Shown: positions 1 through 30,301 of the stretch, in pieces
Position numbering within the stretch: position 1 is the first letter of the stretch
How the letters are laid out: each line of letters begins with the position of its first letter
Origin: a virus
Taxonomy: Duplodnaviria; Heunggongvirae; Uroviricota; Caudoviricetes
Length of the DNA stretch: 30,301 nucleotides
IMG/VR virus record: IMGVR_UViG_2563366891_000011
Coordinates: 1 to 30,301 of that record
Reading direction: 5' to 3' (one strand)
Translations under genes and position numbers: made by a program
Notes under the pieces: model-generated
Databases searched by the model: none
Told to the model about the DNA's origin: nothing
Seen by the model: the letters and a program-made list of their open reading frames with translations, nothing else

Positions 1-1164
1 TTACGCCTTCTTTATATCCTCCATAATTCCACAGTGGGACATATTTGGGACATTATCACCAAAAATGTCGTCTATTTTCCTTGCATGCTCTGTCAAATGA
101 TTAGGCGCAAGGTGAGCATACCTACGAACCATTTCTATGGACTCCCATCCGCCCATTTCCTGAAGCACAGATAATGGGACGCCTGACTGGATCAGCCAGC
201 TTGCCCAGGTGTGTCTGAGGTCATGGAAACGGAAATCTTCAATTCCTGCACGACGACAAGCTGATAGCCATGATGTCTTGCTGTCGATGCGCATCTTCCT
301 GACCGCAGGCGTTGATGTTCCATCTGCTCGCTTAGCCGCCTTGGTATGTACAAACACCCATTTGTGATGCTTGCCTATTTGATCACGCAACACTTTACAG
401 GCGGTATCGTTCAGCGCCACACCAATGGCGCGGTTTGATTTGCTCTCTTCTGGATTCACCCAGGCAACTCGTCGCTGCATGTCGATTTGTTGCCATTCCA
501 GATTTATGATGTTCGACTTTCTCAGACCAGTTGCCAGCGCAAACTTGACGACAGATTTCAGTGGTTCGGGGCACTCATCAATAAGGCGTTTTGCTTCCTC
601 CTTTTCCAGCCATCTGACTCGCTTGTTTCTGACCGCTGGTATCTTGATGACAGGCGCTTTTTCCAGCCACTTCCAGTCGCGTTCTGCAGCACGGAGAATG
701 GCCTTTATCATGGCAAGATGCTTTGCCTTTGTCTGAGTTGATACTGGCTTTGGTTCATAAACAGGCGGTTCTTTACCTTTCCTGATGGCGGCCTGAACTT
801 TCTGTTTCCATATTTCTTTCGTCTTTCTGTTATGCATTCTGCTTACAGCAGAGTAAATCTTTGCCTCCGAGATATCTTTAAGCCTTATACCCTCAAAATG
901 TTCAAGCCAGAACTCAATCCGGCTTTTATCTGAATCGAGAGATTTTTTATCAGCTTTTTCCTCAAGCCATCTTAGGCAGGCCTCTTCAAAAGTGACATCA
1001 GGTAAATCCCCTAGCTTTTCTACTCGCCAGAGTTCTGCTTTTCGCTTGTCGTGCAACTCCTGAGCTTGCCGCTTGTCCTTTGTGCCAAGAGATTCCTTAA
1101 TTCGTTTCCCGCCCGGGAGCGAATACGAGGCATACCATATTTCATTTCTGCGGAAGAGTGACAT
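1..1164 (-). CDS. int: Tyrosine-type site-specific integrase (phage integrase family; IntS-like)
   Basis: 387 aa ORF with ATG at 1162-1164 preceded by GAGGA RBS; C-terminal [10 protein letters not shown] motif typical of tyrosine recombinases; N-terminus resembles CPS-53 IntS as I recall it. Window starts at the stop codon. Confidence 0.92.
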
Positions 1165-1391
1165 TTTCTTTCCTCTGTTATGCCATCACCCGCGCTCACC
1201 TGGACAGTATGCAGCGGAGACTGAAGCGCCGCAATGCAAGCTTGCCGTGTTGTGAGGTAAGGAGATTTTGGCTTGGTTGGATCTTTACGTGTTGCCTGTA
1301 GGCGGCCTGTTCGTATCCAGTTGGTGGCGGTTGGTCTGGATATCTTAAGAAACTGACAGGCCTCATCGAGTGTGAGGCTGTATGGCTCCAT
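1020..1391 (-). CDS. xis: Excisionase-like DNA-binding protein (Xis/AlpA-type)
   Basis: Internal ATG at 1389-1391 gives [29 protein letters not shown], an Xis-like winged-helix N-terminus; start overlaps the upstream stop (TAATG). The reading frame continues 145 bp into int in another frame, so the true C-terminus is uncertain. Confidence 0.55.
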
Positions 1392-1696
1392 TATTTCACC
1401 TCTTGCTGTGTCATTGTTGAAAAATGGATACCAGCTCGTTGCTGCCAGACGATCCAACCGAGAGTCATATCCCATGCCATGTATTCGTTATCGCCGTTTT
1501 TTACTCTCCGACGATCTACTAAGTCACCGAAACGCTTTTCCATGAATAATTCATAGGCTTCGCGTTCATCTGGCTCTACTTCCAGAGATACGAGTGCGAT
1601 TTCATAAGCACGGCGCTCAATATCGTCTCGAACCTCTAGGCTGCTGATTCGTTCTTTGATTTCTTTAATCAGTTCTTTATTGGTAAATGTGGTCAT
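1391..1696 (-). CDS. Hypothetical protein, 101 aa (YfdT-like by size and position)
   Basis: ORF with ATG at 1694-1696 and GGAG upstream; translationally coupled to neighbours by TAATG overlaps at both ends. Confidence 0.6.
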   Translation of the reverse strand: MTTFTNKELIKEIKERISSLEVRDDIERRAYEIALVSLEVEPDEREAYELFMEKRFGDLVDRRRVKNGDNEYMAWDMTLGWIVWQQRAGIHFSTMTQQEVK

Positions 1697-2058
1697 TATG
1701 CTCCAGCCTCCGGTGCTTTTGGCATTACTGCCCAGTGAGTGATATTGACGTTTTCAAGGTCCCCGACCTGAAATGTCCACTGCCATTCTCCGGTTTCTTT
1801 TTGTCCCCAGGTGTACCAGAGAGAACGCCAGCCAATCAGCCAGCCTTCTCCATTAGCATCAAATAACAGAACACTTTCATTTGCTGGTGGCAGTTCAGCT
1901 GACACTGGTATTATTTTGTTTTCCAGTGCCGCACATTTAGCTTCAAGCGCGTCGAATTTACGTAACAGGTACTCAGCATTTGTTTCATTCACTTTCAGAT
2001 CTCGCGGTACACATTTCCCGCGAAGAAACCCTTCCATTTCGAAAACATTCATGCGCAT
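1696..2058 (-). CDS. Hypothetical protein, 120 aa, Trp-rich C-terminus (DUF551-like; YfdS-like by size and position)
   Basis: ORF with ATG at 2056-2058 and GGAG 8 nt upstream; conserved-looking W-rich C-terminal segment. Confidence 0.6.
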   Translation of the reverse strand: MRMNVFEMEGFLRGKCVPRDLKVNETNAEYLLRKFDALEAKCAALENKIIPVSAELPPANESVLLFDANGEGWLIGWRSLWYTWGQKETGEWQWTFQVGDLENVNITHWAVMPKAPEAGA

Positions 2059-2585
2059 TTGCGTAACTCCGATAAATCGTTAAAACGTTCCATAAACATC
2101 CCGTAGGCATGACCCGGTGCCAGTGGAATCACGTTGAACATCTCTGTTGCCGGGATGCCTTCCAGTACAGGCCAGAAAGAGCCATCATCAAGCCCGAGAT
2201 CGCGGCGTTCGGTTGCCAGCATGATGAGATCGGCATATTTCACGGGTGTACTCATAACTGGGGGTAACCCGTATTTCTCACGGATTACGGCGTCTATTTT
2301 TTCTTCCATCCGTTTATAGTCAGGAAGAAGGCGTTTCAGTGGTGCGGGAATGTCCTGGCAATACGCTTCTGTTGCATCATGCATTAACGCTTCAAAAGCA
2401 AATTCCTGCGGCACCAGCTGGCTGCAAAGAACCGCATGTTGGGCGACGCTGTAGAAGTGCGAAAGATGACCGGCAAAGCGACAGATATTTGAAAGGGAAA
2501 CCGCGATATCGTTAATATCGATGTCGTCTTTATTTATCTTGTCATAATAAAAATGCTTCCCGGAAAAAGTTTTAATAAATGACAT
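2049..2585 (-). CDS. yfdR: HD-domain phosphohydrolase / 5'-deoxynucleotidase (YfdR-like)
   Basis: 178 aa from the internal ATG at 2583-2585 with GGAG RBS; His/Asp-rich HD-type motifs (HAVL..., MHDATEAY); size matches E. coli YfdR as I recall. Confidence 0.78.
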   Translation of the reverse strand: MSFIKTFSGKHFYYDKINKDDIDINDIAVSLSNICRFAGHLSHFYSVAQHAVLCSQLVPQEFAFEALMHDATEAYCQDIPAPLKRLLPDYKRMEEKIDAVIREKYGLPPVMSTPVKYADLIMLATERRDLGLDDGSFWPVLEGIPATEMFNVIPLAPGHAYGMFMERFNDLSELRKCA

Positions 2586-2712
2586 TTTGTTCTCCACGTA
2601 TATGCACTGCACCGCGCTGAATTCTGGTAAAAGGAAGCCCTCACCATCCGGTGATTATTGAGTTAATTACGTTTCCATAAATGCCCCCGCAGGGGCATTT
2701 GCAGTAATGAAA

Positions 2713-3537
2713 TCAGGCGGTGAAAGTACCAATAAAGGTTTCTACTTTGCTGTCTTTGAATTTCTCAACAAGCAGATCACGAAATTCGTTAGCCATTTCT
2801 TCCTGCACCGCTTCCAGCTGAATAATGCGCAGAACCAGTACAGGACGATCGCCAGTGATAATGCTGAGGCGTAATTTAAACGGACGTTCTTTCAGACCTT
2901 CAAACGGAACGCATTTAAATTCAAATGCCACTGGCATAATGTCTTTGGTCTTCGCTTCGACAGACTCCATCAGGGAGCGTTTGCCGCTGAAGTCATTATC
3001 TTCAAAATCAGCGGTCTGGTTTGCTTCAATCGTGATTTTACGGACTGCCGCAGCCGCTTTTGTTGCCTGAATAGCGTCACCATTAGCATCAAAGCCCACA
3101 AGGTAGTCGGCCCAGTCTTCGATCCATTCTGCCAGTGACTTCTGGGAGTTACGCTCGCCGTTAACAGACAACAGAGCAGAGAACGGTGCTGTCTTTTTCA
3201 GTTTGAGAGTGGCAGTGTTATCTGCGTGACCTGGCTCATCAATAGTACCCAGGTTAAGCACACTGACGGCACGCATATTATCGGCATCGATAAAGCAGCG
3301 GGTGCCTTCATCTGCAAGATCTTTAGAATAACGGGTAAAATCATCGATGCTGGCAGTGGAAAGTGCACCACGGAAACGGAAGCGATTTAAATTAAATTTT
3401 TCCAGATCATGAATGCGGAAATTCTCAGGCAATGCCACAGCATCGGCACCAATCTTACTGATAATTTCATTAACACCCTGAGCAGAAATAAGGGCATGGA
3501 TTTGATTAATTGCGGTTGCGTCTAAGTTCTGAGACAT
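2713..3537 (-). CDS. yfdQ: DUF2303-family protein (YfdQ-like)
   Basis: 274 aa ORF, ATG at 3535-3537 with GAGGA RBS; size and sequence character match CPS-53 YfdQ as I recall. Confidence 0.75.
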
Positions 3538-3602
3538 AATAAGTCCTCACTATATAAAGATATTCAGTGATGAGATAAATAATCAGTTTATTACGAACGA
3601 TA

Positions 3603-3965
3603 TTAACGACCTGCTGCGCGGAGTTTTCCGTCAGGTTCACCGGCAAGAGTCAGTAATTGTCCCTGGTCTTCCTGTAGAATAGTCAGGCGACCACCGCGAT
3701 TGACATACATCGGCGTTTCGGTGGTGTCTTCTTCGGAAATTTTCCCGCGGTTAGTTGGGCGAACATATGAGAGTTTGTGTTTGATTTTCACACGGTTCTC
3801 ATCAAACGGTTCGATTTCCAGATTGAGTGAGACCTTCCCTTTGGTTTTCGTGTTCATCACACCGGAAGCGACCTCACTGAGAACTGCGCCGATTTTGGTT
3901 TCAAATACGCCGCCGTCCAGCTCCCCGATAAATGCCTGCACATCAGTACTGCGTTCGCTAGCCAT
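3603..3965 (-). CDS. Hypothetical protein, 120 aa (YfdP-like)
   Basis: Internal ATG at 3963-3965 preceded by GAGGAG; the longer upstream extension in the ORF track lacks an RBS. Confidence 0.65.
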   Translation of the reverse strand: MASERSTDVQAFIGELDGGVFETKIGAVLSEVASGVMNTKTKGKVSLNLEIEPFDENRVKIKHKLSYVRPTNRGKISEEDTTETPMYVNRGGRLTILQEDQGQLLTLAGEPDGKLRAAGR

Positions 3966-4014
3966 TTTGCTGCTCCTCATCATATCGACCCTGCAAGGTC
4001 GGTTGGTTTCTCCA

Positions 4015-4148
4015 CAAAACAGAGAAGAACACCTGCGGTGGCAGCCGCCCGGATGGATTGGGTTATGAGCCCGTCGTCCGGTGATGCTCTTCTCTGTTTT
4101 GCAAAAAAGGACGGTACCAGCCGGAAGCAAGGGTACAAACTGGTACCG
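4015..4148. repeat. Nested inverted repeats: 14-bp IR (4015-4028 / 4088-4101, 59-nt spacer) and 9-bp IR with GGTACC cores (4112-4120 / 4140-4148)
   Basis: Read directly: CAAAACAGAGAAGA vs TCTTCTCTGTTTTG; CGGTACCAG vs CTGGTACCG; a third GGTAC lies between them. Confidence 0.8.
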
Positions 4149-4245
4149 CCAGGACTACACACAGCAATGAAACTATTGCCTGTCTTTTCACCACTTCAGG
4201 CTCGGTGGTATGCTGGAGTTCTCACACAGCCAGCAAGGAAACCTA

Positions 4246-4587
4246 ATGAACCAGTTTTATGTTCACGTTCGTCTGTTTGAAGCAACAGCCGAACAGACCA
4301 AAAAATTTGAAGAATTAATGCTTAACTTTCTGTACCAGAAAACAATCAAAGAGTCTGACGATAGCTGCTGCAGACTGATTCCAGAGGGATATATCCTCAA
4401 AAGCACAATGAACTGCCAACAAATCCTTGATCAAACTTTTTCCATTGCTAACAGTGCTGGTGTTGACGCAAATATATTTGTCTGCAAATTTGAACAAAGC
4501 GTATGCTTACTTCCGTCTGCTTCCTTAGTTGGCAACGATTTTGTTCATCACGATCTTACGCCTAAGCCCATCAAGCTCGATTCTTAA
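4246..4587 (+). CDS. Hypothetical protein, 113 aa, AT-rich moron-like gene transcribed against the leftward early operon
   Basis: ATG at 4246 with AAGGA RBS 6 nt upstream; extended -10-like TGgTATGCT at 4206-4214; low GC relative to flanks. Confidence 0.45.
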   Translation: MNQFYVHVRLFEATAEQTKKFEELMLNFLYQKTIKESDDSCCRLIPEGYILKSTMNCQQILDQTFSIANSAGVDANIFVCKFEQSVCLLPSASLVGNDFVHHDLTPKPIKLDS

Positions 4588-4833
4588 TGCCTTAACCATT
4601 GTGTCGTGATAAACACGGCTCACCCTCTCTCCATTGCATGGCAGTGGGGTGATCGTGTTAGCCATGAAATTCATGAACTTGGTTCGATCAGGGTCTTGCG
4701 CCTCGCAAGTCTTTAATGCCTGTTTTGCTAACAAAATACGGGCCTCAGTGCCTGCATTTGGCTCTATCTGCTGCAAACGTTTAGCGTCTTCCAGCAACAA
4801 TGCGATCACATGCTTCAAATCCTGCTCATTCAT
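4525..4833 (-). CDS. Hypothetical protein, 102 aa, first gene downstream of the putative PL (N-position gene, but not Arg-rich)
   Basis: ATG at 4831-4833 with GGAGAG RBS; its 3' end overlaps the convergent 4246..4587 ORF by 63 bp. Confidence 0.55.
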   Translation of the reverse strand: MNEQDLKHVIALLLEDAKRLQQIEPNAGTEARILLAKQALKTCEAQDPDRTKFMNFMANTITPLPCNGERVSRVYHDTMVKALRIELDGLRRKIVMNKIVAN

Positions 4834-4939
4834 CTATTCTCTCCACTGAAATCATCCGCTAACGAATCATCCTGGACTTCATATGCCCCAGGCGGCTACT
4901 TCGTGGGCGTCCTGCCTGTTCGTTACTGCAACATCTTTA

Positions 4940-4985
4940 AGTTGTAATCTAGTTGTTGTTTTGGTTGTTGTCAACAACTTTATGT
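4940..4985 (-). promoter_or_regulatory. Putative OL/PL: operator motifs including perfect 15-bp palindrome GTTGTTGTCAACAAC (4964-4978) and a leftward promoter (-35 TTGACA at 4969-4974, -10 TAGATT at 4946-4951, minus strand)
   Basis: Palindrome and sigma70-like hexamers with 17-bp spacing read directly; the AAGTTGT/ACAACTT motif recurs on the other side of the repressor gene. Confidence 0.5.
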
Positions 4986-5036
4986 GGTTTTGACGGATGT
5001 GAAATGAGGGCAAGGGTTATCAAAAAAGGAGGTTGT

Positions 5037-5141
5037 ATGGACGATGCGCTTTTAATTACACAAGGGACACTTTCCTTCCGTGATTGGAAACTCTCAAATC
5101 ACGGGAGGAAGATTGAAAAGGCGGGTAATAATGGTAACTAA
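5037..5141 (+). CDS. Candidate small ORF (34 aa) with strong Shine-Dalgarno, in the gap between the operators and the repressor 3' end
   Basis: AGGAGG at 5027-5032, 4 nt before ATG 5037; no homology inferable. Confidence 0.25.
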   Translation: MDDALLITQGTLSFRDWKLSNHGRKIEKAGNNGN

Positions 5142-5168
5142 ATTTCTGAAGGAAGGTTTTTTGATGCA

Positions 5169-5855
5169 TTACCAAGTGCGCGATGACCAGAATACTCTAC
5201 CTATAACGTGAATTCTGGAACGCCTATCTTCGAAGGTGAGTATTTCATCTGGATACTCATCTTTATTGAAACTTCTTAGAATCAGACCACCGTCAGGTAA
5301 ATTGATCAATATTTTAACTCTAAGTAATACGCCATCACGTATGGCATAAAGATCCCCATCACGAATAGGAACCGTTTGGGAAACATCAACAGCAACAAAA
5401 TCTCCATTGTTAAGTACAGGTAGTAAACTATTGCCCCAAATTTTTACGATCTTTGCATTGGAGACACATACACCAGCTTTTCTTAAATCAATCCTTCTTA
5501 GCGGGAACCAGTCTACAGTTGATTCAACTATTTCAGCCAAACATCCATTACCCGCTGATAACTCGACATCTAGGACTGGAATGTTTGCAAAAATGTCAGG
5601 ATCTAATGCTGTACTTTCAGCCTCCTTTACAACAAGGTCTGGGAAAGACGCGTTATCCTCAATGCCCAATTGCAACCACTTTTGAGAAACCCCTAACACT
5701 TTAGCAATCTCTTTAATTTTCCGAGGCTGTTGAGTTTCTCCATTCTCGATTTTCGCTACGGATTGTTGTGAAAGCCCAATTTTTTCAGCTAGTTGCGCCT
5801 GACTCATTCCTGCTTTTTCTCTTTCGCTTTTTAGTCTTTCTGCCAATGTTTTCAC
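5169..5855 (-). CDS. cI: CI-type prophage repressor (N-terminal XRE-type HTH, C-terminal S24 LexA-like peptidase domain)
   Basis: 228 aa; GTG start at 5853-5855 with GAGGGGGA RBS; HTH segment MSQAQLAEKIGLSQQSVAKIENG; C-terminal Ala-Gly, Ser and Lys positions consistent with an autocleaving S24 fold. Confidence 0.88.
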   Translation of the reverse strand: MKTLAERLKSEREKAGMSQAQLAEKIGLSQQSVAKIENGETQQPRKIKEIAKVLGVSQKWLQLGIEDNASFPDLVVKEAESTALDPDIFANIPVLDVELSAGNGCLAEIVESTVDWFPLRRIDLRKAGVCVSNAKIVKIWGNSLLPVLNNGDFVAVDVSQTVPIRDGDLYAIRDGVLLRVKILINLPDGGLILRSFNKDEYPDEILTFEDRRSRIHVIGRVFWSSRTW

Positions 5856-5879
5856 AACATATCCCCCTCGTTTTTATTG

Positions 5880-5970
5880 AGGTTACAACTTTATGTTTTG
5901 GCTTTCCAACATCTAAAAGTTGTGATAAAAGTTGTTGTAGTTGTATAATCGAAGTTATCAACAACTTTAC
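5880..5970 (+). promoter_or_regulatory. Putative OR/PR: repeated AAGTTGT/ACAACTT operator motifs overlapping a rightward promoter (-10 TATAAT at 5944-5949)
   Basis: Same motif family as the OL side (ACAACTTTATGT shared); perfect TATAAT 43 nt upstream of the cro-like ATG. Confidence 0.55.
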
Positions 5971-5992
5971 TACTTACAGATAGGAGAAAGCT

Positions 5993-6241
5993 ATGACACC
6001 TGAGCAATTAGCCTTATCAGAGGCAATCGCTCTGGCTGGTGGTCAATCAGAATTGGCTCGGAAGCTCACAGCCAGCAGTGGTCGTTTAGTAAAGCAACAA
6101 CATGTCTGGAACTGGTTGAACAGAGAAAAGCGTCCCCCTGCAAAGCTTTCGATATTTATTGAAATGACCACTGGCGTATCAAAAGAAAAATTACGTCCAG
6201 ATATTTTTCAAAAGATTAAAGACTTATCAGATGGAAAGTAA
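5993..6241 (+). CDS. cro: Cro-like HTH regulator
   Basis: 82 aa, AGGAGA RBS, divergent from the repressor across the operator cluster; small basic HTH protein. Confidence 0.78.
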   Translation: MTPEQLALSEAIALAGGQSELARKLTASSGRLVKQQHVWNWLNREKRPPAKLSIFIEMTTGVSKEKLRPDIFQKIKDLSDGK

Positions 6242-6263
6242 CCACAGTTTTAAGGAGATAGCC

Positions 6264-6821
6264 GTGGGTAAGCATCACTGGAAAGTAGAAAAACAGCCTG
6301 AGTGGTACGTGAAAGCTGTCAGAAAAACTATCGCAACATTGCCGGGTGGTTACGCTGAAGCAGCTGACTGGCTGGATGTAACAGAGAACGCATTATTTAA
6401 CCGCCTTCGTGCTGATGGCGATCAGATTTTCCCGCTGGGATGGGCAATGATTTTGCAACGTGCTGGTGGAACTCACTTCATTGCTGACGCTGTGGCGCAG
6501 TCTGCAAATGGCGTCTTTGTGTCTCTTCCTGACGTCGAGGATGTGGACAACGCCGATATAAACCAGCGCCTGCTGGAAGTCATCGAACAGATCGGGAGTT
6601 ACTCAAAGCAGATTCGTTCGGCAATCGAAGATGGGGTAGTGGAGCCACACGAGCAGACAGCAATTAATGATGAGTTGTATCTGTCAATTTCGAAGCTCCA
6701 GGAGCATGCAGCACTGGTCTACAAAATCTTTTGCGCTCCAGAAAAGAGTAACGCCCGCGAGTGTGCAGCTCCGGGCGTCGTGGCGTCGATTGCTTCTGGT
6801 TGTGGAGAAACTAACGCATGA
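6264..6821 (+). CDS. Putative CII-like early regulator (family uncertain; alternative ATG start at 6231)
   Basis: GTG at 6264 with AAGGAG 6 nt upstream; sits in the cII slot after cro; family assignment is tentative. Confidence 0.55.
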
Positions 6822-7009
6822 ACAGTTTAACAACACACTACCGTCGCTCGCAACTGATTGCGCTTCCTGTACCGGGTGGAAAAGCGAAGGTGGAATATTG
6901 CTATGCAGTGAATGTACCAGGTGACAGGGAAATTGTAACCCACAGCTTTGCAGAGTGGGCTGTGGGGGATTTCAACCGGCAGAAGGAGACAGTCCTTTGC
7001 GACAAGTAA
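6818..7009 (+). CDS. Hypothetical small protein (63 aa)
   Basis: ATG overlaps the upstream stop (ATGA) at 6818-6821, suggesting translational coupling. Confidence 0.45.
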
Positions 7010-7209
7010 ACCGCTGGTTCAAAGATCACTACGGAGTGCCCGTCAGAGTCATTCGTTGGGAACCGGAAACACAACGGGTTATCTACCTCCGCGAAGGCTA
7101 TGAGCATGAATGCTTCAGTCCGCTCGAACAGTTTCGTCGTAAATTCAGGGAAATAGAGGTCGGTCATGAGCCTGTTAATGACATCCCAGCCCATTGTGAT
7201 AAATCGTGA
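6997..7209 (+). CDS. Hypothetical small protein (70 aa from TTG; 84 aa if GTG at 6955)
   Basis: TTG at 6997 preceded by AAGGAG (6983-6988, 8-nt spacer); the longer GTG start has no RBS. Confidence 0.4.
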
Positions 7210-8158
7210 TCTTGCATGCCGTATTGGTCTGAATGAGGCAATTGTGTTGCAGCAGCTTCATTACTGGCTGAATGAAACGAATTCAGGCACTGAGCATGGC
7301 GGAATTCGCTGGGTTTATAACACGACAGAACAGTGGCTGGAGCAGTTTCCGTTCTGGTCAGAGTCCACTCTGAAACGCACATTTGCAAGCCTGAAATCAC
7401 TTGGGGTTTTGCGTCGCGAGCAACTCAATAAATCGAAGCGTGACATGACCAACTTCTACACGATCAACTATGAAAGTGAGCTTTTAGAAGAGGTCAAAGT
7501 GAACGAATCCATCAGGTCAAAATGCACTTCTCCATTGGGTCAAAGTGACCTGATGGATGGGCGCAAAATGACACGATCCATAGGTTCAAAACGACACGCT
7601 GTCATCGGGTCAAAATGGCCCAATGATCTTACAGAGAATACAACAGAGATTACTACAGAGAATAAAACATCTTCTCGTCCGGACGCTTCGCAACCGGACA
7701 CGCAAACGGCCGAACAGGAGTTTTTAACTCGCCATCCTGATGCGGTTGTATTCAGTCCTAAAAAGCGCCAGTGGGGAACGCAGGATGATTTGACCTGTGC
7801 ACAGTGGCTCTGGAAAAAAATCATCGCCCTGTACGAGCAGGCCGCCGAATGTGACGGCGAAGTGGTTCGTCCCAAAGAACCGAACTGGACAGCCTGGGCA
7901 AACGAAATTCGCCTGATGTGTGTGCAGGATGGTCGTACTCACAAACAAATCTGCGAGATGTACAGCCGCGTCAGCCGCGATCCGTTCTGGTGCCGTAACG
8001 TGCTCAGCCCGTCGAAGCTGCGGGAAAAATGGGATGAGCTTTCCCTGCGCTTATCGCCGTCCGTAAGCACGTACACCGAAAAACGCGAAGACGCGTACTT
8101 CAAAGCCAGTTACGACAACGTGGACTACAGCCAGATCCCGGCAGGATTCAGGGGGTAA
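7166..8158 (+). CDS. Replication initiator protein (lambda O-like role) with the origin iterons inside its coding sequence
   Basis: 330 aa, GAGG RBS; contains a five-iteron cluster and AT-rich repeats (7508-7668), as lambda ori sits inside gene O. Confidence 0.72.
   Translation: MSLLMTSQPIVINRDLACRIGLNEAIVLQQLHYWLNETNSGTEHGGIRWVYNTTEQWLEQFPFWSESTLKRTFASLKSLGVLRREQLNKSKRDMTNFYTINYESELLEEVKVNESIRSKCTSPLGQSDLMDGRKMTRSIGSKRHAVIGSKWPNDLTENTTEITTENKTSSRPDASQPDTQTAEQEFLTRHPDAVVFSPKKRQWGTQDDLTCAQWLWKKIIALYEQAAECDGEVVRPKEPNWTAWANEIRLMCVQDGRTHKQICEMYSRVSRDPFWCRNVLSPSKLREKWDELSLRLSPSVSTYTEKREDAYFKASYDNVDYSQIPAGFRG
7508..7625. repeat. Origin-type iterons: five GGTCAAA(A/G)TG-containing repeats at about 23-bp spacing (starts near 7515, 7538, 7561 degenerate, 7584, 7608)
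   Basis: Read directly; iterons 1 and 2 also form an inverted repeat (CCATCAGGTCA / TGACCTGATGG). Confidence 0.65.
7628..7668. repeat. AT-rich triple repeat ACAGAGAAT(A) next to the iterons (candidate DNA-unwinding element)
   Basis: ACAGAGAATA, ACAGAGATTA, ACAGAGAATA read directly. Confidence 0.45.
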
Positions 8159-8160
8159 TC

Positions 8161-8649
8161 ATGAGTCTTTTGAATGAAGTTCAGAAATTCATTGAAGCCC
8201 ATCCGGGGTGTACTTCCGGAGACATTGCGGATGCTTTTGCAGGCTACTCACGGCAGCGCGTTCTGCAGTCAGCAAGCAAGTTACGTCAGAGTGGGCGTGT
8301 GGCTCACCGTTGTGAAGGGGATACACGCAGACATTTCCCGCGCCTGACTGAGAGAGCGCAGGAGCCGGAACCACAACCAGTTCGTGAAACCAGACCTGCG
8401 CGCAATTTCTATGTCGGCACTAACGATCCACGGGTAATTTTGTGCCTGACCCGCCAGGCTGAAGAACTGGAGTCCAGGGGCTTATACCGTCGTGCTGCAA
8501 CCGTGTGGATGGCGGCATTCCGTGAAAGCCACTCCCAACCAGAACGAAACAATTTTCTGGCGCGTCGTGAGCGGTGTTTACGGAAAAGCAGCAAGCGCGC
8601 TGCATCGGGTGAAGAGTGGTATCTGTCAGGGAATTACGTGGGGGCTTAA
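8161..8649 (+). CDS. Putative transcriptional regulator with PerC-like C-terminal motif
   Basis: 162 aa; motif LESRGLYRRAATVWMAAF resembles the PerC/Pch family signature as I recall; N-terminus looks like a small helical DNA-binding domain. Confidence 0.4.
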   Translation: MSLLNEVQKFIEAHPGCTSGDIADAFAGYSRQRVLQSASKLRQSGRVAHRCEGDTRRHFPRLTERAQEPEPQPVRETRPARNFYVGTNDPRVILCLTRQAEELESRGLYRRAATVWMAAFRESHSQPERNNFLARRERCLRKSSKRAASGEEWYLSGNYVGA

Positions 8650-9302
8650 TGAGTAATAAATATTGCCAGGCGCTGGTGGAACTGCGGAACAAACCAGCCC
8701 ATGAACTGAAGGAAGTGGGCGATCAGTGGCGCACGCCGGACAACATTTTCTGGGGAATTAACACCCTGTTTGGCCCGTTTGTTCTGGATCTGTTCACTGA
8801 CGGTGATAACACCAAATGTGCTGCGTATTACACGGCGGAAGACAACGCGCTGGCGCATGACTGGTCAGAACGTCTTGCGGAGCTTAAAGGTGCTGCCTTT
8901 GGTAATCCCCCATACAGCCGCGCCAGTCAGCATGAGGGGCAATACATCACAGGCATGCGTTACATCATGAAGCATGCCAGTGCCATGCGTGATAAAGGTG
9001 GGCGCTATGTTTTCCTGATCAAAGCTGCCACCAGCGAAGTGTGGTGGCCGGAAGATGCAGATCATATTGCTTTTATTCGCGGGCGTATTGGTTTTGAACT
9101 GCCTGCCTGGTTTATCCCGAAAGATGAGAAGCAGGTGCCGACAGGCGCTTTCTTCGCTGGTGCTATTGCTGTTTTCGACAAGACCTGGAAGGGACCGGCA
9201 ATCAGCTACATCGGGCGCGATGAACTTGAGGCATGTGGTGAGGCGTTTCTGGCGCAGGTTCGCCAGCAGGCGGAAAAACTGGTCAGGGAGATGGCGGCAT
9301 GA
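8649..9302 (+). CDS. Phage Dam-type N6-adenine DNA methyltransferase (orphan)
   Basis: 217 aa from ATG 8649 (TAATG overlap with upstream gene); catalytic NPPY motif (GNPPYS). Confidence 0.85.
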   Translation: MSNKYCQALVELRNKPAHELKEVGDQWRTPDNIFWGINTLFGPFVLDLFTDGDNTKCAAYYTAEDNALAHDWSERLAELKGAAFGNPPYSRASQHEGQYITGMRYIMKHASAMRDKGGRYVFLIKAATSEVWWPEDADHIAFIRGRIGFELPAWFIPKDEKQVPTGAFFAGAIAVFDKTWKGPAISYIGRDELEACGEAFLAQVRQQAEKLVREMAA

Positions 9303-9625
9303 CGACGTTAACTCAATGCCAGCAGCAGGTGCTGGATATGCTGATTTCTTATCAGAAAGAACGTGGCTTCCCGCCAACCAATCAGGAGGTGGCAACCATG
9401 CTGGGATACCGTTCAGTGAATGCAGCGGTGGAGCATCTTCGCGCACTGGAGAAAAAAGGCGTCATCACGATAAAGCGTGGTGTGGCCCGGGGGATCACGC
9501 TTCATACCGTGGTGAAGGACGACGACAGCGAGGCGGTCGGGATTATCCGCTCACTGCTTGCCGGTGAGGAAAACGCCAGGCTGCGTGCAGCCCACTGGTT
9601 ACATGAGAGGGGCCTGAAAGTATGA
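9299..9625 (+). CDS. LexA-like protein, DNA-binding domain only (no S24 peptidase domain)
   Basis: 108 aa; strong resemblance to the LexA N-terminal winged-helix (QQQVLDMLISY...GFPPT..EVATMLGYRS.NAAVEHLRALEKKGVI); ends about where the LexA hinge would begin. Confidence 0.72.
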   Translation: MTTLTQCQQQVLDMLISYQKERGFPPTNQEVATMLGYRSVNAAVEHLRALEKKGVITIKRGVARGITLHTVVKDDDSEAVGIIRSLLAGEENARLRAAHWLHERGLKV

Positions 9626-10017
9626 AGCTGATCCTACCTTTTCCGCCCAGCGTGAACACGTACTGGCGACACCCCAACAAAGGGGCGTTTGCTGGTAAGA
9701 GCCTGATAAGCGCGGCGGGGCGAAAATTCCAGAGCGCGGCGTGTGCAGCAATAGTTGAGCAGTTACGTCGTCTGCCGAAACCAACGTCGGCACCTGCTTC
9801 AGTGGAGATCGTGTTGTTTCCTCCGGATAACCGGATCCGCGATCTGGACAACTATAACAAGGCGCTGTTTGACGCCCTGACCCACGCGGGTGTGTGGGAA
9901 GACGACAGTCAGGTGAAAAGAATGCTGGTGGAGTGGGGACCGGTTATCCCGGAGGGGAAGGTCGAGATCACTATCAGTAAGTACGAAAAAGCGAGTTGCA
10001 AATTAGCAACTCGGTAA
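9622..10017 (+). CDS. rusA: RusA-family Holliday junction resolvase
   Basis: 131 aa; PFPPSVNTYWRH and RDLDNYNKALFDALT motifs match RusA; ATGA overlap with the upstream gene. Confidence 0.9.
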   Translation: MKLILPFPPSVNTYWRHPNKGAFAGKSLISAAGRKFQSAACAAIVEQLRRLPKPTSAPASVEIVLFPPDNRIRDLDNYNKALFDALTHAGVWEDDSQVKRMLVEWGPVIPEGKVEITISKYEKASCKLATR

Positions 10018-10062
10018 CGGAATTGAGCAACACCCTAAATTTGGGTATTACCTCGTTAAAGA

Positions 10063-10082
10063 TACTGTATTTATGAACAGTG
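10063..10082. promoter_or_regulatory. Candidate LexA (SOS) box TACTGTATTTATGAACAGTG
   Basis: CTGT-N8-ACAG architecture matching the E. coli SOS box consensus, about 100 bp upstream of the KilA-N gene; candidate promoter hexamers TTGATA (10088-10093) / TAAGTT (10111-10116) follow. Confidence 0.6.
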
Positions 10083-10179
10083 TATCCTTGATAACTATTA
10101 AAAATCGCAGTAAGTTCATCCTGCATCAACGAAAAGGGAGTGCAGTCCCGCTCGTGGATAAAAATTTGTGGAGAAACCA

Positions 10180-10995
10180 ATGAATCAGTTGCTTGTAATT
10201 GATGGCGTTTCTGTGCGCCAGTACTTCGAATCTAACTACTGTCTTAACGACCTTCAGAAAGCAGCTCTTCTTGCCGCTGGTGAGAATCGCTCCTCCCGTT
10301 CGCTGGAAGTTCACGAGTTTATGCGTCGTCCTGAAACGAAGGCTCTTGTGGAATTATTGGAAGAAGAAACTACGGGAGATTCCCGTAGTATTCCTGTCAT
10401 CACCATTCAGGGGCGCAATGGTGGGACGTATGTCTGTAAAGAGCTGGTCTATGCATATGCAATGTGGATCAGCCCGGCATTCAGCTTAAAAGTGATACGT
10501 ACTTTTGATGCGCTTCATAATTCATCACCAGAAGAAACCACATCCGACAAAATTAAATCCGGGGTCATTCTGCTTGAATCAGCAGCAAAGACTCTAAATC
10601 TGTCAAACTCCTCGAAACTTGGTGCATACCAGAAATTATCAAAGGTAGCTGGTCTTCCTGAACTTATGCCGATCTATGCCATTGATGCACCTGCTGATGC
10701 GCCAGATGGTTCAAGCCGCCCTACGCTGTCGCTGAGTGCACTGCTGAAGCAGTATGGTATCCGCCTGACGGCTAATCAGGCATATCACCAGATGGCGAAG
10801 CTGGGGATCGTTGAACAACGCGAACGATACAGCCGTACCGCGATTAACAACATCAAAAAATTCTGGTCGCTGACCGCGAAAGGCTGCATGTTCGGCAAGA
10901 ACATCACCAGTCCTGCAAATCCGCGCGAGACGCAGCCGCATTTCTTCGAATCCCGATTCCCTGAGCTGTTAAAGCTGCTCGATACCGTTCATTGA
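10180..10995 (+). CDS. KilA-N domain protein (candidate SOS-controlled antirepressor-type protein)
   Basis: 271 aa from ATG 10180 (GGAG RBS); N-terminal KilA-N/APSES-like segment; C-terminal domain of unknown function. Confidence 0.72.
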   Translation: MNQLLVIDGVSVRQYFESNYCLNDLQKAALLAAGENRSSRSLEVHEFMRRPETKALVELLEEETTGDSRSIPVITIQGRNGGTYVCKELVYAYAMWISPAFSLKVIRTFDALHNSSPEETTSDKIKSGVILLESAAKTLNLSNSSKLGAYQKLSKVAGLPELMPIYAIDAPADAPDGSSRPTLSLSALLKQYGIRLTANQAYHQMAKLGIVEQRERYSRTAINNIKKFWSLTAKGCMFGKNITSPANPRETQPHFFESRFPELLKLLDTVH

Positions 10996-10996
10996 G

Positions 10997-11992
10997 GTGA
11001 CCGTGAGAGCACTACTGACCCCTGAAATTGCCCCGCGTATGGGGATCGTATTGTTCAGACCAGGTTCAGAGCTGATGCCCTTGTTTATGCAGGGGCGTGT
11101 CCTGCTGGAGCCTGAGCCGGAACGTTATTCATCTTTCGCCAGTGGTGCCGTTCCGGCGGCATCACAACCGCTGGCGGATGATCCTGCCGTTCGGGCCGTG
11201 TTCCGCAATGAGGCAGTGATCCGTCGTGCTGGTGGCGTGGAATGTCTTGAAAGCTGGTTACTTCGTGAAAAAGGCTGCCAGTGGCCTCATTCCGACTGGC
11301 ACAGCGAGAACATGACAACAATGCGACACGCTCCGGGCGCAATCCGTCTGTGCTGGCACTGCGATAACCAGCTGCGCGATCAGTTCACGGAACGGCTGGA
11401 ATCAATGGCAACGGATAACTGTGCCCGCTGGGTGTTGTCTGTTGTGCGTCGGGATCTCGGTTTTGATGACAGTCATGTTGTGACAATGCCGGAACTGTGC
11501 TGGTGGCTGATTCGTAATGATCTGGCGGATGCCTTACCGGAAAGTGCAGCCCGTAAGGCACTGAGATTACCGAAGCCTGTTGTGCCGTCTGTTACCCGGG
11601 AAAGTGACCTTGTGCCTTCGGTTCCTGCCACCAGCATCATCCAGGATAAGGCGAAAAAGGTGCTGGCGCTGAAAGTGGATCCGGAGTCGCCGGAGTCTTT
11701 TATGTTACGCCCAAAACGTCACCGCTGGGTTAATGAAAAGTACACGCGCTGGGTTAAGACGCAGCCGTGCGCATGTTGTGGAAAACCTGCTGATGATCCC
11801 CACCACCTGATAGGCCACGGTCAGGGGGGAATGGGTACAAAAGCGCATGACCTTTTTGTGTTGCCTTTGTGCAGAAAGCATCACGACGAGCTGCATGCGG
11901 ATACCGTGGCATTTGAAGAGAAGTATGGCTCCCAGCTGGAGCTGATATTTCGTTTTATCGATCGCGCACTGGCGATTGGTGTGCTGGCCTGA
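10997..11992 (+). CDS. DUF968-family protein with C-terminal HNH-like Cys/His motif (YdfU-like)
   Basis: 331 aa; C-terminal [18 protein letters not shown]...[10 protein letters not shown] is a zinc-finger/HNH-type signature; start codon ambiguous (GTG at 10997 or 11003). Confidence 0.7.
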
Positions 11993-12009
11993 TTTTGTGG
12001 AGAAAGTTA

Positions 12010-12393
12010 ATGCGTGATATTCAGATGGTTCTTGAACGTTGGGGAGCGTGGGCGGCTAATAATCATGAAGATGTGACCTGGTCGTCCATTGCCGCCGGTT
12101 TTAAGGGATTAATTCCTTCAAAAGTAAAATCTCGCCCGCAATGTTGTGACGATGACGCGATGATCATTTGCGGGTGCATGGCCCGTCTGAAAAAGAACAA
12201 CAGCGATTTACACGATTTATTAGTAGATTATTATGTATGTGGTATGACATTCATGTCACTGGCAAGTAAGCATTGCTGCTCGGATGGTTATATCGGGAAA
12301 AGGTTACAGAAGGCTGAGGGCATAATTGAAGGGATGTTAATGGCATTAGATATCCGGTTAGATATGGATATCGTTGCTAATAATTCTAATTGA
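12010..12393 (+). CDS. Q: Late-gene antitermination protein Q (phage 82/21-type short Q)
   Basis: 127 aa from ATG 12010 (GGAG RBS 7 nt upstream); Cys-rich motif ([16 protein letters not shown]); canonical position just upstream of the lysis cassette. Confidence 0.75.
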
Positions 12394-12530
12394 TATGCAA
12401 TTGTTTACTAAAAGTTATTAAAAATGGGGCGTGGAAACGCCCCCAAAATAAAGGGTAATATATAACAGAAGGTTTATATAGTAAGAAGCAAGGTAGTGCT
12501 TCTAAAGGAAGTGGCTTGAGGGCTCCACTT
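12394..12530 (+). promoter_or_regulatory. Candidate late promoter (PR') / Q-utilisation region
   Basis: Inferred from position only (Q engages at a promoter next to its own gene); AT-rich with -35-like TTGATA at 12390-12395 and hairpin GGGGCG-TGGAAA-CGCCCC at 12426-12443; exact hexamers not resolved. Confidence 0.3.
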
Positions 12531-12570
12531 ATATGTTGCGGAGGCAAAGCCTCCCGCAACATATCTTTTT
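12531..12570 (+). terminator. Rho-independent terminator (candidate tR'-type terminator between PR' and IS200)
   Basis: 14-bp stem ATATGTTGCGGAGG / CCTCCCGCAACATAT with one bulge, loop CAAAG, followed by CTTTTT. Confidence 0.55.
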
Positions 12571-12713
12571 GTGCACAGAAAACCCCCAGCTAGGCTGGGG
12601 GTTCCGGAAAGCTTTCAGCTTTAAGCCAGTTATTAAAACCCCTTTTGATTTGTTAAAACACCTTGCGGTCTGGCAACTGCAAGTGTCAAACAAGAAATCA
12701 AAAGGGGGTCCCA

Positions 12714-13172
12714 ATGGGGAACGAAAAGAGCTTAGCGCACACCCGATGGAACTGTAAATATCACATAGTTTTTGCGCCAAAATACCGAAGACAGGTGTTC
12801 TACAGAGAGAAGCGTAGAGCAATAGGCAGTATTTTGAGAAAGCTGTGTGAGTGGAAAAGTGTACGGATTCTGGAAGCTGAATGCTGTGCAGATCATATCC
12901 ATATGCTTGTGGAGATCCCGCCCAAAATGAGCGTATCCGGCTTTATGGGATATCTGAAAGGGAAAAGCAGTCTGATGCTTTACGAGCAGTTTGGTGATTT
13001 GAAATTCAAATACAGGAACAGGGAGTTCTGGTGCAGAGGGTACTACGTCGATACGGTGGGTAAGAACACGGCGAAGATACAGGATTACATAAAGCACCAG
13101 CTTGAAGAGGATAAAATGGGAGAGCAGTTATCGATTCCCTATCCGGGCAGCCCGTTTACGGGCCGTAAGTAA
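12714..13172 (+). CDS. tnpA: IS200 transposase TnpA (Y1 HUH transposase)
   Basis: 152 aa; MGNEKSLAHTRWNCKYHIVFAPKYRRQVF and HIHMLVEIPPK (HUH) motifs typical of IS200 TnpA. Confidence 0.92.
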   Translation: MGNEKSLAHTRWNCKYHIVFAPKYRRQVFYREKRRAIGSILRKLCEWKSVRILEAECCADHIHMLVEIPPKMSVSGFMGYLKGKSSLMLYEQFGDLKFKYRNREFWCRGYYVDTVGKNTAKIQDYIKHQLEEDKMGEQLSIPYPGSPFTGRK

Positions 13173-13247
13173 CGAAGTTGGATGCAAATGTCAGATCGTG
13201 TGCGCCTGTTAGGGCGCGGCTGGTAAGAGAGCCTTATAGGCGCATTT

Positions 13248-13285
13248 GAAAAACCTCCGGCTATGCCGGAGGATATTTATTTCGT
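13248..13285 (-). terminator. GC-rich hairpin with minus-strand T-tract: porin terminator and/or IS200 right-end subterminal hairpin
   Basis: CCTCCGGC-TAT-GCCGGAGG (13254-13272) followed on the minus strand by TTTTTCAAAT; similar in form to the IS200 left-end hairpin. Confidence 0.45.
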
Positions 13286-13293
13286 AAGTCAGA

Positions 13294-14376
13294 TTAGAAC
13301 TGATAAACCAGACCTACAGCGACGATGTCGTCGGTATCAATACCAGCTGTTTTGGTAAACTTACTATCGTCAATTAAGTTGATTTTGTAATCAACAAAAG
13401 TGGACATGTTTTTATTAAAGTAGTAAGTAGCACCGACATCGACATACTTGACTAAGTCTCGGTCACCATGAACACCAAGGTCTTTACCTTTTGACTGAAG
13501 GTAAGCAACAGATGGACGCAGACCGAAGTCAAACTGATATTGTGCTACTGCTTCAAAGTTTTGTGCTTTGTTTGCAATATGGTTATTACCAAAAACGGTC
13601 ATATTCTGAGTTTCAGAATATGTGGTAGCCAGATAGATATTGTTCGCATCATATTTCAGGCCTGCAGCCCATACTTCCGCATTTTTGCCGGAGGCATTGA
13701 ATTTGCTCTTACCATAGGCGACCTGACCGTCAGTGCGATCTGATTTAGCATAGGTTGCACCCACGCCGAATCCTTCATACTCATAAGTAGTGGAGAAACC
13801 GAAACCATCACCATTGGCTTCAGTTACGTCAGTGCGGTCATTTTTACCCTGATACTGAGCAGCAAAGTTCAGGCCATCGACCAGACCAAAGAAGTCGTTG
13901 TTACGATAAGTTGCAACACCAGTAGTGCGACCAGTCATGAACACATCTGTTTGGGTCCAGGTATCACCACCGAATTCTGGCAGGACGTCAGTCCACGCAC
14001 CGATGTCGTATGCTACACCGTAGTTACGGCCGTAATCGATTGAGCCGTAATCACCAAATTTCAGGCCTGCAAATGCAAGACGGGTTTTGTCTTTGGAAGA
14101 ACCTTGAGATTCAGCACGGTTGCCTTTGAATTCATATTCCCACTGACCGAAACCAGTCAGTTGATCGTTGATTTGGGTTTCACCTTTGAAGCCAAGACGG
14201 GCATAAGTAGTATCACCATCATCTGCATCATTAGAGGAGAAGTAGTGCTTGGCATTAACTTTCCCGTATAGATCCAGCTTGTTACTGTCTTTATTATAAA
14301 TTTCAGCTGCCTGAGCAGACATCGCCATCAGTACTGATGCAGCTACAGCAGAAATTGCCACTGTTAATTTTTTCAT
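13294..14376 (-). CDS. nmpC: OmpC/OmpF-family outer-membrane porin, prophage-encoded (NmpC/Lc-like)
   Basis: 360 aa; signal peptide [30 protein letters not shown]-terminal VYQF, general-porin sequence character; sits antisense between Q and the lysis genes as nmpC does in DLP12. Confidence 0.9.
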
Positions 14377-14803
14377 TGTACGCCCTTTTTTTTGAACTAT
14401 TATTAAAAAATGATGTCACTGCGCGATAAATATTCATCTAATCAATGCGATTATTTCAAGATGTAAGTTTTAGTTTCTCATTTAATTTGTGAAGTAGATC
14501 TCTATTTTTATCTAAACCTTTTCTATCTAATCCTATTCATGGCTCTTGTTTGAACGAAAATAAATCTATTAGCTAATTTATATTAATGGCACTTATTTAT
14601 AAGAGATCTATAATTCTTTAGCTTAATTTAAACAAACTAAAAATAACATCGGAAATTATTCATTGGTTATTTGTTGAAGTTTTCTTATGTATTTGTGGTG
14701 GTGTTTTGAACACTCGGTGGCATTCTCACAAATATCATTTAGTAGTTTACGTACGTAAAAAATTGGTTATGCTGTTAAGAGTGGTTACTTCGTCACACAG
14801 CTT

Positions 14804-14836
14804 AAACCCGCCGTCGAGCGGGTTTTTCCATTTTTT
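14804..14836 (+). terminator. Rho-independent terminator-like hairpin upstream of the holin gene
   Basis: AACCCGC-CGTCGA-GCGGGTT followed by TTTCCATTTTTT. Confidence 0.5.
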
Positions 14837-14965
14837 GAGTCTCGATATTAGCTGATAACCCAATACCTGAGTTATTCACTGACTCCGAATCTGTTACGTT
14901 TCTGCCTTTATTGCGATACGTAGTATCCCCTTAATTTACACCCGCTTTGTCTGCGAGGTGGGGTT

Positions 14966-15181
14966 ATGAAATCCATGGATAAGTTAACAACGGGTGTCGC
15001 CTATGGCACCTCAGCAGGTAGTGCCGGATACTGGTTTTTACAGCTGCTAGATAAAGTCACGCCCTCACAGTGGGCGGCAATTGGAGTGCTGGGTAGCCTG
15101 GTATTTGGCCTGCTGACGTACCTGACAAACCTTTATTTCAAGATTAAAGAAGATAAGCGCAAGGCTGCGAGAGGTGGATAA
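14966..15181 (+). CDS. S: Class II holin (phage 21 S21-type pinholin) with dual start (M1/M4)
   Basis: 71 aa, two TMDs, charged C-terminus; close resemblance to S21 as I recall; GAGGTGGGG RBS. Confidence 0.85.
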
Positions 15182-15678
15182 TGCCTCCATCATTACGAAA
15201 AGCTGTTGCTGCTGCTATTGGTGGCGGGGCTATTGCTATAGCATCTGTGTTAATCACTGGCCCAAGTGGTAACGATGGTCTGGAAGGTGTGAGACATAAT
15301 CCTTACAAAGACATAGTTGGTGTATGGACTGTATGTTACGGGCATACAGGAAAAGACATCATTCCCGGTAAAACGTATACCGAAGCAGAGTGCAAAGCCC
15401 TCCTGAATAAAGACCTTGCCACTGTCGCCAGACAAATTAACCCGTACATCAAAGTCGATATACCGGAAACAACGCGCGGCGCTCTTTACTCGTTCGTCTA
15501 CAACGTGGGTGCTGGCAATTTCAGAACATCGACGCTTCTTCGCAAAATCAACCAGGGCGATATCAAAGGCGCATGTGACCAGCTACGTCGCTGGACATAC
15601 GCTGGCGGTAAGCAATGGAAAGGGCTGATGACTCGCCGTGAGATTGAGCGTGAAGTCTGTTTGTGGGGGCAGCAATGA
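15181..15678 (+). CDS. R: SAR-endolysin (T4-lysozyme-like muramidase with N-terminal signal-anchor-release domain)
   Basis: 165 aa; Gly/Ala-rich N-terminal SAR segment ([18 protein letters not shown]); TAATG overlap with the holin stop. Confidence 0.88.
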
Positions 15679-16112
15679 GCAGGTTAACCGCGATTATCTC
15701 CGCTCTGGTTATCTGCATCATCGTCTGTCTGTCATGGGCTGTTAATCATTACCGTGATAACGCCATTACCTATAAAGAACAGCGCGATAAAGCCACGTAC
15801 ATCATCGCTGACATGCAGAAGCGTCAACGTGACGTAGCAGAACTCGATGCCAGATATACAAAGGAGCTTGCTGATGCTAACGCGACTATCGAAAGTCTCC
15901 GTGCTGATGTTTCTGCTGGGCGTAAGCGCCTGCAAGTCGCCGCCACCTGTGCAAAGTCAACGACCGGAGCCAGCGGCATGGGCGATGGAGAAAGCCCAGG
16001 ACTTACAGCAGATGCTGAACTCAATTATTACCGTCTCCGAAGTGGAATCGACAAGATAACCGCGCAGGTTAACTACCTGCAGGAATACATCAGGACGCAA
16101 TGCCTGAATTAA
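15675..16112 (+). CDS. Rz: Rz-type i-spanin
   Basis: 145 aa from ATG 15675 (ATGA overlap with the endolysin); N-terminal TMD then coiled-coil-like periplasmic domain. Confidence 0.8.
15874..16059 (+). CDS. Rz1: Rz1-type o-spanin lipoprotein embedded in the +1 frame of Rz
   Basis: 61 aa from ATG 15874 (AAGGAG 7 nt upstream); signal peptide with lipobox-like VSAC, Pro-rich mature region. Confidence 0.65.
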
Positions 16113-16143
16113 TTTTTTTGCAAATCACAAAGTCCATTTAATG

Positions 16144-16166
16144 AGCCTCGCGATGCGGGGCTTTTT
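16144..16166 (+). terminator. Rho-independent terminator-like hairpin after Rz (first of two in tandem)
   Basis: AGCCTCGC-GAT-GCGGGGCT (one G-U pair) followed by TTTT. Confidence 0.45.
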
Positions 16167-16173
16167 GCAATAA

Positions 16174-16199
16174 ATGCGTACCGCAACGCATGTTTTTTA
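16174..16199 (+). terminator. Rho-independent terminator after Rz (second of tandem pair)
   Basis: ATGCGT-ACCGCA-ACGCAT followed by GTTTTTTA. Confidence 0.55.
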
Positions 16200-16313
16200 C
16201 ACCGAACCTGCCCCTTTGGAATGGGCCTTTGAGGATACCAGTTAGTGCTGGCGAGCCTCGGTGGGCTGGTTTCCTGTGCGGCAAAGGTTCATTTCAAAGA
16301 GTAGGTACACGCT

Positions 16314-16811
16314 ATGAAATCATTAACCCTCTTCAATCAACCAATTCGTATCGGTGAAGATGGCATGATCTGCCTCACTGATATGTGGAAAGCCAGTGGT
16401 AAAAGTGAATCTGAATCGCCTTACCACTACCTGCGAAACAAGCAGACCAAAGAGTTCTTAGCCGAGCTGGAGAAAAACCACGAATCTGTGGTTTTTACTG
16501 AGCGCGGTGTACACGGTGGAACATATGGCGGGAAGTTTGTTGCTTACGATTATGCGGCTTGGTTAAACCCCGGGTTCAAGTACGCGGCCTATAAAGTCCT
16601 CGATGACTACTTCACCGGAGAACTTCAGCATCGCAACAGCTTAAGTGCGCAGCTCAACATGAAATGTCATGAGTTTGACCAGAAGAAAGACATGGCGAGC
16701 TTCTGCGGACAAGGGCTGGCAGCATGGCGCTATACGAAGCCAGTGTTGGTCGCTGAGATTAACTCCCTGGCTAACCAGCTGCAGATTACGATCCCCGGGC
16801 TTCCGGGATGA
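16314..16811 (+). CDS. KilA-N domain protein (second copy in this window)
   Basis: 165 aa; KilA-N-like core (ICLTDMWKASGK...GGTYGGKFVAYDYAAWLNPGF). Confidence 0.68.
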   Translation: MKSLTLFNQPIRIGEDGMICLTDMWKASGKSESESPYHYLRNKQTKEFLAELEKNHESVVFTERGVHGGTYGGKFVAYDYAAWLNPGFKYAAYKVLDDYFTGELQHRNSLSAQLNMKCHEFDQKKDMASFCGQGLAAWRYTKPVLVAEINSLANQLQITIPGLPG

Positions 16812-17065
16812 GTGATCGTGTTATTGAATGCGCCTCCAGAGCGGGGCGCGACTTCTCAGAGTTCATGAAAGGCGAGAAGGGCATGATGGAAGCATTGGCC
16901 TCGGTGGATGAGTTTGGCGAGCAGCTGCGCCTCAACGGCTGTGTCAATCATCACTTTGTTAGCTACATGATGCGGAACTCGATCATGCAGGCATTCATGG
17001 ACATGGCAAAAGCCGAGAGGAAAGAAGAGCGCCGGCGTAAGCGAGCGGAAGCAAAAGCGAAGTAG
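16808..17065 (+). CDS. Hypothetical protein, 85 aa, with Lys/Arg/Glu-rich C-terminal tail
   Basis: ATGA-coupled to the upstream KilA-N gene; C-terminal KAERKEERRRKRAEAKAK. Confidence 0.5.
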   Translation: MSDRVIECASRAGRDFSEFMKGEKGMMEALASVDEFGEQLRLNGCVNHHFVSYMMRNSIMQAFMDMAKAERKEERRRKRAEAKAK

Positions 17066-17351
17066 CCATTACAAAGCCTATCTACGGGTGGGCTTGATAA
17101 TGGCTTATACCCTACACGGGATAACTTAACTGATATCCCTTTTAAAGGATAAAGGTATTCAAGCCTGACACATCATGCGCTGTATCGTCGCCGTGTTCCC
17201 GTATTAACAGAGACCGTAGCCCGACGGGGAACTCCTTCTGCGCGAGTGTGCGGGAATAATCAAAAACGATGCACACCGGGGTTACCGGGTACACATATTT
17301 CATCATGCCAGCGAGTCCGGTTCTGGCACGGAAGAAACCGGACGTTATGAT

Positions 17352-17762
17352 TTAGTGCGGAAATATTTGTGTAGTGTTCTGAATGTTCTCAGTAAAGAGT
17401 AATGAATTATCAAAGGTATAGTAATACCTTTTGTTTTCGTGGATATTTGTAATCCATCTGAAAACCCCTGCTGTAGCAAGATTTTTCCTGTATTCGTAAA
17501 ATGATAACTCTCCTGATTTGAATCCTTTTAAGGTGGCTTCTATAAGGCATTTATTTTTTGAAAATCTTACATTTACAACCTTACCCTGTCCTTTTATTAA
17601 AACCGTATTATCGTTTTCAAGAACAAGATGAATATTCTCTGTGGCTAAATAGTAAATGTAATGTGAGACATTGTGACGTTTTAGTTCAGAATAAAACCAG
17701 TGATAGTTTAAATTATTTCGCACTTTATCGAATATTTGTTTAAAAATGGCAACCTGAGCCAT
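17352..17762 (-). CDS. Hypothetical low-GC protein, 136 aa (DLP12 YbcV / DUF1398-like, tentative)
   Basis: Internal ATG at 17760-17762 with GGAAGG 7 nt upstream; markedly AT-rich relative to flanks. Confidence 0.55.
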
Positions 17763-17819
17763 TGTAGTACCTTCCATGTGATATGAGGGGGCGTAGTCTG
17801 CACGATTATCTAGATTGCT

Positions 17820-18053
17820 TCAATCTGGTCTAACCTGTTTTCTGAGCAATTCAGTAATGTCACTCTTTTCTTTGTTTGCTTCAGGCGAAACTCTTTTTTC
17901 TGAGCACAGTCTCCGGCGGCAGGCTTCAATGACCCAGGCTGAGAAATTCCCGGACCCTTTTTGAACAAGAGCGATGTTAATTTGTTCAATCATTTGGTTA
18001 GGAAAGCGGATGTTGCGGGTTGTTGTTCTGCGGGTTCTGTTCTTCGTTGACAT
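17820..18053 (-). CDS. Small basic protein, possible ribbon-helix-helix DNA-binding protein (YlcI/DUF3950-like, tentative)
   Basis: 77 aa; basic N-terminus then a short RHH-like segment (RNIRFPNQMIEQINIALVQKG); weak RBS. Confidence 0.45.
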   Translation of the reverse strand: MSTKNRTRRTTTRNIRFPNQMIEQINIALVQKGSGNFSAWVIEACRRRLCSEKRVSPEANKEKSDITELLRKQVRPD

Positions 18054-18252
18054 GAGGTTGCCCTGTATTCAGTGTCGCTGATTTGTATTGTCTGAAGTTG
18101 TTTTTACGTTAAGTTGATGCAGATCAATTAATACGATACCTGCGTCATAATTGATTATTTGACGTGGTTTGATGGCGTAGATGCACGTTGTGACATGTAG
18201 ATGATAATTATTATCATTTTTCGGGTCCTTTCCGGCGATCCGACAGGTTACG

Positions 18253-18264
18253 GGGCGGCGACCT
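18253..18264. other. cos: cosN: lambda-type cohesive-end site GGGCGGCGACCT (cosQ upstream, cosB downstream to about 18440)
   Basis: Matches the lambda junction ...CCGACAGGTTACG|GGGCGGCGACCT|CGCGGGTTTTCGC as I recall it; about 190 bp upstream of Nu1. Confidence 0.85.
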
Positions 18265-18441
18265 CGCGGGTTTTCGCTATTTATGAAAATTTTCCGGTTT
18301 AAGGCGTTTCCGTTCTTCTTCGTCGTAACTTAATGTTTTTATTTAAAATACCCCCTGAAAAGAAAGGAAACGACAGGTGCTGAAAACGAACTTTTGGGCC
18401 TCTGTCGTTTCCTTTCTCTGTTTTGGGCCGTGGAATGAACA

Positions 18442-18961
18442 ATGGAAGTCAACAAAAAGCAGCTGGCTGACATTTTCGGTGCGAGTATCCGTACCATTCA
18501 GAACTGGCAGGAACAGGGAATGCCCGTTCTGCGAGGCGGTGGCAAGGGTAATGAGGTGCTTTATGACTCTGCCGCCGTTATAAAATGGTATGCCGAAAGG
18601 GATGCTGAAATTGAGAACGAAAAGCTGCGCCGGGAGGTTGAAGAACTGCTGCAGGCCAGCGAGACAGATCTCCAGCCAGGGACTATTGAGTACGAACGCC
18701 ATCGACTTACGCGTGCGCAGGCCGATGCACAGGAGCTGAAAAATGCCAGAGACTCCGCTGAAGTGGTGGAAACCGCATTCTGTACTTTCGTGCTGTCGCG
18801 TATCGCAGGTGAAATTGCCAGTATTCTCGACGGGATCCCCCTGTCGGTGCAGCGGCGTTTTCCGGAACTGGAAAACCGACATGTTGATTTCCTGAAACGG
18901 GATATCATCAAAGCCATGAACAAAGCAGCCGCGCTGGATGAACTGATACCGGGGTTGCTGA

Positions 18962-18987
<26 letters not shown>
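18442..18987 (+). CDS. nu1: Terminase small subunit Nu1
   Basis: 181 aa; essentially lambda Nu1 (MEVNKKQLADIFGASIRTIQNWQEQGMPVL...) from memory. Confidence 0.95.
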
Positions 18988-22668
<3,681 letters not shown>

Positions 22669-22688
<20 letters not shown>

Positions 22689-23988
22689 TCTCCCGCATAT
22701 TACCAGTATGGCCTTTAATGAGCCGCTGATGCTTGAACCCGCCTATGCGCGGGTTTTCTTTTGTGCGCTTGCAGGCCAGCTTGGGATCAGCCGCCTGACG
22801 GATGCGGTATCCGGCGACAGCCTGACTGCCGGAGAGGCACCCGCGGCGCTGGCGTTATCCGTTGATGATGACGGACCACGGCAGGCCCGCAGTTATCAGG
22901 TCATGAACGGCATCGCCGTGCTGCCGGTGTCCGGCACGCTGGTCAGTCGGACGCGAGCGCTGCAGCCGTATTCGGGGATGACCGGTTACAACGGCATTAT
23001 CGCCCGTCTGCAACAGGCTGCCAGCGACCCGATGGTGGACGGCATTCTGCTCGATATGGATACGCCAGGCGGGATGGTGGCAGGGGCATTTGACTGCGCT
23101 GACATCATCGCCCGTGTGCGTGACATAAAGCCGGTATGGGCGCTGGCCAATGACATGAACTGCAGCGCAGGTCAGCTGCTTGCCAGTGCCGCCTCCCGGC
23201 GTCTGGTCACGCAGACCGCCCGGACAGGCTCCATCGGCGTCATGATGGCTCACAGTAATTACGGTGCTGCGCTGGAGAAACAGGGCGTGGAAATCACGCT
23301 GATTTACAGCGGCAGCCATAAGGTGGATGGCAACCCCTACAGCCATCTACCGGATGATGTCCGGGAAACACTGCAGTCCCGGATGGATGCAACCCGCCGG
23401 ATGTTTGCACAGAAGGTGTCGGCATATACCGGCCTGTCCGTGCAGGCTGTGCTGGATACCGAGGCTGCAGTGTACAGCGGTCAGGAGGCCATTGATGCCG
23501 GACTGGCTGATGAACTTGTTAACAGTACCGATGCGATCACCATCATGCGTGATGCACTGGATGCACGTAAATCCCGTCTCTCAGGAGGGCGAATGACCAA
23601 AGAGACTCAATCAACAACTGTTTCAGCCACTGCTTCGCAGGCTGACGTTACTGGCGTGGTGCAAGCGACGGAGGGCGAGAACGCCAGCGCTGCGCAGCCG
23701 GACGTGAACGCGCAGATCACCGCAGCTGTTGCGGCAGAAAACAGTCGCATTATGGGGATCCTCAACTGTGAGGAGGCTCACGGACGCGAAGAACAGGCAC
23801 GCGTGCTGGCCGAAACCCCCGGTATGACCGTGGAAACGGCCCGCCGCATTCTGGCAGTTGCACCACAGAGTGCACAGGCGCGCAGTGACACTGCGCTGGA
23901 TCGTCTGATGCAGGGGGCACCGGCACCGCTGGCTGCAGGTAACCCGGCATCTGATGCCGTTAACGATTTGCTGAACACACCAGTGTAA
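22669..23988 (+). CDS. C: Capsid assembly protease C
   Basis: 439 aa from GTG 22669, overlapping the B 3' end; lambda C-like. Confidence 0.9.
23383..23988 (+). CDS. nu3: Scaffolding protein Nu3 (in-frame internal start within C)
   Basis: ATG at 23383 in the C frame (MDATRRMFAQKV...), corresponding to the lambda Nu3 nested gene. Confidence 0.6.
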   Translation: MDATRRMFAQKVSAYTGLSVQAVLDTEAAVYSGQEAIDAGLADELVNSTDAITIMRDALDARKSRLSGGRMTKETQSTTVSATASQADVTGVVQATEGENASAAQPDVNAQITAAVAAENSRIMGILNCEEAHGREEQARVLAETPGMTVETARRILAVAPQSAQARSDTALDRLMQGAPAPLAAGNPASDAVNDLLNTPV

Positions 23989-23997
23989 GGGATGTTT

Positions 23998-24330
23998 ATG
24001 ACGAGCAAAGAAACCTTTACCCATTACCAGCCGCTGGGCAACAGTGACCCGGCACATACGGCAACCGCGCCCGGCGGATTGAGTGCGAAAGCGCCTGCAA
24101 TGACCCCGCTGATGCTGGATACCTCCACCCGTAAGCTGGTTGCGTGGGATGGCACCACCGACGGTGCTGCCGTTGGCATTCTGGCGGTTGATGCTGACCA
24201 GACCAGCACCACGCTGACGTTCTACAAGTCCGGCACGTTCCGTTATGAGGATGTGCTCTGGCCGGAGGCTGCCAGCGACGAGACGAAGAAACGGACCGCG
24301 TTTGCCGGAACGGCAATCAGCATCGTTTAA
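23998..24330 (+). CDS. D: Head decoration protein D
   Basis: 110 aa from ATG 23998 ([12 protein letters not shown]...). Confidence 0.9.
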
Positions 24331-24347
24331 CCTTACCCTTCATCACT

Positions 24348-24372
24348 AAAGGCCGCCTGTGCGGCTTTTTTT
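24348..24372 (+). terminator. Rho-independent terminator-like hairpin between D and E
   Basis: GCCGC-CTGT-GCGGC followed by TTTTTTT. Confidence 0.55.
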
Positions 24373-24384
24373 ACGGGATTTTTT

Positions 24385-25410
24385 ATGTCGATGTACACAA
24401 CCGCCCAGCTGCTGGCGGCAAATGAGAAGAAATTTAAGTTTGATCCGCTGTTTCTGCGTCTCTTTTTCCGTGAGAGCTATCCCTTCACCACGGAGAAAGT
24501 CTATCTCTCACAAATTCCGGGACTGGTAAACATGGCGCTGTACGTTTCGCCGATTGTTTCCGGTGAGGTTATCCGCTCCCGTGGCGGCTCCACCTCTGAA
24601 TTTACGCCGGGATATGTCAAGCCGAAGCATGAGGTGAATCCGCAGATGACCCTGCGTCGCCTGCCGGATGAAGATCCGCAGAATCTGGCGGACCCGGCTT
24701 ACCGCCGCCGTCGCATCATCATGCAGAACATGCGAGACGAAGAGCTGGCCATTGCTCAGGTCGAAGAGATGCAGGCCGTTTCTGCCGTGCTTAAGGGCAA
24801 ATACACCATGACCGGTGAAGCCTTCGATCCGGTTGAAGTGGATATGGGCCGCAGTGCGGCGAACAACATCACACAGTCCGGTGGTACGGAGTGGAGCAAG
24901 CGTGACAAGTCCACGTATGACCCGACCGACGATATCGAAGCCTATGCGCTGAACGCCAGCGGCGTGGTGAATATCATCGTGTTTGATCCGAAAGGCTGGG
25001 CGCTGTTCCGTTCCTTCAAAGCCGTCAAGGAGAAGCTGGATACCCGTCGCGGCTCTAATTCCGAGCTGGAGACAGCGGTAAAAGACCTGGGCGAAGCGGT
25101 GTCCTATAAGGGGATGTATGGCGATACGGCGATCGTCGTGTATTCCGGACAGTACGTGGAAAACGACGTCAAAAAGAACTTCCTTCCGGACAACACGATG
25201 GTGCTGGGGAACACTCAGGCACGCGGTCTGCGCACCTATGGCTGCATTCAGGATGCGGACGCACAGCGCGAAGGTATTAACGCTTCTGCCCGCTACCCGA
25301 AAAACTGGGTGACCACCGGCGATCCGGCGCGTGAGTTCACCATGATTCAGTCAGCACCGCTGATGCTGCTGGCTGACCCTGATGCGTTCGTGTCCGTACA
25401 ACTGGCGTAA
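24385..25410 (+). CDS. E: Major capsid protein E
   Basis: 341 aa, lambda E-like. Confidence 0.95.
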   Translation: MSMYTTAQLLAANEKKFKFDPLFLRLFFRESYPFTTEKVYLSQIPGLVNMALYVSPIVSGEVIRSRGGSTSEFTPGYVKPKHEVNPQMTLRRLPDEDPQNLADPAYRRRRIIMQNMRDEELAIAQVEEMQAVSAVLKGKYTMTGEAFDPVEVDMGRSAANNITQSGGTEWSKRDKSTYDPTDDIEAYALNASGVVNIIVFDPKGWALFRSFKAVKEKLDTRRGSNSELETAVKDLGEAVSYKGMYGDTAIVVYSGQYVENDVKKNFLPDNTMVLGNTQARGLRTYGCIQDADAQREGINASARYPKNWVTTGDPAREFTMIQSAPLMLLADPDAFVSVQLA

Positions 25411-25412
25411 TC

Positions 25413-25440
25413 ATGGCCCTTCGGGGCCATTTTCTCTTTG
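25413..25440 (+). terminator. Rho-independent terminator-like hairpin just after E
   Basis: ATGGCCC-TTCG-GGGCCAT followed by TTTCTCTTT. Confidence 0.5.
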
Positions 25441-25451
25441 TGGAGGAGTCC

Positions 25452-25847
25452 ATGACGAAAGATGAACTGATTGCCCGTCTTCAGGTGCTGGGTGAGCAAC
25501 TGAACCGTGATGTCAGCCTGACGGGGACGAAAGAAGAACTGGTGCTCCGTGTGGCAGAGCTGGAAGAGGAGCTTGATGACACGGATGACGCTGCCGGTCA
25601 GGACACATCTGTCAGCCCGGAAAATGCGCTGACCGGACATGAAAATGAGGTTGTATCAGCGCAGCCGGATACCGTGACTGATACGGCTGATCTGGTCACG
25701 GTTGTGGCACTGGTGACGCTGCATACTGATGCACTTCACGCCACGCGGGATGAGGCTGTGGCATTTGTGCTGCCGGGAACGGCGTTCCGTGTCTCTGCCG
25801 GTGTGGCAGCTGAAATGACAGAACGTGGCCTGGCCAGAATGCAATAA
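25452..25847 (+). CDS. FI: DNA-packaging / head assembly protein FI
   Basis: 132 aa from ATG 25452 (GGAGGAG RBS). Confidence 0.85.
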   Translation: MTKDELIARLQVLGEQLNRDVSLTGTKEELVLRVAELEEELDDTDDAAGQDTSVSPENALTGHENEVVSAQPDTVTDTADLVTVVALVTLHTDALHATRDEAVAFVLPGTAFRVSAGVAAEMTERGLARMQ

Positions 25848-25858
25848 CGGGAGGCGCT

Positions 25859-26212
25859 GTGGCTGATTTCGATAACCTGTTCGATGCTGCCATTGCCCGC
25901 GCCGATGAAACGATACGCGGGTACATGGGAACGTCAGCCACCATGACATCCGGTGAGCAGTCCGGCGCTGTGATACGTGGTGTTTTTGATGACCCTGAAA
26001 ATATCAGCTATGCCGGACAGGGCGTGCGCGTTGAAGGCTCCAGCCCGTCCCTGTTTGTCCGGACTGATGATGTGCGGCAACTGCGGCGTGGAGACACGCT
26101 GACCATCGGTGAGGAAAACTTCTGGATAGACCGGGTATCGCCGGATGATGGCGGAAGCTGTCATCTCTGGCTTGGGCGTGGCGTTCCGCCTGCCGTTAAC
26201 CGTCGCCGTTGA
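25859..26212 (+). CDS. FII: Head-tail connector protein FII
   Basis: 117 aa, GTG start. Confidence 0.85.
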   Translation: MADFDNLFDAAIARADETIRGYMGTSATMTSGEQSGAVIRGVFDDPENISYAGQGVRVEGSSPSLFVRTDDVRQLRRGDTLTIGEENFWIDRVSPDDGGSCHLWLGRGVPPAVNRRR

Positions 26213-26293
26213 AAGGGGGATGTATGGCCATAAAAGGTCTTGAGCAGGCCGTTGAAAGGGGGATGTATGGCCATACAGGGTCTTGAGCAGGCC
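26208..26293. repeat. 43-bp tandem direct duplication (copy 1 26208-26250, copy 2 26251-26293; 2 mismatches) spanning the FII stop, the Z RBS and the first Z codons
   Basis: Read directly: GTTGAAAGGGGGATGTATGGCCATA(AAA/CAG)GGTCTTGAGCAGGCC twice; flanked by the short direct repeat GCCGTTGAAA. Confidence 0.9.
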
Positions 26294-26845
26294 GTTGAAA
26301 ACCTCAGCCGTATCAGCAAAACGGCGGTTCCCGGTGCCGCCGCAATGGCCATTAACCGCGTTGCGTCATCCGCGATATCGCAGTCGGCGTCACAGGTTGC
26401 CCGTGAGACAAAGGTACGCCGGAAACTGGTAAAGGAAAGGGCCAGGCTGAAAAGGGCCACGGTCAAAAATCCGCAGGCCAGAATCAAAGTTAACCGGGGG
26501 GATTTGCCCGTAATCAAGCTGGGTAATGCGCGGGTTGTCCTGTCCCGCCGCAGGCGTCGTAAAAAGGGGCAGCGTTCATCCCTGAAAGGTGGCGGCAGCG
26601 TGCTTGTGGTGGGTAACCGTCGTATTCCCGGCGCGTTTATTCAGCAACTGAAAAATGGCCGGTGGCATGTTATGCAGCGTGTGGCCGGGAAAAACCGTTA
26701 CCCCATTGATGTGGTGAAAATCCCGATGGCGGTGCCGCTGACCACGGCGTTTAAACAGAATATTGAACGGATACGGCGTGAACGTCTTCCGAAAGAGCTG
26801 GGCTATGCGCTGCAGCATCAACTGAGAATGGTAATAAAGCGATGA
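26267..26845 (+). CDS. Z: Tail assembly protein Z
   Basis: 192 aa from the ATG in copy 2 of the duplication; the ATG in copy 1 (26224) opens only a 20-codon out-of-frame ORF. Confidence 0.82.
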   Translation: MAIQGLEQAVENLSRISKTAVPGAAAMAINRVASSAISQSASQVARETKVRRKLVKERARLKRATVKNPQARIKVNRGDLPVIKLGNARVVLSRRRRRKKGQRSSLKGGGSVLVVGNRRIPGAFIQQLKNGRWHVMQRVAGKNRYPIDVVKIPMAVPLTTAFKQNIERIRRERLPKELGYALQHQLRMVIKR

Positions 26846-27237
26846 AACATACTGAACTCCGTGCAGCCGTACTGGATGCACTGGAGAAGCATGACACCGG
26901 GGCGACGCTTTTTGATGGTCGCCCCGCTGTTTTTGATGAGGAAGATTTTCCGGCAATTGCCGTTTATCTCACCGGCGCTGAATACACGGGCGAAGAGCTG
27001 GACAGCGATACCTGGCAGGCGGAGCTGCATATTGAAGTTTTCCTGCCTGCTCAGGTGCCGGATTCAGAGCTGGATTCGTGGATGGAGTCCCGGATTTATC
27101 CGGTGATGAGCGATATCCCGGCACTGTCAGATTTGATCACCAGTATGGTGGCCAGTGGCTATGACTACCGGCGCGACGATGATGCGGGCCTGTGGAGTTC
27201 AGCCGATCTGACTTATGTCATTACCTATGAAATGTGA
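26842..27237 (+). CDS. U: Tail terminator protein U
   Basis: 131 aa, ATGA overlap with Z. Confidence 0.9.
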
Positions 27238-27244
27238 GGACGCT

Positions 27245-27985
27245 ATGCCTGTACCAAATCCTGTAATGCCGGTGAAAGGTGCCGGGACCACCCTGTGGGT
27301 TTATAAGGGGAGCGGTGACCCTTATGCGAACCCGCTTTCAGACGTTGACTGGTCGCGTCTGGCAAAAGTTAAAGACCTGACGCCCGGCGAACTGACCGCT
27401 GAGTCCTATGACGACAGCTATCTCGATGATGAAGATGCAGACTGGACTGCGACCGGGCAGGGGCAGAAATCTGCCGGAGATACCAGCTTCACGCTGGCGT
27501 GGATGCCCGGAGAGCAGGGGCAGCAGGCGCTGCTGGCGTGGTTTAATGAAGGTGATACCCGTGCCTATAAAATCCGCTTCCCGAACGGCACGGTCGATGT
27601 GTTCCGTGGCTGGGTCAGCAGCATCGGTAAGGCGGTGACGGCAAAGGAAGTGATCACCCGTACGGTGAAGGTCACCAATGTGGGTCGTCCGTCAATGGCA
27701 GAAGAACACAGTACGGTGACGGCGGCAACCGGTATGACCGTGACGCCAGCCAGCGCTTCCGTAGTGAAAGGGAAGAGCACCACGCTGACCGTGGCATTCC
27801 AGCCGGAAGGCGCAACCGACAAGAGCTTCCGTGCGGTGTCAGCGGATAAAACAAAAGCTACCGTGTCGGTCAGTGGTATGACCATCACCGTGAACGGCGT
27901 TGCTGCAGGCAAGGTCAACATTCCGGTCGTATCCGGTAATGGTGAGTTTGCTGCGGTTGCAGAAATTACCGTCACCGCCAGTTAA
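27245..27985 (+). CDS. V: Major tail tube protein V
   Basis: 246 aa from ATG 27245. Confidence 0.9.
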
Positions 27986-28000
27986 TCCGGAGAGTCAGCG

Positions 28001-28423
28001 ATGTTCCTGAAAACCGAATCATTTGAACATAACGGTGTGACCGTCACGCTTTCTGAACTGTCAGCCCTGCAGCGCATTGAGCATCTCGCCCTGATGAAAC
28101 GGCAGGCAGAACAGGCGGAGTCAGACAGCAACCGGAAGTTTACTGTGGAAGACGCCATCAGAACCGGCGCGTTTCTGGTGGCGATGTCCCTGTGGCATAA
28201 CCATCCGCAGAAGACGCAGATGCCGTCCATGAATGAAGCCGTTAAACAGATTGAGCAGGAAGTGCTTACCACCTGGCCCACGGAGGCAATTTCTCATGCT
28301 GAAAACGTGGTGTACCGGCTGTCTGGTATGTATGAGTTTGTGGTGAATAATGCCCCTGAACAGACAGAGGACGCCGGGCCCGCAGAGCCTGTTTCTGCGG
28401 GAAAGTGTTCGACGGTGAGCTGA
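28001..28423 (+). CDS. G: Tail assembly chaperone G
   Basis: 140 aa, lambda G-like. Confidence 0.9.
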   Translation: MFLKTESFEHNGVTVTLSELSALQRIEHLALMKRQAEQAESDSNRKFTVEDAIRTGAFLVAMSLWHNHPQKTQMPSMNEAVKQIEQEVLTTWPTEAISHAENVVYRLSGMYEFVVNNAPEQTEDAGPAEPVSAGKCSTVS

Positions 28424-28839
28424 GTTTTGCCCTGAAACTGGCGCGTGAGATGGGGCGACCCGACTGGCGTGCCATGCTTGCCGGGATGTCATCCACGGAG
28501 TATGCCGACTGGCACCGCTTTTACAGTACCCATTATTTTCATGATGTTCTGCTGGATATGCACTTTTCCGGGCTGACGTACACCGTGCTCAGCCTGTTTT
28601 TCAGCGATCCGGATATGCATCCGCTGGATTTCAGTCTGCTGAACCGGCGCGAGGCTGACGAAGAGCCTGAAGATGATGTGCTGATGCAGAAAGCGGCAGG
28701 GCTTGCCGGAGGTGTCCGCTTTGGCCCGGACGGGAATGAAGTTATCCCCGCTTCCCCGGATGTGGCGGACATGACGGAGGATGACGTAATGCTGATGACA
28801 GTATCAGAAGGGATCGCAGGAGGAGTCCGGTATGGCTGA
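28001..28839 (+). CDS. T: Tail assembly chaperone G-T fusion made by programmed -1 ribosomal frameshift
   Basis: Slippery heptamer G GGA AAG at 28399-28405 near the end of G; the T frame (28405..28839) has no independent start context. Confidence 0.75.
28399..28405 (+). other. Programmed -1 frameshift slippery site GGGAAAG (G to G-T)
   Basis: Heptamer read directly in the G frame. Confidence 0.7.
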
Positions 28840-30301
28840 ACCGGTAGGCGATCTGGTCGTTGATTTGAGTCTGGATGCGGCCAGATTTGACGAGCAGATG
28901 GCCAGAGTCAGGCGTCATTTTTCCGGTACGGAAAGTGATGCGAAAAAAACAGCGGCAGTCGTTGAACAGTCGCTGAGCCGACAGGCGCTGGCTGCACAGA
29001 AAGCGGGGATTTCCGTCGGGCAGTATAAAGCCGCCATGCGTATGCTGCCTGCACAGTTCACCGACGTGGCCACGCAGCTTGCCGGCGGGCAAAGTCCGTG
29101 GCTGATCCTGCTGCAACAGGGGGGGCAGGTGAAGGACTCCTTCGGCGGGATGATCCCCATGTTCAGGGGGCTTGCCGGTGCGATCACCCTGCCGATGGTG
29201 GGGGCCACCTCGCTGGCGGTGGCGACCGGTGCGCTGGCGTATGCCTGGTATCAGGGCAACTCAACCCTGTCCGATTTCAACAAAACGCTGGTCCTTTCCG
29301 GCAATCAGGCGGGACTGACGGCAGATCGTATGCTGGTCCTGTCCAGAGCCGGGCAGGCGGCAGGGCTGACGTTTAACCAGACCAGCGAGTCACTCAGCGC
29401 ACTGGTTAAGGCGGGGGTAAGCGGTGAGGCTCAGATTGCGTCCATCAGCCAGAGTGTGGCGCGTTTCTCCTCTGCATCCGGCGTGGAGGTGGACAAGGTC
29501 GCTGAAGCCTTCGGGAAGCTGACCACAGACCCGACGTCGGGGCTGACGGCGATGGCACGCCAGTTCCATAACGTGACGGCGGAGCAGATTGCGTATGTTG
29601 CTCAGTTGCAGCGTTCCGGCGATGAAGCCGGGGCATTGCAGGCGGCGAACGAGGCCGCAACGAAAGGGTTTGATGACCAGACCCGCCGCCTGAAAGAGAA
29701 CATGGGCACGCTGGAGACCTGGGCAGACAGGACTGCGCGGGCATTCAAATCCATGTGGGATGCGGTGCTGGATATTGGTCGTCCTGATACCGCGCAGGAG
29801 ATGCTGATTAAGGCAGAGGCTGCGTTTAAGAAAGCAGACGACATCTGGAATCTGCGCAAGGATGATTATTTTGTTAACGATGAAGCGCGGGCGCGTTACT
29901 GGGATGATCGTGAAAAGGCCCGTCTTGCGCTTGAAGCCGCCCGAAAGAAGGCTGAGCAGCAGACTCAACAGGACAAAAATGCGCAGCAGCAGAGCGATAC
30001 CGAAGCGTCACGGCTGAAATATACCGAAGAGGCGCAGAAGGCTTACGAACGGCTGCAGACGCCGCTGGAGAAATATACCGCCCGTCAGGAAGAACTGAAC
30101 AAGGCACTGAAAGACGGGAAAATCCTGCAGGCGGATTACAACACGCTGATGGCGGCGGCGAAAAAGGATTATGAAGCGACGCTGAAAAAGCCGAAACAGT
30201 CCGGCGTGAAGGTGTCTGCGGGCGATCGTCAGGAAGACAGTGCTCATGCTGCCCTGCTGACGCTTCAGGCAGAACTCCGGACGCTGGAGAAGCATGCCGG
30301 A
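28832..30301 (+). CDS. H: Tail tape-measure protein H (5' part; continues beyond the window)
   Basis: ATG at 28832 overlapping the T stop; on my reading the frame stays open to the window end (consistent with no complete ORF listed there); lambda H-like N-terminus. Confidence 0.88.
   Translation, partial: MAEPVGDLVVDLSLDAARFDEQMARVRRHFSGTESDAKKTAAVVEQSLSRQALAAQKAGISVGQYKAAMRMLPAQFTDVATQLAGGQSPWLILLQQGGQVKDSFGGMIPMFRGLAGAITLPMVGATSLAVATGALAYAWYQGNSTLSDFNKTLVLSGNQAGLTADRMLVLSRAGQAAGLTFNQTSESLSALVKAGVSGEAQIASISQSVARFSSASGVEVDKVAEAFGKLTTDPTSGLTAMARQFHNVTAEQIAYVAQLQRSGDEAGALQAANEAATKGFDDQTRRLKENMGTLETWADRTARAFKSMWDAVLDIGRPDTAQEMLIKAEAAFKKADDIWNLRKDDYFVNDEARARYWDDREKARLALEAARKKAEQQTQQDKNAQQQSDTEASRLKYTEEAQKAYERLQTPLEKYTARQEELNKALKDGKILQADYNTLMAAAKKDYEATLKKPKQSGVKVSAGDRQEDSAHAALLTLQAELRTLEKHAG

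Follow-up and report, generated by a model that had tools for sequence, protein, structure and literature searches.

An intact yfdP-yfdT block of the CPS-53 type in the early-left region of a lambda-like prophage and its possible role in damping host replication initiation

The module between immunity and xis-int genes

The window, i.e. the whole stretch of tailed-phage DNA analysed here (30,301 nucleotides; IMG/VR record IMGVR_UViG_2563366891_000011), carries a block of five consecutive leftward genes between its cI/cro/cII immunity genes and xis-int (Table 1). We compared the list of open reading frames with the K-12 annotation and found that the number of codons (120/274/178/120/101), order and orientation of these genes are those of yfdP-yfdQ-yfdR-yfdS-yfdT of E. 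coli CPS-53, a correspondence far beyond chance. This assignment had been proposed in a sequence-only reading, on the understanding that low identity to the K-12 proteins would speak against it. BLASTP against MG1655 proteins gave 97-99% identity for all five: 118/120 residues for YfdP, 272/274 for YfdQ, 177/178 for YfdR, 119/120 for YfdS and 98/101 for YfdT. The sole change in YfdR, V23D, falls at a variable position. At the DNA level, positions 1391-3984 are 97.8% identical to K-12.

Table 1. Features of the module and its surroundings, in window coordinates; (-) leftward, (+) rightward
Feature	Position	Strand	Description and basis
Tyrosine integrase gene	1..1164	(-)	387 aa; last gene of leftward block; 100% identical to PhiR49_1 integrase
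xis	1020..1391	(-)	123 aa excisionase; Pfam HTH_17; PHROG 2907 at E 1e-45; left module boundary
yfdT	1391..1696	(-)	101 aa; PHROG 660
yfdS	1696..2058	(-)	120 aa; C-terminal DUF551 (PF04448)
yfdR	2049..2585	(-)	178 aa from ATG; HD-domain phosphohydrolase; RefSeq name 5'-deoxynucleotidase; PHROG 318 at E 5e-110
Hairpin AAAUGCCCC-UGCG-GGGGCAUUU	2680..2699	(-)	GC-rich; in 127-nt yfdQ-yfdR gap; sequence and fold
yfdQ	2713..3537	(-)	274 aa; DUF2303 (PF10065)
yfdP	3603..3965	(-)	120 aa; newer Pfam family PF27127 'YfdP'
Conserved non-coding module leader	3966..4166	(-)	RNA fold, conservation among related loci
Leader, small hairpin	3986..4001	(-)	
Leader, long hairpin	4009..4107	(-)	~25-bp stem
Leader, U-run	4103..4108	(-)	follows terminator-like hairpin
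Leader, terminator-like hairpin	4110..4150	(-)	
ymfI-like gene	4210..4587	(+)	between candidate promoter and module
Candidate early-left promoter	4946..4974	(-)	TTGACA-17-TAGATT; just left of cI-type repressor gene; consensus scan, position only
O-like gene	7166..8158		
IS200	12571..13272		downstream of Q
Portal gene, in-frame TAG	21879..21881		PhiR49_1 has CAG there

The block had originally been drawn to 4130, which is only the most distant TTG at which the yfdP frame could start. Among the candidate starts (3965, 3983 and 4130), homologues back the ATG at 3965, which is the real start and is preceded at 7 nt by a GAGGAG Shine-Dalgarno sequence. Further down, the start of yfdS overlaps the yfdR stop by 10 nt, and TAATG overlaps join the yfdS stop to the yfdT start and the yfdT stop to the xis start. 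The hairpin in the yfdQ-yfdR gap may stabilise the RNA or act as a partial terminator, a weak prediction; structure of the entire gap is not significant (z = -1.75).

CPS-53 (KpLE1) of K-12 also retains, beyond the immunity region, yfdN (98%) and the C-terminal half of yfdO/O (96%). However, it is without ~3.7 kb that correspond to positions 3985-7660 of the window and take in the module leader (homology ends at 3984), the immunity region in full and the O gene's 5' half. At the other end, torI/intS stand in place of xis/int, and only the first ~62 nt of xis are left, homology reaching window position 1329. For all these parts that CPS-53 has lost in K-12, from the leader to the 5' half of O on one side and xis on the other, the window is a reference. 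Judged by sequence, the module is an intact yfdP-yfdT block in its native context, an early-left accessory module of lambda-like temperate phages placed between immunity and xis-int.

A leader with predicted RNA structure upstream of yfdP

The leader upstream of yfdP contains a terminator-like hairpin with a U-run, a long hairpin and a small one. Its predicted fold is more stable than expected (z = -4.55; none of 200 shuffled sequences was as stable). Conservation extends to position 4166 in 52 of 81 related loci and to 4151 in 22. Across 44 distinct variants the hairpins persist, with changes that are one-sided and pair-compatible only; a covariation test of these variants revealed no double compensatory changes. 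From its predicted fold and conservation, the leader plausibly acts as structured RNA; the hairpins could also represent an inverted repeat that matters at the DNA level. An Rfam scan of the whole window returned only the IS200-associated STnc490 and nothing in the module or leader, and no tRNAs were found. We also considered a 67-bp island (4858-4925), conserved among heteroimmune relatives, as a nut/put-type structured RNA, and discarded it since its fold is not significant (z = -0.2).

Between cI and the module, a consensus scan found a single sigma-70-like site with leftward orientation, the candidate early-left promoter. The rightward ymfI-like gene that lies between this site and the module counts against reading the module as part of an early-left transcript.

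YfdR is an HD-domain protein but not a YfbR orthologue

The sequence-only reading had described YfdR as an HD-domain 5'-deoxynucleotidase and made this depend on the catalytic residues. These are present (H50, H69-D70, E73, D78, D119). Among 25 homologues, R36, F37, H50, H69, D70, D78 and D119 never vary, and conservation of E73 is 90% or more. YfdR shares the H...HD...D metal ligands and the HDAxE....D.P.P.K active-site motif with E. coli YfbR (PDB 2PAQ) and Agrobacterium Atu1052 (PDB 2GZ4). The closer solved relative is Atu1052, itself uncharacterised (E 3.7e-14 with a single sequence, 2.2e-17 with a profile), whereas the match to YfbR is marginal (E 0.12 over a 41-residue stretch). In the latter alignment, E73 and D78 of YfdR pair with the catalytic Glu (E72) and the substrate-binding Asp (D77) of YfbR, and a lower score is obtained over this stretch with 2par, the entry for the E72A mutant.

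YfdR falls marginally short of the Pfam gathering scores (24.3 versus 25.9 bits for YfbR-like, 17.0 versus 22.5 bits for HD_3). We therefore base the HD fold on the conserved metal residues and on the significant match to a solved HD protein, not on Pfam score. YfdR is far below the cut-off of the NCBIfam equivalog NF003009 (19.9 versus 122 bits) and is thus not a YfbR orthologue. The literature summary in PMC4776307 gives YfdR nucleotide affinities far lower than those of YfbR. YfdR is also set apart from YfbR and Atu1052 by binding DnaA in addition to having the HD fold (PMC4776307). HD proteins that resemble YfdR and share its catalytic residues are found in 333 phage records; the hosts differ widely, and virulent and jumbo phages are among the carriers. 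This spread argues that enzyme activity rather than DnaA binding is the conserved function.

The other module proteins

YfdQ matches DUF2303 over nearly the entire profile (309.7 bits versus a gathering score of 26.6; positions 2-269 of 269) and has invariant polar motifs such as PGHADN. YfdP is predicted to fold into one long helix and three long antiparallel strands. No solved structural relatives were found for either protein. YfdP-YfdQ is a very common conserved phage gene pair without known fold relatives or biochemistry. The DUF551 match of YfdS is borderline (22.1 bits versus a cut-off of 22; residues 50-117), and YfdT has no Pfam match. PADLOC defence models matched none of the five module proteins or the two neighbouring ORFs.

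Distribution, mosaicism and integrity of the prophage

The whole 2.7-kb block lies in the early-left regions of SfV (orf28-32), SfIV, mEp460, the cdtI phage, Stx2c phages and PhiR49_1 at 97-100% DNA identity. The module DNA is 100% identical to that of Escherichia phage PhiR49_1 and ~97% identical in SfV, SfIV, Kati, 2H10 and Stx2c phages; the module is also found in ST64B. In addition, the block is carried, at ~97% DNA identity, by 3045 of 5426 complete E. coli genomes, with many copies in decayed prophages such as CPS-53. The suggestion that its presence in a non-cryptic phage is new does not hold, given these phages; SfV homologues and a role in an ancestral phage had been pointed out earlier for the K-12 genes (PMC4776307). 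Literature and routine annotation already cover the module, its occurrence in SfV and other active phages, the HD fold of YfdR and the inhibition of replication. What is new is minor: the conserved, strongly structured 200-nt leader, a P-Q-R core with swappable S and T, and the finding that YfdP and YfdQ are without solved structural relatives.

Providencia prophages keep the P-Q-R order, at ~58% protein identity, between the repressor and xis/int. In Salmonella prophages, the P-Q pair comes immediately after a Sak4-like annealing protein; a 101-aa gene behind yfdQ in these relatives was checked as a YfdT homologue and is not homologous. Mosaic breakpoints lie at 2066/2077 and inside yfdS. yfdP, yfdQ and yfdR form the conserved core, to which yfdS and yfdT add interchangeable accessory genes.

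The window and PhiR49_1 are collinear across 87% of 25 kb (99.5% identity). The window differs from PhiR49_1 and the other phages above in its e14-type immunity region (4167-6262), another N-terminal domain of O, the IS200 and an amber portal codon. These last two features bear on the description of the phage as apparently complete, which stands only in part. Genes for immunity, replication, lysis, head and tail are all present, and the remaining head and tail genes are intact up to the window end. However, the essential morphogenesis genes, uninterrupted in an intact lambda-like prophage, include here a portal gene with an in-frame TAG, and an IS200 is inserted. The window stops within the tape-measure gene at position 30301; completeness is judged on the genes before that point, the tail tip and fibres being outside.

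What the module may do

In K-12, YfdR binds to domain I of DnaA on the Phe46 surface, which DiaA and DnaB also use, and an excess of YfdQRST in extracts inhibits replication from oriC in vitro (PMC4776307). Suppression of over-initiation, or the oriC block, needs multicopy yfdQ and yfdR together with yfdS or yfdT (PMC4776307). The phenotype is seen only on multicopy expression, deletion of yfdQRST is without effect, competition of YfdR with DiaA and DnaB is moderate only, and the authors allow for an overexpression artefact (PMC4776307). The proteins of the window would be expected to share the oriC inhibition and DnaA binding, because they are near-identical to those of K-12. The sequence-only reading had suggested that the HD protein could deplete dNMPs or interfere with host replication or defence. 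Interference with replication has experimental support for the K-12 orthologues, but the route shown is not depletion of dNMPs: YfdR acts on DnaA domain I in concert with YfdQ and either YfdS or YfdT (PMC4776307).

YfdR might instead be mainly a phosphohydrolase of dNMPs or another nucleotide that shifts precursor pools early in infection, as T5 Dmp does, DnaA binding being incidental. The HD metal and catalytic residues are all invariant, PHROG 318 is labelled deoxyribonucleoside 5'-monophosphate phosphatase, RefSeq names the protein 5'-deoxynucleotidase, and the homologues extend to phages from many phyla, in which a role specific to DnaA is unlikely. For T5, Dmp has been documented as a dNMPase that raises phage virulence and, expressed on its own, is toxic (bioRxiv 10.64898/2026.04.02.716235). 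YfdR resembles this pre-early dNMP phosphatase by the functional label of the PHROG family into which it falls. However, T5 degrades host DNA and excretes nucleosides while lambda-like phages do neither, so the T5 rationale does not transfer. The low nucleotide affinities summarised in PMC4776307 and the scores under the YfbR model cut-offs also weigh against such an enzyme, and the genetic need for yfdQ and yfdS or yfdT is left unexplained. Overall, we regard a nucleotide-pool role as rather unlikely. The window sharpens the physiological question of whether YfdR serves as an enzyme or as a DnaA binder.

In lambda-like phages, this position is usually taken by genes for counter-defence or recombination (exo-bet-gam, abc, anti-RecBCD). 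The early-left operon of the window has no recognisable recombinase or Gam. The YfdP-YfdQ pair, with or without YfdR, could neutralise a host defence or act in DNA recombination or repair. The Salmonella P-Q pairs directly behind a Sak4-like protein, the DUF2303 gene near RecT and YqaJ in Burkholderia phage JC1 (PMC9144972), the mild MMS and H2O2 sensitivity of yfdQ deletion mutants (PMC4776307) and the invariant polar motifs of YfdQ all point in this direction, and we hold such a role to be improbable. Less credible still is retention of the block for a stress benefit (oxidative, acid) to the lysogen and not for the phage. The abundance of the block in E. coli genomes and decayed prophages would fit, as would the H2O2 sensitivity of yfdQ and yfdS deletions in the account that PMC4776307 gives of Wang et al. 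2010. However, the genes lie in a repressed early-left operon behind a terminator-like leader and are coupled to xis-int, plaque-forming phages keep the block, and the frequent swaps of S and T resemble phage mosaicism rather than host selection.

We favour, as probably correct, an in-context CPS-53 module that is expressed early-left and damps host initiation through DnaA. Leftward transcription after prophage induction or infection would start at the repressor-adjacent candidate promoter and run through the structured leader, and yfdR, yfdS, yfdT and xis would be translationally coupled. YfdR, with its HD fold and weak 5'-deoxynucleotidase activity, would bind DnaA domain I and, with YfdQ and YfdS or YfdT, inhibit oriC initiation, as do the K-12 orthologues that differ by at most three residues. 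Host chromosome initiation would be damped early in lytic growth, which may free DnaB/DnaC for a phage replicon of the O type that has no helicase-loader gene of its own. Immediately after the O-like gene come yfdN, a methyltransferase gene and rusA, and no P/DnaC-like gene was found there.

A bolder version, which we consider a long shot, takes the YfdP-YfdQ-YfdR triad as a host-replisome hijacking cassette that functionally replaces the helicase loader missing from O-only lambda-like replicons. YfdR (with YfdQ) on the DnaB/DiaA face of DnaA domain I would shut oriC and release DnaB-DnaC for the phage origin, and expression would be timed by the terminator and the subsequent 25-bp stem of the leader. 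If so, YfdP and YfdQ would found a new fold family of replication-takeover factors.

Comparison with known DnaA-binding inhibitors

Lambda P, B. subtilis SirA and YfdR are each phage or developmental proteins that bind DnaA and block initiation at oriC. SirA and YfdR depend on the same phenylalanine of DnaA domain I (PMC4776307), whereas lambda P binds domain III and is itself a helicase loader. Neither lambda P nor SirA is related to YfdR in sequence, and, unlike both, YfdR needs partners in vivo, namely YfdQ and either YfdS or YfdT.

The yfdP–yfdT module and its surroundings

The five leftward genes are the yfdP–yfdT genes of the CPS-53 prophage of E. coli K-12 MG1655, as a sequence-only reading had proposed. 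In a megablast search of complete E. coli genomes, MG1655 is 97.8% identical over window 1391–3984, and pairwise BLASTP gives identities of 98/101 for YfdT, 119/120 for YfdS, 177/178 for YfdR, 272/274 for YfdQ and 118/120 for YfdP. The K-12 region is annotated, in the same order, as yfdP, yfdQ, yfdR, 'phage protein' (yfdS) and yfdT. The sizes (120/274/178/120/101 aa) and order given in that reading were therefore exactly right. Although yfdP could also be read from 3983 or from a TTG at 4130, the 120-aa start is the one that 34 aligned YfdP homologues support.

Features of the module, its flanks and the IS200 insertion (window coordinates)
Feature	Position	Strand	Description
Integrase	1–1164		387 aa; left flank
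Excisionase (xis)	1020–1391		Pfam HTH_17, PHROG excisionase; left flank
yfdT	1391–1696	-	101 aa
yfdS	1696–2058	-	120 aa
yfdR	2049–2585	-	178 aa
yfdQ	2713–3537	-	274 aa
yfdP	3603–3965	-	120 aa from ATG preceded by GAGGAG
200-nt leader	3966–4166	-	First element of right flank
Small hairpin	3986–4001		Leader of yfdP; predicted fold
Long hairpin	4009–4107		Stem ~25 bp; leader of yfdP; predicted fold
Terminator-like hairpin and U-run	4110–4150		Leader of yfdP; predicted fold
ymfI-family gene	4210–4587	+	Right flank
102-aa ORF	4525–4833	-	Right flank
cI-type repressor	5169–5855		S24 peptidase
cro-like gene	5993–6241		YdaS-type
cII-like gene	6231–6821
O-like replication initiator	7166–8158		330 aa
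STnc490 RNA (Rfam)	12581–12704		IS200
Y1 transposase ORF	12663–13172		IS200

Beyond the O-like gene lie yfdN, a methyltransferase gene, rusA and the Q antiterminator gene, then the porin gene, lysis genes, terminase, portal, and head and tail genes. The gene order in both flanks therefore places the module where lambda carries 'exo-bet-gam/ea' in its early-left operon. Directly after the O-like gene comes yfdN (PerC family), and window 7166–8649 holds no P/DnaC/DnaB-like helicase-loader gene; in Providencia relatives carrying P-Q-R, the O-like gene likewise lacks a loader. The porin gene (13294–14376, - strand; OmpC/OmpD-type, full-length, Porin_1, E 2e–151) sits between Q and the lysis genes as a moron on the opposite strand, an arrangement shared with Escherichia phage PhiR49_1.

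A structured leader

TAATG overlaps join the yfdS stop to the yfdT start and the yfdT stop to the xis start, and the ends of yfdR and yfdS share 10 nt. The yfdQ–yfdR gap (127 nt) contains a GC-rich hairpin, and the yfdP–yfdQ gap (65 nt) is AT-rich. Against shuffled controls, the leader's predicted fold is far more stable (z = –4.55). Across 44 distinct variants its stems show little variation, with pair-compatible single changes only, which is suggestive of RNA-level function but short of proof.

From cI to the module, a single leftward sigma-70-like site is present, at 4946–4974. The module would thus be carried on a delayed-early transcript requiring read-through of the predicted leader terminator, and the long leader stem may be an RNase III site. 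Leftward transcription from the candidate early-left promoter to the module would cross the rightward ymfI-like gene, which lies in between, in antisense orientation. Between that promoter and the 102-aa ORF, a 67-bp island (4858–4925) is 96–100% conserved in many relatives with differing surrounding immunity regions. Its RNA structure is insignificant (z = –0.2); it could be a regulatory site.

Distribution and mosaicism

The 2.7-kb block occurs at at least 95% identity in 50 phage records, including PhiR49_1/PhiR29, Kati, SfV (orf28–32), SfIV, 2H10 and 15 Stx2c-converting phages. It is also present in mEp460 and cdtI phage, and Salmonella phage ST64B encodes a 68% identical YfdR. Among 5426 complete E. 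coli genomes, 3045 carry the block, 1950 of them at least 80% of it. In 81 related loci the upstream end of conservation is steady (4166 in 52, 4151 in 22), while the left end varies, falling at the yfdR/yfdS junction (2066/2077), the yfdS/yfdT junction (1705/1708), inside yfdT (1572), or at 1329, 70 or 1. By these boundaries, the leader and P-Q-R are the stable core and S and T are swappable, in typical lambdoid mosaicism.

Providencia prophages retain the P-Q-R order between repressor and xis/int, with a YfdR of 58% identity and a 60-aa tail. A set of Salmonella prophages (L087–L089; ~4476–7239 in L087) has P-Q only, without yfdR, directly after a Sak4-like (AAA_24) single-strand annealing protein and a PHROG 34697 protein, hinting at a possible link between P-Q and recombination functions. 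A few database proteins (P0011, P0073, P0160) carry YfdP (PF27127) and DUF2303 domains together in a single chain; fusion of the adjacent genes by frameshift or read-through is the probable origin.

Replication inhibition and possible dNMP depletion

The only significant solved relative of YfdR is the HD protein Atu1052 (2gz4; E 3.7e–14, profile E 2e–17), and the profile also aligns the HDAxE....D.P.P.K motif of YfdR with YfbR (2paq; E 0.12). Across 25 homologues there is no variation at R36, F37, H50, H69, D70, D78 or D119, and almost none at E73. The catalytic HD residues, whose absence would have spoken against the earlier assignment, are therefore present and conserved. YfdR is not a YfbR orthologue (24.3 versus 25.9 bits for Pfam YfbR-like, 19.9 versus 122 for the NCBIfam equivalog). 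YfdS gives a borderline DUF551 match, YfdT has no known domain, YfdP and YfdQ are without any fold relatives, and none of the five proteins matches a PADLOC defence model.

Interference with host replication, also suggested in the sequence-only reading, has been published before, and the route described there is not dNMP depletion. In the work of Noguchi and Katayama (PMC4776307), K-12 yfdQRST emerged as a multicopy suppressor of hda-185 over-initiation. In multicopy it inhibited initiation in wild-type, dnaAcos, seqA, DARS and diaA backgrounds; binding of DnaA by purified YfdR depended on Phe46, extracts oversupplied with YfdQRST inhibited oriC replication in vitro, and yfdQRST deletion had no phenotype. 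By the authors' account, YfdR binds nucleotides with much lower affinity than YfbR does. They also draw attention to homologues in SfV and suggest that, in an ancestral phage, the genes played a part like that of lambda P. Depletion of dNMPs by YfdR, for which T5 Dmp (bioRxiv 10.64898/2026.04.02.716235) sets a precedent, is still the leading alternative, given the strict conservation of the catalytic residues and the occurrence of the family in phages that infect unrelated hosts: 333 phage records, from many host phyla and with virulent and jumbo phages among them, have YfdR-like proteins.

Comparison with PhiR49_1 and CPS-53

The module is thus not new: it is very common, occurs in plaque-forming phages and has been tied experimentally to inhibition of host replication initiation. 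Our additions are modest: inclusion of the conserved, structured leader in the module, the division into a P-Q-R core and swappable S and T, the absence of fold relatives for both YfdP and YfdQ, and a reconstruction of CPS-53 losses.

PhiR49_1 (PV340568.1, 45,270 bp) is collinear with the window, identical over 1–4166 and 99.4–99.8% identical across most of the remainder; most window genes encode proteins 100% identical to its own. The two differ in the immunity region (4167–6262, which looks e14-like in the window), the O N-terminal domain (7171–7661) and a 700-bp insertion in the window. The C-terminus of a ydfU-like gene (11823–11992) is frameshifted relative to PhiR49_1; the large terminase is a lambda-like 641 aa, whereas a frameshift seems to underlie the 655-aa reading of PhiR49_1.

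The description of an apparently complete phage is overstated. All modules are represented, judged on genes up to the tape-measure gene, but the end of the window inside that gene and three differences from PhiR49_1 speak against completeness. The lambda-B-like portal gene (21087–22688, + strand) has an in-frame TAG at 21879–21881 (codon 265), where PhiR49_1 has CAG (Gln); outside this codon the protein is 99% identical. This amber codon probably prevents particle formation in a non-suppressor host, where this prophage copy is likely defective. An IS200-family insertion (12571–13272), absent from PhiR49_1, separates the Q gene (11995–12393) from the 3' end of the porin gene, and a stop truncates ymfM (6818–7009) to 63 aa versus 112 aa in PhiR49_1.

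K-12 retains ~62 nt of the window's xis, homology reaching 1329. On the other side, K-12 yfdN matches window 8161–8649 at 98%, and the C-terminal 165 residues of the yfdO pseudogene match the 3' half of the window's O gene at 96%. Judged from these matches, CPS-53 is this kind of early region with ~3.7 kb (window 3985–7660) deleted.

Follow-up and report, generated by a model that had tools for sequence, protein, structure and literature searches.

Among the early leaders of lambdoid phages, that of lambda N carries an RNase III processing hairpin. Qin, a prophage of E. coli K-12, offers a second example, in which a 1,146-nt ydfABC-dicF transcript terminates at the DicF terminator and coexists with a 1,608-nt read-through transcript, and in which the maturation of DicF requires RNase III as well as RNase E (PMC10448788). 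An RNase III-dependent site lies 36 nt 3' of dicF; when the same data were consulted for e14, ymfJ-cohE and dicF-dicB were the only sites listed, and none was in ymfH (PMC5371410 Table S1). In Qin, the DicF terminator is directly followed by a 21-bp helix, which closes a structured element located before the ribosome-binding site of dicB.

Two further systems are close enough to be compared. STnc100 and the related PasD are prophage small RNAs with intrinsic terminators (bioRxiv 10.64898/2026.05.13.724894). The putL and putR elements of HK022, a lambdoid phage without N, are cis-acting RNAs formed by two stem-loops in the early leaders. For N-less lambdoid phages, a mechanism like that of put has been suggested (PMC12315714). 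The following sections describe a leader that resembles each of these systems in part, and that contains a structure different from all of them.

Setting of the inverted repeats

The window, that is, the whole stretch of DNA analysed (30,301 nt, positions 1 to 30,301 of IMG/VR record IMGVR_UViG_2563366891_000011), forms the left arm of a lambdoid prophage that resembles e14/SfV, and its genes are listed in Table 1 together with the features described below. Two inverted repeats are found upstream of the first long gene run of the leftward operon, in a region that is probably the leftward early operon leader of a lambdoid prophage of the e14/SfV/mEp460 type and that would act as minus-strand RNA. 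No N-type antiterminator was matched among the early-left ORFs tested in the window. When the whole window is compared with Rfam at gathering thresholds, STnc490 alone is recovered, and it is located elsewhere; on the repeat region, a search at E ≤ 10 gives chance matches and a weak match to DicF, and nothing more. The svsR small RNA (NC-SV) was considered as an identity for the repeat region and discarded, given that its position is a different one, at the 3' end of cI. As for the co293 small RNA, it presumably lies near the icd end of e14.

Table 1. Features of the early-left leader and of the surrounding window.
Feature	Position	Strand	Remarks
Integrase	1-1164	-	
Excisionase and YfdR phosphatase	within 1020-2612	-	
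YfdQ	2713-3537	-	
YfdP	3603-3965	-	first gene past the leader
yfdP Shine-Dalgarno GAGGAG (3973-3978) and start codon (3963-3965)	3963-3978	-	
Small hairpin ACCGACC-UUGCAG-GGUCGAU	3984-4003	-	between junction and ribosome-binding site
P1 3' strand GGUGUUCUUCUCUGUUUUGUGGAGAA	4008-4033	-	includes left arm of repeat 1
P3 hairpin GCGG-CUGCCA-CCGC	4035-4048	-	variable; ~41-nt inserts instead in some relatives
P2 arm CCGGACGACGGGCUCAUAACCCAAUCCAUCCGG	4049-4081	-	
P1 5' strand	4083-4108	-	includes right arm of repeat 1; 26 predicted pairs, 8 changed on both sides
U6 tract of predicted terminator	4103-4108	-	AAAAAA on plus strand; also predicted start of extended P1
Predicted terminator hairpin GGCGGUACCAG...CUGGUACCGUCC (repeat 2)	4109-4150	-	13 predicted pairs, 15-nt loop
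Single-stranded stretch AUUGCUGUGUGUAGUCCU	4151-4168	-	just 5' of terminator hairpin; DicF seed position
Promoter-like sequence for ymfI	~4187-4214	+	read from sequence
YmfI (113-aa gene)	4246-4587	+	
YmfJ	4525-4833	-	
Predicted leftward promoter TTGACA-17-TAGATT, strong	4974-4946	leftward	flanked by operator-like repeats
LexA-type cI repressor	5169-5855	-	
Cro-like protein	5993-6241	+	
CII-like YmfL	6231-6821	+	

The two inverted repeats placed here by the initial annotation are real, and both are perfect. Repeat 1 consists of two 14-bp arms, CAAAACAGAGAAGA (4015-4028) and TCTTCTCTGTTTTG (4088-4101), separated by 59 nt, and it extends to 24-nt arms with 83% complementarity (4015-4038 and 4078-4101). 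Repeat 2 consists of two 9-bp arms, CGGTACCAG (4112-4120) and CTGGTACCG (4140-4148), separated by 19 nt. The three GGTAC motifs that had been pointed out are also present (at 4113, 4132 and 4142); the middle one falls in the loop of the hairpin formed by repeat 2 and is not kept in relatives, for example in the e14 of K-12.

The two repeats differ in how far they depart from chance. In dinucleotide shuffles of the window (n=40, with loops of 3-100 nt allowed for 14-mers), perfect 14-mer inverted repeats never appeared, and the window has two such loci; perfect 9-mer inverted repeats, on the other hand, are expected about 12.7 times per shuffled window. Repeat 1 is therefore far beyond chance, while repeat 2 is not significant by itself and owes its significance to the adjoining U-run and to its conservation.

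Repeat 2 and the terminator slot

Repeat 2 is predicted to be the intrinsic terminator of a DicF/STnc100-type module, an element of an ordinary kind. This differs from the earlier description, according to which neither repeat has a T-tract and both are therefore something other than simple terminators. The plus strand has a run of six A (4103-4108) that adjoins repeat 2, so that on the minus strand a hairpin is followed by UUUUUU, and for this repeat the description was wrong. The hairpin (ΔG -20.5 kcal/mol, z -4.15) is rich in G+C and, as in intrinsic terminators, leads directly into at least five U on the transcribed strand. A simple terminator scan missed it because its loop is longer than typical.

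The conservation of this arrangement was evaluated in relatives drawn from E. coli genomes, phage records, IMG/VR contigs and YfdP-anchored species-representative genomes. A hairpin (cut-off ΔG ≤ -8 kcal/mol; listed values -12.9 to -33.5) with a run of T5-T8 lies directly 5' of the junction described in the next section in 74 of 78 distinct upstream contexts. At least seven unrelated stems occupy the position (GGCGGUACCAG, GCGGCAUC, GCGGCGUC, CUGGCGG, GGGGCGGUAACA, GUCGGCGUC and UGCCCAUC); that is, the hairpin and the U-run are kept while the sequence of the stem drifts, which is the behaviour of a terminator. The motif GCUGUGUG(U/A)AGUC recurs in the leaders of E. coli, Citrobacter, Klebsiella and Salmonella, including those with a different terminator stem. 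The single-stranded stretch just 5' of the hairpin aligns with the seed part of the Rfam models of DicF and STnc100, and it may serve as the seed of a small RNA.

The terminator of the window is the positional homologue of the DicF terminator in Qin. The 123 nt located just upstream of dicF in K-12 Qin are 89% identical to the element that lies 5' of the terminator in mEp460-type leaders, and these leaders have the same genomic slot as dicF, with homologous flanks. Both systems occupy the same place in a lambdoid early-left operon and present the same order: first a structured element, then a short stretch of single strand, next the terminator hairpin GGCGGUA(U/C)CAGUUU... with its U-run, and finally a long helix. 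This helix closes a structured element whose end lies before the ribosome-binding site of the next gene. The hairpin of DicF (GGCGGUAUCAGUUUUAC...) also resembles that of the window (GGCGGUACCAGUUUGUAC...). They differ in the seed (UUGCUGUGUGUAGUCCU versus UUUCUGGUGACGUU; the DicF seed sequence was not found in the seed region of the window) and in the RNA that follows the terminator, which is a three-way junction in the window and the B element in Qin. With the Rfam model of DicF (RF00039), the window reaches 15.7 bits (E 0.95) and relatives 28.4 and 28.5, compared with 76.7 for genuine DicF; neither the window nor the relatives reach the gathering threshold of 48 bits.

A similar relationship exists with STnc100 (RF02076). 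SfV-type leaders align with this ~206-nt model from end to end, with 43.1 and 40.4 bits, just below the threshold of 47 bits, and the alignment runs precisely up to the U-tract. What the model spans in SfV/e14-type leaders is the B element, the seed and the same terminator. STnc100 and PasD differ from these leaders in that they have been described mostly near Q, in the late region. In the window, STnc100 gives no match at E ≤ 10, and model positions 1 to ~160 are deleted. The upstream body of about 155 nt (A/B element) that is present in e14, SfV and ST64B is missing from the window, which carries just the last ~60 nt of a DicF/STnc100-type unit; the module is therefore truncated here.

Repeat 1 and the three-way junction

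Repeat 1 is the closing helix (P1) of a three-way junction of approximately 100 nt on the minus strand, with one unpaired A on each side of the junction. The covariance model, built from 13 variants, matches the window at 4006-4111 with 115.4 bits. The structure starts at the terminator U-tract and ends about 40 nt before the first early-left gene. In the interval up to the ribosome-binding site there is a small hairpin whose stems differ among relatives while its U(U/G)GCAG loop is kept; the same loop is often found on P3. Hairpins with UGCAG loops are also frequent elsewhere in the window (27, compared with ~6.8 in shuffles), an excess that is uninformative because most of them lie within genes. 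A boxA-like GCUCUU noticed in the P1 3' strand was set aside: it is base-paired, and the window reads GUUCUU.

Several lines of evidence support the pairing. In a model-fitted alignment of 39 distinct sequences, 93.9% of the cells form standard pairs, and 14 of the 40 pairs (85 cells) have changed on both sides; controls in which the pairing partners were slid by 1-3 columns give 41-57% paired cells, with 1-5 such pairs (2-12 cells). An independent MAFFT alignment of 13 sequences leads to the same result, with 93.8% of cells paired and eight covarying pairs, versus 0-2 in slid controls. Compensatory changes are found in each of P1, the base of P2 and P3. The base of P2, for instance, alternates between CCGGA/UCCGG, CCGGG/CCCGG and CCAGG/CCUGG, and three of the four P3 pairs have changed on both sides. 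Halfway along P1 there is one mismatch, and it too is conserved (31/39 sequences). The outer six pairs of P1, in which the U-tract pairs with GUGGAGAA through U-G and U-A pairs, are conserved and never covary, and for this reason the extension of P1 into the U-tract is only predicted.

The strand of the structure can also be assigned. Folding is more favourable for the minus strand (-92.6 kcal/mol, z -6.1) than for the plus strand (-81.9 kcal/mol, z -3.7), a difference that is due to G-U pairs, which become A-C mismatches on the other strand. With the covariance model, the sense strand of relatives reaches 68-118 bits, as opposed to 25-40 bits for the antisense one. The conserved G-U pairs thus place the junction on minus-strand RNA. 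Among the candidates initially put forward, the structured RNA of the leftward early transcript is the one upheld by this fold asymmetry, by the G-U pairs, by the compensatory changes and by the strand scores, and in related prophages the repeats are conserved as pairing structures.

No Rfam family matches the junction, and no description of it was found in the literature searched.

Distribution of the module

The junction is a widespread RNA motif supported by covariation. The intergenic module is present in 2850 of 5426 complete E. coli genomes, at a median of one place per genome and at most 5. It is also found in SfV, SfII, SfIV, mEp460, cdtI, Ayreon, ST64B, phiNP and LLS, and in many Stx2c and Stx2a phages. 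In a sample of loci picked by YfdP rather than by the RNA, the junction is present in 19 of 30 (16 distinct junctions), ending ~40 nt upstream of the gene; among the many Enterobacterales genera represented are Mangrovibacter, Enterobacter, Leclercia, Kosakonia, Phytobacter, Atlantibacter, Superficieibacter, Scandinavium and Pseudocitrobacter. In Providencia the layout is kept in the absence of the junction: the terminator is followed by UUUUUUACA, a plain long hairpin and UGUGGAG.

The genes next to the module vary. Relatives carry it 5' of rdgC, xisE and other first genes, and it therefore belongs to the operon leader and not to yfdP. Most contexts have the module without ymfI. In the 30-kb window there is no second copy of the junction, including the rightward and late operons.

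Proposed fates of leftward transcripts

The window and Qin share the order terminator, U-tract, helix of ~26 bp and ribosome-binding site, and it is on account of this common order that two fates are proposed for leftward transcripts. According to the best explanation, which is held with moderate confidence and argues by analogy with Qin, the leader would act first as a terminator and then as an RNase III processing or 5'-UTR module for the transcripts that read through. Transcripts would start at the predicted promoter (4974-4946), pass through ymfJ and first reach the terminator, composed of the hairpin at 4150-4109 and the U6 at 4108-4103. Some of them would stop at 4103-4108, leaving a short 3' module of the DicF/STnc100 type (a single-stranded stretch, a hairpin and a U-tail) with possible small-RNA activity. 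The remaining transcripts would at once fold the three-way junction, whose closing helix of ~26 bp begins in the U-tract. P1 would be the most likely RNase III site, and its cleavage would separate the upstream RNA from the yfdP-to-int mRNA, setting both the 5' end and the translation state of the latter.

The helix has the dimensions of an RNase III substrate (at least ~20 bp), since 26 pairs are predicted and covariation backs the inner ~19. As in the lambda N leader and the dicF-dicB spacer, a helix of at least 20 bp is located just 5' of the ribosome-binding site of the first gene of the PL operon, and its conserved internal mismatch (31/39) is a further likeness to RNase III processing hairpins; the difference is that the helix of the window closes a three-way junction with a conserved tRNA-like loop. 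The junction covariance model gives at most 12 bits on the Qin element that follows dicF. The two are not homologous, and consequently the argument for RNase III is one of architecture only. Read-through does take place in e14, because its genes ymfH, xisE and intE are induced after DNA damage (PMC11228462).

Some observations have been counted against this explanation. The extension of P1 into the U-tract lacks compensatory changes, and the strong terminator of the window occurs without the upstream A/B element. The unusual length of its loop (15 nt), which escaped the simple scan, is another such point. The plain long hairpin of the Providencia relatives has been counted against the RNase III model in particular. 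Furthermore, RNase III alone fails to explain the near-invariant CUCAUAA loop or the three-way design.

A different proposal assigns the junction a role in cis, as an antiterminator or anti-Rho RNA. In N-less lambdoid phages it would do the work of HK022 put and render RNA polymerase resistant to the terminators downstream. Like putL and putR, it is a cis RNA with two adjacent stem-loops (P2 and P3, which total 50-75 nt) in the early leader of a lambdoid phage without N: a put-like mechanism has been suggested for such phages (PMC12315714), and no N-like protein was found among the early-left ORFs tested here. In the locus L097 the junction directly follows a promoter-like sequence, with no terminator, and in Pantoea PA-1 the full junction lies 3' of a terminator in an apparent late leader. 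The comparison with HK022 itself, in which putL and putR were located by their position in the PL and PR regions, is less favourable. The junction has no sequence similarity to either element and its model finds no match in HK022. The put elements have copies in both early operons, upstream of the terminators that they suppress, an arrangement that was not found here: the junction is present as a single copy in the 30-kb window, with none in the rightward operon, and it comes downstream of the adjacent terminator, which is therefore beyond its action. In addition, Providencia has a plain hairpin in its place. Put-like action is accordingly considered unlikely, and termination followed by RNase III processing is retained as the preferred reading.

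The initiator-tRNA-like loop of P2

The part of the junction that the RNase III model does not account for includes the tip of P2 (GGGCUCAUAACCC, 4060-4072), which together with its 5' neighbour makes up a 14-nt sequence, CGGGCUCAUAACCC. In it, 14 of 14 nt match the anticodon stem-loop of tRNA-fMet from E. coli; the likeness is limited to three G-C pairs and the loop. A check of the tRNA-fMet sequence against the 5426 genomes gave 100% identity in every one. The likeness was recognised post hoc.

The loop varies little. CUCAU is kept in 15 of the 16 distinct junctions of the YfdP-anchored sample, where Scandinavium alone is without CAU; the loop reads CUCAUAA in most of them and CUCAUUC in four, and in four the helix is shortened to GG/CC. 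CAU is also absent from L163, K-12 e14 and Providencia. A related form exists in Klebsiella lambdoid phages, in which the same core is found downstream of Q, directly 3' of tRNA genes. An acceptor-like stem, GGCCUG/CAGGCC, encloses this copy of the core and leads into ACCA or GCCA; the second hairpin of the copy shows covariation. In the Klebsiella and Pantoea copies a G-U replaces one of the G-C pairs.

On the basis of these similarities it may be asked whether the tip of P2 is a functional mimic of the initiator-tRNA anticodon arm. Its target would be a host factor, for instance IF3, MetRS, an anticodon nuclease or the P site of 30S, unless it pairs with the start codon in cis. The copy in Klebsiella, given its acceptor-like stem and NCCA, would represent a free-standing tRNA-like form. 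Apart from the identity with tRNA-fMet, the retention of CUCAU and the tRNA-like features of the Klebsiella copy, it is in favour of this idea that the varied first genes downstream of the module all start with AUG. The evidence against it is of several kinds. Besides the short extent of the likeness, its late recognition, the G-U pair of Klebsiella and Pantoea and the relatives that lack CAU, ARAGORN finds 0 tRNA genes in the window, the Rfam tRNA model matches neither the element of the window nor the Klebsiella copy at E ≤ 10, and across the YfdP-anchored variants the loop variants show no correlation with start-codon context. The functional mimic is thus regarded as improbable. A broader formulation is that the junction represents a new class of cis-acting phage leader RNA, through which such a mimic of the anticodon arm would be presented to the translation or transcription machinery of the host (30S P site, IF3, MetRS, anticodon nuclease or RNA polymerase). 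The Klebsiella form, which closes phage tRNA clusters and has an acceptor-like stem with NCCA, would be a released tRNA-like version. This formulation is put forward as a speculation of rather low probability.

Readings at the level of DNA and protein

The initial annotation also contemplated a dyad operator array, which would here be a DNA-level target for a regulator of divergent ymfI and yfdP promoters. The repeats do lie between divergent genes, and there is a promoter-like sequence for ymfI, but the compensatory changes and G-U pairs matter only in RNA. What is kept is the pairing rather than the sequence, the spacing of the arms ranges over 106-133 nt across variants (a spread of up to 27 nt), loci devoid of ymfI still carry the module, and both the folding energy and the model score are strongly asymmetric between strands. 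An operator of this kind is very improbable.

Equally remote are a protein-coding region (a YmfH-like ORF) and a functionless MITE or decayed tRNA gene: although K-12 ymfH is annotated across the homologous region, mechanical ORFs of 43 to 175 aa overlap it and the core resembles a piece of tRNA, no reading frame is conserved across the 39 variants (7 of 39 have stops in all frames), the element lengths (106-133 nt) change in steps that are not multiples of 3, PGAP marks the overlapping ORF as frameshifted in relatives, the covariation shows selection on structure, and the MITE-like remnant once suggested is at odds with the single copy per prophage at a constant position, all the loci examined lying in prophage early-left leaders, whereas a MITE would be expected as many dispersed copies with terminal inverted repeats and target-site duplications.

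Implications

The annotation of ymfH in K-12 overlies the RNA modules of the terminator and the junction. These modules account for doubtful ORFs, both ymfH itself and the "frameshifted hypothetical proteins" of relatives. The junction is abundant, since it occurs in about half of the complete E. coli genomes analysed (2850/5426), yet it has no Rfam family. At the same time, the terminators of DicF and of STnc100-type small RNAs belong to a larger mosaic set of leader modules, and the leader composed of a terminator and a junction provides a defined and testable object with which to approach how N-less phages pass their early-left terminators (PMC12315714).

Structured elements around the terminator

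The convergent genes ymfI (+) and ymfJ (-) have 63 nt in common (window 4525-4587), and therefore the leftward early transcript must cross the whole of ymfI in antisense before it reaches the DicF-type terminator. Terminators of this type are flanked, in varying combinations, by two families of structured elements of approximately 130-150 nt, each of them closed by a GUUGUGG...CCACAAC helix. One family is 89% identical between Qin and the mEp460-type leaders; the other has a 28-nt core (96% between Qin and the leaders of e14, SfV and ST64B), and the Rfam STnc100 model gives its Qin copy 34.4 bits. The open reading frames annotated over these leader RNAs, ymfH in K-12 e14 and the "frameshifted hypothetical protein" of two other relatives, are probably not genes.

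In a group of relatives (L010, L011, L040, L140, L156, L160, L162 and L164), the terminator hairpin upstream of the junction has a long loop with the conserved stretch ...UCUUCC...AGGAGGAAGA.GAUAAUGUUCUG..., which puts an AUG and a Shine-Dalgarno-like sequence in that loop; this stretch is absent from the window. A short ORF would cross the 3' half of the terminator, in a frame that varies among the variants, and these terminators may operate by translation-coupled attenuation.

Positions of the annotated ORFs, RNA elements and repeats (L handles denote relative loci)
Feature	Locus	Position	Strand	Remark
ymfH	L002 (K-12 e14)	3002-3313		over STnc100-like element, terminator and junction
"Frameshifted hypothetical protein" ORFs	L005, L006	3015-3326		over the same three elements
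GUUGUGG...CCACAAC-closed elements	L168 (K-12 Qin)	1752-1874; 1936-2100		
GUUGUGG...CCACAAC-closed elements	L002, L004, L006, L011			upstream of terminator
70-71-nt three-way-junction RNA	Klebsiella phages: L007, L008, L014, ~10 IMG/VR contigs	2978-3047 (L007)	-	
P1-like long helix, AACAGGUAAGAGCAUUG...CAGUGCUCUUUCCGUUGUGGUGAAU	L014	2325-2390	-	
16-mer TTGTGGAGAAACTAAC	window	6800-6815	+	end of ymfL
STnc490 (Hfq-binding RNA), full length	window	12581-12704	+	Rfam, 146.1 bits (threshold 56)
Perfect 16-bp inverted repeat, AGAAAGGAAACGACAG / CTGTCGTTTCCTTTCT	window	18361-18376 / 18402-18417		25-nt loop

Recurrent parts of the junction

The junction RNA of the Klebsiella phages lies directly 3' of phage tRNA genes. 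It carries the CUCAUAA loop, together with a stem of acceptor-like type and a tail that reads (A/G)CCA; tRNA finders made no call on it. The P1-like helix of L014 has an interior that differs from that of the junction and lacks the tRNA-like loop. Because it encloses a different interior, the P1-type helix and the core are independently combinable.

Hairpins with differing stems have the loop U(U/G)GCAG in common, both in the window (3984-4003, -) and on P3 of many relatives. One such hairpin is located just 5' of the ribosome-binding site, often with another on P3, and they look like a repeated, putative binding motif.

Repeats and RNAs elsewhere in the window

Besides the STnc490 match, the window contains, apart from repeat 1 of the leader, a single perfect inverted repeat of at least 14 bp, the 16-bp one at 18361-18417. 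The 16-mer at the end of ymfL is identical to the one that flanks the P1 helix on its 3' side in K-12 e14 and many relatives. In the window copy the following ORF, whose ATG is at 6818, uses the GGAG of the 16-mer as its ribosome-binding site, and the 16-mer may be a module-boundary sequence common to the end of ymfL and the P1 flank.

What the first reader, a model, noticed from the sequence alone, without database searches (positions are those of the whole stretch)
4246..4833. Convergent, 3'-overlapping gene pair beside PL, one of them an AT-rich moron
The first gene downstream of the putative PL (4525..4833, minus, 102 aa) is not Arg-rich like lambda N. Its 3' end overlaps by 63 bp a low-GC 113-aa gene on the opposite strand (4246..4587), which has its own RBS and an extended -10-like element. 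Any leftward early transcript must run antisense through the 113-aa gene, so the two genes are mutually antisense. That is typical of an autonomously regulated accessory cassette (exclusion, toxin or immunity type), but neither protein gave me recognisable homology.
Basis: inference. Interest (0 to 1): 0.55.

Follow-up and report, generated by a model that had tools for sequence, protein, structure and literature searches.

The report
Known prophage gene pair ymfI–ymfJ
The two overlapping, opposite-strand genes are the annotated but uncharacterised ymfI and ymfJ genes of e14-type E. coli prophages. The pair is real and conserved, and YmfI looks like a distant relative of the RNA-cutting antitoxin GhoS, which gives a testable lead to its function.

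Summary
A 102-aa gene (4525..4833, minus) directly downstream of a repressor-controlled PL and a 113-aa plus-strand gene (4246..4587) overlap by 63 bp at their 3' ends.

They are not orphans. They are ymfJ and ymfI of the e14 prophage family (E. coli K-12 b1144/b1143), annotated with the same overlap. K-12 transcriptome work already lists them as a convergent "excludon".

ymfI is a real protein gene (dN/dS 0.14). All 45 ymfI loci examined have a convergent partner overlapping it by 63, 72 or 42 nt, even though the partner has four different N-terminal architectures.

New here: the YmfI core is a beta-alpha-beta-beta-alpha-beta domain whose best structural match is GhoS, the type V antitoxin endoribonuclease. 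Two remote YmfI relatives pass Pfam's GhoS threshold. The key GhoS arginine is not conserved, and no GhoT-like toxin is present.

YmfI-like genes always sit reversed inside the early-left operon of lambdoid prophages. This is the slot where the lambda record annotates a SieB ORF. The slot lies next to a DicF-like terminator, and in relatives next to kilR or dicB.

Most likely YmfI is an independently transcribed, GhoS-like factor acting on RNA. That function is inferred, not shown. Interest is moderate.

The parts
4946..4974 (-). PL-like sigma-70 promoter (TTGACA, 17-nt spacer, TAGATT), overlapped by GTTGTTG/CAACAAC operator-like repeats at 4952-4978
   Evidence: Promoter scan, 10 of 12 matches to consensus. 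The repeats are at 4952, 4964 and 4972 and recur at PR at 5931 and 5959. The site lies between the cI-like repressor gene (5169..5855, minus) and ymfJ.
4834..4938 (-). Leader of the PL transcript upstream of ymfJ. It has no unusual structure, and no N-utilisation (nut) site was recognised.
   Evidence: RNA fold z-score 0.05. No Rfam hit. The block 4861-4924 is shared with SfV upstream of its different first gene, orf33.
4525..4833 (-). ymfJ-family gene, 102 aa, the first gene of the early-left operon. It has a helical N-module (aa 1-43), a variable linker, and a C-module (aa about 60-102) ending in a long helix.
   Evidence: ORF. PHROG 12693, E 1e-70. RefSeq calls this copy "hypothetical" and the e14 orthologue ymfJ. 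Modular alignment. AF2 model is all-helical with pTM 0.30. dN/dS is 0.20 for the N-module and 0.21 for residues 61-82. The K-12 orthologue is SOS-induced and a peptide was detected.
4246..4587 (+). ymfI, 113 aa. GhoS-like beta-alpha-beta-beta-alpha-beta core (aa 1-83) followed by a conserved tail predicted to be disordered; aa 94-113 of the tail lie in the overlap.
4525..4587 (.). 63-nt dual-coding overlap: YmfI residues 94-113 plus stop, opposite YmfJ residues 83-102 plus stop, with shared codon boundaries
   Evidence: Synonymous divergence is depressed in both frames: ymfI dS falls from 0.68 to 0.31, the partner's from 0.45 to 0.12. dN/dS here is 0.23-0.31 in the ymfI frame and 1.0-1.2 in the ymfJ frame. 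The tail is absent from remote YmfI relatives of 92-102 aa.
4177..4245 (+). Highly conserved block upstream of ymfI. It holds the -35 (4187-4192), the extended -10 (4206-4214), a GCTGG...CCAGC hairpin between the -10 and the Shine-Dalgarno sequence, and the Shine-Dalgarno sequence (4235-4239).
   Evidence: The left boundary of homology falls at 4176-4178 in every locus. Mean pairwise difference is 5.2%, against 7.3% at codon position 2 and 30% at position 3. The hairpin shows compensatory changes. The fragment 4177-4214 also occurs without ymfI in SfV and in most of the roughly 545 E. coli genomes that have only a partial match.
4103..4163 (-). Intrinsic terminator of the leftward (PL) transcript, with weak resemblance to DicF sRNA. 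The stem is 4110-4150 and the U-tract is the complement of A4103-A4108.
   Evidence: Fold of the minus strand 3960-4250, z-score -4.6. The consensus hairpin has compensatory pairs and a T-run in every homologue. Rfam DicF scores 15.7 bits here, below the gathering score of 48, against 45, 37.5 and 34.1 bits in L047, L004 and L057. SfV annotates a terminator in the same interval.
4015..4101 (.). Long inverted repeat (CAAAACAGAGAAGA...TCTTCTCTGTTTTG) between the terminator and the yfdP start. Function unknown.
   Evidence: Sequence. It forms a stem of about 26 bp in the fold.
3603..3965 (-). yfdP-family gene, the next early-left gene beyond the terminator (context)
   Evidence: ORF. PHROG 204. 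RefSeq annotation.
5169..5855 (-). cI-type repressor with HTH_3 and Peptidase_S24 domains (context: it controls PL and PR)
   Evidence: Pfam and PHROG matches.

Best explanation
**What it is**
The locus is the conserved ymfI-ymfJ module of e14-type lambdoid prophages.

**ymfJ**
- ymfJ is the first gene of the repressor-controlled early-left (PL) operon.
- It encodes a small, modular, all-helical protein.
- It is not an N-type antiterminator.

**ymfI**
- ymfI is a separate gene in the opposite orientation with its own promoter-like site and Shine-Dalgarno sequence.
- It sits in the slot where the lambda record annotates a SieB ORF and where sieB lies in Rac.
- Its product has a small ferredoxin-like core that is most probably a distant member of the GhoS superfamily. 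GhoS is the type V antitoxin that cuts one specific mRNA.
- It also has a selected C-terminal tail of about 20 aa, encoded on the antisense strand of the last 20 ymfJ codons. This physically locks the two genes together.

**How it most likely works (inferred)**
- YmfI is made from its own promoter in the lysogen.
- It acts after transcription, by binding or cutting a specific RNA.
- The likeliest target is the early-left transcript that runs antisense through ymfI. That transcript ends at a DicF-like terminator and, in related prophages, continues into kilR or dicB host-killing genes.
- Convergent transcription from PL crosses the ymfI gene and its promoter, so the two transcription units are coupled.

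**Shown and not shown**
- Shown: the genes, the overlap, their conservation, purifying selection, the fold, the slot and the terminator.
- Inferred: RNA as the target, RNase activity, and any guarding or exclusion role.
For: **Identity**
- The window is 99.8% identical to a RefSeq prophage annotated ymfI plus a hypothetical gene. The e14 orthologues have the same 63-nt overlap.
- YmfI scores 159.9 bits on NCBIfam YmfI_phage.

**Real genes under selection**
- ymfI has dN/dS 0.14, with 71 of 92 third codon positions variable.
- The ymfJ modules have dN/dS of about 0.2.

**Conserved geometry**
- 45 of 45 loci show the convergent overlap, despite four different partner N-termini.
- The left end of the module is at 4177 in every locus, while the right end varies between 4608 and 4925.
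- In the overlap, dS is depressed in both frames and dN/dS favours the ymfI frame, 0.23-0.31 against 1.0-1.2.

**Link to GhoS**
- The AF2 core is confident.
- The YmfI profile finds relatives of 92-96 aa. These score 1e-16 to 1e-28 on NCBIfam YmfI_phage.
- Two of them pass the Pfam GhoS gathering score of 21 bits over almost the whole model: P0161 at 28.8 bits and P0157 at 24.2 bits.
- In the MAFFT alignment GhoS aligns with the YmfI core with almost no gaps; GhoS M31 aligns with YmfI M25 and L50 with L44.
- Weak hits are reciprocal best hits in a small database.

**Slot**
- Remote relatives sit reversed inside the early-left operon, convergent with a small gene. Overlaps are 4-90 nt in L047, L051, L052, L054, L055 and L057. 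The downstream neighbours in the PL direction include KilR, DicB and ExoVIII.
- The lambda record annotates a SieB ORF convergent with and abutting N.

**Terminator and transcription**
- The terminator and its DicF-like character rest.
- In K-12, ymfI-ymfJ is listed as an excludon present in at least 50% of 58 transcriptomes.
- ymfJ is induced late in the SOS response, and YmfJ protein was detected.
Against: - YmfI itself gives no Pfam GhoS hit at E <= 1.
- A profile-profile comparison with a shallow E. coli GhoS alignment is not significant (E 0.02, probability 2%).
- GhoS Arg28, which PMC4010927 calls the most important residue for RNase activity, aligns with Glu22 in YmfI and with His in the remote relatives.
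- There is no GhoT-like toxin in the window.
- K-12 RNA-seq made with stranded kits shows ymfI rising 3.5-4-fold together with ymfJ rather than falling. Mutual exclusion is therefore not supported.
- The very high conservation of the 70 nt upstream of ymfI could reflect a recombination "linker" rather than regulation. Its first 38 nt occur widely without ymfI.
- In this window the genes beyond the terminator are yfdP/Q/R, not kil genes.
- PADLOC gives no hit.
Confidence: 0.5

Rival explanations
1. ymfI is an ordinary lysogenic-conversion or superinfection-exclusion gene, a functional analogue of sieB. Its protein acts on incoming phages or on a host protein, not on the prophage's own RNA. The ferredoxin-like fold would then be only a scaffold.
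For: - Same reversed slot as the SieB ORF annotated in lambda and as sieB in Rac.
- Own promoter-like site, and AT-rich.
- Found only in prophages, never in 50,697 phage genome records.
- The catalytic Arg of GhoS is not conserved.
- The selected C-terminal tail looks like a short peptide motif for binding a protein.
Against: - No membrane segment, unlike GhoT. That SieB is a membrane protein is my recollection, not a tool result.
- No PADLOC hit.
- The GhoS link points to RNA.
- It does not explain why the gene always converges on a small early-left gene.
Confidence: 0.25
2. The 3' overlap has no regulatory role. It is a frozen by-product of a C-terminal extension of ymfI into ymfJ and of mosaic recombination. 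The two genes function independently and travel together only because they share DNA.
For: - Remote YmfI relatives lack the tail and end close to the partner's stop codon. Their overlaps range from 4 to 90 nt, and two of them (L049, L059) have no overlap at all.
- Right-hand recombination breakpoints fall inside the partner gene.
- ymfI and ymfJ RNAs rise together after SOS induction.
Against: - The tail is under purifying selection in the ymfI frame (dN/dS 0.23-0.31), so it is not a passive read-through.
- The reversed, convergent placement is kept across a family that has diverged to about 25-30% identity.
- Overlapping transcripts are seen in K-12.
Confidence: 0.3
3. YmfI and YmfJ form a protein-level toxin-antitoxin or inhibitor pair. 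The YmfI tail would bind the C-terminal helix of YmfJ, the module that is always co-inherited with ymfI.
For: - The YmfI tail and the partner's C-module are strictly co-inherited in 45 of 45 loci, although the partner's N-termini differ.
- The tail is selected and predicted to be disordered.
- The YmfJ C-terminus is a long helix.
Against: - Co-inheritance is forced by the shared DNA.
- Remote YmfI relatives pair with unrelated partners: MKFQDLP-type proteins of 66-77 aa and, in one case, a methyltransferase.
- In the overlap the YmfJ frame shows dN/dS of about 1.
- No toxicity of YmfJ turned up in the papers read.
Confidence: 0.1
4. The plus-strand ORF is not a protein gene. It is a chance ORF or acts only as a cis-antisense RNA against the PL transcript.
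For: - It is small and AT-rich.
- The reading frame has an upstream in-frame ATG at 4210.
- No peptide evidence for YmfI was found in the papers read.
Against: - dN/dS is 0.14 in this frame. Four of the five control frames give values above 1. The fifth, an antisense frame, gives 0.25.
- Length and sequence are conserved across Escherichia, Salmonella, Klebsiella, Raoultella and Enterobacter.
- The folded domain is predicted with confidence.
- Remote homologues exist at 25-55% identity.
Confidence: 0.02

Closest known systems
ymfI/ymfJ (b1143/b1144) of the e14 cryptic prophage of E. coli K-12
   Same: - Same two protein families: YmfI 96% identical and YmfJ 91% identical.
- Same convergent arrangement, 63-nt overlap, upstream block and position next to PL.
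- ymfJ is SOS-inducible, and the pair is listed as a convergent excludon.
   Different: - The immunity region differs: a 228-aa cI here against cohE in e14.
- The downstream early genes differ: yfdP/Q/R here against xisE/intE in e14.
- e14 carries an STnc100-like insert of about 168 bp between the terminator block and the ymfI promoter. The window lacks it.
- Here the host element looks like a complete lambda-like prophage.
GhoS, the type V antitoxin endoribonuclease of the GhoT/GhoS system (Pfam PF11080; PDB 2LLZ)
   Same: - Same size, about 95 aa for the core.
- In the MAFFT alignment GhoS aligns with the YmfI core with almost no gaps, and a Met and a Leu are shared.
- Two bridging relatives pass the Pfam threshold.
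   Different: - YmfI itself is below the detection limit of the Pfam model.
- GhoS Arg28 aligns with Glu22, and Asp15 with Arg9.
- No ghoT-like membrane toxin lies downstream.
- The gene stands alone, reversed inside a phage operon, and carries an extra 20-aa tail.
- RNase activity is untested.
sieB slot of lambda and Rac: a gene reversed inside the PL operon and convergent with N or ydaF
   Same: - The gene is oriented against PL transcription and lies immediately after the first early-left gene or genes. In the lambda record the SieB ORF abuts N.
- sieB-ydaF of Rac is in the same published excludon list.
   Different: - No sequence or fold similarity was found.
- YmfI has no membrane segment.
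- In lambda the two genes abut rather than overlap by 63 nt.
Excludons: convergent genes whose overlapping transcripts interfere with each other
   Same: - The coding sequences converge and overlap.
- Overlapping transcripts are reported for the K-12 orthologues.
- A PL transcript must cross the whole of ymfI and its promoter.
   Different: The defining mutually exclusive expression is not seen. Both RNAs rise after SOS induction.
dicBF operon of the Qin prophage (ydfABC-dicF-dicB)
   Same: An early-left operon under a cI-like repressor, made of small ORFs followed by a DicF-type sRNA/terminator and then a cell-division inhibitor. The relatives L057/L058 have DicF-like RNA and DicB next to a ymfI-like gene. 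L047 has DicF-like RNA, and its sister locus L048 has KilR.
   Different: - The DicF-like element in the window scores only 15.7 bits, far below the gathering score of 48.
- No dicB or kilR follows it here.
- To my knowledge no reversed ymfI-like gene has been described in Qin; this was not tested.

Membership tests
YmfI family phage protein (NCBIfam NF051477, equivalog) | HMM score at or above the curated cutoff of 140 bits | tested here: met
   159.9 bits, E 1.7e-47, residues 1-90 on profile positions 1-89 of 89. RefSeq annotates the identical protein as YmfI.
YmfJ family (PHROG 12693; the e14 ymfJ gene) | Full-length match to the family profile and orthologous position next to PL | tested here: met
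   PHROG 12693, E 1.2e-70, positions 1-102 of 102. 91% identical to the e14 YmfJ. Same position. No Pfam or NCBIfam model exists for it.
GhoS (Pfam PF11080), type V antitoxin | Score at or above the Pfam gathering score of 21 bits | tested here: not met
   YmfI gives no hit at E <= 1. The remote YmfI relatives P0161 (28.8 bits) and P0157 (24.2 bits) do pass. Any link is therefore at superfamily level and is transitive.
GhoS (Pfam PF11080), type V antitoxin | GhoS/Cas2-like ferredoxin fold | tested here: met
GhoS (Pfam PF11080), type V antitoxin | Catalytic Arg28, which PMC4010927 calls the most important residue for RNase activity | tested here: not met
   In alignment A6, GhoS R28 aligns with YmfI E22, and with His in P0156, P0157, P0158 and P0161. 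GhoS D15 aligns with YmfI R9. This depends on an alignment at about 10% identity.
GhoS (Pfam PF11080), type V antitoxin | Co-transcribed small membrane toxin (GhoT) immediately downstream | tested here: not met
   tblastn of GhoT against the window gives nothing better than E 0.22 over 7 residues. The only hydrophobic small ORF nearby (4063..4194, minus) spans the terminator and is not conserved.
GhoS (Pfam PF11080), type V antitoxin | Sequence-specific endoribonuclease activity on the toxin mRNA | not testable with these tools
   Requires biochemistry.
Excludon | Convergent or divergent neighbours whose transcripts overlap | tested here: met
   The coding sequences overlap by 63 nt. No plus-strand terminator was convincingly found after ymfI. 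The K-12 orthologues are listed in the MG1655 excludome.
Excludon | Mutually exclusive expression of the two genes | tested here: inconclusive
   The published K-12 data come from stranded kits. They give ymfJ log2 fold change +4.8 and ymfI +1.8 to +2.0. This is not exclusive, but leakage of antisense reads cannot be ruled out.
Lambda N-type antiterminator (considered for ymfJ) | Arg-rich N-terminal RNA-binding motif and a boxA/boxB nut site in the leader | tested here: not met
   8 Arg in 102 residues, none clustered at the N-terminus. No Pfam match of any kind, so none to an N-family model. The leader is unstructured with z-score 0.05. No Rfam hit.
SieB superinfection exclusion (considered for ymfI) | Homology to SieB and membrane localisation | tested here: not met
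   No Pfam or PHROG function hit. The maximum Kyte-Doolittle hydropathy over 19 residues is 1.37. Only the genomic slot matches.
DicF sRNA (Rfam RF00039; considered for the terminator block) | Score at or above the gathering score of 48 bits | tested here: not met
   The window at 4109-4163 (minus) scores 15.7 bits, E 0.27. The homologous blocks in relatives score 45, 37.5 and 34.1 bits.

The most novel reading that the evidence does not exclude
YmfI-like proteins are a prophage-borne branch of the GhoS type V antitoxins. They would be made in the lysogen and would cut leaky early-left (PL) transcripts, so that the DicF-like sRNA and the kil-type genes (KilR, DicB and similar) stay silent until induction. 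The "antitoxin" gene would lie antisense inside the very transcript it controls, and full PL firing would override it. That would be a type V-like module built from convergent genes rather than an operon. It would also assign a function to two E. coli K-12 y-genes.
Probability: 0.15. Interest if true: 0.7.

Novelty: new member of a known kind. Interest (0 to 1): 0.4.

Why it matters
- ymfI and ymfJ are among the uncharacterised genes of E. coli K-12. ymfJ is one of the most strongly SOS-induced transcripts in several data sets.
- The gene pair and its overlap are already annotated, so the finding as written is not new.
- A link between YmfI and the GhoS type V antitoxin fold was not found in the searchable literature. 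Nor was the observation that the whole family sits reversed in the early-left operon of lambdoid prophages, beside DicF-like RNA and kil genes.
- If YmfI does act on RNA, it would extend a toxin-antitoxin type known from essentially one example. It would also show how a prophage keeps host-killing early genes quiet.
- The idea is directly testable in MG1655.

Tried and rejected
**Alternative roles for ymfJ and its leader**
- N-like antiterminator: rejected. There is no Arg-rich motif, no Pfam match of any kind and no nut-like structure.
- A put-like or other structured RNA in the PL leader: fold z-score 0.05 and no Rfam hit.

**Searches that found nothing useful**
- Pfam gave nothing for either protein.
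- PADLOC gave nothing.
- A BFVD Foldseek search with YmfI gave nothing at E <= 0.001.
- PDB sequence searches with the YmfI profiles and with P0161 did not hit GhoS.
- hhalign of YmfI alignments against a shallow E. coli GhoS alignment was not significant.
- tblastn of YmfI against 50,697 phage genome records gave no match.
- IMG/VR scans with P0157 and P0161 found nothing, and the L047 relative gave one locus.

**Toxin and terminator candidates**
- A GhoT-like toxin or other small membrane ORF: the only candidate is 4063..4194 (minus, 43 aa). It spans the terminator and is interrupted in e14-type loci, so it was rejected.
- A plus-strand terminator for ymfI: the scanner's site at 4695-4709 lies inside the variable linker of ymfJ and is absent at the equivalent place in L004, so it was not accepted.

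**Resources that were unavailable**
- The AFDB50 fold library was not available.
- The e14 genome paper (Mehta et al. 2004) and the original GhoS paper could not be opened.
- ExcludonFinder has no held supplements.
Full report
**1. The observation**

The window holds a lambdoid immunity region:
- a cI-type repressor at 5169..5855 on the minus strand, with HTH_3 and Peptidase_S24 domains;
- a Cro/YdaS-type gene at 5993..6241 on the plus strand;
- a CII/YmfL-type gene at 6231..6821.

A PL-like promoter (TTGACA-17-TAGATT) lies at 4974..4946 on the minus strand. It sits within GTTGTTG/CAACAAC repeats that recur at PR.

The first ORF downstream of PL is 4525..4833 (minus, 102 aa). The plus-strand ORF 4246..4587 (113 aa) overlaps its 3' end by exactly 63 nt.

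ymfI has a Shine-Dalgarno sequence (AAGGA, 4235-4239). It also has a weak-consensus promoter with an extended -10: TTCACC at 4187-4192, a 16-nt spacer, then TG-n-TATGCT at 4206-4214.

ymfI has 39.5% GC against 50.8% for the window, although cI is equally AT-rich.

**2. Identity**

The stretch is 99.8% identical to a prophage of E. coli FDAARGOS_1295. RefSeq annotates the pair there as ymfI plus a hypothetical protein.

It is about 95% identical to the e14 prophage of K-12-type strains. There the genes are ymfI and ymfJ, with the same 63-nt overlap.
- YmfI passes the NCBIfam equivalog YmfI_phage at 159.9 bits against a cutoff of 140.
- Both proteins have PHROG families of unknown function.

The proteins are named but uncharacterised.

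The surrounding element looks like a complete lambda-like prophage, with a Q antiterminator, lysis genes, terminase, head and tail genes.

Full-length ymfI occurs in 303 of 5,426 complete E. coli genomes. It occurs in none of 50,697 phage genome records.

**3. Is ymfI a real gene, and is the overlap conserved?**

I collected 45 loci carrying ymfI. They gave 23 distinct ymfI DNA sequences.

*Coding test*
- For codons 1-92, outside the overlap, Nei-Gojobori dN/dS is 0.14.
- 71 of 92 third positions vary, against 36 first and 23 second positions.
- Four of the five control frames give ratios of 1.2-2.4. The fifth, an antisense frame, gives 0.25, still above the ymfI frame.
- ymfI is therefore a protein gene under purifying selection.

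*Overlap*
- Every one of the 45 loci has a convergent gene overlapping ymfI. The overlap is 63 nt in 41 loci, 72 nt in 3 and 42 nt in 1.
- The partner comes in at least four architectures: YmfJ-type of 102 aa, and three others of 121-126 aa with unrelated N-termini.
- All four share only the last 33-45 residues (...GV.RVYHDTMVKALRIEL..LR..I..NEIVAN).

*Module boundaries*
- DNA homology to the window always starts at 4176-4178.
- It ends at variable points between 4608 and 4925.
- The inherited unit is therefore the ymfI promoter block, ymfI, and the 3' end of the convergent gene.

**4. The overlap itself**

The two frames share codon boundaries on opposite strands. Synonymous divergence drops in both frames inside the overlap:
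- ymfI dS falls from 0.68 to 0.31;
- the partner's dS falls from 0.45 to 0.12.

This is as expected for dual coding. dN/dS inside the overlap is 0.23-0.31 in the ymfI frame but 1.0-1.2 in the ymfJ frame.

Remote YmfI relatives are 92-102 aa long and lack residues 94-113. The overlap therefore arose by a C-terminal extension of ymfI into the antisense strand of ymfJ.

That extension is now the more strongly selected reading of these 63 nt, although AlphaFold predicts it to be disordered. Its invariant core is L-V-G-N-D-F.

**5. What YmfI looks like**

AlphaFold2 on a 17-sequence alignment gives a confident core (pLDDT 85-93). The order of elements is strand, helix, strand, helix, strand, with a short extra strand after the first helix.

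*Evidence for a link to GhoS*
- A profile search of 1.84 billion proteins found only 15 hits. They include relatives of 92-96 aa at 25-55% identity, which NCBIfam YmfI_phage recognises at 1e-16 to 1e-28.
- Two of these pass the Pfam gathering score for GhoS (PF11080, 21 bits) over nearly the whole model: P0161 at 28.8 bits and P0157 at 24.2 bits.
- MAFFT aligns GhoS with the YmfI core with almost no gaps, and a Met and a Leu are shared.
- In a small database the remote-YmfI profile and the GhoS profile are each other's best non-family hits, though weakly, at E 0.04-0.5.

*Evidence against*
- YmfI itself does not hit the Pfam model.
- hhalign against a shallow GhoS alignment is not significant.
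- PDB sequence searches find nothing.

I put the probability of superfamily-level homology at roughly 0.65.

*Defining functional features of GhoS*
- Arg28, called the most important residue for GhoS RNase activity in PMC4010927, aligns with Glu22. Asp15 aligns with Arg9. This is possibly a swapped charge pair, but that is speculation.
- No GhoT-like toxin is present.

YmfI should therefore not be filed as a GhoS antitoxin. It is a GhoS-like protein of untested activity. No paper in the searchable library connects YmfI with GhoS.

**6. The slot**

The remote relatives sit in the same place: reversed inside the early-left operon of lambdoid prophages, between the cI-type repressor and the recombination or excision genes. 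All but two (L049, L059) converge on a small gene.

| Locus | Geometry with the convergent partner |
|---|---|
| L047 | 42-nt overlap with a YmfJ-like 115-aa gene |
| L051 | 4-nt overlap |
| L052 | 44-nt overlap |
| L054 | 55-nt overlap |
| L055 | 14-nt overlap |
| L057 | 90-nt overlap |
| L059 | No partner called; about 400 nt from the repressor gene |
| L049 | 48-nt gap to a methyltransferase gene |

The next genes in the PL direction are often host-killing genes: KilR in L048, L054 and L059, and DicB in L057/L058.

This is also where the lambda record annotates a SieB ORF, convergent with and abutting N. In Rac, sieB-ydaF appears in the same published excludon list.

**7. RNA elements on the PL strand**

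Just beyond the ymfI promoter the minus strand carries a strong hairpin (4110-4150) followed by six U residues (z-score -4.6 for 3960-4250). The hairpin is conserved with compensatory changes and a T-run in homologues, so it is an intrinsic terminator.

Rfam's DicF model matches this block:

| Locus | DicF score (gathering score 48 bits) |
|---|---|
| Window | 15.7 bits |
| L047 | 45 bits |
| L004 | 37.5 bits |
| L057 | 34.1 bits |

In e14 and several relatives, an STnc100-like element (33-43.5 bits, gathering score 47) lies between this block and the ymfI promoter. The window lacks it; compared with e14, about 168 bp are missing between 4166 and 4177.

An un-antiterminated PL transcript would therefore consist of ymfJ, a full antisense copy of ymfI and its promoter, and a DicF-like 3' end.

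The 70 nt upstream of ymfI are the most conserved part of the module. Their mean pairwise difference is 5.2%, against 7.3% at codon position 2 and 30% at position 3. They contain a hairpin with compensatory changes.

The first 38 nt of this block also occur without ymfI in SfV and in hundreds of E. coli genomes. The conservation may therefore mark a recombination linker rather than regulation.

**8. Expression data for the K-12 orthologues (from papers)**
- ymfJ is induced late in the SOS response (log2 fold change +4.8), and YmfJ protein rises (PMC11002266).
- ymfJ is also up in hupAB mutants (PMC2634741) and in dam mutants (PMC11741368).
- A YmfJ peptide has been detected (PMC10557376).
- ymfI-ymfJ is in the MG1655 "excludome", meaning overlapping transcripts in at least half of 58 transcriptomes (PMC12288877).
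- ymfI RNA rises 3.5-4-fold together with ymfJ in two data sets made with stranded kits.

Transcription of both strands is therefore documented. Mutual exclusion is not.

**9. Mechanism and verdict**

*Shown*
- Two real genes and a conserved dual-coding 3' overlap.
- A GhoS-like fold for YmfI and a conserved reversed slot.
- A terminator that forces PL transcripts to cross ymfI.

*Inferred*
- YmfI is expressed from its own promoter in the lysogen.
- Like GhoS, it acts on a specific RNA, most plausibly the early-left transcript that carries DicF-like RNA and, in relatives, kil genes.
- PL transcription feeds back on ymfI.

*Rivals*
- A plain exclusion or conversion protein.
- A neutral frozen overlap.
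- A YmfI-YmfJ protein pair.

The rivals remain open. A non-coding ymfI is excluded.

The finding as written describes an already annotated gene pair. The added value is the GhoS link and the family-wide architecture. I rate it a new member of known kinds (GhoS-like fold, excludon-type arrangement, moron in the sieB slot), with moderate interest.

Noticed in passing
window 4103-4163 (minus strand): The intrinsic terminator just left of the ymfI promoter resembles the prophage sRNA DicF. It scores 15.7 bits in Rfam RF00039 here, against 34-45 bits for the homologous blocks in L057, L004 and L047 (gathering score 48). A PL transcript ending here would carry a DicF-like 3' end.
   Followed up: partly
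window 4166/4177 junction; L003 3772-3994 (minus); also L051, L055, L057, L059: e14 and several relatives carry an STnc100-like element (RF02076, 33-43.5 bits, gathering score 47) between the DicF-like block and the ymfI promoter. The window lacks it; compared with e14, about 168 bp are missing here. The same junction holds a different, larger insert in L004.
   Followed up: partly
L004 about 3297-3930: A GC-rich stretch of about 640 bp with no called gene is inserted at the same junction upstream of ymfI. It has no Rfam match at E <= 1. Its nature is unknown.
   Followed up: partly
window 4015-4101: A long inverted repeat (CAAAACAGAGAAGA...TCTTCTCTGTTTTG) lies between the terminator and the yfdP start. 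It folds into a stem of about 26 bp on the PL strand. Function unknown.
   Followed up: no
window 5037..5141 (plus strand): A 34-aa ORF (MDDALLITQGTLSFRDWKLSNHGRKIEKAGNNGN) with a very strong Shine-Dalgarno sequence (AAAGGAGG) lies between PL and the end of cI. It is on the strand opposite to both and is not annotated in RefSeq. My conservation check used the wrong frame, so it remains untested.
   Followed up: no
window 4177-4214; SfV (L001 3435-3472): The 38 nt that carry the ymfI -35 element and extended -10 occur without ymfI in phage SfV. About 545 complete E. coli genomes likewise match only the first 33-65 nt of the 4177-4587 query. This suggests a mosaic "linker" or a promoter reused for other cargo.
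   Followed up: partly
window 4525-4833 and proteins P0031-P0150: Small early-left proteins of these prophages are mosaics of at least three modules of about 40 aa. These are the ELKHVIALLLEDAKRLQQIEPNAGTEARI N-module, the MEFKDLP..QEIAAQ module and the YHDTMVKALRIEL C-module. They occur in different combinations.
   Followed up: partly
window 12581-12704 (plus strand): The only Rfam match above its gathering score in the window is the STnc490 Hfq-binding sRNA (146 bits). It lies in the late-regulation region of the prophage.
   Followed up: no
L004 2907-3108, L006 6744-6932, L054 3447-3645: C4 antisense RNA, isrK and c4-a1b1 matches (P1-type c4/ant immunity RNAs) sit next to Phage_ASH/pRha genes in L004 and L006, two of the related prophages. 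Nothing comparable is in the window.
   Followed up: no
window 4063..4194 (minus strand): A 43-aa GTG-initiated ORF with one strongly hydrophobic segment (MVKRQAIVSLLCVVLAVPVCTLASGW...) spans the terminator hairpin. It is interrupted in e14-type loci, so it is probably spurious.
   Followed up: yes

Follow-up and report, generated by a model that had tools for sequence, protein, structure and literature searches.

The window analysed here, the whole stretch of 30,301 nucleotides, was identified from its gene content and from profile searches as a DLP12-type lambdoid prophage. The genes framing the locus of interest are:

1-1164, minus strand: integrase
12010-12393, plus strand: Q antiterminator gene of the QuuD type (127 aa; PF06530, E 6.7e-54)
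13294-14376, minus strand: intact phage porin gene (NmpC/Lc/OmpD-like, 360 aa; Porin_1, E 1.9e-151), annotated as porin in the relatives with an empty site
14966-15181, plus strand: holin S, the first late gene (PF04971, E 2e-35)
from 15181: lysozyme, with the terminase, portal and head genes further to the right

Two relatives served for comparison. The plaque-forming phage PhiR49_1 aligned to the first 25 kb of the window with 99.5% identity over 87% of the length, and the prophage at argU of E. coli TO6 was 100% identical to positions 11000-15700 except for a gap of 712 bp. The TO6 prophage is degraded, with an IS1 in the early region and frameshifted portal and decoration genes; in addition, its capsid gene is truncated and its lysis cassette is present twice (24677-27989 of its locus). 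The active phage PhiR49_1 is the nearer relative of the window prophage.

The gap in the TO6 prophage corresponds to an insertion sequence between the Q and porin genes, with the following parts:

12570-13281, plus strand: complete IS200C, 712 bp, delimited by the empty-site comparison, the invariant ends of ten other copies and the published numbering
12581-12603, plus strand: IS left-end hairpin (nt 12-34; fold -18.7 kcal/mol), the first stem of the Rfam STnc490 match
12638-12707, plus strand: SD-sequestering stem of the 5'UTR (Rfam structure 12642-12704; nt 69-138 in PMC4513863)
12714-13172, plus strand: tnpA, encoding a Y1 (HUH) transposase of 152 aa (Y1_Tnp PF01797, E 3.8e-38)
13254-13272: IS right-end hairpin, terminator-like on both strands in the scan (folds -15.9 and -15.6 kcal/mol)

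The original prediction of a complete IS200-type element with an intact tnpA was borne out, as the family was confirmed and tnpA is full length: the match covers positions 2-121 of the 121 in the PF01797 profile, and the protein is identical, with zero differences, to WP_000526135.1, the IS200C transposase of other E. coli copies. Alignment with solved Y1 transposases showed that the HUH motif (H61-I-H63) is present and that Y110, in RGYY, corresponds to the catalytic tyrosine. Likewise, the proposed stem-loop sequestering the ribosome-binding site in the 5'UTR was recovered by the Rfam model STnc490 (RF01405) at 12581-12704 with 146 bits versus a gathering score of 56 and the full model covered, its positions agreeing with those of Ellis et al., who located the terminator hairpin of IS200 at nt 12-34, assigned nt 69-138 to the 5'UTR stem and described the left-end hairpin as a bidirectional terminator shielding tnpA (PMC4513863). 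The antisense RNA art200 is encoded opposite the 12638-12707 stem. The STnc490 model lies on the tnpA-sense strand, yet Ellis et al. 2015 call art200 antisense to the tnpA 5'UTR (PMC4513863); it is apparently the sense 5'UTR of tnpA that the model describes.

The termini, GTGCAC... on the left and ...ATATTTATT on the right, form no terminal inverted repeats, and the subterminal hairpins are alike at both ends, the right one (AACCCCCAGCTAGGCTGGGGGTT) resembling the left one (AACCTCCGGCTATGCCGGAGGAT). Similar hairpins at the two ends had been anticipated, and the true pair is 12581-12603 and 13254-13272. One other E. coli copy was 100% identical over 721 nt, and near-identical copies occupy 13,683 places among the 5,426 complete E. 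coli genomes, 4,304 of which carry them, at a median of 2 places each; the flanks were unrelated among the 69 distinct ones examined. The element is thus an ordinary, complete IS200C of the IS200 group of the IS200/IS605 family, with nothing unusual in the element itself. IS200 of Salmonella and IS200C of E. coli share the single Y1 HUH tnpA, the lack of terminal inverted repeats, the subterminal hairpins, the hairpin at nt 12-34, the SD stem at nt 69-138 and insertion without target duplication, with 707 bp quoted for the Salmonella element versus 712 bp here. From the known IS200C copies the present one differs in its insertion site only, which is new.

Comparing the locus with relatives that lack the IS, as had been proposed with the original prediction, yielded a clean result: in both E. 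coli TO6 and PhiR49_1, the occupied site differs from the empty one by a plain 712-bp insertion between 12568 and 13282, with an ambiguity of TTT. The empty site reads ...GCAACATATCTTTTT|CGTAAGTCAG..., its flanks being 100% identical in TO6 and PhiR49_1, and the insertion falls at CTTTTT|CGTAAG without a target-site duplication, the 3-nt homopolymer being the sole ambiguity. Ten other E. coli copies start with GTGCACAG and are invariant up to ...GGAGGATATTTATT, after which the next base varies. Based on the published hairpin numbering (PMC4513863), nt 1 of the IS is position 12570, and the invariant ends together with this numbering resolve the ambiguity of the empty site, giving 12570-13281 for the element. 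Directly to its left lies its integration target:

12531-12570, plus strand: phage hairpin (15 bp with one bulge; 12531-12564) with C and five T behind it, found in the empty site as well

This hairpin is terminator-shaped on the plus strand (fold -22 kcal/mol, z -5.2). It had been taken, with its CTTTTT, for the left-end hairpin of the IS, and its presence in the empty site identifies it as phage DNA; the span of 12531-13293 first given to the element was therefore too wide, taking in 39 bp of phage DNA before the true left end and 12 bp beyond the right one. The claim that the IS ends within about 10 bp of the porin stop was close to the mark, the measured distance to the stop codon (13294-13296) being 12 nt. 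The phage's own plus-strand hairpin and T-run stand unchanged before the IS, and would do so even if rightward transcription crossed it.

The empty-site construct was found at a coverage of at least 80% in 2,182 genomes. The IS occurred at this site in none of the 5,426 complete E. coli genomes, where no record spanned both junctions and the best coverage of 11000-15700 was 85%, and the exact 35-mer of the left junction had no match in viral or metagenome contig collections.

The position of the element behind a terminator-shaped hairpin follows a general pattern. Searching other Enterobacterales, with one genome per species, for the exact first 31 nt of the IS gave 67 loci, 58 of which had at least 60 nt of upstream flank; all 58 sites are different. 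In 57 of these 58, a GC-rich hairpin plus T-tract ends exactly at the IS, with tnpA co-directional with the terminator. When, more strictly, a perfect stem of 6 bp or longer and four or more T among the last six positions were required, 50 of the 58 sites qualified, compared with 0.17% of all positions in the same loci. Across 69 distinct sites, TT directly preceded GTGCAC in every case, the last four bases before the IS being TTTT (45), TATT (15), TCTT (4), TGTT (3) or ATTT (2), and the GC stem stopped 5-10 nt upstream of the IS. The target in the window, 12531-12570, has the same shape as 57 of the 58 other IS200C sites and fits the rule. Furthermore, the right end of the IS shares the form of the target, a GC-rich hairpin followed 5-10 nt on by T(T/A)TT, here the hairpin and ATATTTATT. 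Three E. coli loci carry IS200C in tandem, the second copy sitting at the right end of the first, which supports the idea that the right-end hairpin with its T-rich tail can act as a target. The association of this family with terminators is already known, a 2026 survey having found upstream terminator-like sequences most over-represented for IS200/IS605 among the ISs (PMC13548323); the resemblance between target and right end is what we infer here. A GAAAA(A) stretch precedes both IS hairpins (12578-12582 and 13248-13253), and these stretches could pair with the T-rich cleavage sites, by analogy with IS608.

Such a terminator T-tract rule serves as a simple predictor of IS200C insertion sites. 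It also explains why IS200C rarely does harm, as the host terminator is kept intact and tnpA is hidden behind a terminator. Group IIC introns are likewise mobile elements integrating just past the stem-loop of Rho-independent terminators; they are RNA-guided retroelements, whereas IS200 is a single-strand DNA transposon with a Y1 transposase.

Read from the porin gene, the insertion interrupts the 3'UTR, which is now distributed over two segments:

13282-13293, minus strand: first 12 nt of the porin 3'UTR, still joined to the porin gene
12412-12569, minus strand: distal ~155 nt of the porin 3'UTR (IpeX region), cut from the porin gene by the IS
12426-12443, minus strand: intrinsic-terminator-like hairpin, the predicted end of the porin/IpeX transcript (GGGGCGTTTCCACGCCCC then ATTTTTAATA in the scan; fold -13.8 kcal/mol)

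The last of these had been described as a terminator hairpin following Q. The hairpin is indeed there, and its T-run lies on the minus strand, so that it is not a rightward terminator. In the empty state, the gap between the convergent Q and porin genes measures 188 bp, and the reconstructed porin 3'UTR, counted from the stop codon as far as the T-run, has ~165-170 nt. This is presumably where IpeX lies, a placement that follows a review. The gap is identical to the intergenic region of K-12 DLP12 at 178 of its 188 positions (~95%) and shows 93.9% identity to the PA-2 record J02580 downstream of lc. In DLP12/PA-2, IpeX forms part of the porin transcript with a length of 167 nt (PMC12197685), and it represses ompC and ompF (PMC5069750). 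The region in the window resembles that of DLP12/PA-2 in position, between the porin stop and the minus-strand terminator, in its length of ~167 nt and in its ~95% identity to K-12; here, unlike in those phages, it is split by the IS after nt 12. The 36 records matched by the segment 12394-12570 were all of phages that have the porin as well. IpeX has no Rfam family, and weak Rfam matches to sau-19 and to group II intron D1-D4 (E 0.17-0.19) were set aside as chance.

With the IS inserted after nt 12 of the porin 3'UTR, leftward transcription from the porin gene meets the right-end hairpin, followed on the minus strand by TTTTTCAAAT, 22-40 nt past the porin stop codon. Minus-strand T-runs within the IS accompany both the right end (13272-13254, TTTTT) and the left end (12603-12581, TTTTCTG). 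The minus strand of 13249-13282 partially matched the last 34 positions of the Yersinia sRNA Ysr202 (28.5 bits, E 7e-6), which suggests that a Yersinia transcript ends at the right-end hairpin of IS1541/IS200 read in antisense. Read on the minus strand, the right-end hairpin is, by its predicted fold and T-run, a strong terminator-like structure at which the porin mRNA would end, ~45 nt after the stop codon, and the IS probably cuts IpeX off from the porin transcript. Read-through, or leftward transcription out of the IS such as read-through of art200, could still give an IpeX-like RNA.

It is unlikely, in our assessment, that the element is a neutral passenger leaving late expression and porin/IpeX output unchanged, be it through a weak minus-strand terminator, an IpeX promoter of its own or IpeX being silent in the strain. 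IS200 copies do follow terminators across enterobacterial genomes with apparently no harm, the strength of the right-end terminator is a predicted one, and a longer precursor reportedly has to be processed to yield IpeX (PMC12197685), all of which would agree with such neutrality. Against it stand the 712 bp and two hairpins with minus-strand T-runs that now separate the porin stop from the body of IpeX, and the published function of the left-end hairpin as a bidirectional terminator (PMC4513863).

A porin transcript uncoupled from IpeX, the reading that we prefer, has a parallel and a contrast in the IS5 within nmpC of K-12 DLP12 (also in phage 434B), where an IS likewise sits in the same porin moron and in the gap between Q and the lysis genes: the IS5 in K-12 nmpC breaks the porin coding sequence, whereas the IS200 here spares the porin and breaks its 3'UTR. 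If the uncoupling is real, synthesis of the phage porin would no longer be accompanied by the repressor of the host porins that is otherwise transcribed with it, and lysogens with and without the IS would form a natural pair for testing the effect of IpeX on OmpC/OmpF and on the permeability of the outer membrane. Tentatively, we propose that IS200C picks intrinsic terminators as single-stranded DNA mimics of its own right end and that this has possibly given rise here to a natural porin allele with disrupted ipeX. As far as could be checked, neither this pseudo-right-end mechanism nor the consequence for IpeX has been described before.

To locate the late promoter relative to the IS, we compared the Q region with that of Stx phages. 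QuuD is 83% identical to Q of the Stx2 phage P13374 over aa 1-120, after which the two diverge. Positions 14743-14827 align with the PR' block of Sakai Sp5, which begins 15 nt before the Q stop codon in Sakai, with 78.6% identity over 84 nt. Only one copy of this block exists in the window. It lies downstream of the porin gene as well as of the IS and comprises:

14746-14773, plus strand: PR' homologue with -35 TTTACG (14746-14751), a 16-nt spacer and -10 TATGCT (14768-14773), 186 nt before the holin gene
14804-14836, plus strand: hairpin with a T-rich tail, spanning ~+25 to ~+55 relative to the predicted late start and conserved in Stx phages and SfII

In Sakai Sp5, the block has the same -35 TTTACG, overlapping the Q stop, and a 16-nt spacer; the -10 hexamer differs, being TATCAT in Sakai versus TATGCT in the window. 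The Sakai -10 puts the transcription start at position 1046 of the locus examined (L084), and the end of a hairpin GCCAGCC-N9-GGCTGGC with six T follows at a distance of 258 nt. The same interval of 258 nt separates the PR' start found by dRNA-seq from the tR' found by Term-seq in the work of Sy et al., who described them as "closely associated with Q" (PMC7547250). A constant offset is required to bring the coordinates of that paper into line with the present Sakai record, and it was checked internally by the -10 hexamer and the 258-nt spacing. Placed by this homology, PR' in the window would start the late transcript at ~14780.

No terminator-like site other than 14804-14836 precedes the holin gene. 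The first hairpin and T-run (1069-1096 of the Sakai locus) are kept in DLP12-type, SfII and Stx phages, and the Sakai tR' was mapped instead at +258; candidate roles of the 14804-14836 hairpin are termination, pausing or Q loading. A further sigma-70-like promoter (ATGGCA, 17 nt, TATAAT) lies on the plus strand at 14586-14614, ~160 nt upstream of the PR' block, in an AT-rich region that is also expected to hold the minus-strand porin promoter.

Compared with the PR'-StxS-tR' module of Stx phages (Sakai Sp5 and Sp15), the window thus shares a Q of 83% identity and a homologous promoter block with its first hairpin. In the Stx phages this block abuts Q and tR' follows at +258, whereas in the window ~2.35 kb separate it from Q, or 3.06 kb when the IS is counted, and the first hairpin alone stands before the holin gene. 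The last codons and the stop of an ancestral Q reappear at 14743-14758, and QuuD has 127 aa compared with 144 aa for Q of Stx phages. In the simplest history, the ancestral Q gene would have received the porin/ipeX moron in its 3' end, with PR' displaced by ~2.3 kb. The same order is found in Shigella phage SfII, where Q is followed by two minus-strand ORFs (morons), the PR' block and S, and the K-12 reporter for the DLP12 lysis operon took its regulatory region from the DNA adjoining essD. The solved Q21 structures were too distant for the Q-binding element to be transferred from them (E 4e-8 over 81 aa).

As first noted, the IS is physically located between Q and the lysis genes. Since it sits inside the moron, upstream of PR', it would nevertheless fall outside the late transcription unit. 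The original prediction had late transcription starting next to Q and crossing the IS, which disagrees with both the single PR' block at 14743-14827 and the promoter scan, where no sigma-70-like promoter was found on the plus strand of 12394-12531, between Q and the IS. The suggested decrease of late expression, or its stronger dependence on Q, through the IS is probably wrong as well, the late start being placed downstream of the element.

We consider it very unlikely that PR' directly follows Q with 12531-12570 as tR', such that late RNA would cross the IS and then the porin gene in antisense and the IS would lower expression or raise its Q-dependence: lambda, 21, 82 and the Stx phages do have PR' directly after Q, the 12531-12564 hairpin with its five T is terminator-shaped on the plus strand and -10-like hexamers (TAATAT, TATAAC, TATAGT) occur at 12456-12482, yet 12394-12531 holds no -35/-10 pair on the plus strand, the homologue of the PR' mapped in the closest Q relatives is present in a single copy elsewhere, the end of Stx-Q homology at residue 120 and the ancestral Q end at 14743-14758 are as expected for a moron inserted between Q and PR', the restriction of 12394-12570 to porin-carrying phages is as expected of a porin 3'UTR, and a Q-modified polymerase ignores terminators, so that little effect would be expected even then. 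A specific candidate of this kind (-10 TAATAT at 12456-12461, pause-like TATAGT at 12477-12482, tR' at 12531-12570) was dropped once the Stx PR' homologue had been placed at 14743-14827. The IS5 in phage 434B was uninformative on whether late transcription tolerates an IS, as it also lies upstream of the PR' block.

The overall reading that we favour, and regard as probable, is an IS200C in the porin 3'UTR that spares the late genes and uncouples IpeX. The IS (12570-13281) would have integrated without duplication into the T-run of the terminator-shaped phage hairpin, within the convergent Q/porin gap and 12 nt past the porin stop inside the porin 3'UTR. By separating Q from PR', the moron carrying porin and ipeX would have left the promoter at ~14746-14780, just upstream of the holin gene, and Q-modified late transcription would begin downstream of the IS; with such a start, expression of the lysis and head genes would be unaffected by the element. 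Leftward porin mRNA would end at the right-end hairpin, 22-45 nt after the porin stop, and the remaining ~155 nt of IpeX would be lost from the output of the porin promoter. For annotation, these results imply that the IS ends have to be kept apart from the phage terminator and that the late promoter of DLP12-type phages should not be taken to abut Q.

Work on IS608 and ISDra2 would predict that the tnpA-sense strand serves on the lagging-strand template. The quuD gene of K-12 lies on the plus strand of the clockwise replichore and, if the source strain is syntenic with K-12, the tnpA-sense strand of the present IS would lie on the lagging-strand template.

Follow-up and report, generated by a model that had tools for sequence, protein, structure and literature searches.

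The window analysed here, a stretch of 30,301 nucleotides from a virus of the Caudoviricetes (IMG/VR record IMGVR_UViG_2563366891_000011, positions 1 to 30,301), carries the FII and Z genes of a lambda-like prophage on its plus strand. The FII gene (25859–26212), encoding the head-tail joining protein, was intact in the list of open reading frames (ORFs). Its product matched the Phage_attach family (PF05354; E = 1.1e-19) with 71.2 bits against a cut-off of 26, and the gene is annotated as FII in the GenBank record PV340568.1. The Z gene (26267–26845), encoding a minor tail protein of 192 amino acids, matched the Minor_tail_Z family (PF06763; E = 3.6e-81) with 272 bits against a cut-off of 23.9, covering the full profile (positions 1–190 of 190) when the ORF was read from the ATG at 26267. 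The sole difference between this protein and lambda Z is K4Q. The gene order E-FI-FII-Z-U-V was kept in all loci, with FII between FI and Z.

Several other features were found elsewhere in the window. A 330-aa ORF without a Pfam match (7166–8158) encloses two sets of repeats, namely, a repeat of roughly 23 bp in five to six copies (7492–7617; consensus GGTCAAAATGACACGATCCATAG), followed by 3.2 copies of a 12-bp repeat (7631–7669; ACAGAGAATACA). The repeats between 7492 and 7669 resemble the iterons of a replication origin located within the gene of an O-like initiator. Just downstream of this putative replication initiator, a 162-aa ORF (8161–8649) contains a PerC domain, a transcriptional activator domain (PF06069, E = 7.5e-9). 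Additionally, a full-length Gram-negative porin gene (13294–14376, minus strand; PF00267, E = 1.9e-151) is located between the late-regulatory/lysis region and the packaging genes, a cargo gene as in some lambdoid prophages.

At the junction of FII and Z, Tandem Repeats Finder reported an array at 26205–26300 with a period of 43, 2.2 copies, 96% matches, no indels and a score of 178. A search for the 43-mer with up to three mismatches returned exactly two sites, 26205–26247 (0 mismatches) and 26248–26290 (2 mismatches), compared with an expected count of 0.00 from 100 dinucleotide-preserving shuffles. These results bear out the preliminary description, made from the sequence alone, of a tandem 43-bp doubling of the FII stop, the Shine-Dalgarno sequence and the first Z codons; the coordinates given there (26208–26293) describe the same two units in another phase. 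The array consists of GCCGTTGAAAGGGGGATGTATGGCCATAAAAGGTCTTGAGCAG, then GCCGTTGAAAGGGGGATGTATGGCCATACAGGGTCTTGAGCAG, then GCCGTTGAAA. Its copies are head-to-tail with no spacer, and the unit length equals the distance between two short direct repeats, the 10-bp GCCGTTGAAA, which occurs three times (26205–26214, 26248–26257 and 26291–26300).

Copy 1 (26205–26247, plus strand) contains the end of FII with its stop codon TGA (26210–26212, within the first GCCGTTGAAA), the Shine-Dalgarno sequence AAGGGGG, a first ATG (ATG1, 26224) and Z codons 1–8. Copy 2 (26248–26290, plus strand) contains the same Shine-Dalgarno sequence and a second ATG (ATG2, 26267), which is the true Z start. The third GCCGTTGAAA (26291–26300, plus strand) covers Z codons 9–11 plus one base and ends the array; counting the flanking repeat, copy 1 likewise holds 11 Z codons plus one base. 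The nine Z codons per unit counted previously hold in the phase used there, whereas the Tandem Repeats Finder boundaries give eight. The two copies mismatch only at 26233 versus 26276 and at 26235 versus 26278, and both mismatches fall inside Z codon 4, as described before: this codon is AAA (Lys) at 26233–26235 in copy 1 and CAG (Gln) at 26276–26278 in copy 2.

The first ATG opens a decoy upstream ORF of 20 codons (MAIKGLEQAVERGMYGHTGS; 26224–26286, plus strand) with its stop at 26284–26286, so that the ORF list agrees with the reading frame proposed earlier. Read in a different frame from Z, the decoy ORF shares 20 nt with the beginning of that gene. Full-length Z had been assigned to the second ATG, and both the GenBank record PV340568.1 and PGAP (WP_001520551.1) start Z there. 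Both initiation sites have the form AAGGGGG-N4-ATG, with a predicted duplex to the 16S 3' end of −10.8 kcal/mol, compared with −13.5 kcal/mol for a consensus site. The distance from the FII stop is 11 nt for ATG1, as in lambda, and 54 nt for ATG2. The decoy thus has the make-up of a leader ORF, namely, a Shine-Dalgarno sequence at a suitable distance, a start codon and an open frame of 20 codons. It matched no Pfam family and was not called as a gene in any GenBank or PGAP record examined. Annotators should note that, in these prophages, Z does not begin at the first ATG downstream of FII that follows a good Shine-Dalgarno sequence.

Other signals were also searched for around the junction. 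No promoter-like sites were found in 25800–26900, and no Rfam match at E ≤ 1 was obtained in 26000–26500. The only terminator-like match (26618–26633) falls within Z, well away from the repeat, and does not exceed the yield of shuffled sequences; a terminator made by the repeat was therefore rejected. A read-through fusion of FII and Z was also rejected: although the FII stop shares the frame of ATG2, at a distance of 57 nt, this frame is closed by the TAA at 26231–26233.

A point missed by the preliminary description is that the repeated unit holds a palindrome, TATGGCCATA, centred on the ATG. Two copies of the unit consequently form a perfect 12-bp inverted repeat with 12 of 12 positions complementary, whose 5' arm (TGTATGGCCATA; 26221–26232, plus strand) contains ATG1 and whose 3' arm (TATGGCCATACA; 26266–26277, plus strand) contains ATG2. 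The two arms form a stem in both the minimum free energy (MFE) and the centroid structures. Through the C of the CAG codon, the stem gains a G-C pair and extends to 12 bp instead of 10. In the CAG allele, the Z start lies in a perfect 14-nt palindrome, TGTATGGCCATACA (26263–26278 in the window; also in the single-copy loci L008, L009, L024 and L027), while the palindrome at the Z start of the AAA allele measures 10 nt.

Folding predictions assigned the stem an energy of −15.3 kcal/mol alone and −21.6 kcal/mol with a small inner hairpin. The predicted probability of being unpaired was 0.001–0.01 for the AUGs of the duplication, compared with 0.45–0.50 in reconstructed single-copy RNAs, and both Shine-Dalgarno sequences were predicted to remain about 0.5–0.7 unpaired. 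When the 5' arm was masked, as by a ribosome ending FII or standing on ATG1, the predicted accessibility of ATG2 rose to 0.18–0.28. The inverted repeat of the duplication is therefore predicted to pair in free mRNA and to bury both start codons, giving an in silico hairpin over the downstream start, into which the upstream reading frame extends. The whole-segment folding energy was only marginally better than that of shuffled sequences (z = −1.98 for 96 nt and −0.66 for 113 nt), and the 30-nt local opening energy differed little (10.5–12.2 kcal/mol for the duplicated form versus a single-copy range of 11.3–11.7 kcal/mol). All carriers are identical across the repeat, so the stem has no variable base pair and hence no covariation. 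Dense ribosome traffic on the late mRNA may keep the region unfolded, in which case the hairpin would be irrelevant.

The distribution of the duplication was surveyed with a 37-nt probe spanning the junction, with fewer than 28 nt on each side, so that single-copy genomes cannot give a seed match. Of the phage records, two contain the junction (PhiR49_1 and PhiR49_1_star; propagation host given as ECOR13). It was also present in seven of 5426 complete E. coli genome records, corresponding to six strains (KK19-02 was deposited twice) from Australia, the USA, the UK, Italy, France and Germany; for scale, the FII-Z region occurs in 3543 of these 5426 genomes. Two IMG/VR contigs and two metagenome contigs carry the junction as well, and an exact look-up of the Z protein revealed the duplication in at least four further NCBI assemblies among the matches listed. 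No junction match was found in the GTDB species representatives, and there was no sign of the duplication beyond E. coli-type prophages. A literature search found no paper on PhiR49_1 or on the duplication. In E. coli MSB1_4I (NZ_LR898874.1), the probe reported two places, one of which was located at 2642691–2642727; this strain may harbour two prophages with the duplication.

Every carrier has the same 96-nt array, with AAA in the first copy and CAG in the second, and all carriers are identical across 26210–26328. The sole change in the array is a T to C substitution in the first short repeat, which was found in L003/L020 (the same SCU-172 locus), L013 and L014. The flanks of the carriers differ from the window at 0 to 52 positions in 2.2 kb. 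Specifically, the window differs from PhiR49_1 (L001, PV340568.1) at 30 of 2200 positions near the junction, mostly at the end of E and in FI, and is nearly identical to an E. coli prophage locus in JAAMIT010000001.1 (L023) and to another represented by an IMG/VR UViG (L012).

Lambda and related prophages were then compared for the single-copy state that the preliminary description had suggested looking for. A single-copy precursor with both perfect GCCGTTGAAA repeats 43 bp apart indeed exists, with AAA in strain PapM-36-2 (L010) and with CAG in L024 and L027. Lambda itself has a single copy in which the upstream repeat is GCCGCTGAAA, matching GCCGTTGAAA at 9 of 10 positions. Both AAA and CAG thus occur as single-copy alleles. 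CAG is the minority, found in about 15 complete genomes (for example, strains 1943 and A37), and AAA is far commoner. The exact Z protein is indexed in 1395 blocks; among the ten places listed, five were single-copy CAG and five were duplicated.

Duplicated and single-copy forms were found in at least three flank backgrounds, namely, that of the window, that of L019–L021 and one with a divergent FII. One matched pair, the single-copy L027 and the duplicated L021, showed 4 differences in 1300 positions upstream and 3 in 2040 downstream. The divergent-FII background includes the duplicated metagenome locus L014 (OLSG01001627.1) and the single-copy CAG locus L025 (CP076279.1). In L014, an unrelated FII allele extends right up to the first short repeat, and the mosaic boundary of L014 and L025 coincides precisely with the FII stop and that repeat. 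Because the carrier L014 has an unrelated FII, the allele has evidently moved by recombination. E. coli genomes frequently harbour several prophages of this type, with up to five FII-Z places each. In SCU-172, the carrier prophage (L003) is accompanied by a second prophage (L016; NZ_CP054353.1, 1393765–1396322) with a single-copy AAA junction and a Z body identical to that of the window at 545 of 545 positions, and the isolate AF3 (NZ_OZ547117.1) shows the same co-resident pattern. Co-resident prophages in one genome could exchange or convert the junction.

The duplication is real and inherited. An assembly or sequencing artefact, in which the true genome would hold one copy, has nothing in its favour beyond the general possibility that attaches to short tandem repeats. 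The identical junction with the same AAA/CAG pattern was recovered in about 15 independent assemblies from different laboratories, in different flanking haplotypes, and these include complete genomes, a phage genome and metagenome contigs; this excludes the artefact that the preliminary description had asked to be checked, and we regard such an explanation as hardly credible. As to how the array arose, slippage or unequal exchange had been suggested. The repeat-bounded origin is supported by the pre-existing repeats 43 bp apart, but simple slippage is not: intramolecular slippage would give copies identical at birth, and all carriers have AAA versus CAG. Because the copies carry two natural alleles, intramolecular slippage alone is insufficient, and the sequences point to the need for either unequal exchange at the 10-bp repeat between Lys4 and Gln4 genomes or a later short conversion. 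Misalignment at the 10-bp repeat, with two alleles taking part, is therefore preferred to simple slippage. A point-mutation origin of CAG was tried and rejected, as quasi-palindrome templating could explain the A to C change at 26276, which makes the palindrome TGTATGGCCATACA perfect, but not the A to G change at 26278; import of CAG by recombination is more economical because CAG is also a single-copy allele in several backgrounds. Recurrent formation at a repeat-flanked site, instead of one inherited allele, might be suspected from the wide occurrence of both 10-bp repeats, which predisposes the site, and from the presence of carriers in at least three flanking backgrounds. However, arrays of the AAA/AAA type would be expected if the very common AAA allele had been duplicated independently, and neither AAA/AAA nor CAG/CAG was found among the carriers, although AAA is much commoner; moreover, a junction with the lambda-type GCCGCTGAAA in the middle is absent from the complete E. 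coli genomes. We therefore consider recurrent formation improbable. The same AAA/CAG structure in every carrier makes a single origin likely, probably followed by spread through homologous recombination and, from time to time, by loss of one copy.

On balance, we consider it fairly probable that the window represents a heritable duplication of single origin in one sublineage of E. coli lambda-like prophages, which leaves FII and Z intact and, through the predicted hairpin and decoy ORF, makes Z depend on upstream translation. The proposed course of events would begin with a misalignment at the two GCCGTTGAAA copies 43 bp apart, involving the Lys4 and Gln4 alleles, which would have produced the 43-bp duplication once. 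Copy 1 would then act as a complete decoy initiation site, with an ORF closing 20 nt into Z. Translational coupling has been modelled as RNA unfolding by upstream ribosomes and as re-initiation with a steep fall-off over distance (PMC12548453; PMC10666635). In the former manner, ribosomes ending FII or starting at ATG1 would cover the 5' arm and free ATG2, and a new 30S subunit would initiate Z by binding to the second Shine-Dalgarno sequence, which is predicted to be open, while ribosomes keep the stem apart. In the latter, ribosomes finishing the decoy ORF might move back 20 nt and re-initiate at Z, for which the coat-lysis overlaps of fr and MS2 (−38 and −50 nt) provide precedents; ribosomes leaving the FII stop would be unlikely to re-initiate directly over +54 nt. 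Additionally, wrong-frame ribosomes crossing the Z start would be expected to block Z initiation part of the time. Overall, the Z yield would probably change modestly, most likely downwards, and be coupled more tightly to FII, without Z being lost. The structure of the duplication, its inheritance, distribution and annotation are established, whereas we infer that the hairpin forms in the cell, that the decoy ORF is translated and that Z dosage is affected.

Some Z must nevertheless be expected from the duplicated allele. Lambda Z is listed as essential in a study whose CRISPRi assay is polar (PMC10695390), and PhiR49_1 was deposited as a complete genome with its propagation host named. Since Z is essential, PhiR49_1 is a propagated carrier and the allele is widespread, we infer that Z is still produced from it in useful amounts. 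Persistence in prophages is only weak evidence for function.

The main rival reading, which we regard as possible but less likely, is that the array is a neutral scar, a reversible length polymorphism with Z expression essentially unchanged and with a decoy ORF and hairpin of no measurable consequence. Copy 2 retains the native initiation region from −19 to +34 except for codon 4, a propagated phage carries the duplication, and the same flanking haplotypes contain duplicated as well as single-copy CAG forms, as gain and loss without selection would predict; the local opening-energy estimate hardly shifts, and the folding z-scores are weak. These points are opposed by the perfect 12-bp stem over both AUGs in the centroid structure, with predicted accessibility lowered about 50-fold or more, and by a decoy start of full strength, located 43 nt upstream with an ORF that continues across the Z start, from which at least steric interference would be expected (PMC12548453). 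At the other extreme, the duplication might form an accidental translational gate, in which the stem would silence free Z initiation, Z would be produced solely by ribosomes coming from FII via the decoy ORF, and a new FII:Z ratio would be set, with the allele kept because this ratio or the linked Gln4 Z is advantageous rather than just tolerated; we think this rather unlikely.

An alternative Z isoform was also considered, in which ribosomes from ATG1 would change frame by +1 on reaching the end of the decoy ORF (UCU UGA G) and make a Z protein with 20 residues replacing the first six. The frame arithmetic allows such a shift at 26284, entering Z at codon 7, and prfB frameshifting uses the same Shine-Dalgarno-like hexamer, AGGGGG, that is present in the decoy ORF. 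However, there is no slippery codon of the CUU-U type at the right spacing, and the hexamer precedes the stop by 21 nt (seven codons) instead of standing 3 nt from a shift site. Moreover, the layout follows automatically from a 43-bp duplication with nothing to suggest selection, and no Rfam family was matched, which leaves this isoform exceedingly improbable. We retain the reading in which Z has become more dependent on upstream translation. If the predicted effects are real, a single duplication has placed an overlapping leader ORF and a start-codon-hiding hairpin before an essential phage gene, a natural case at the population level in which isogenic duplicated and single-copy forms already exist and can be directly compared. 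It would then be a convenient test case for distinguishing RNA unfolding from re-initiation in coupling models; apart from this, the array is an ordinary length polymorphism of a gene cluster that is very well known.

Among the closest known systems is the wild-type FII-Z junction of lambda (J02459, 7963–7979), which has the same genes, order, Shine-Dalgarno sequence and ATG context, and likewise places the first ATG 11 nt after the FII stop; the proteins differ only by K4Q in Z and at three residues in FII. Lambda has one copy and the upstream repeat GCCGCTGAAA, whereas the window has the doubled 43-bp unit, a Z start 54 nt past the FII stop, and an added decoy ORF and inverted repeat. Duplications and deletions at short direct repeats, formed by slipped-strand mispairing or unequal exchange, are described for lacI and ampC in E. 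coli. The array resembles such events in being head-to-tail without a spacer, in its pre-existing 10-bp repeat and in the occurrence of both states in the same haplotype. Unlike in these events, the copies carry different natural alleles (AAA and CAG), for which one-step intramolecular slippage is insufficient.

Coupled translation is known from the coat-lysis overlaps of the RNA phages fr and MS2 (−38 and −50 nt) and from the gene VII-IX hairpin of f1 (PMC12548453). As in these systems, the upstream ORF ends within the downstream gene, here with a 20-nt overlap, and a hairpin, here a predicted one that ribosomes from upstream would open, covers the start. The fr, MS2 and f1 cases are conserved and experimentally shown, whereas the present arrangement is an accidental by-product of a duplication, shows no covariation and has as its upstream ORF a 20-codon remnant instead of a gene. 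Short upstream ORFs encoding leader peptides are also known in bacteria, for example, the erm leaders. The decoy ORF resembles leaders of this type in being short, in having its own Shine-Dalgarno sequence and in adjoining and overlapping a start site, which in those leaders is regulated. It differs from them in that there is no evidence of sensing, a stalling motif or peptide conservation, and its first 11 residues are the Z N-terminus. The doubled Z start region is a natural variant of a lambda-like prophage and not a new kind of system, and its layout, although it resembles coupling by start-site hairpins and overlapping ORFs, is an accidental by-product.
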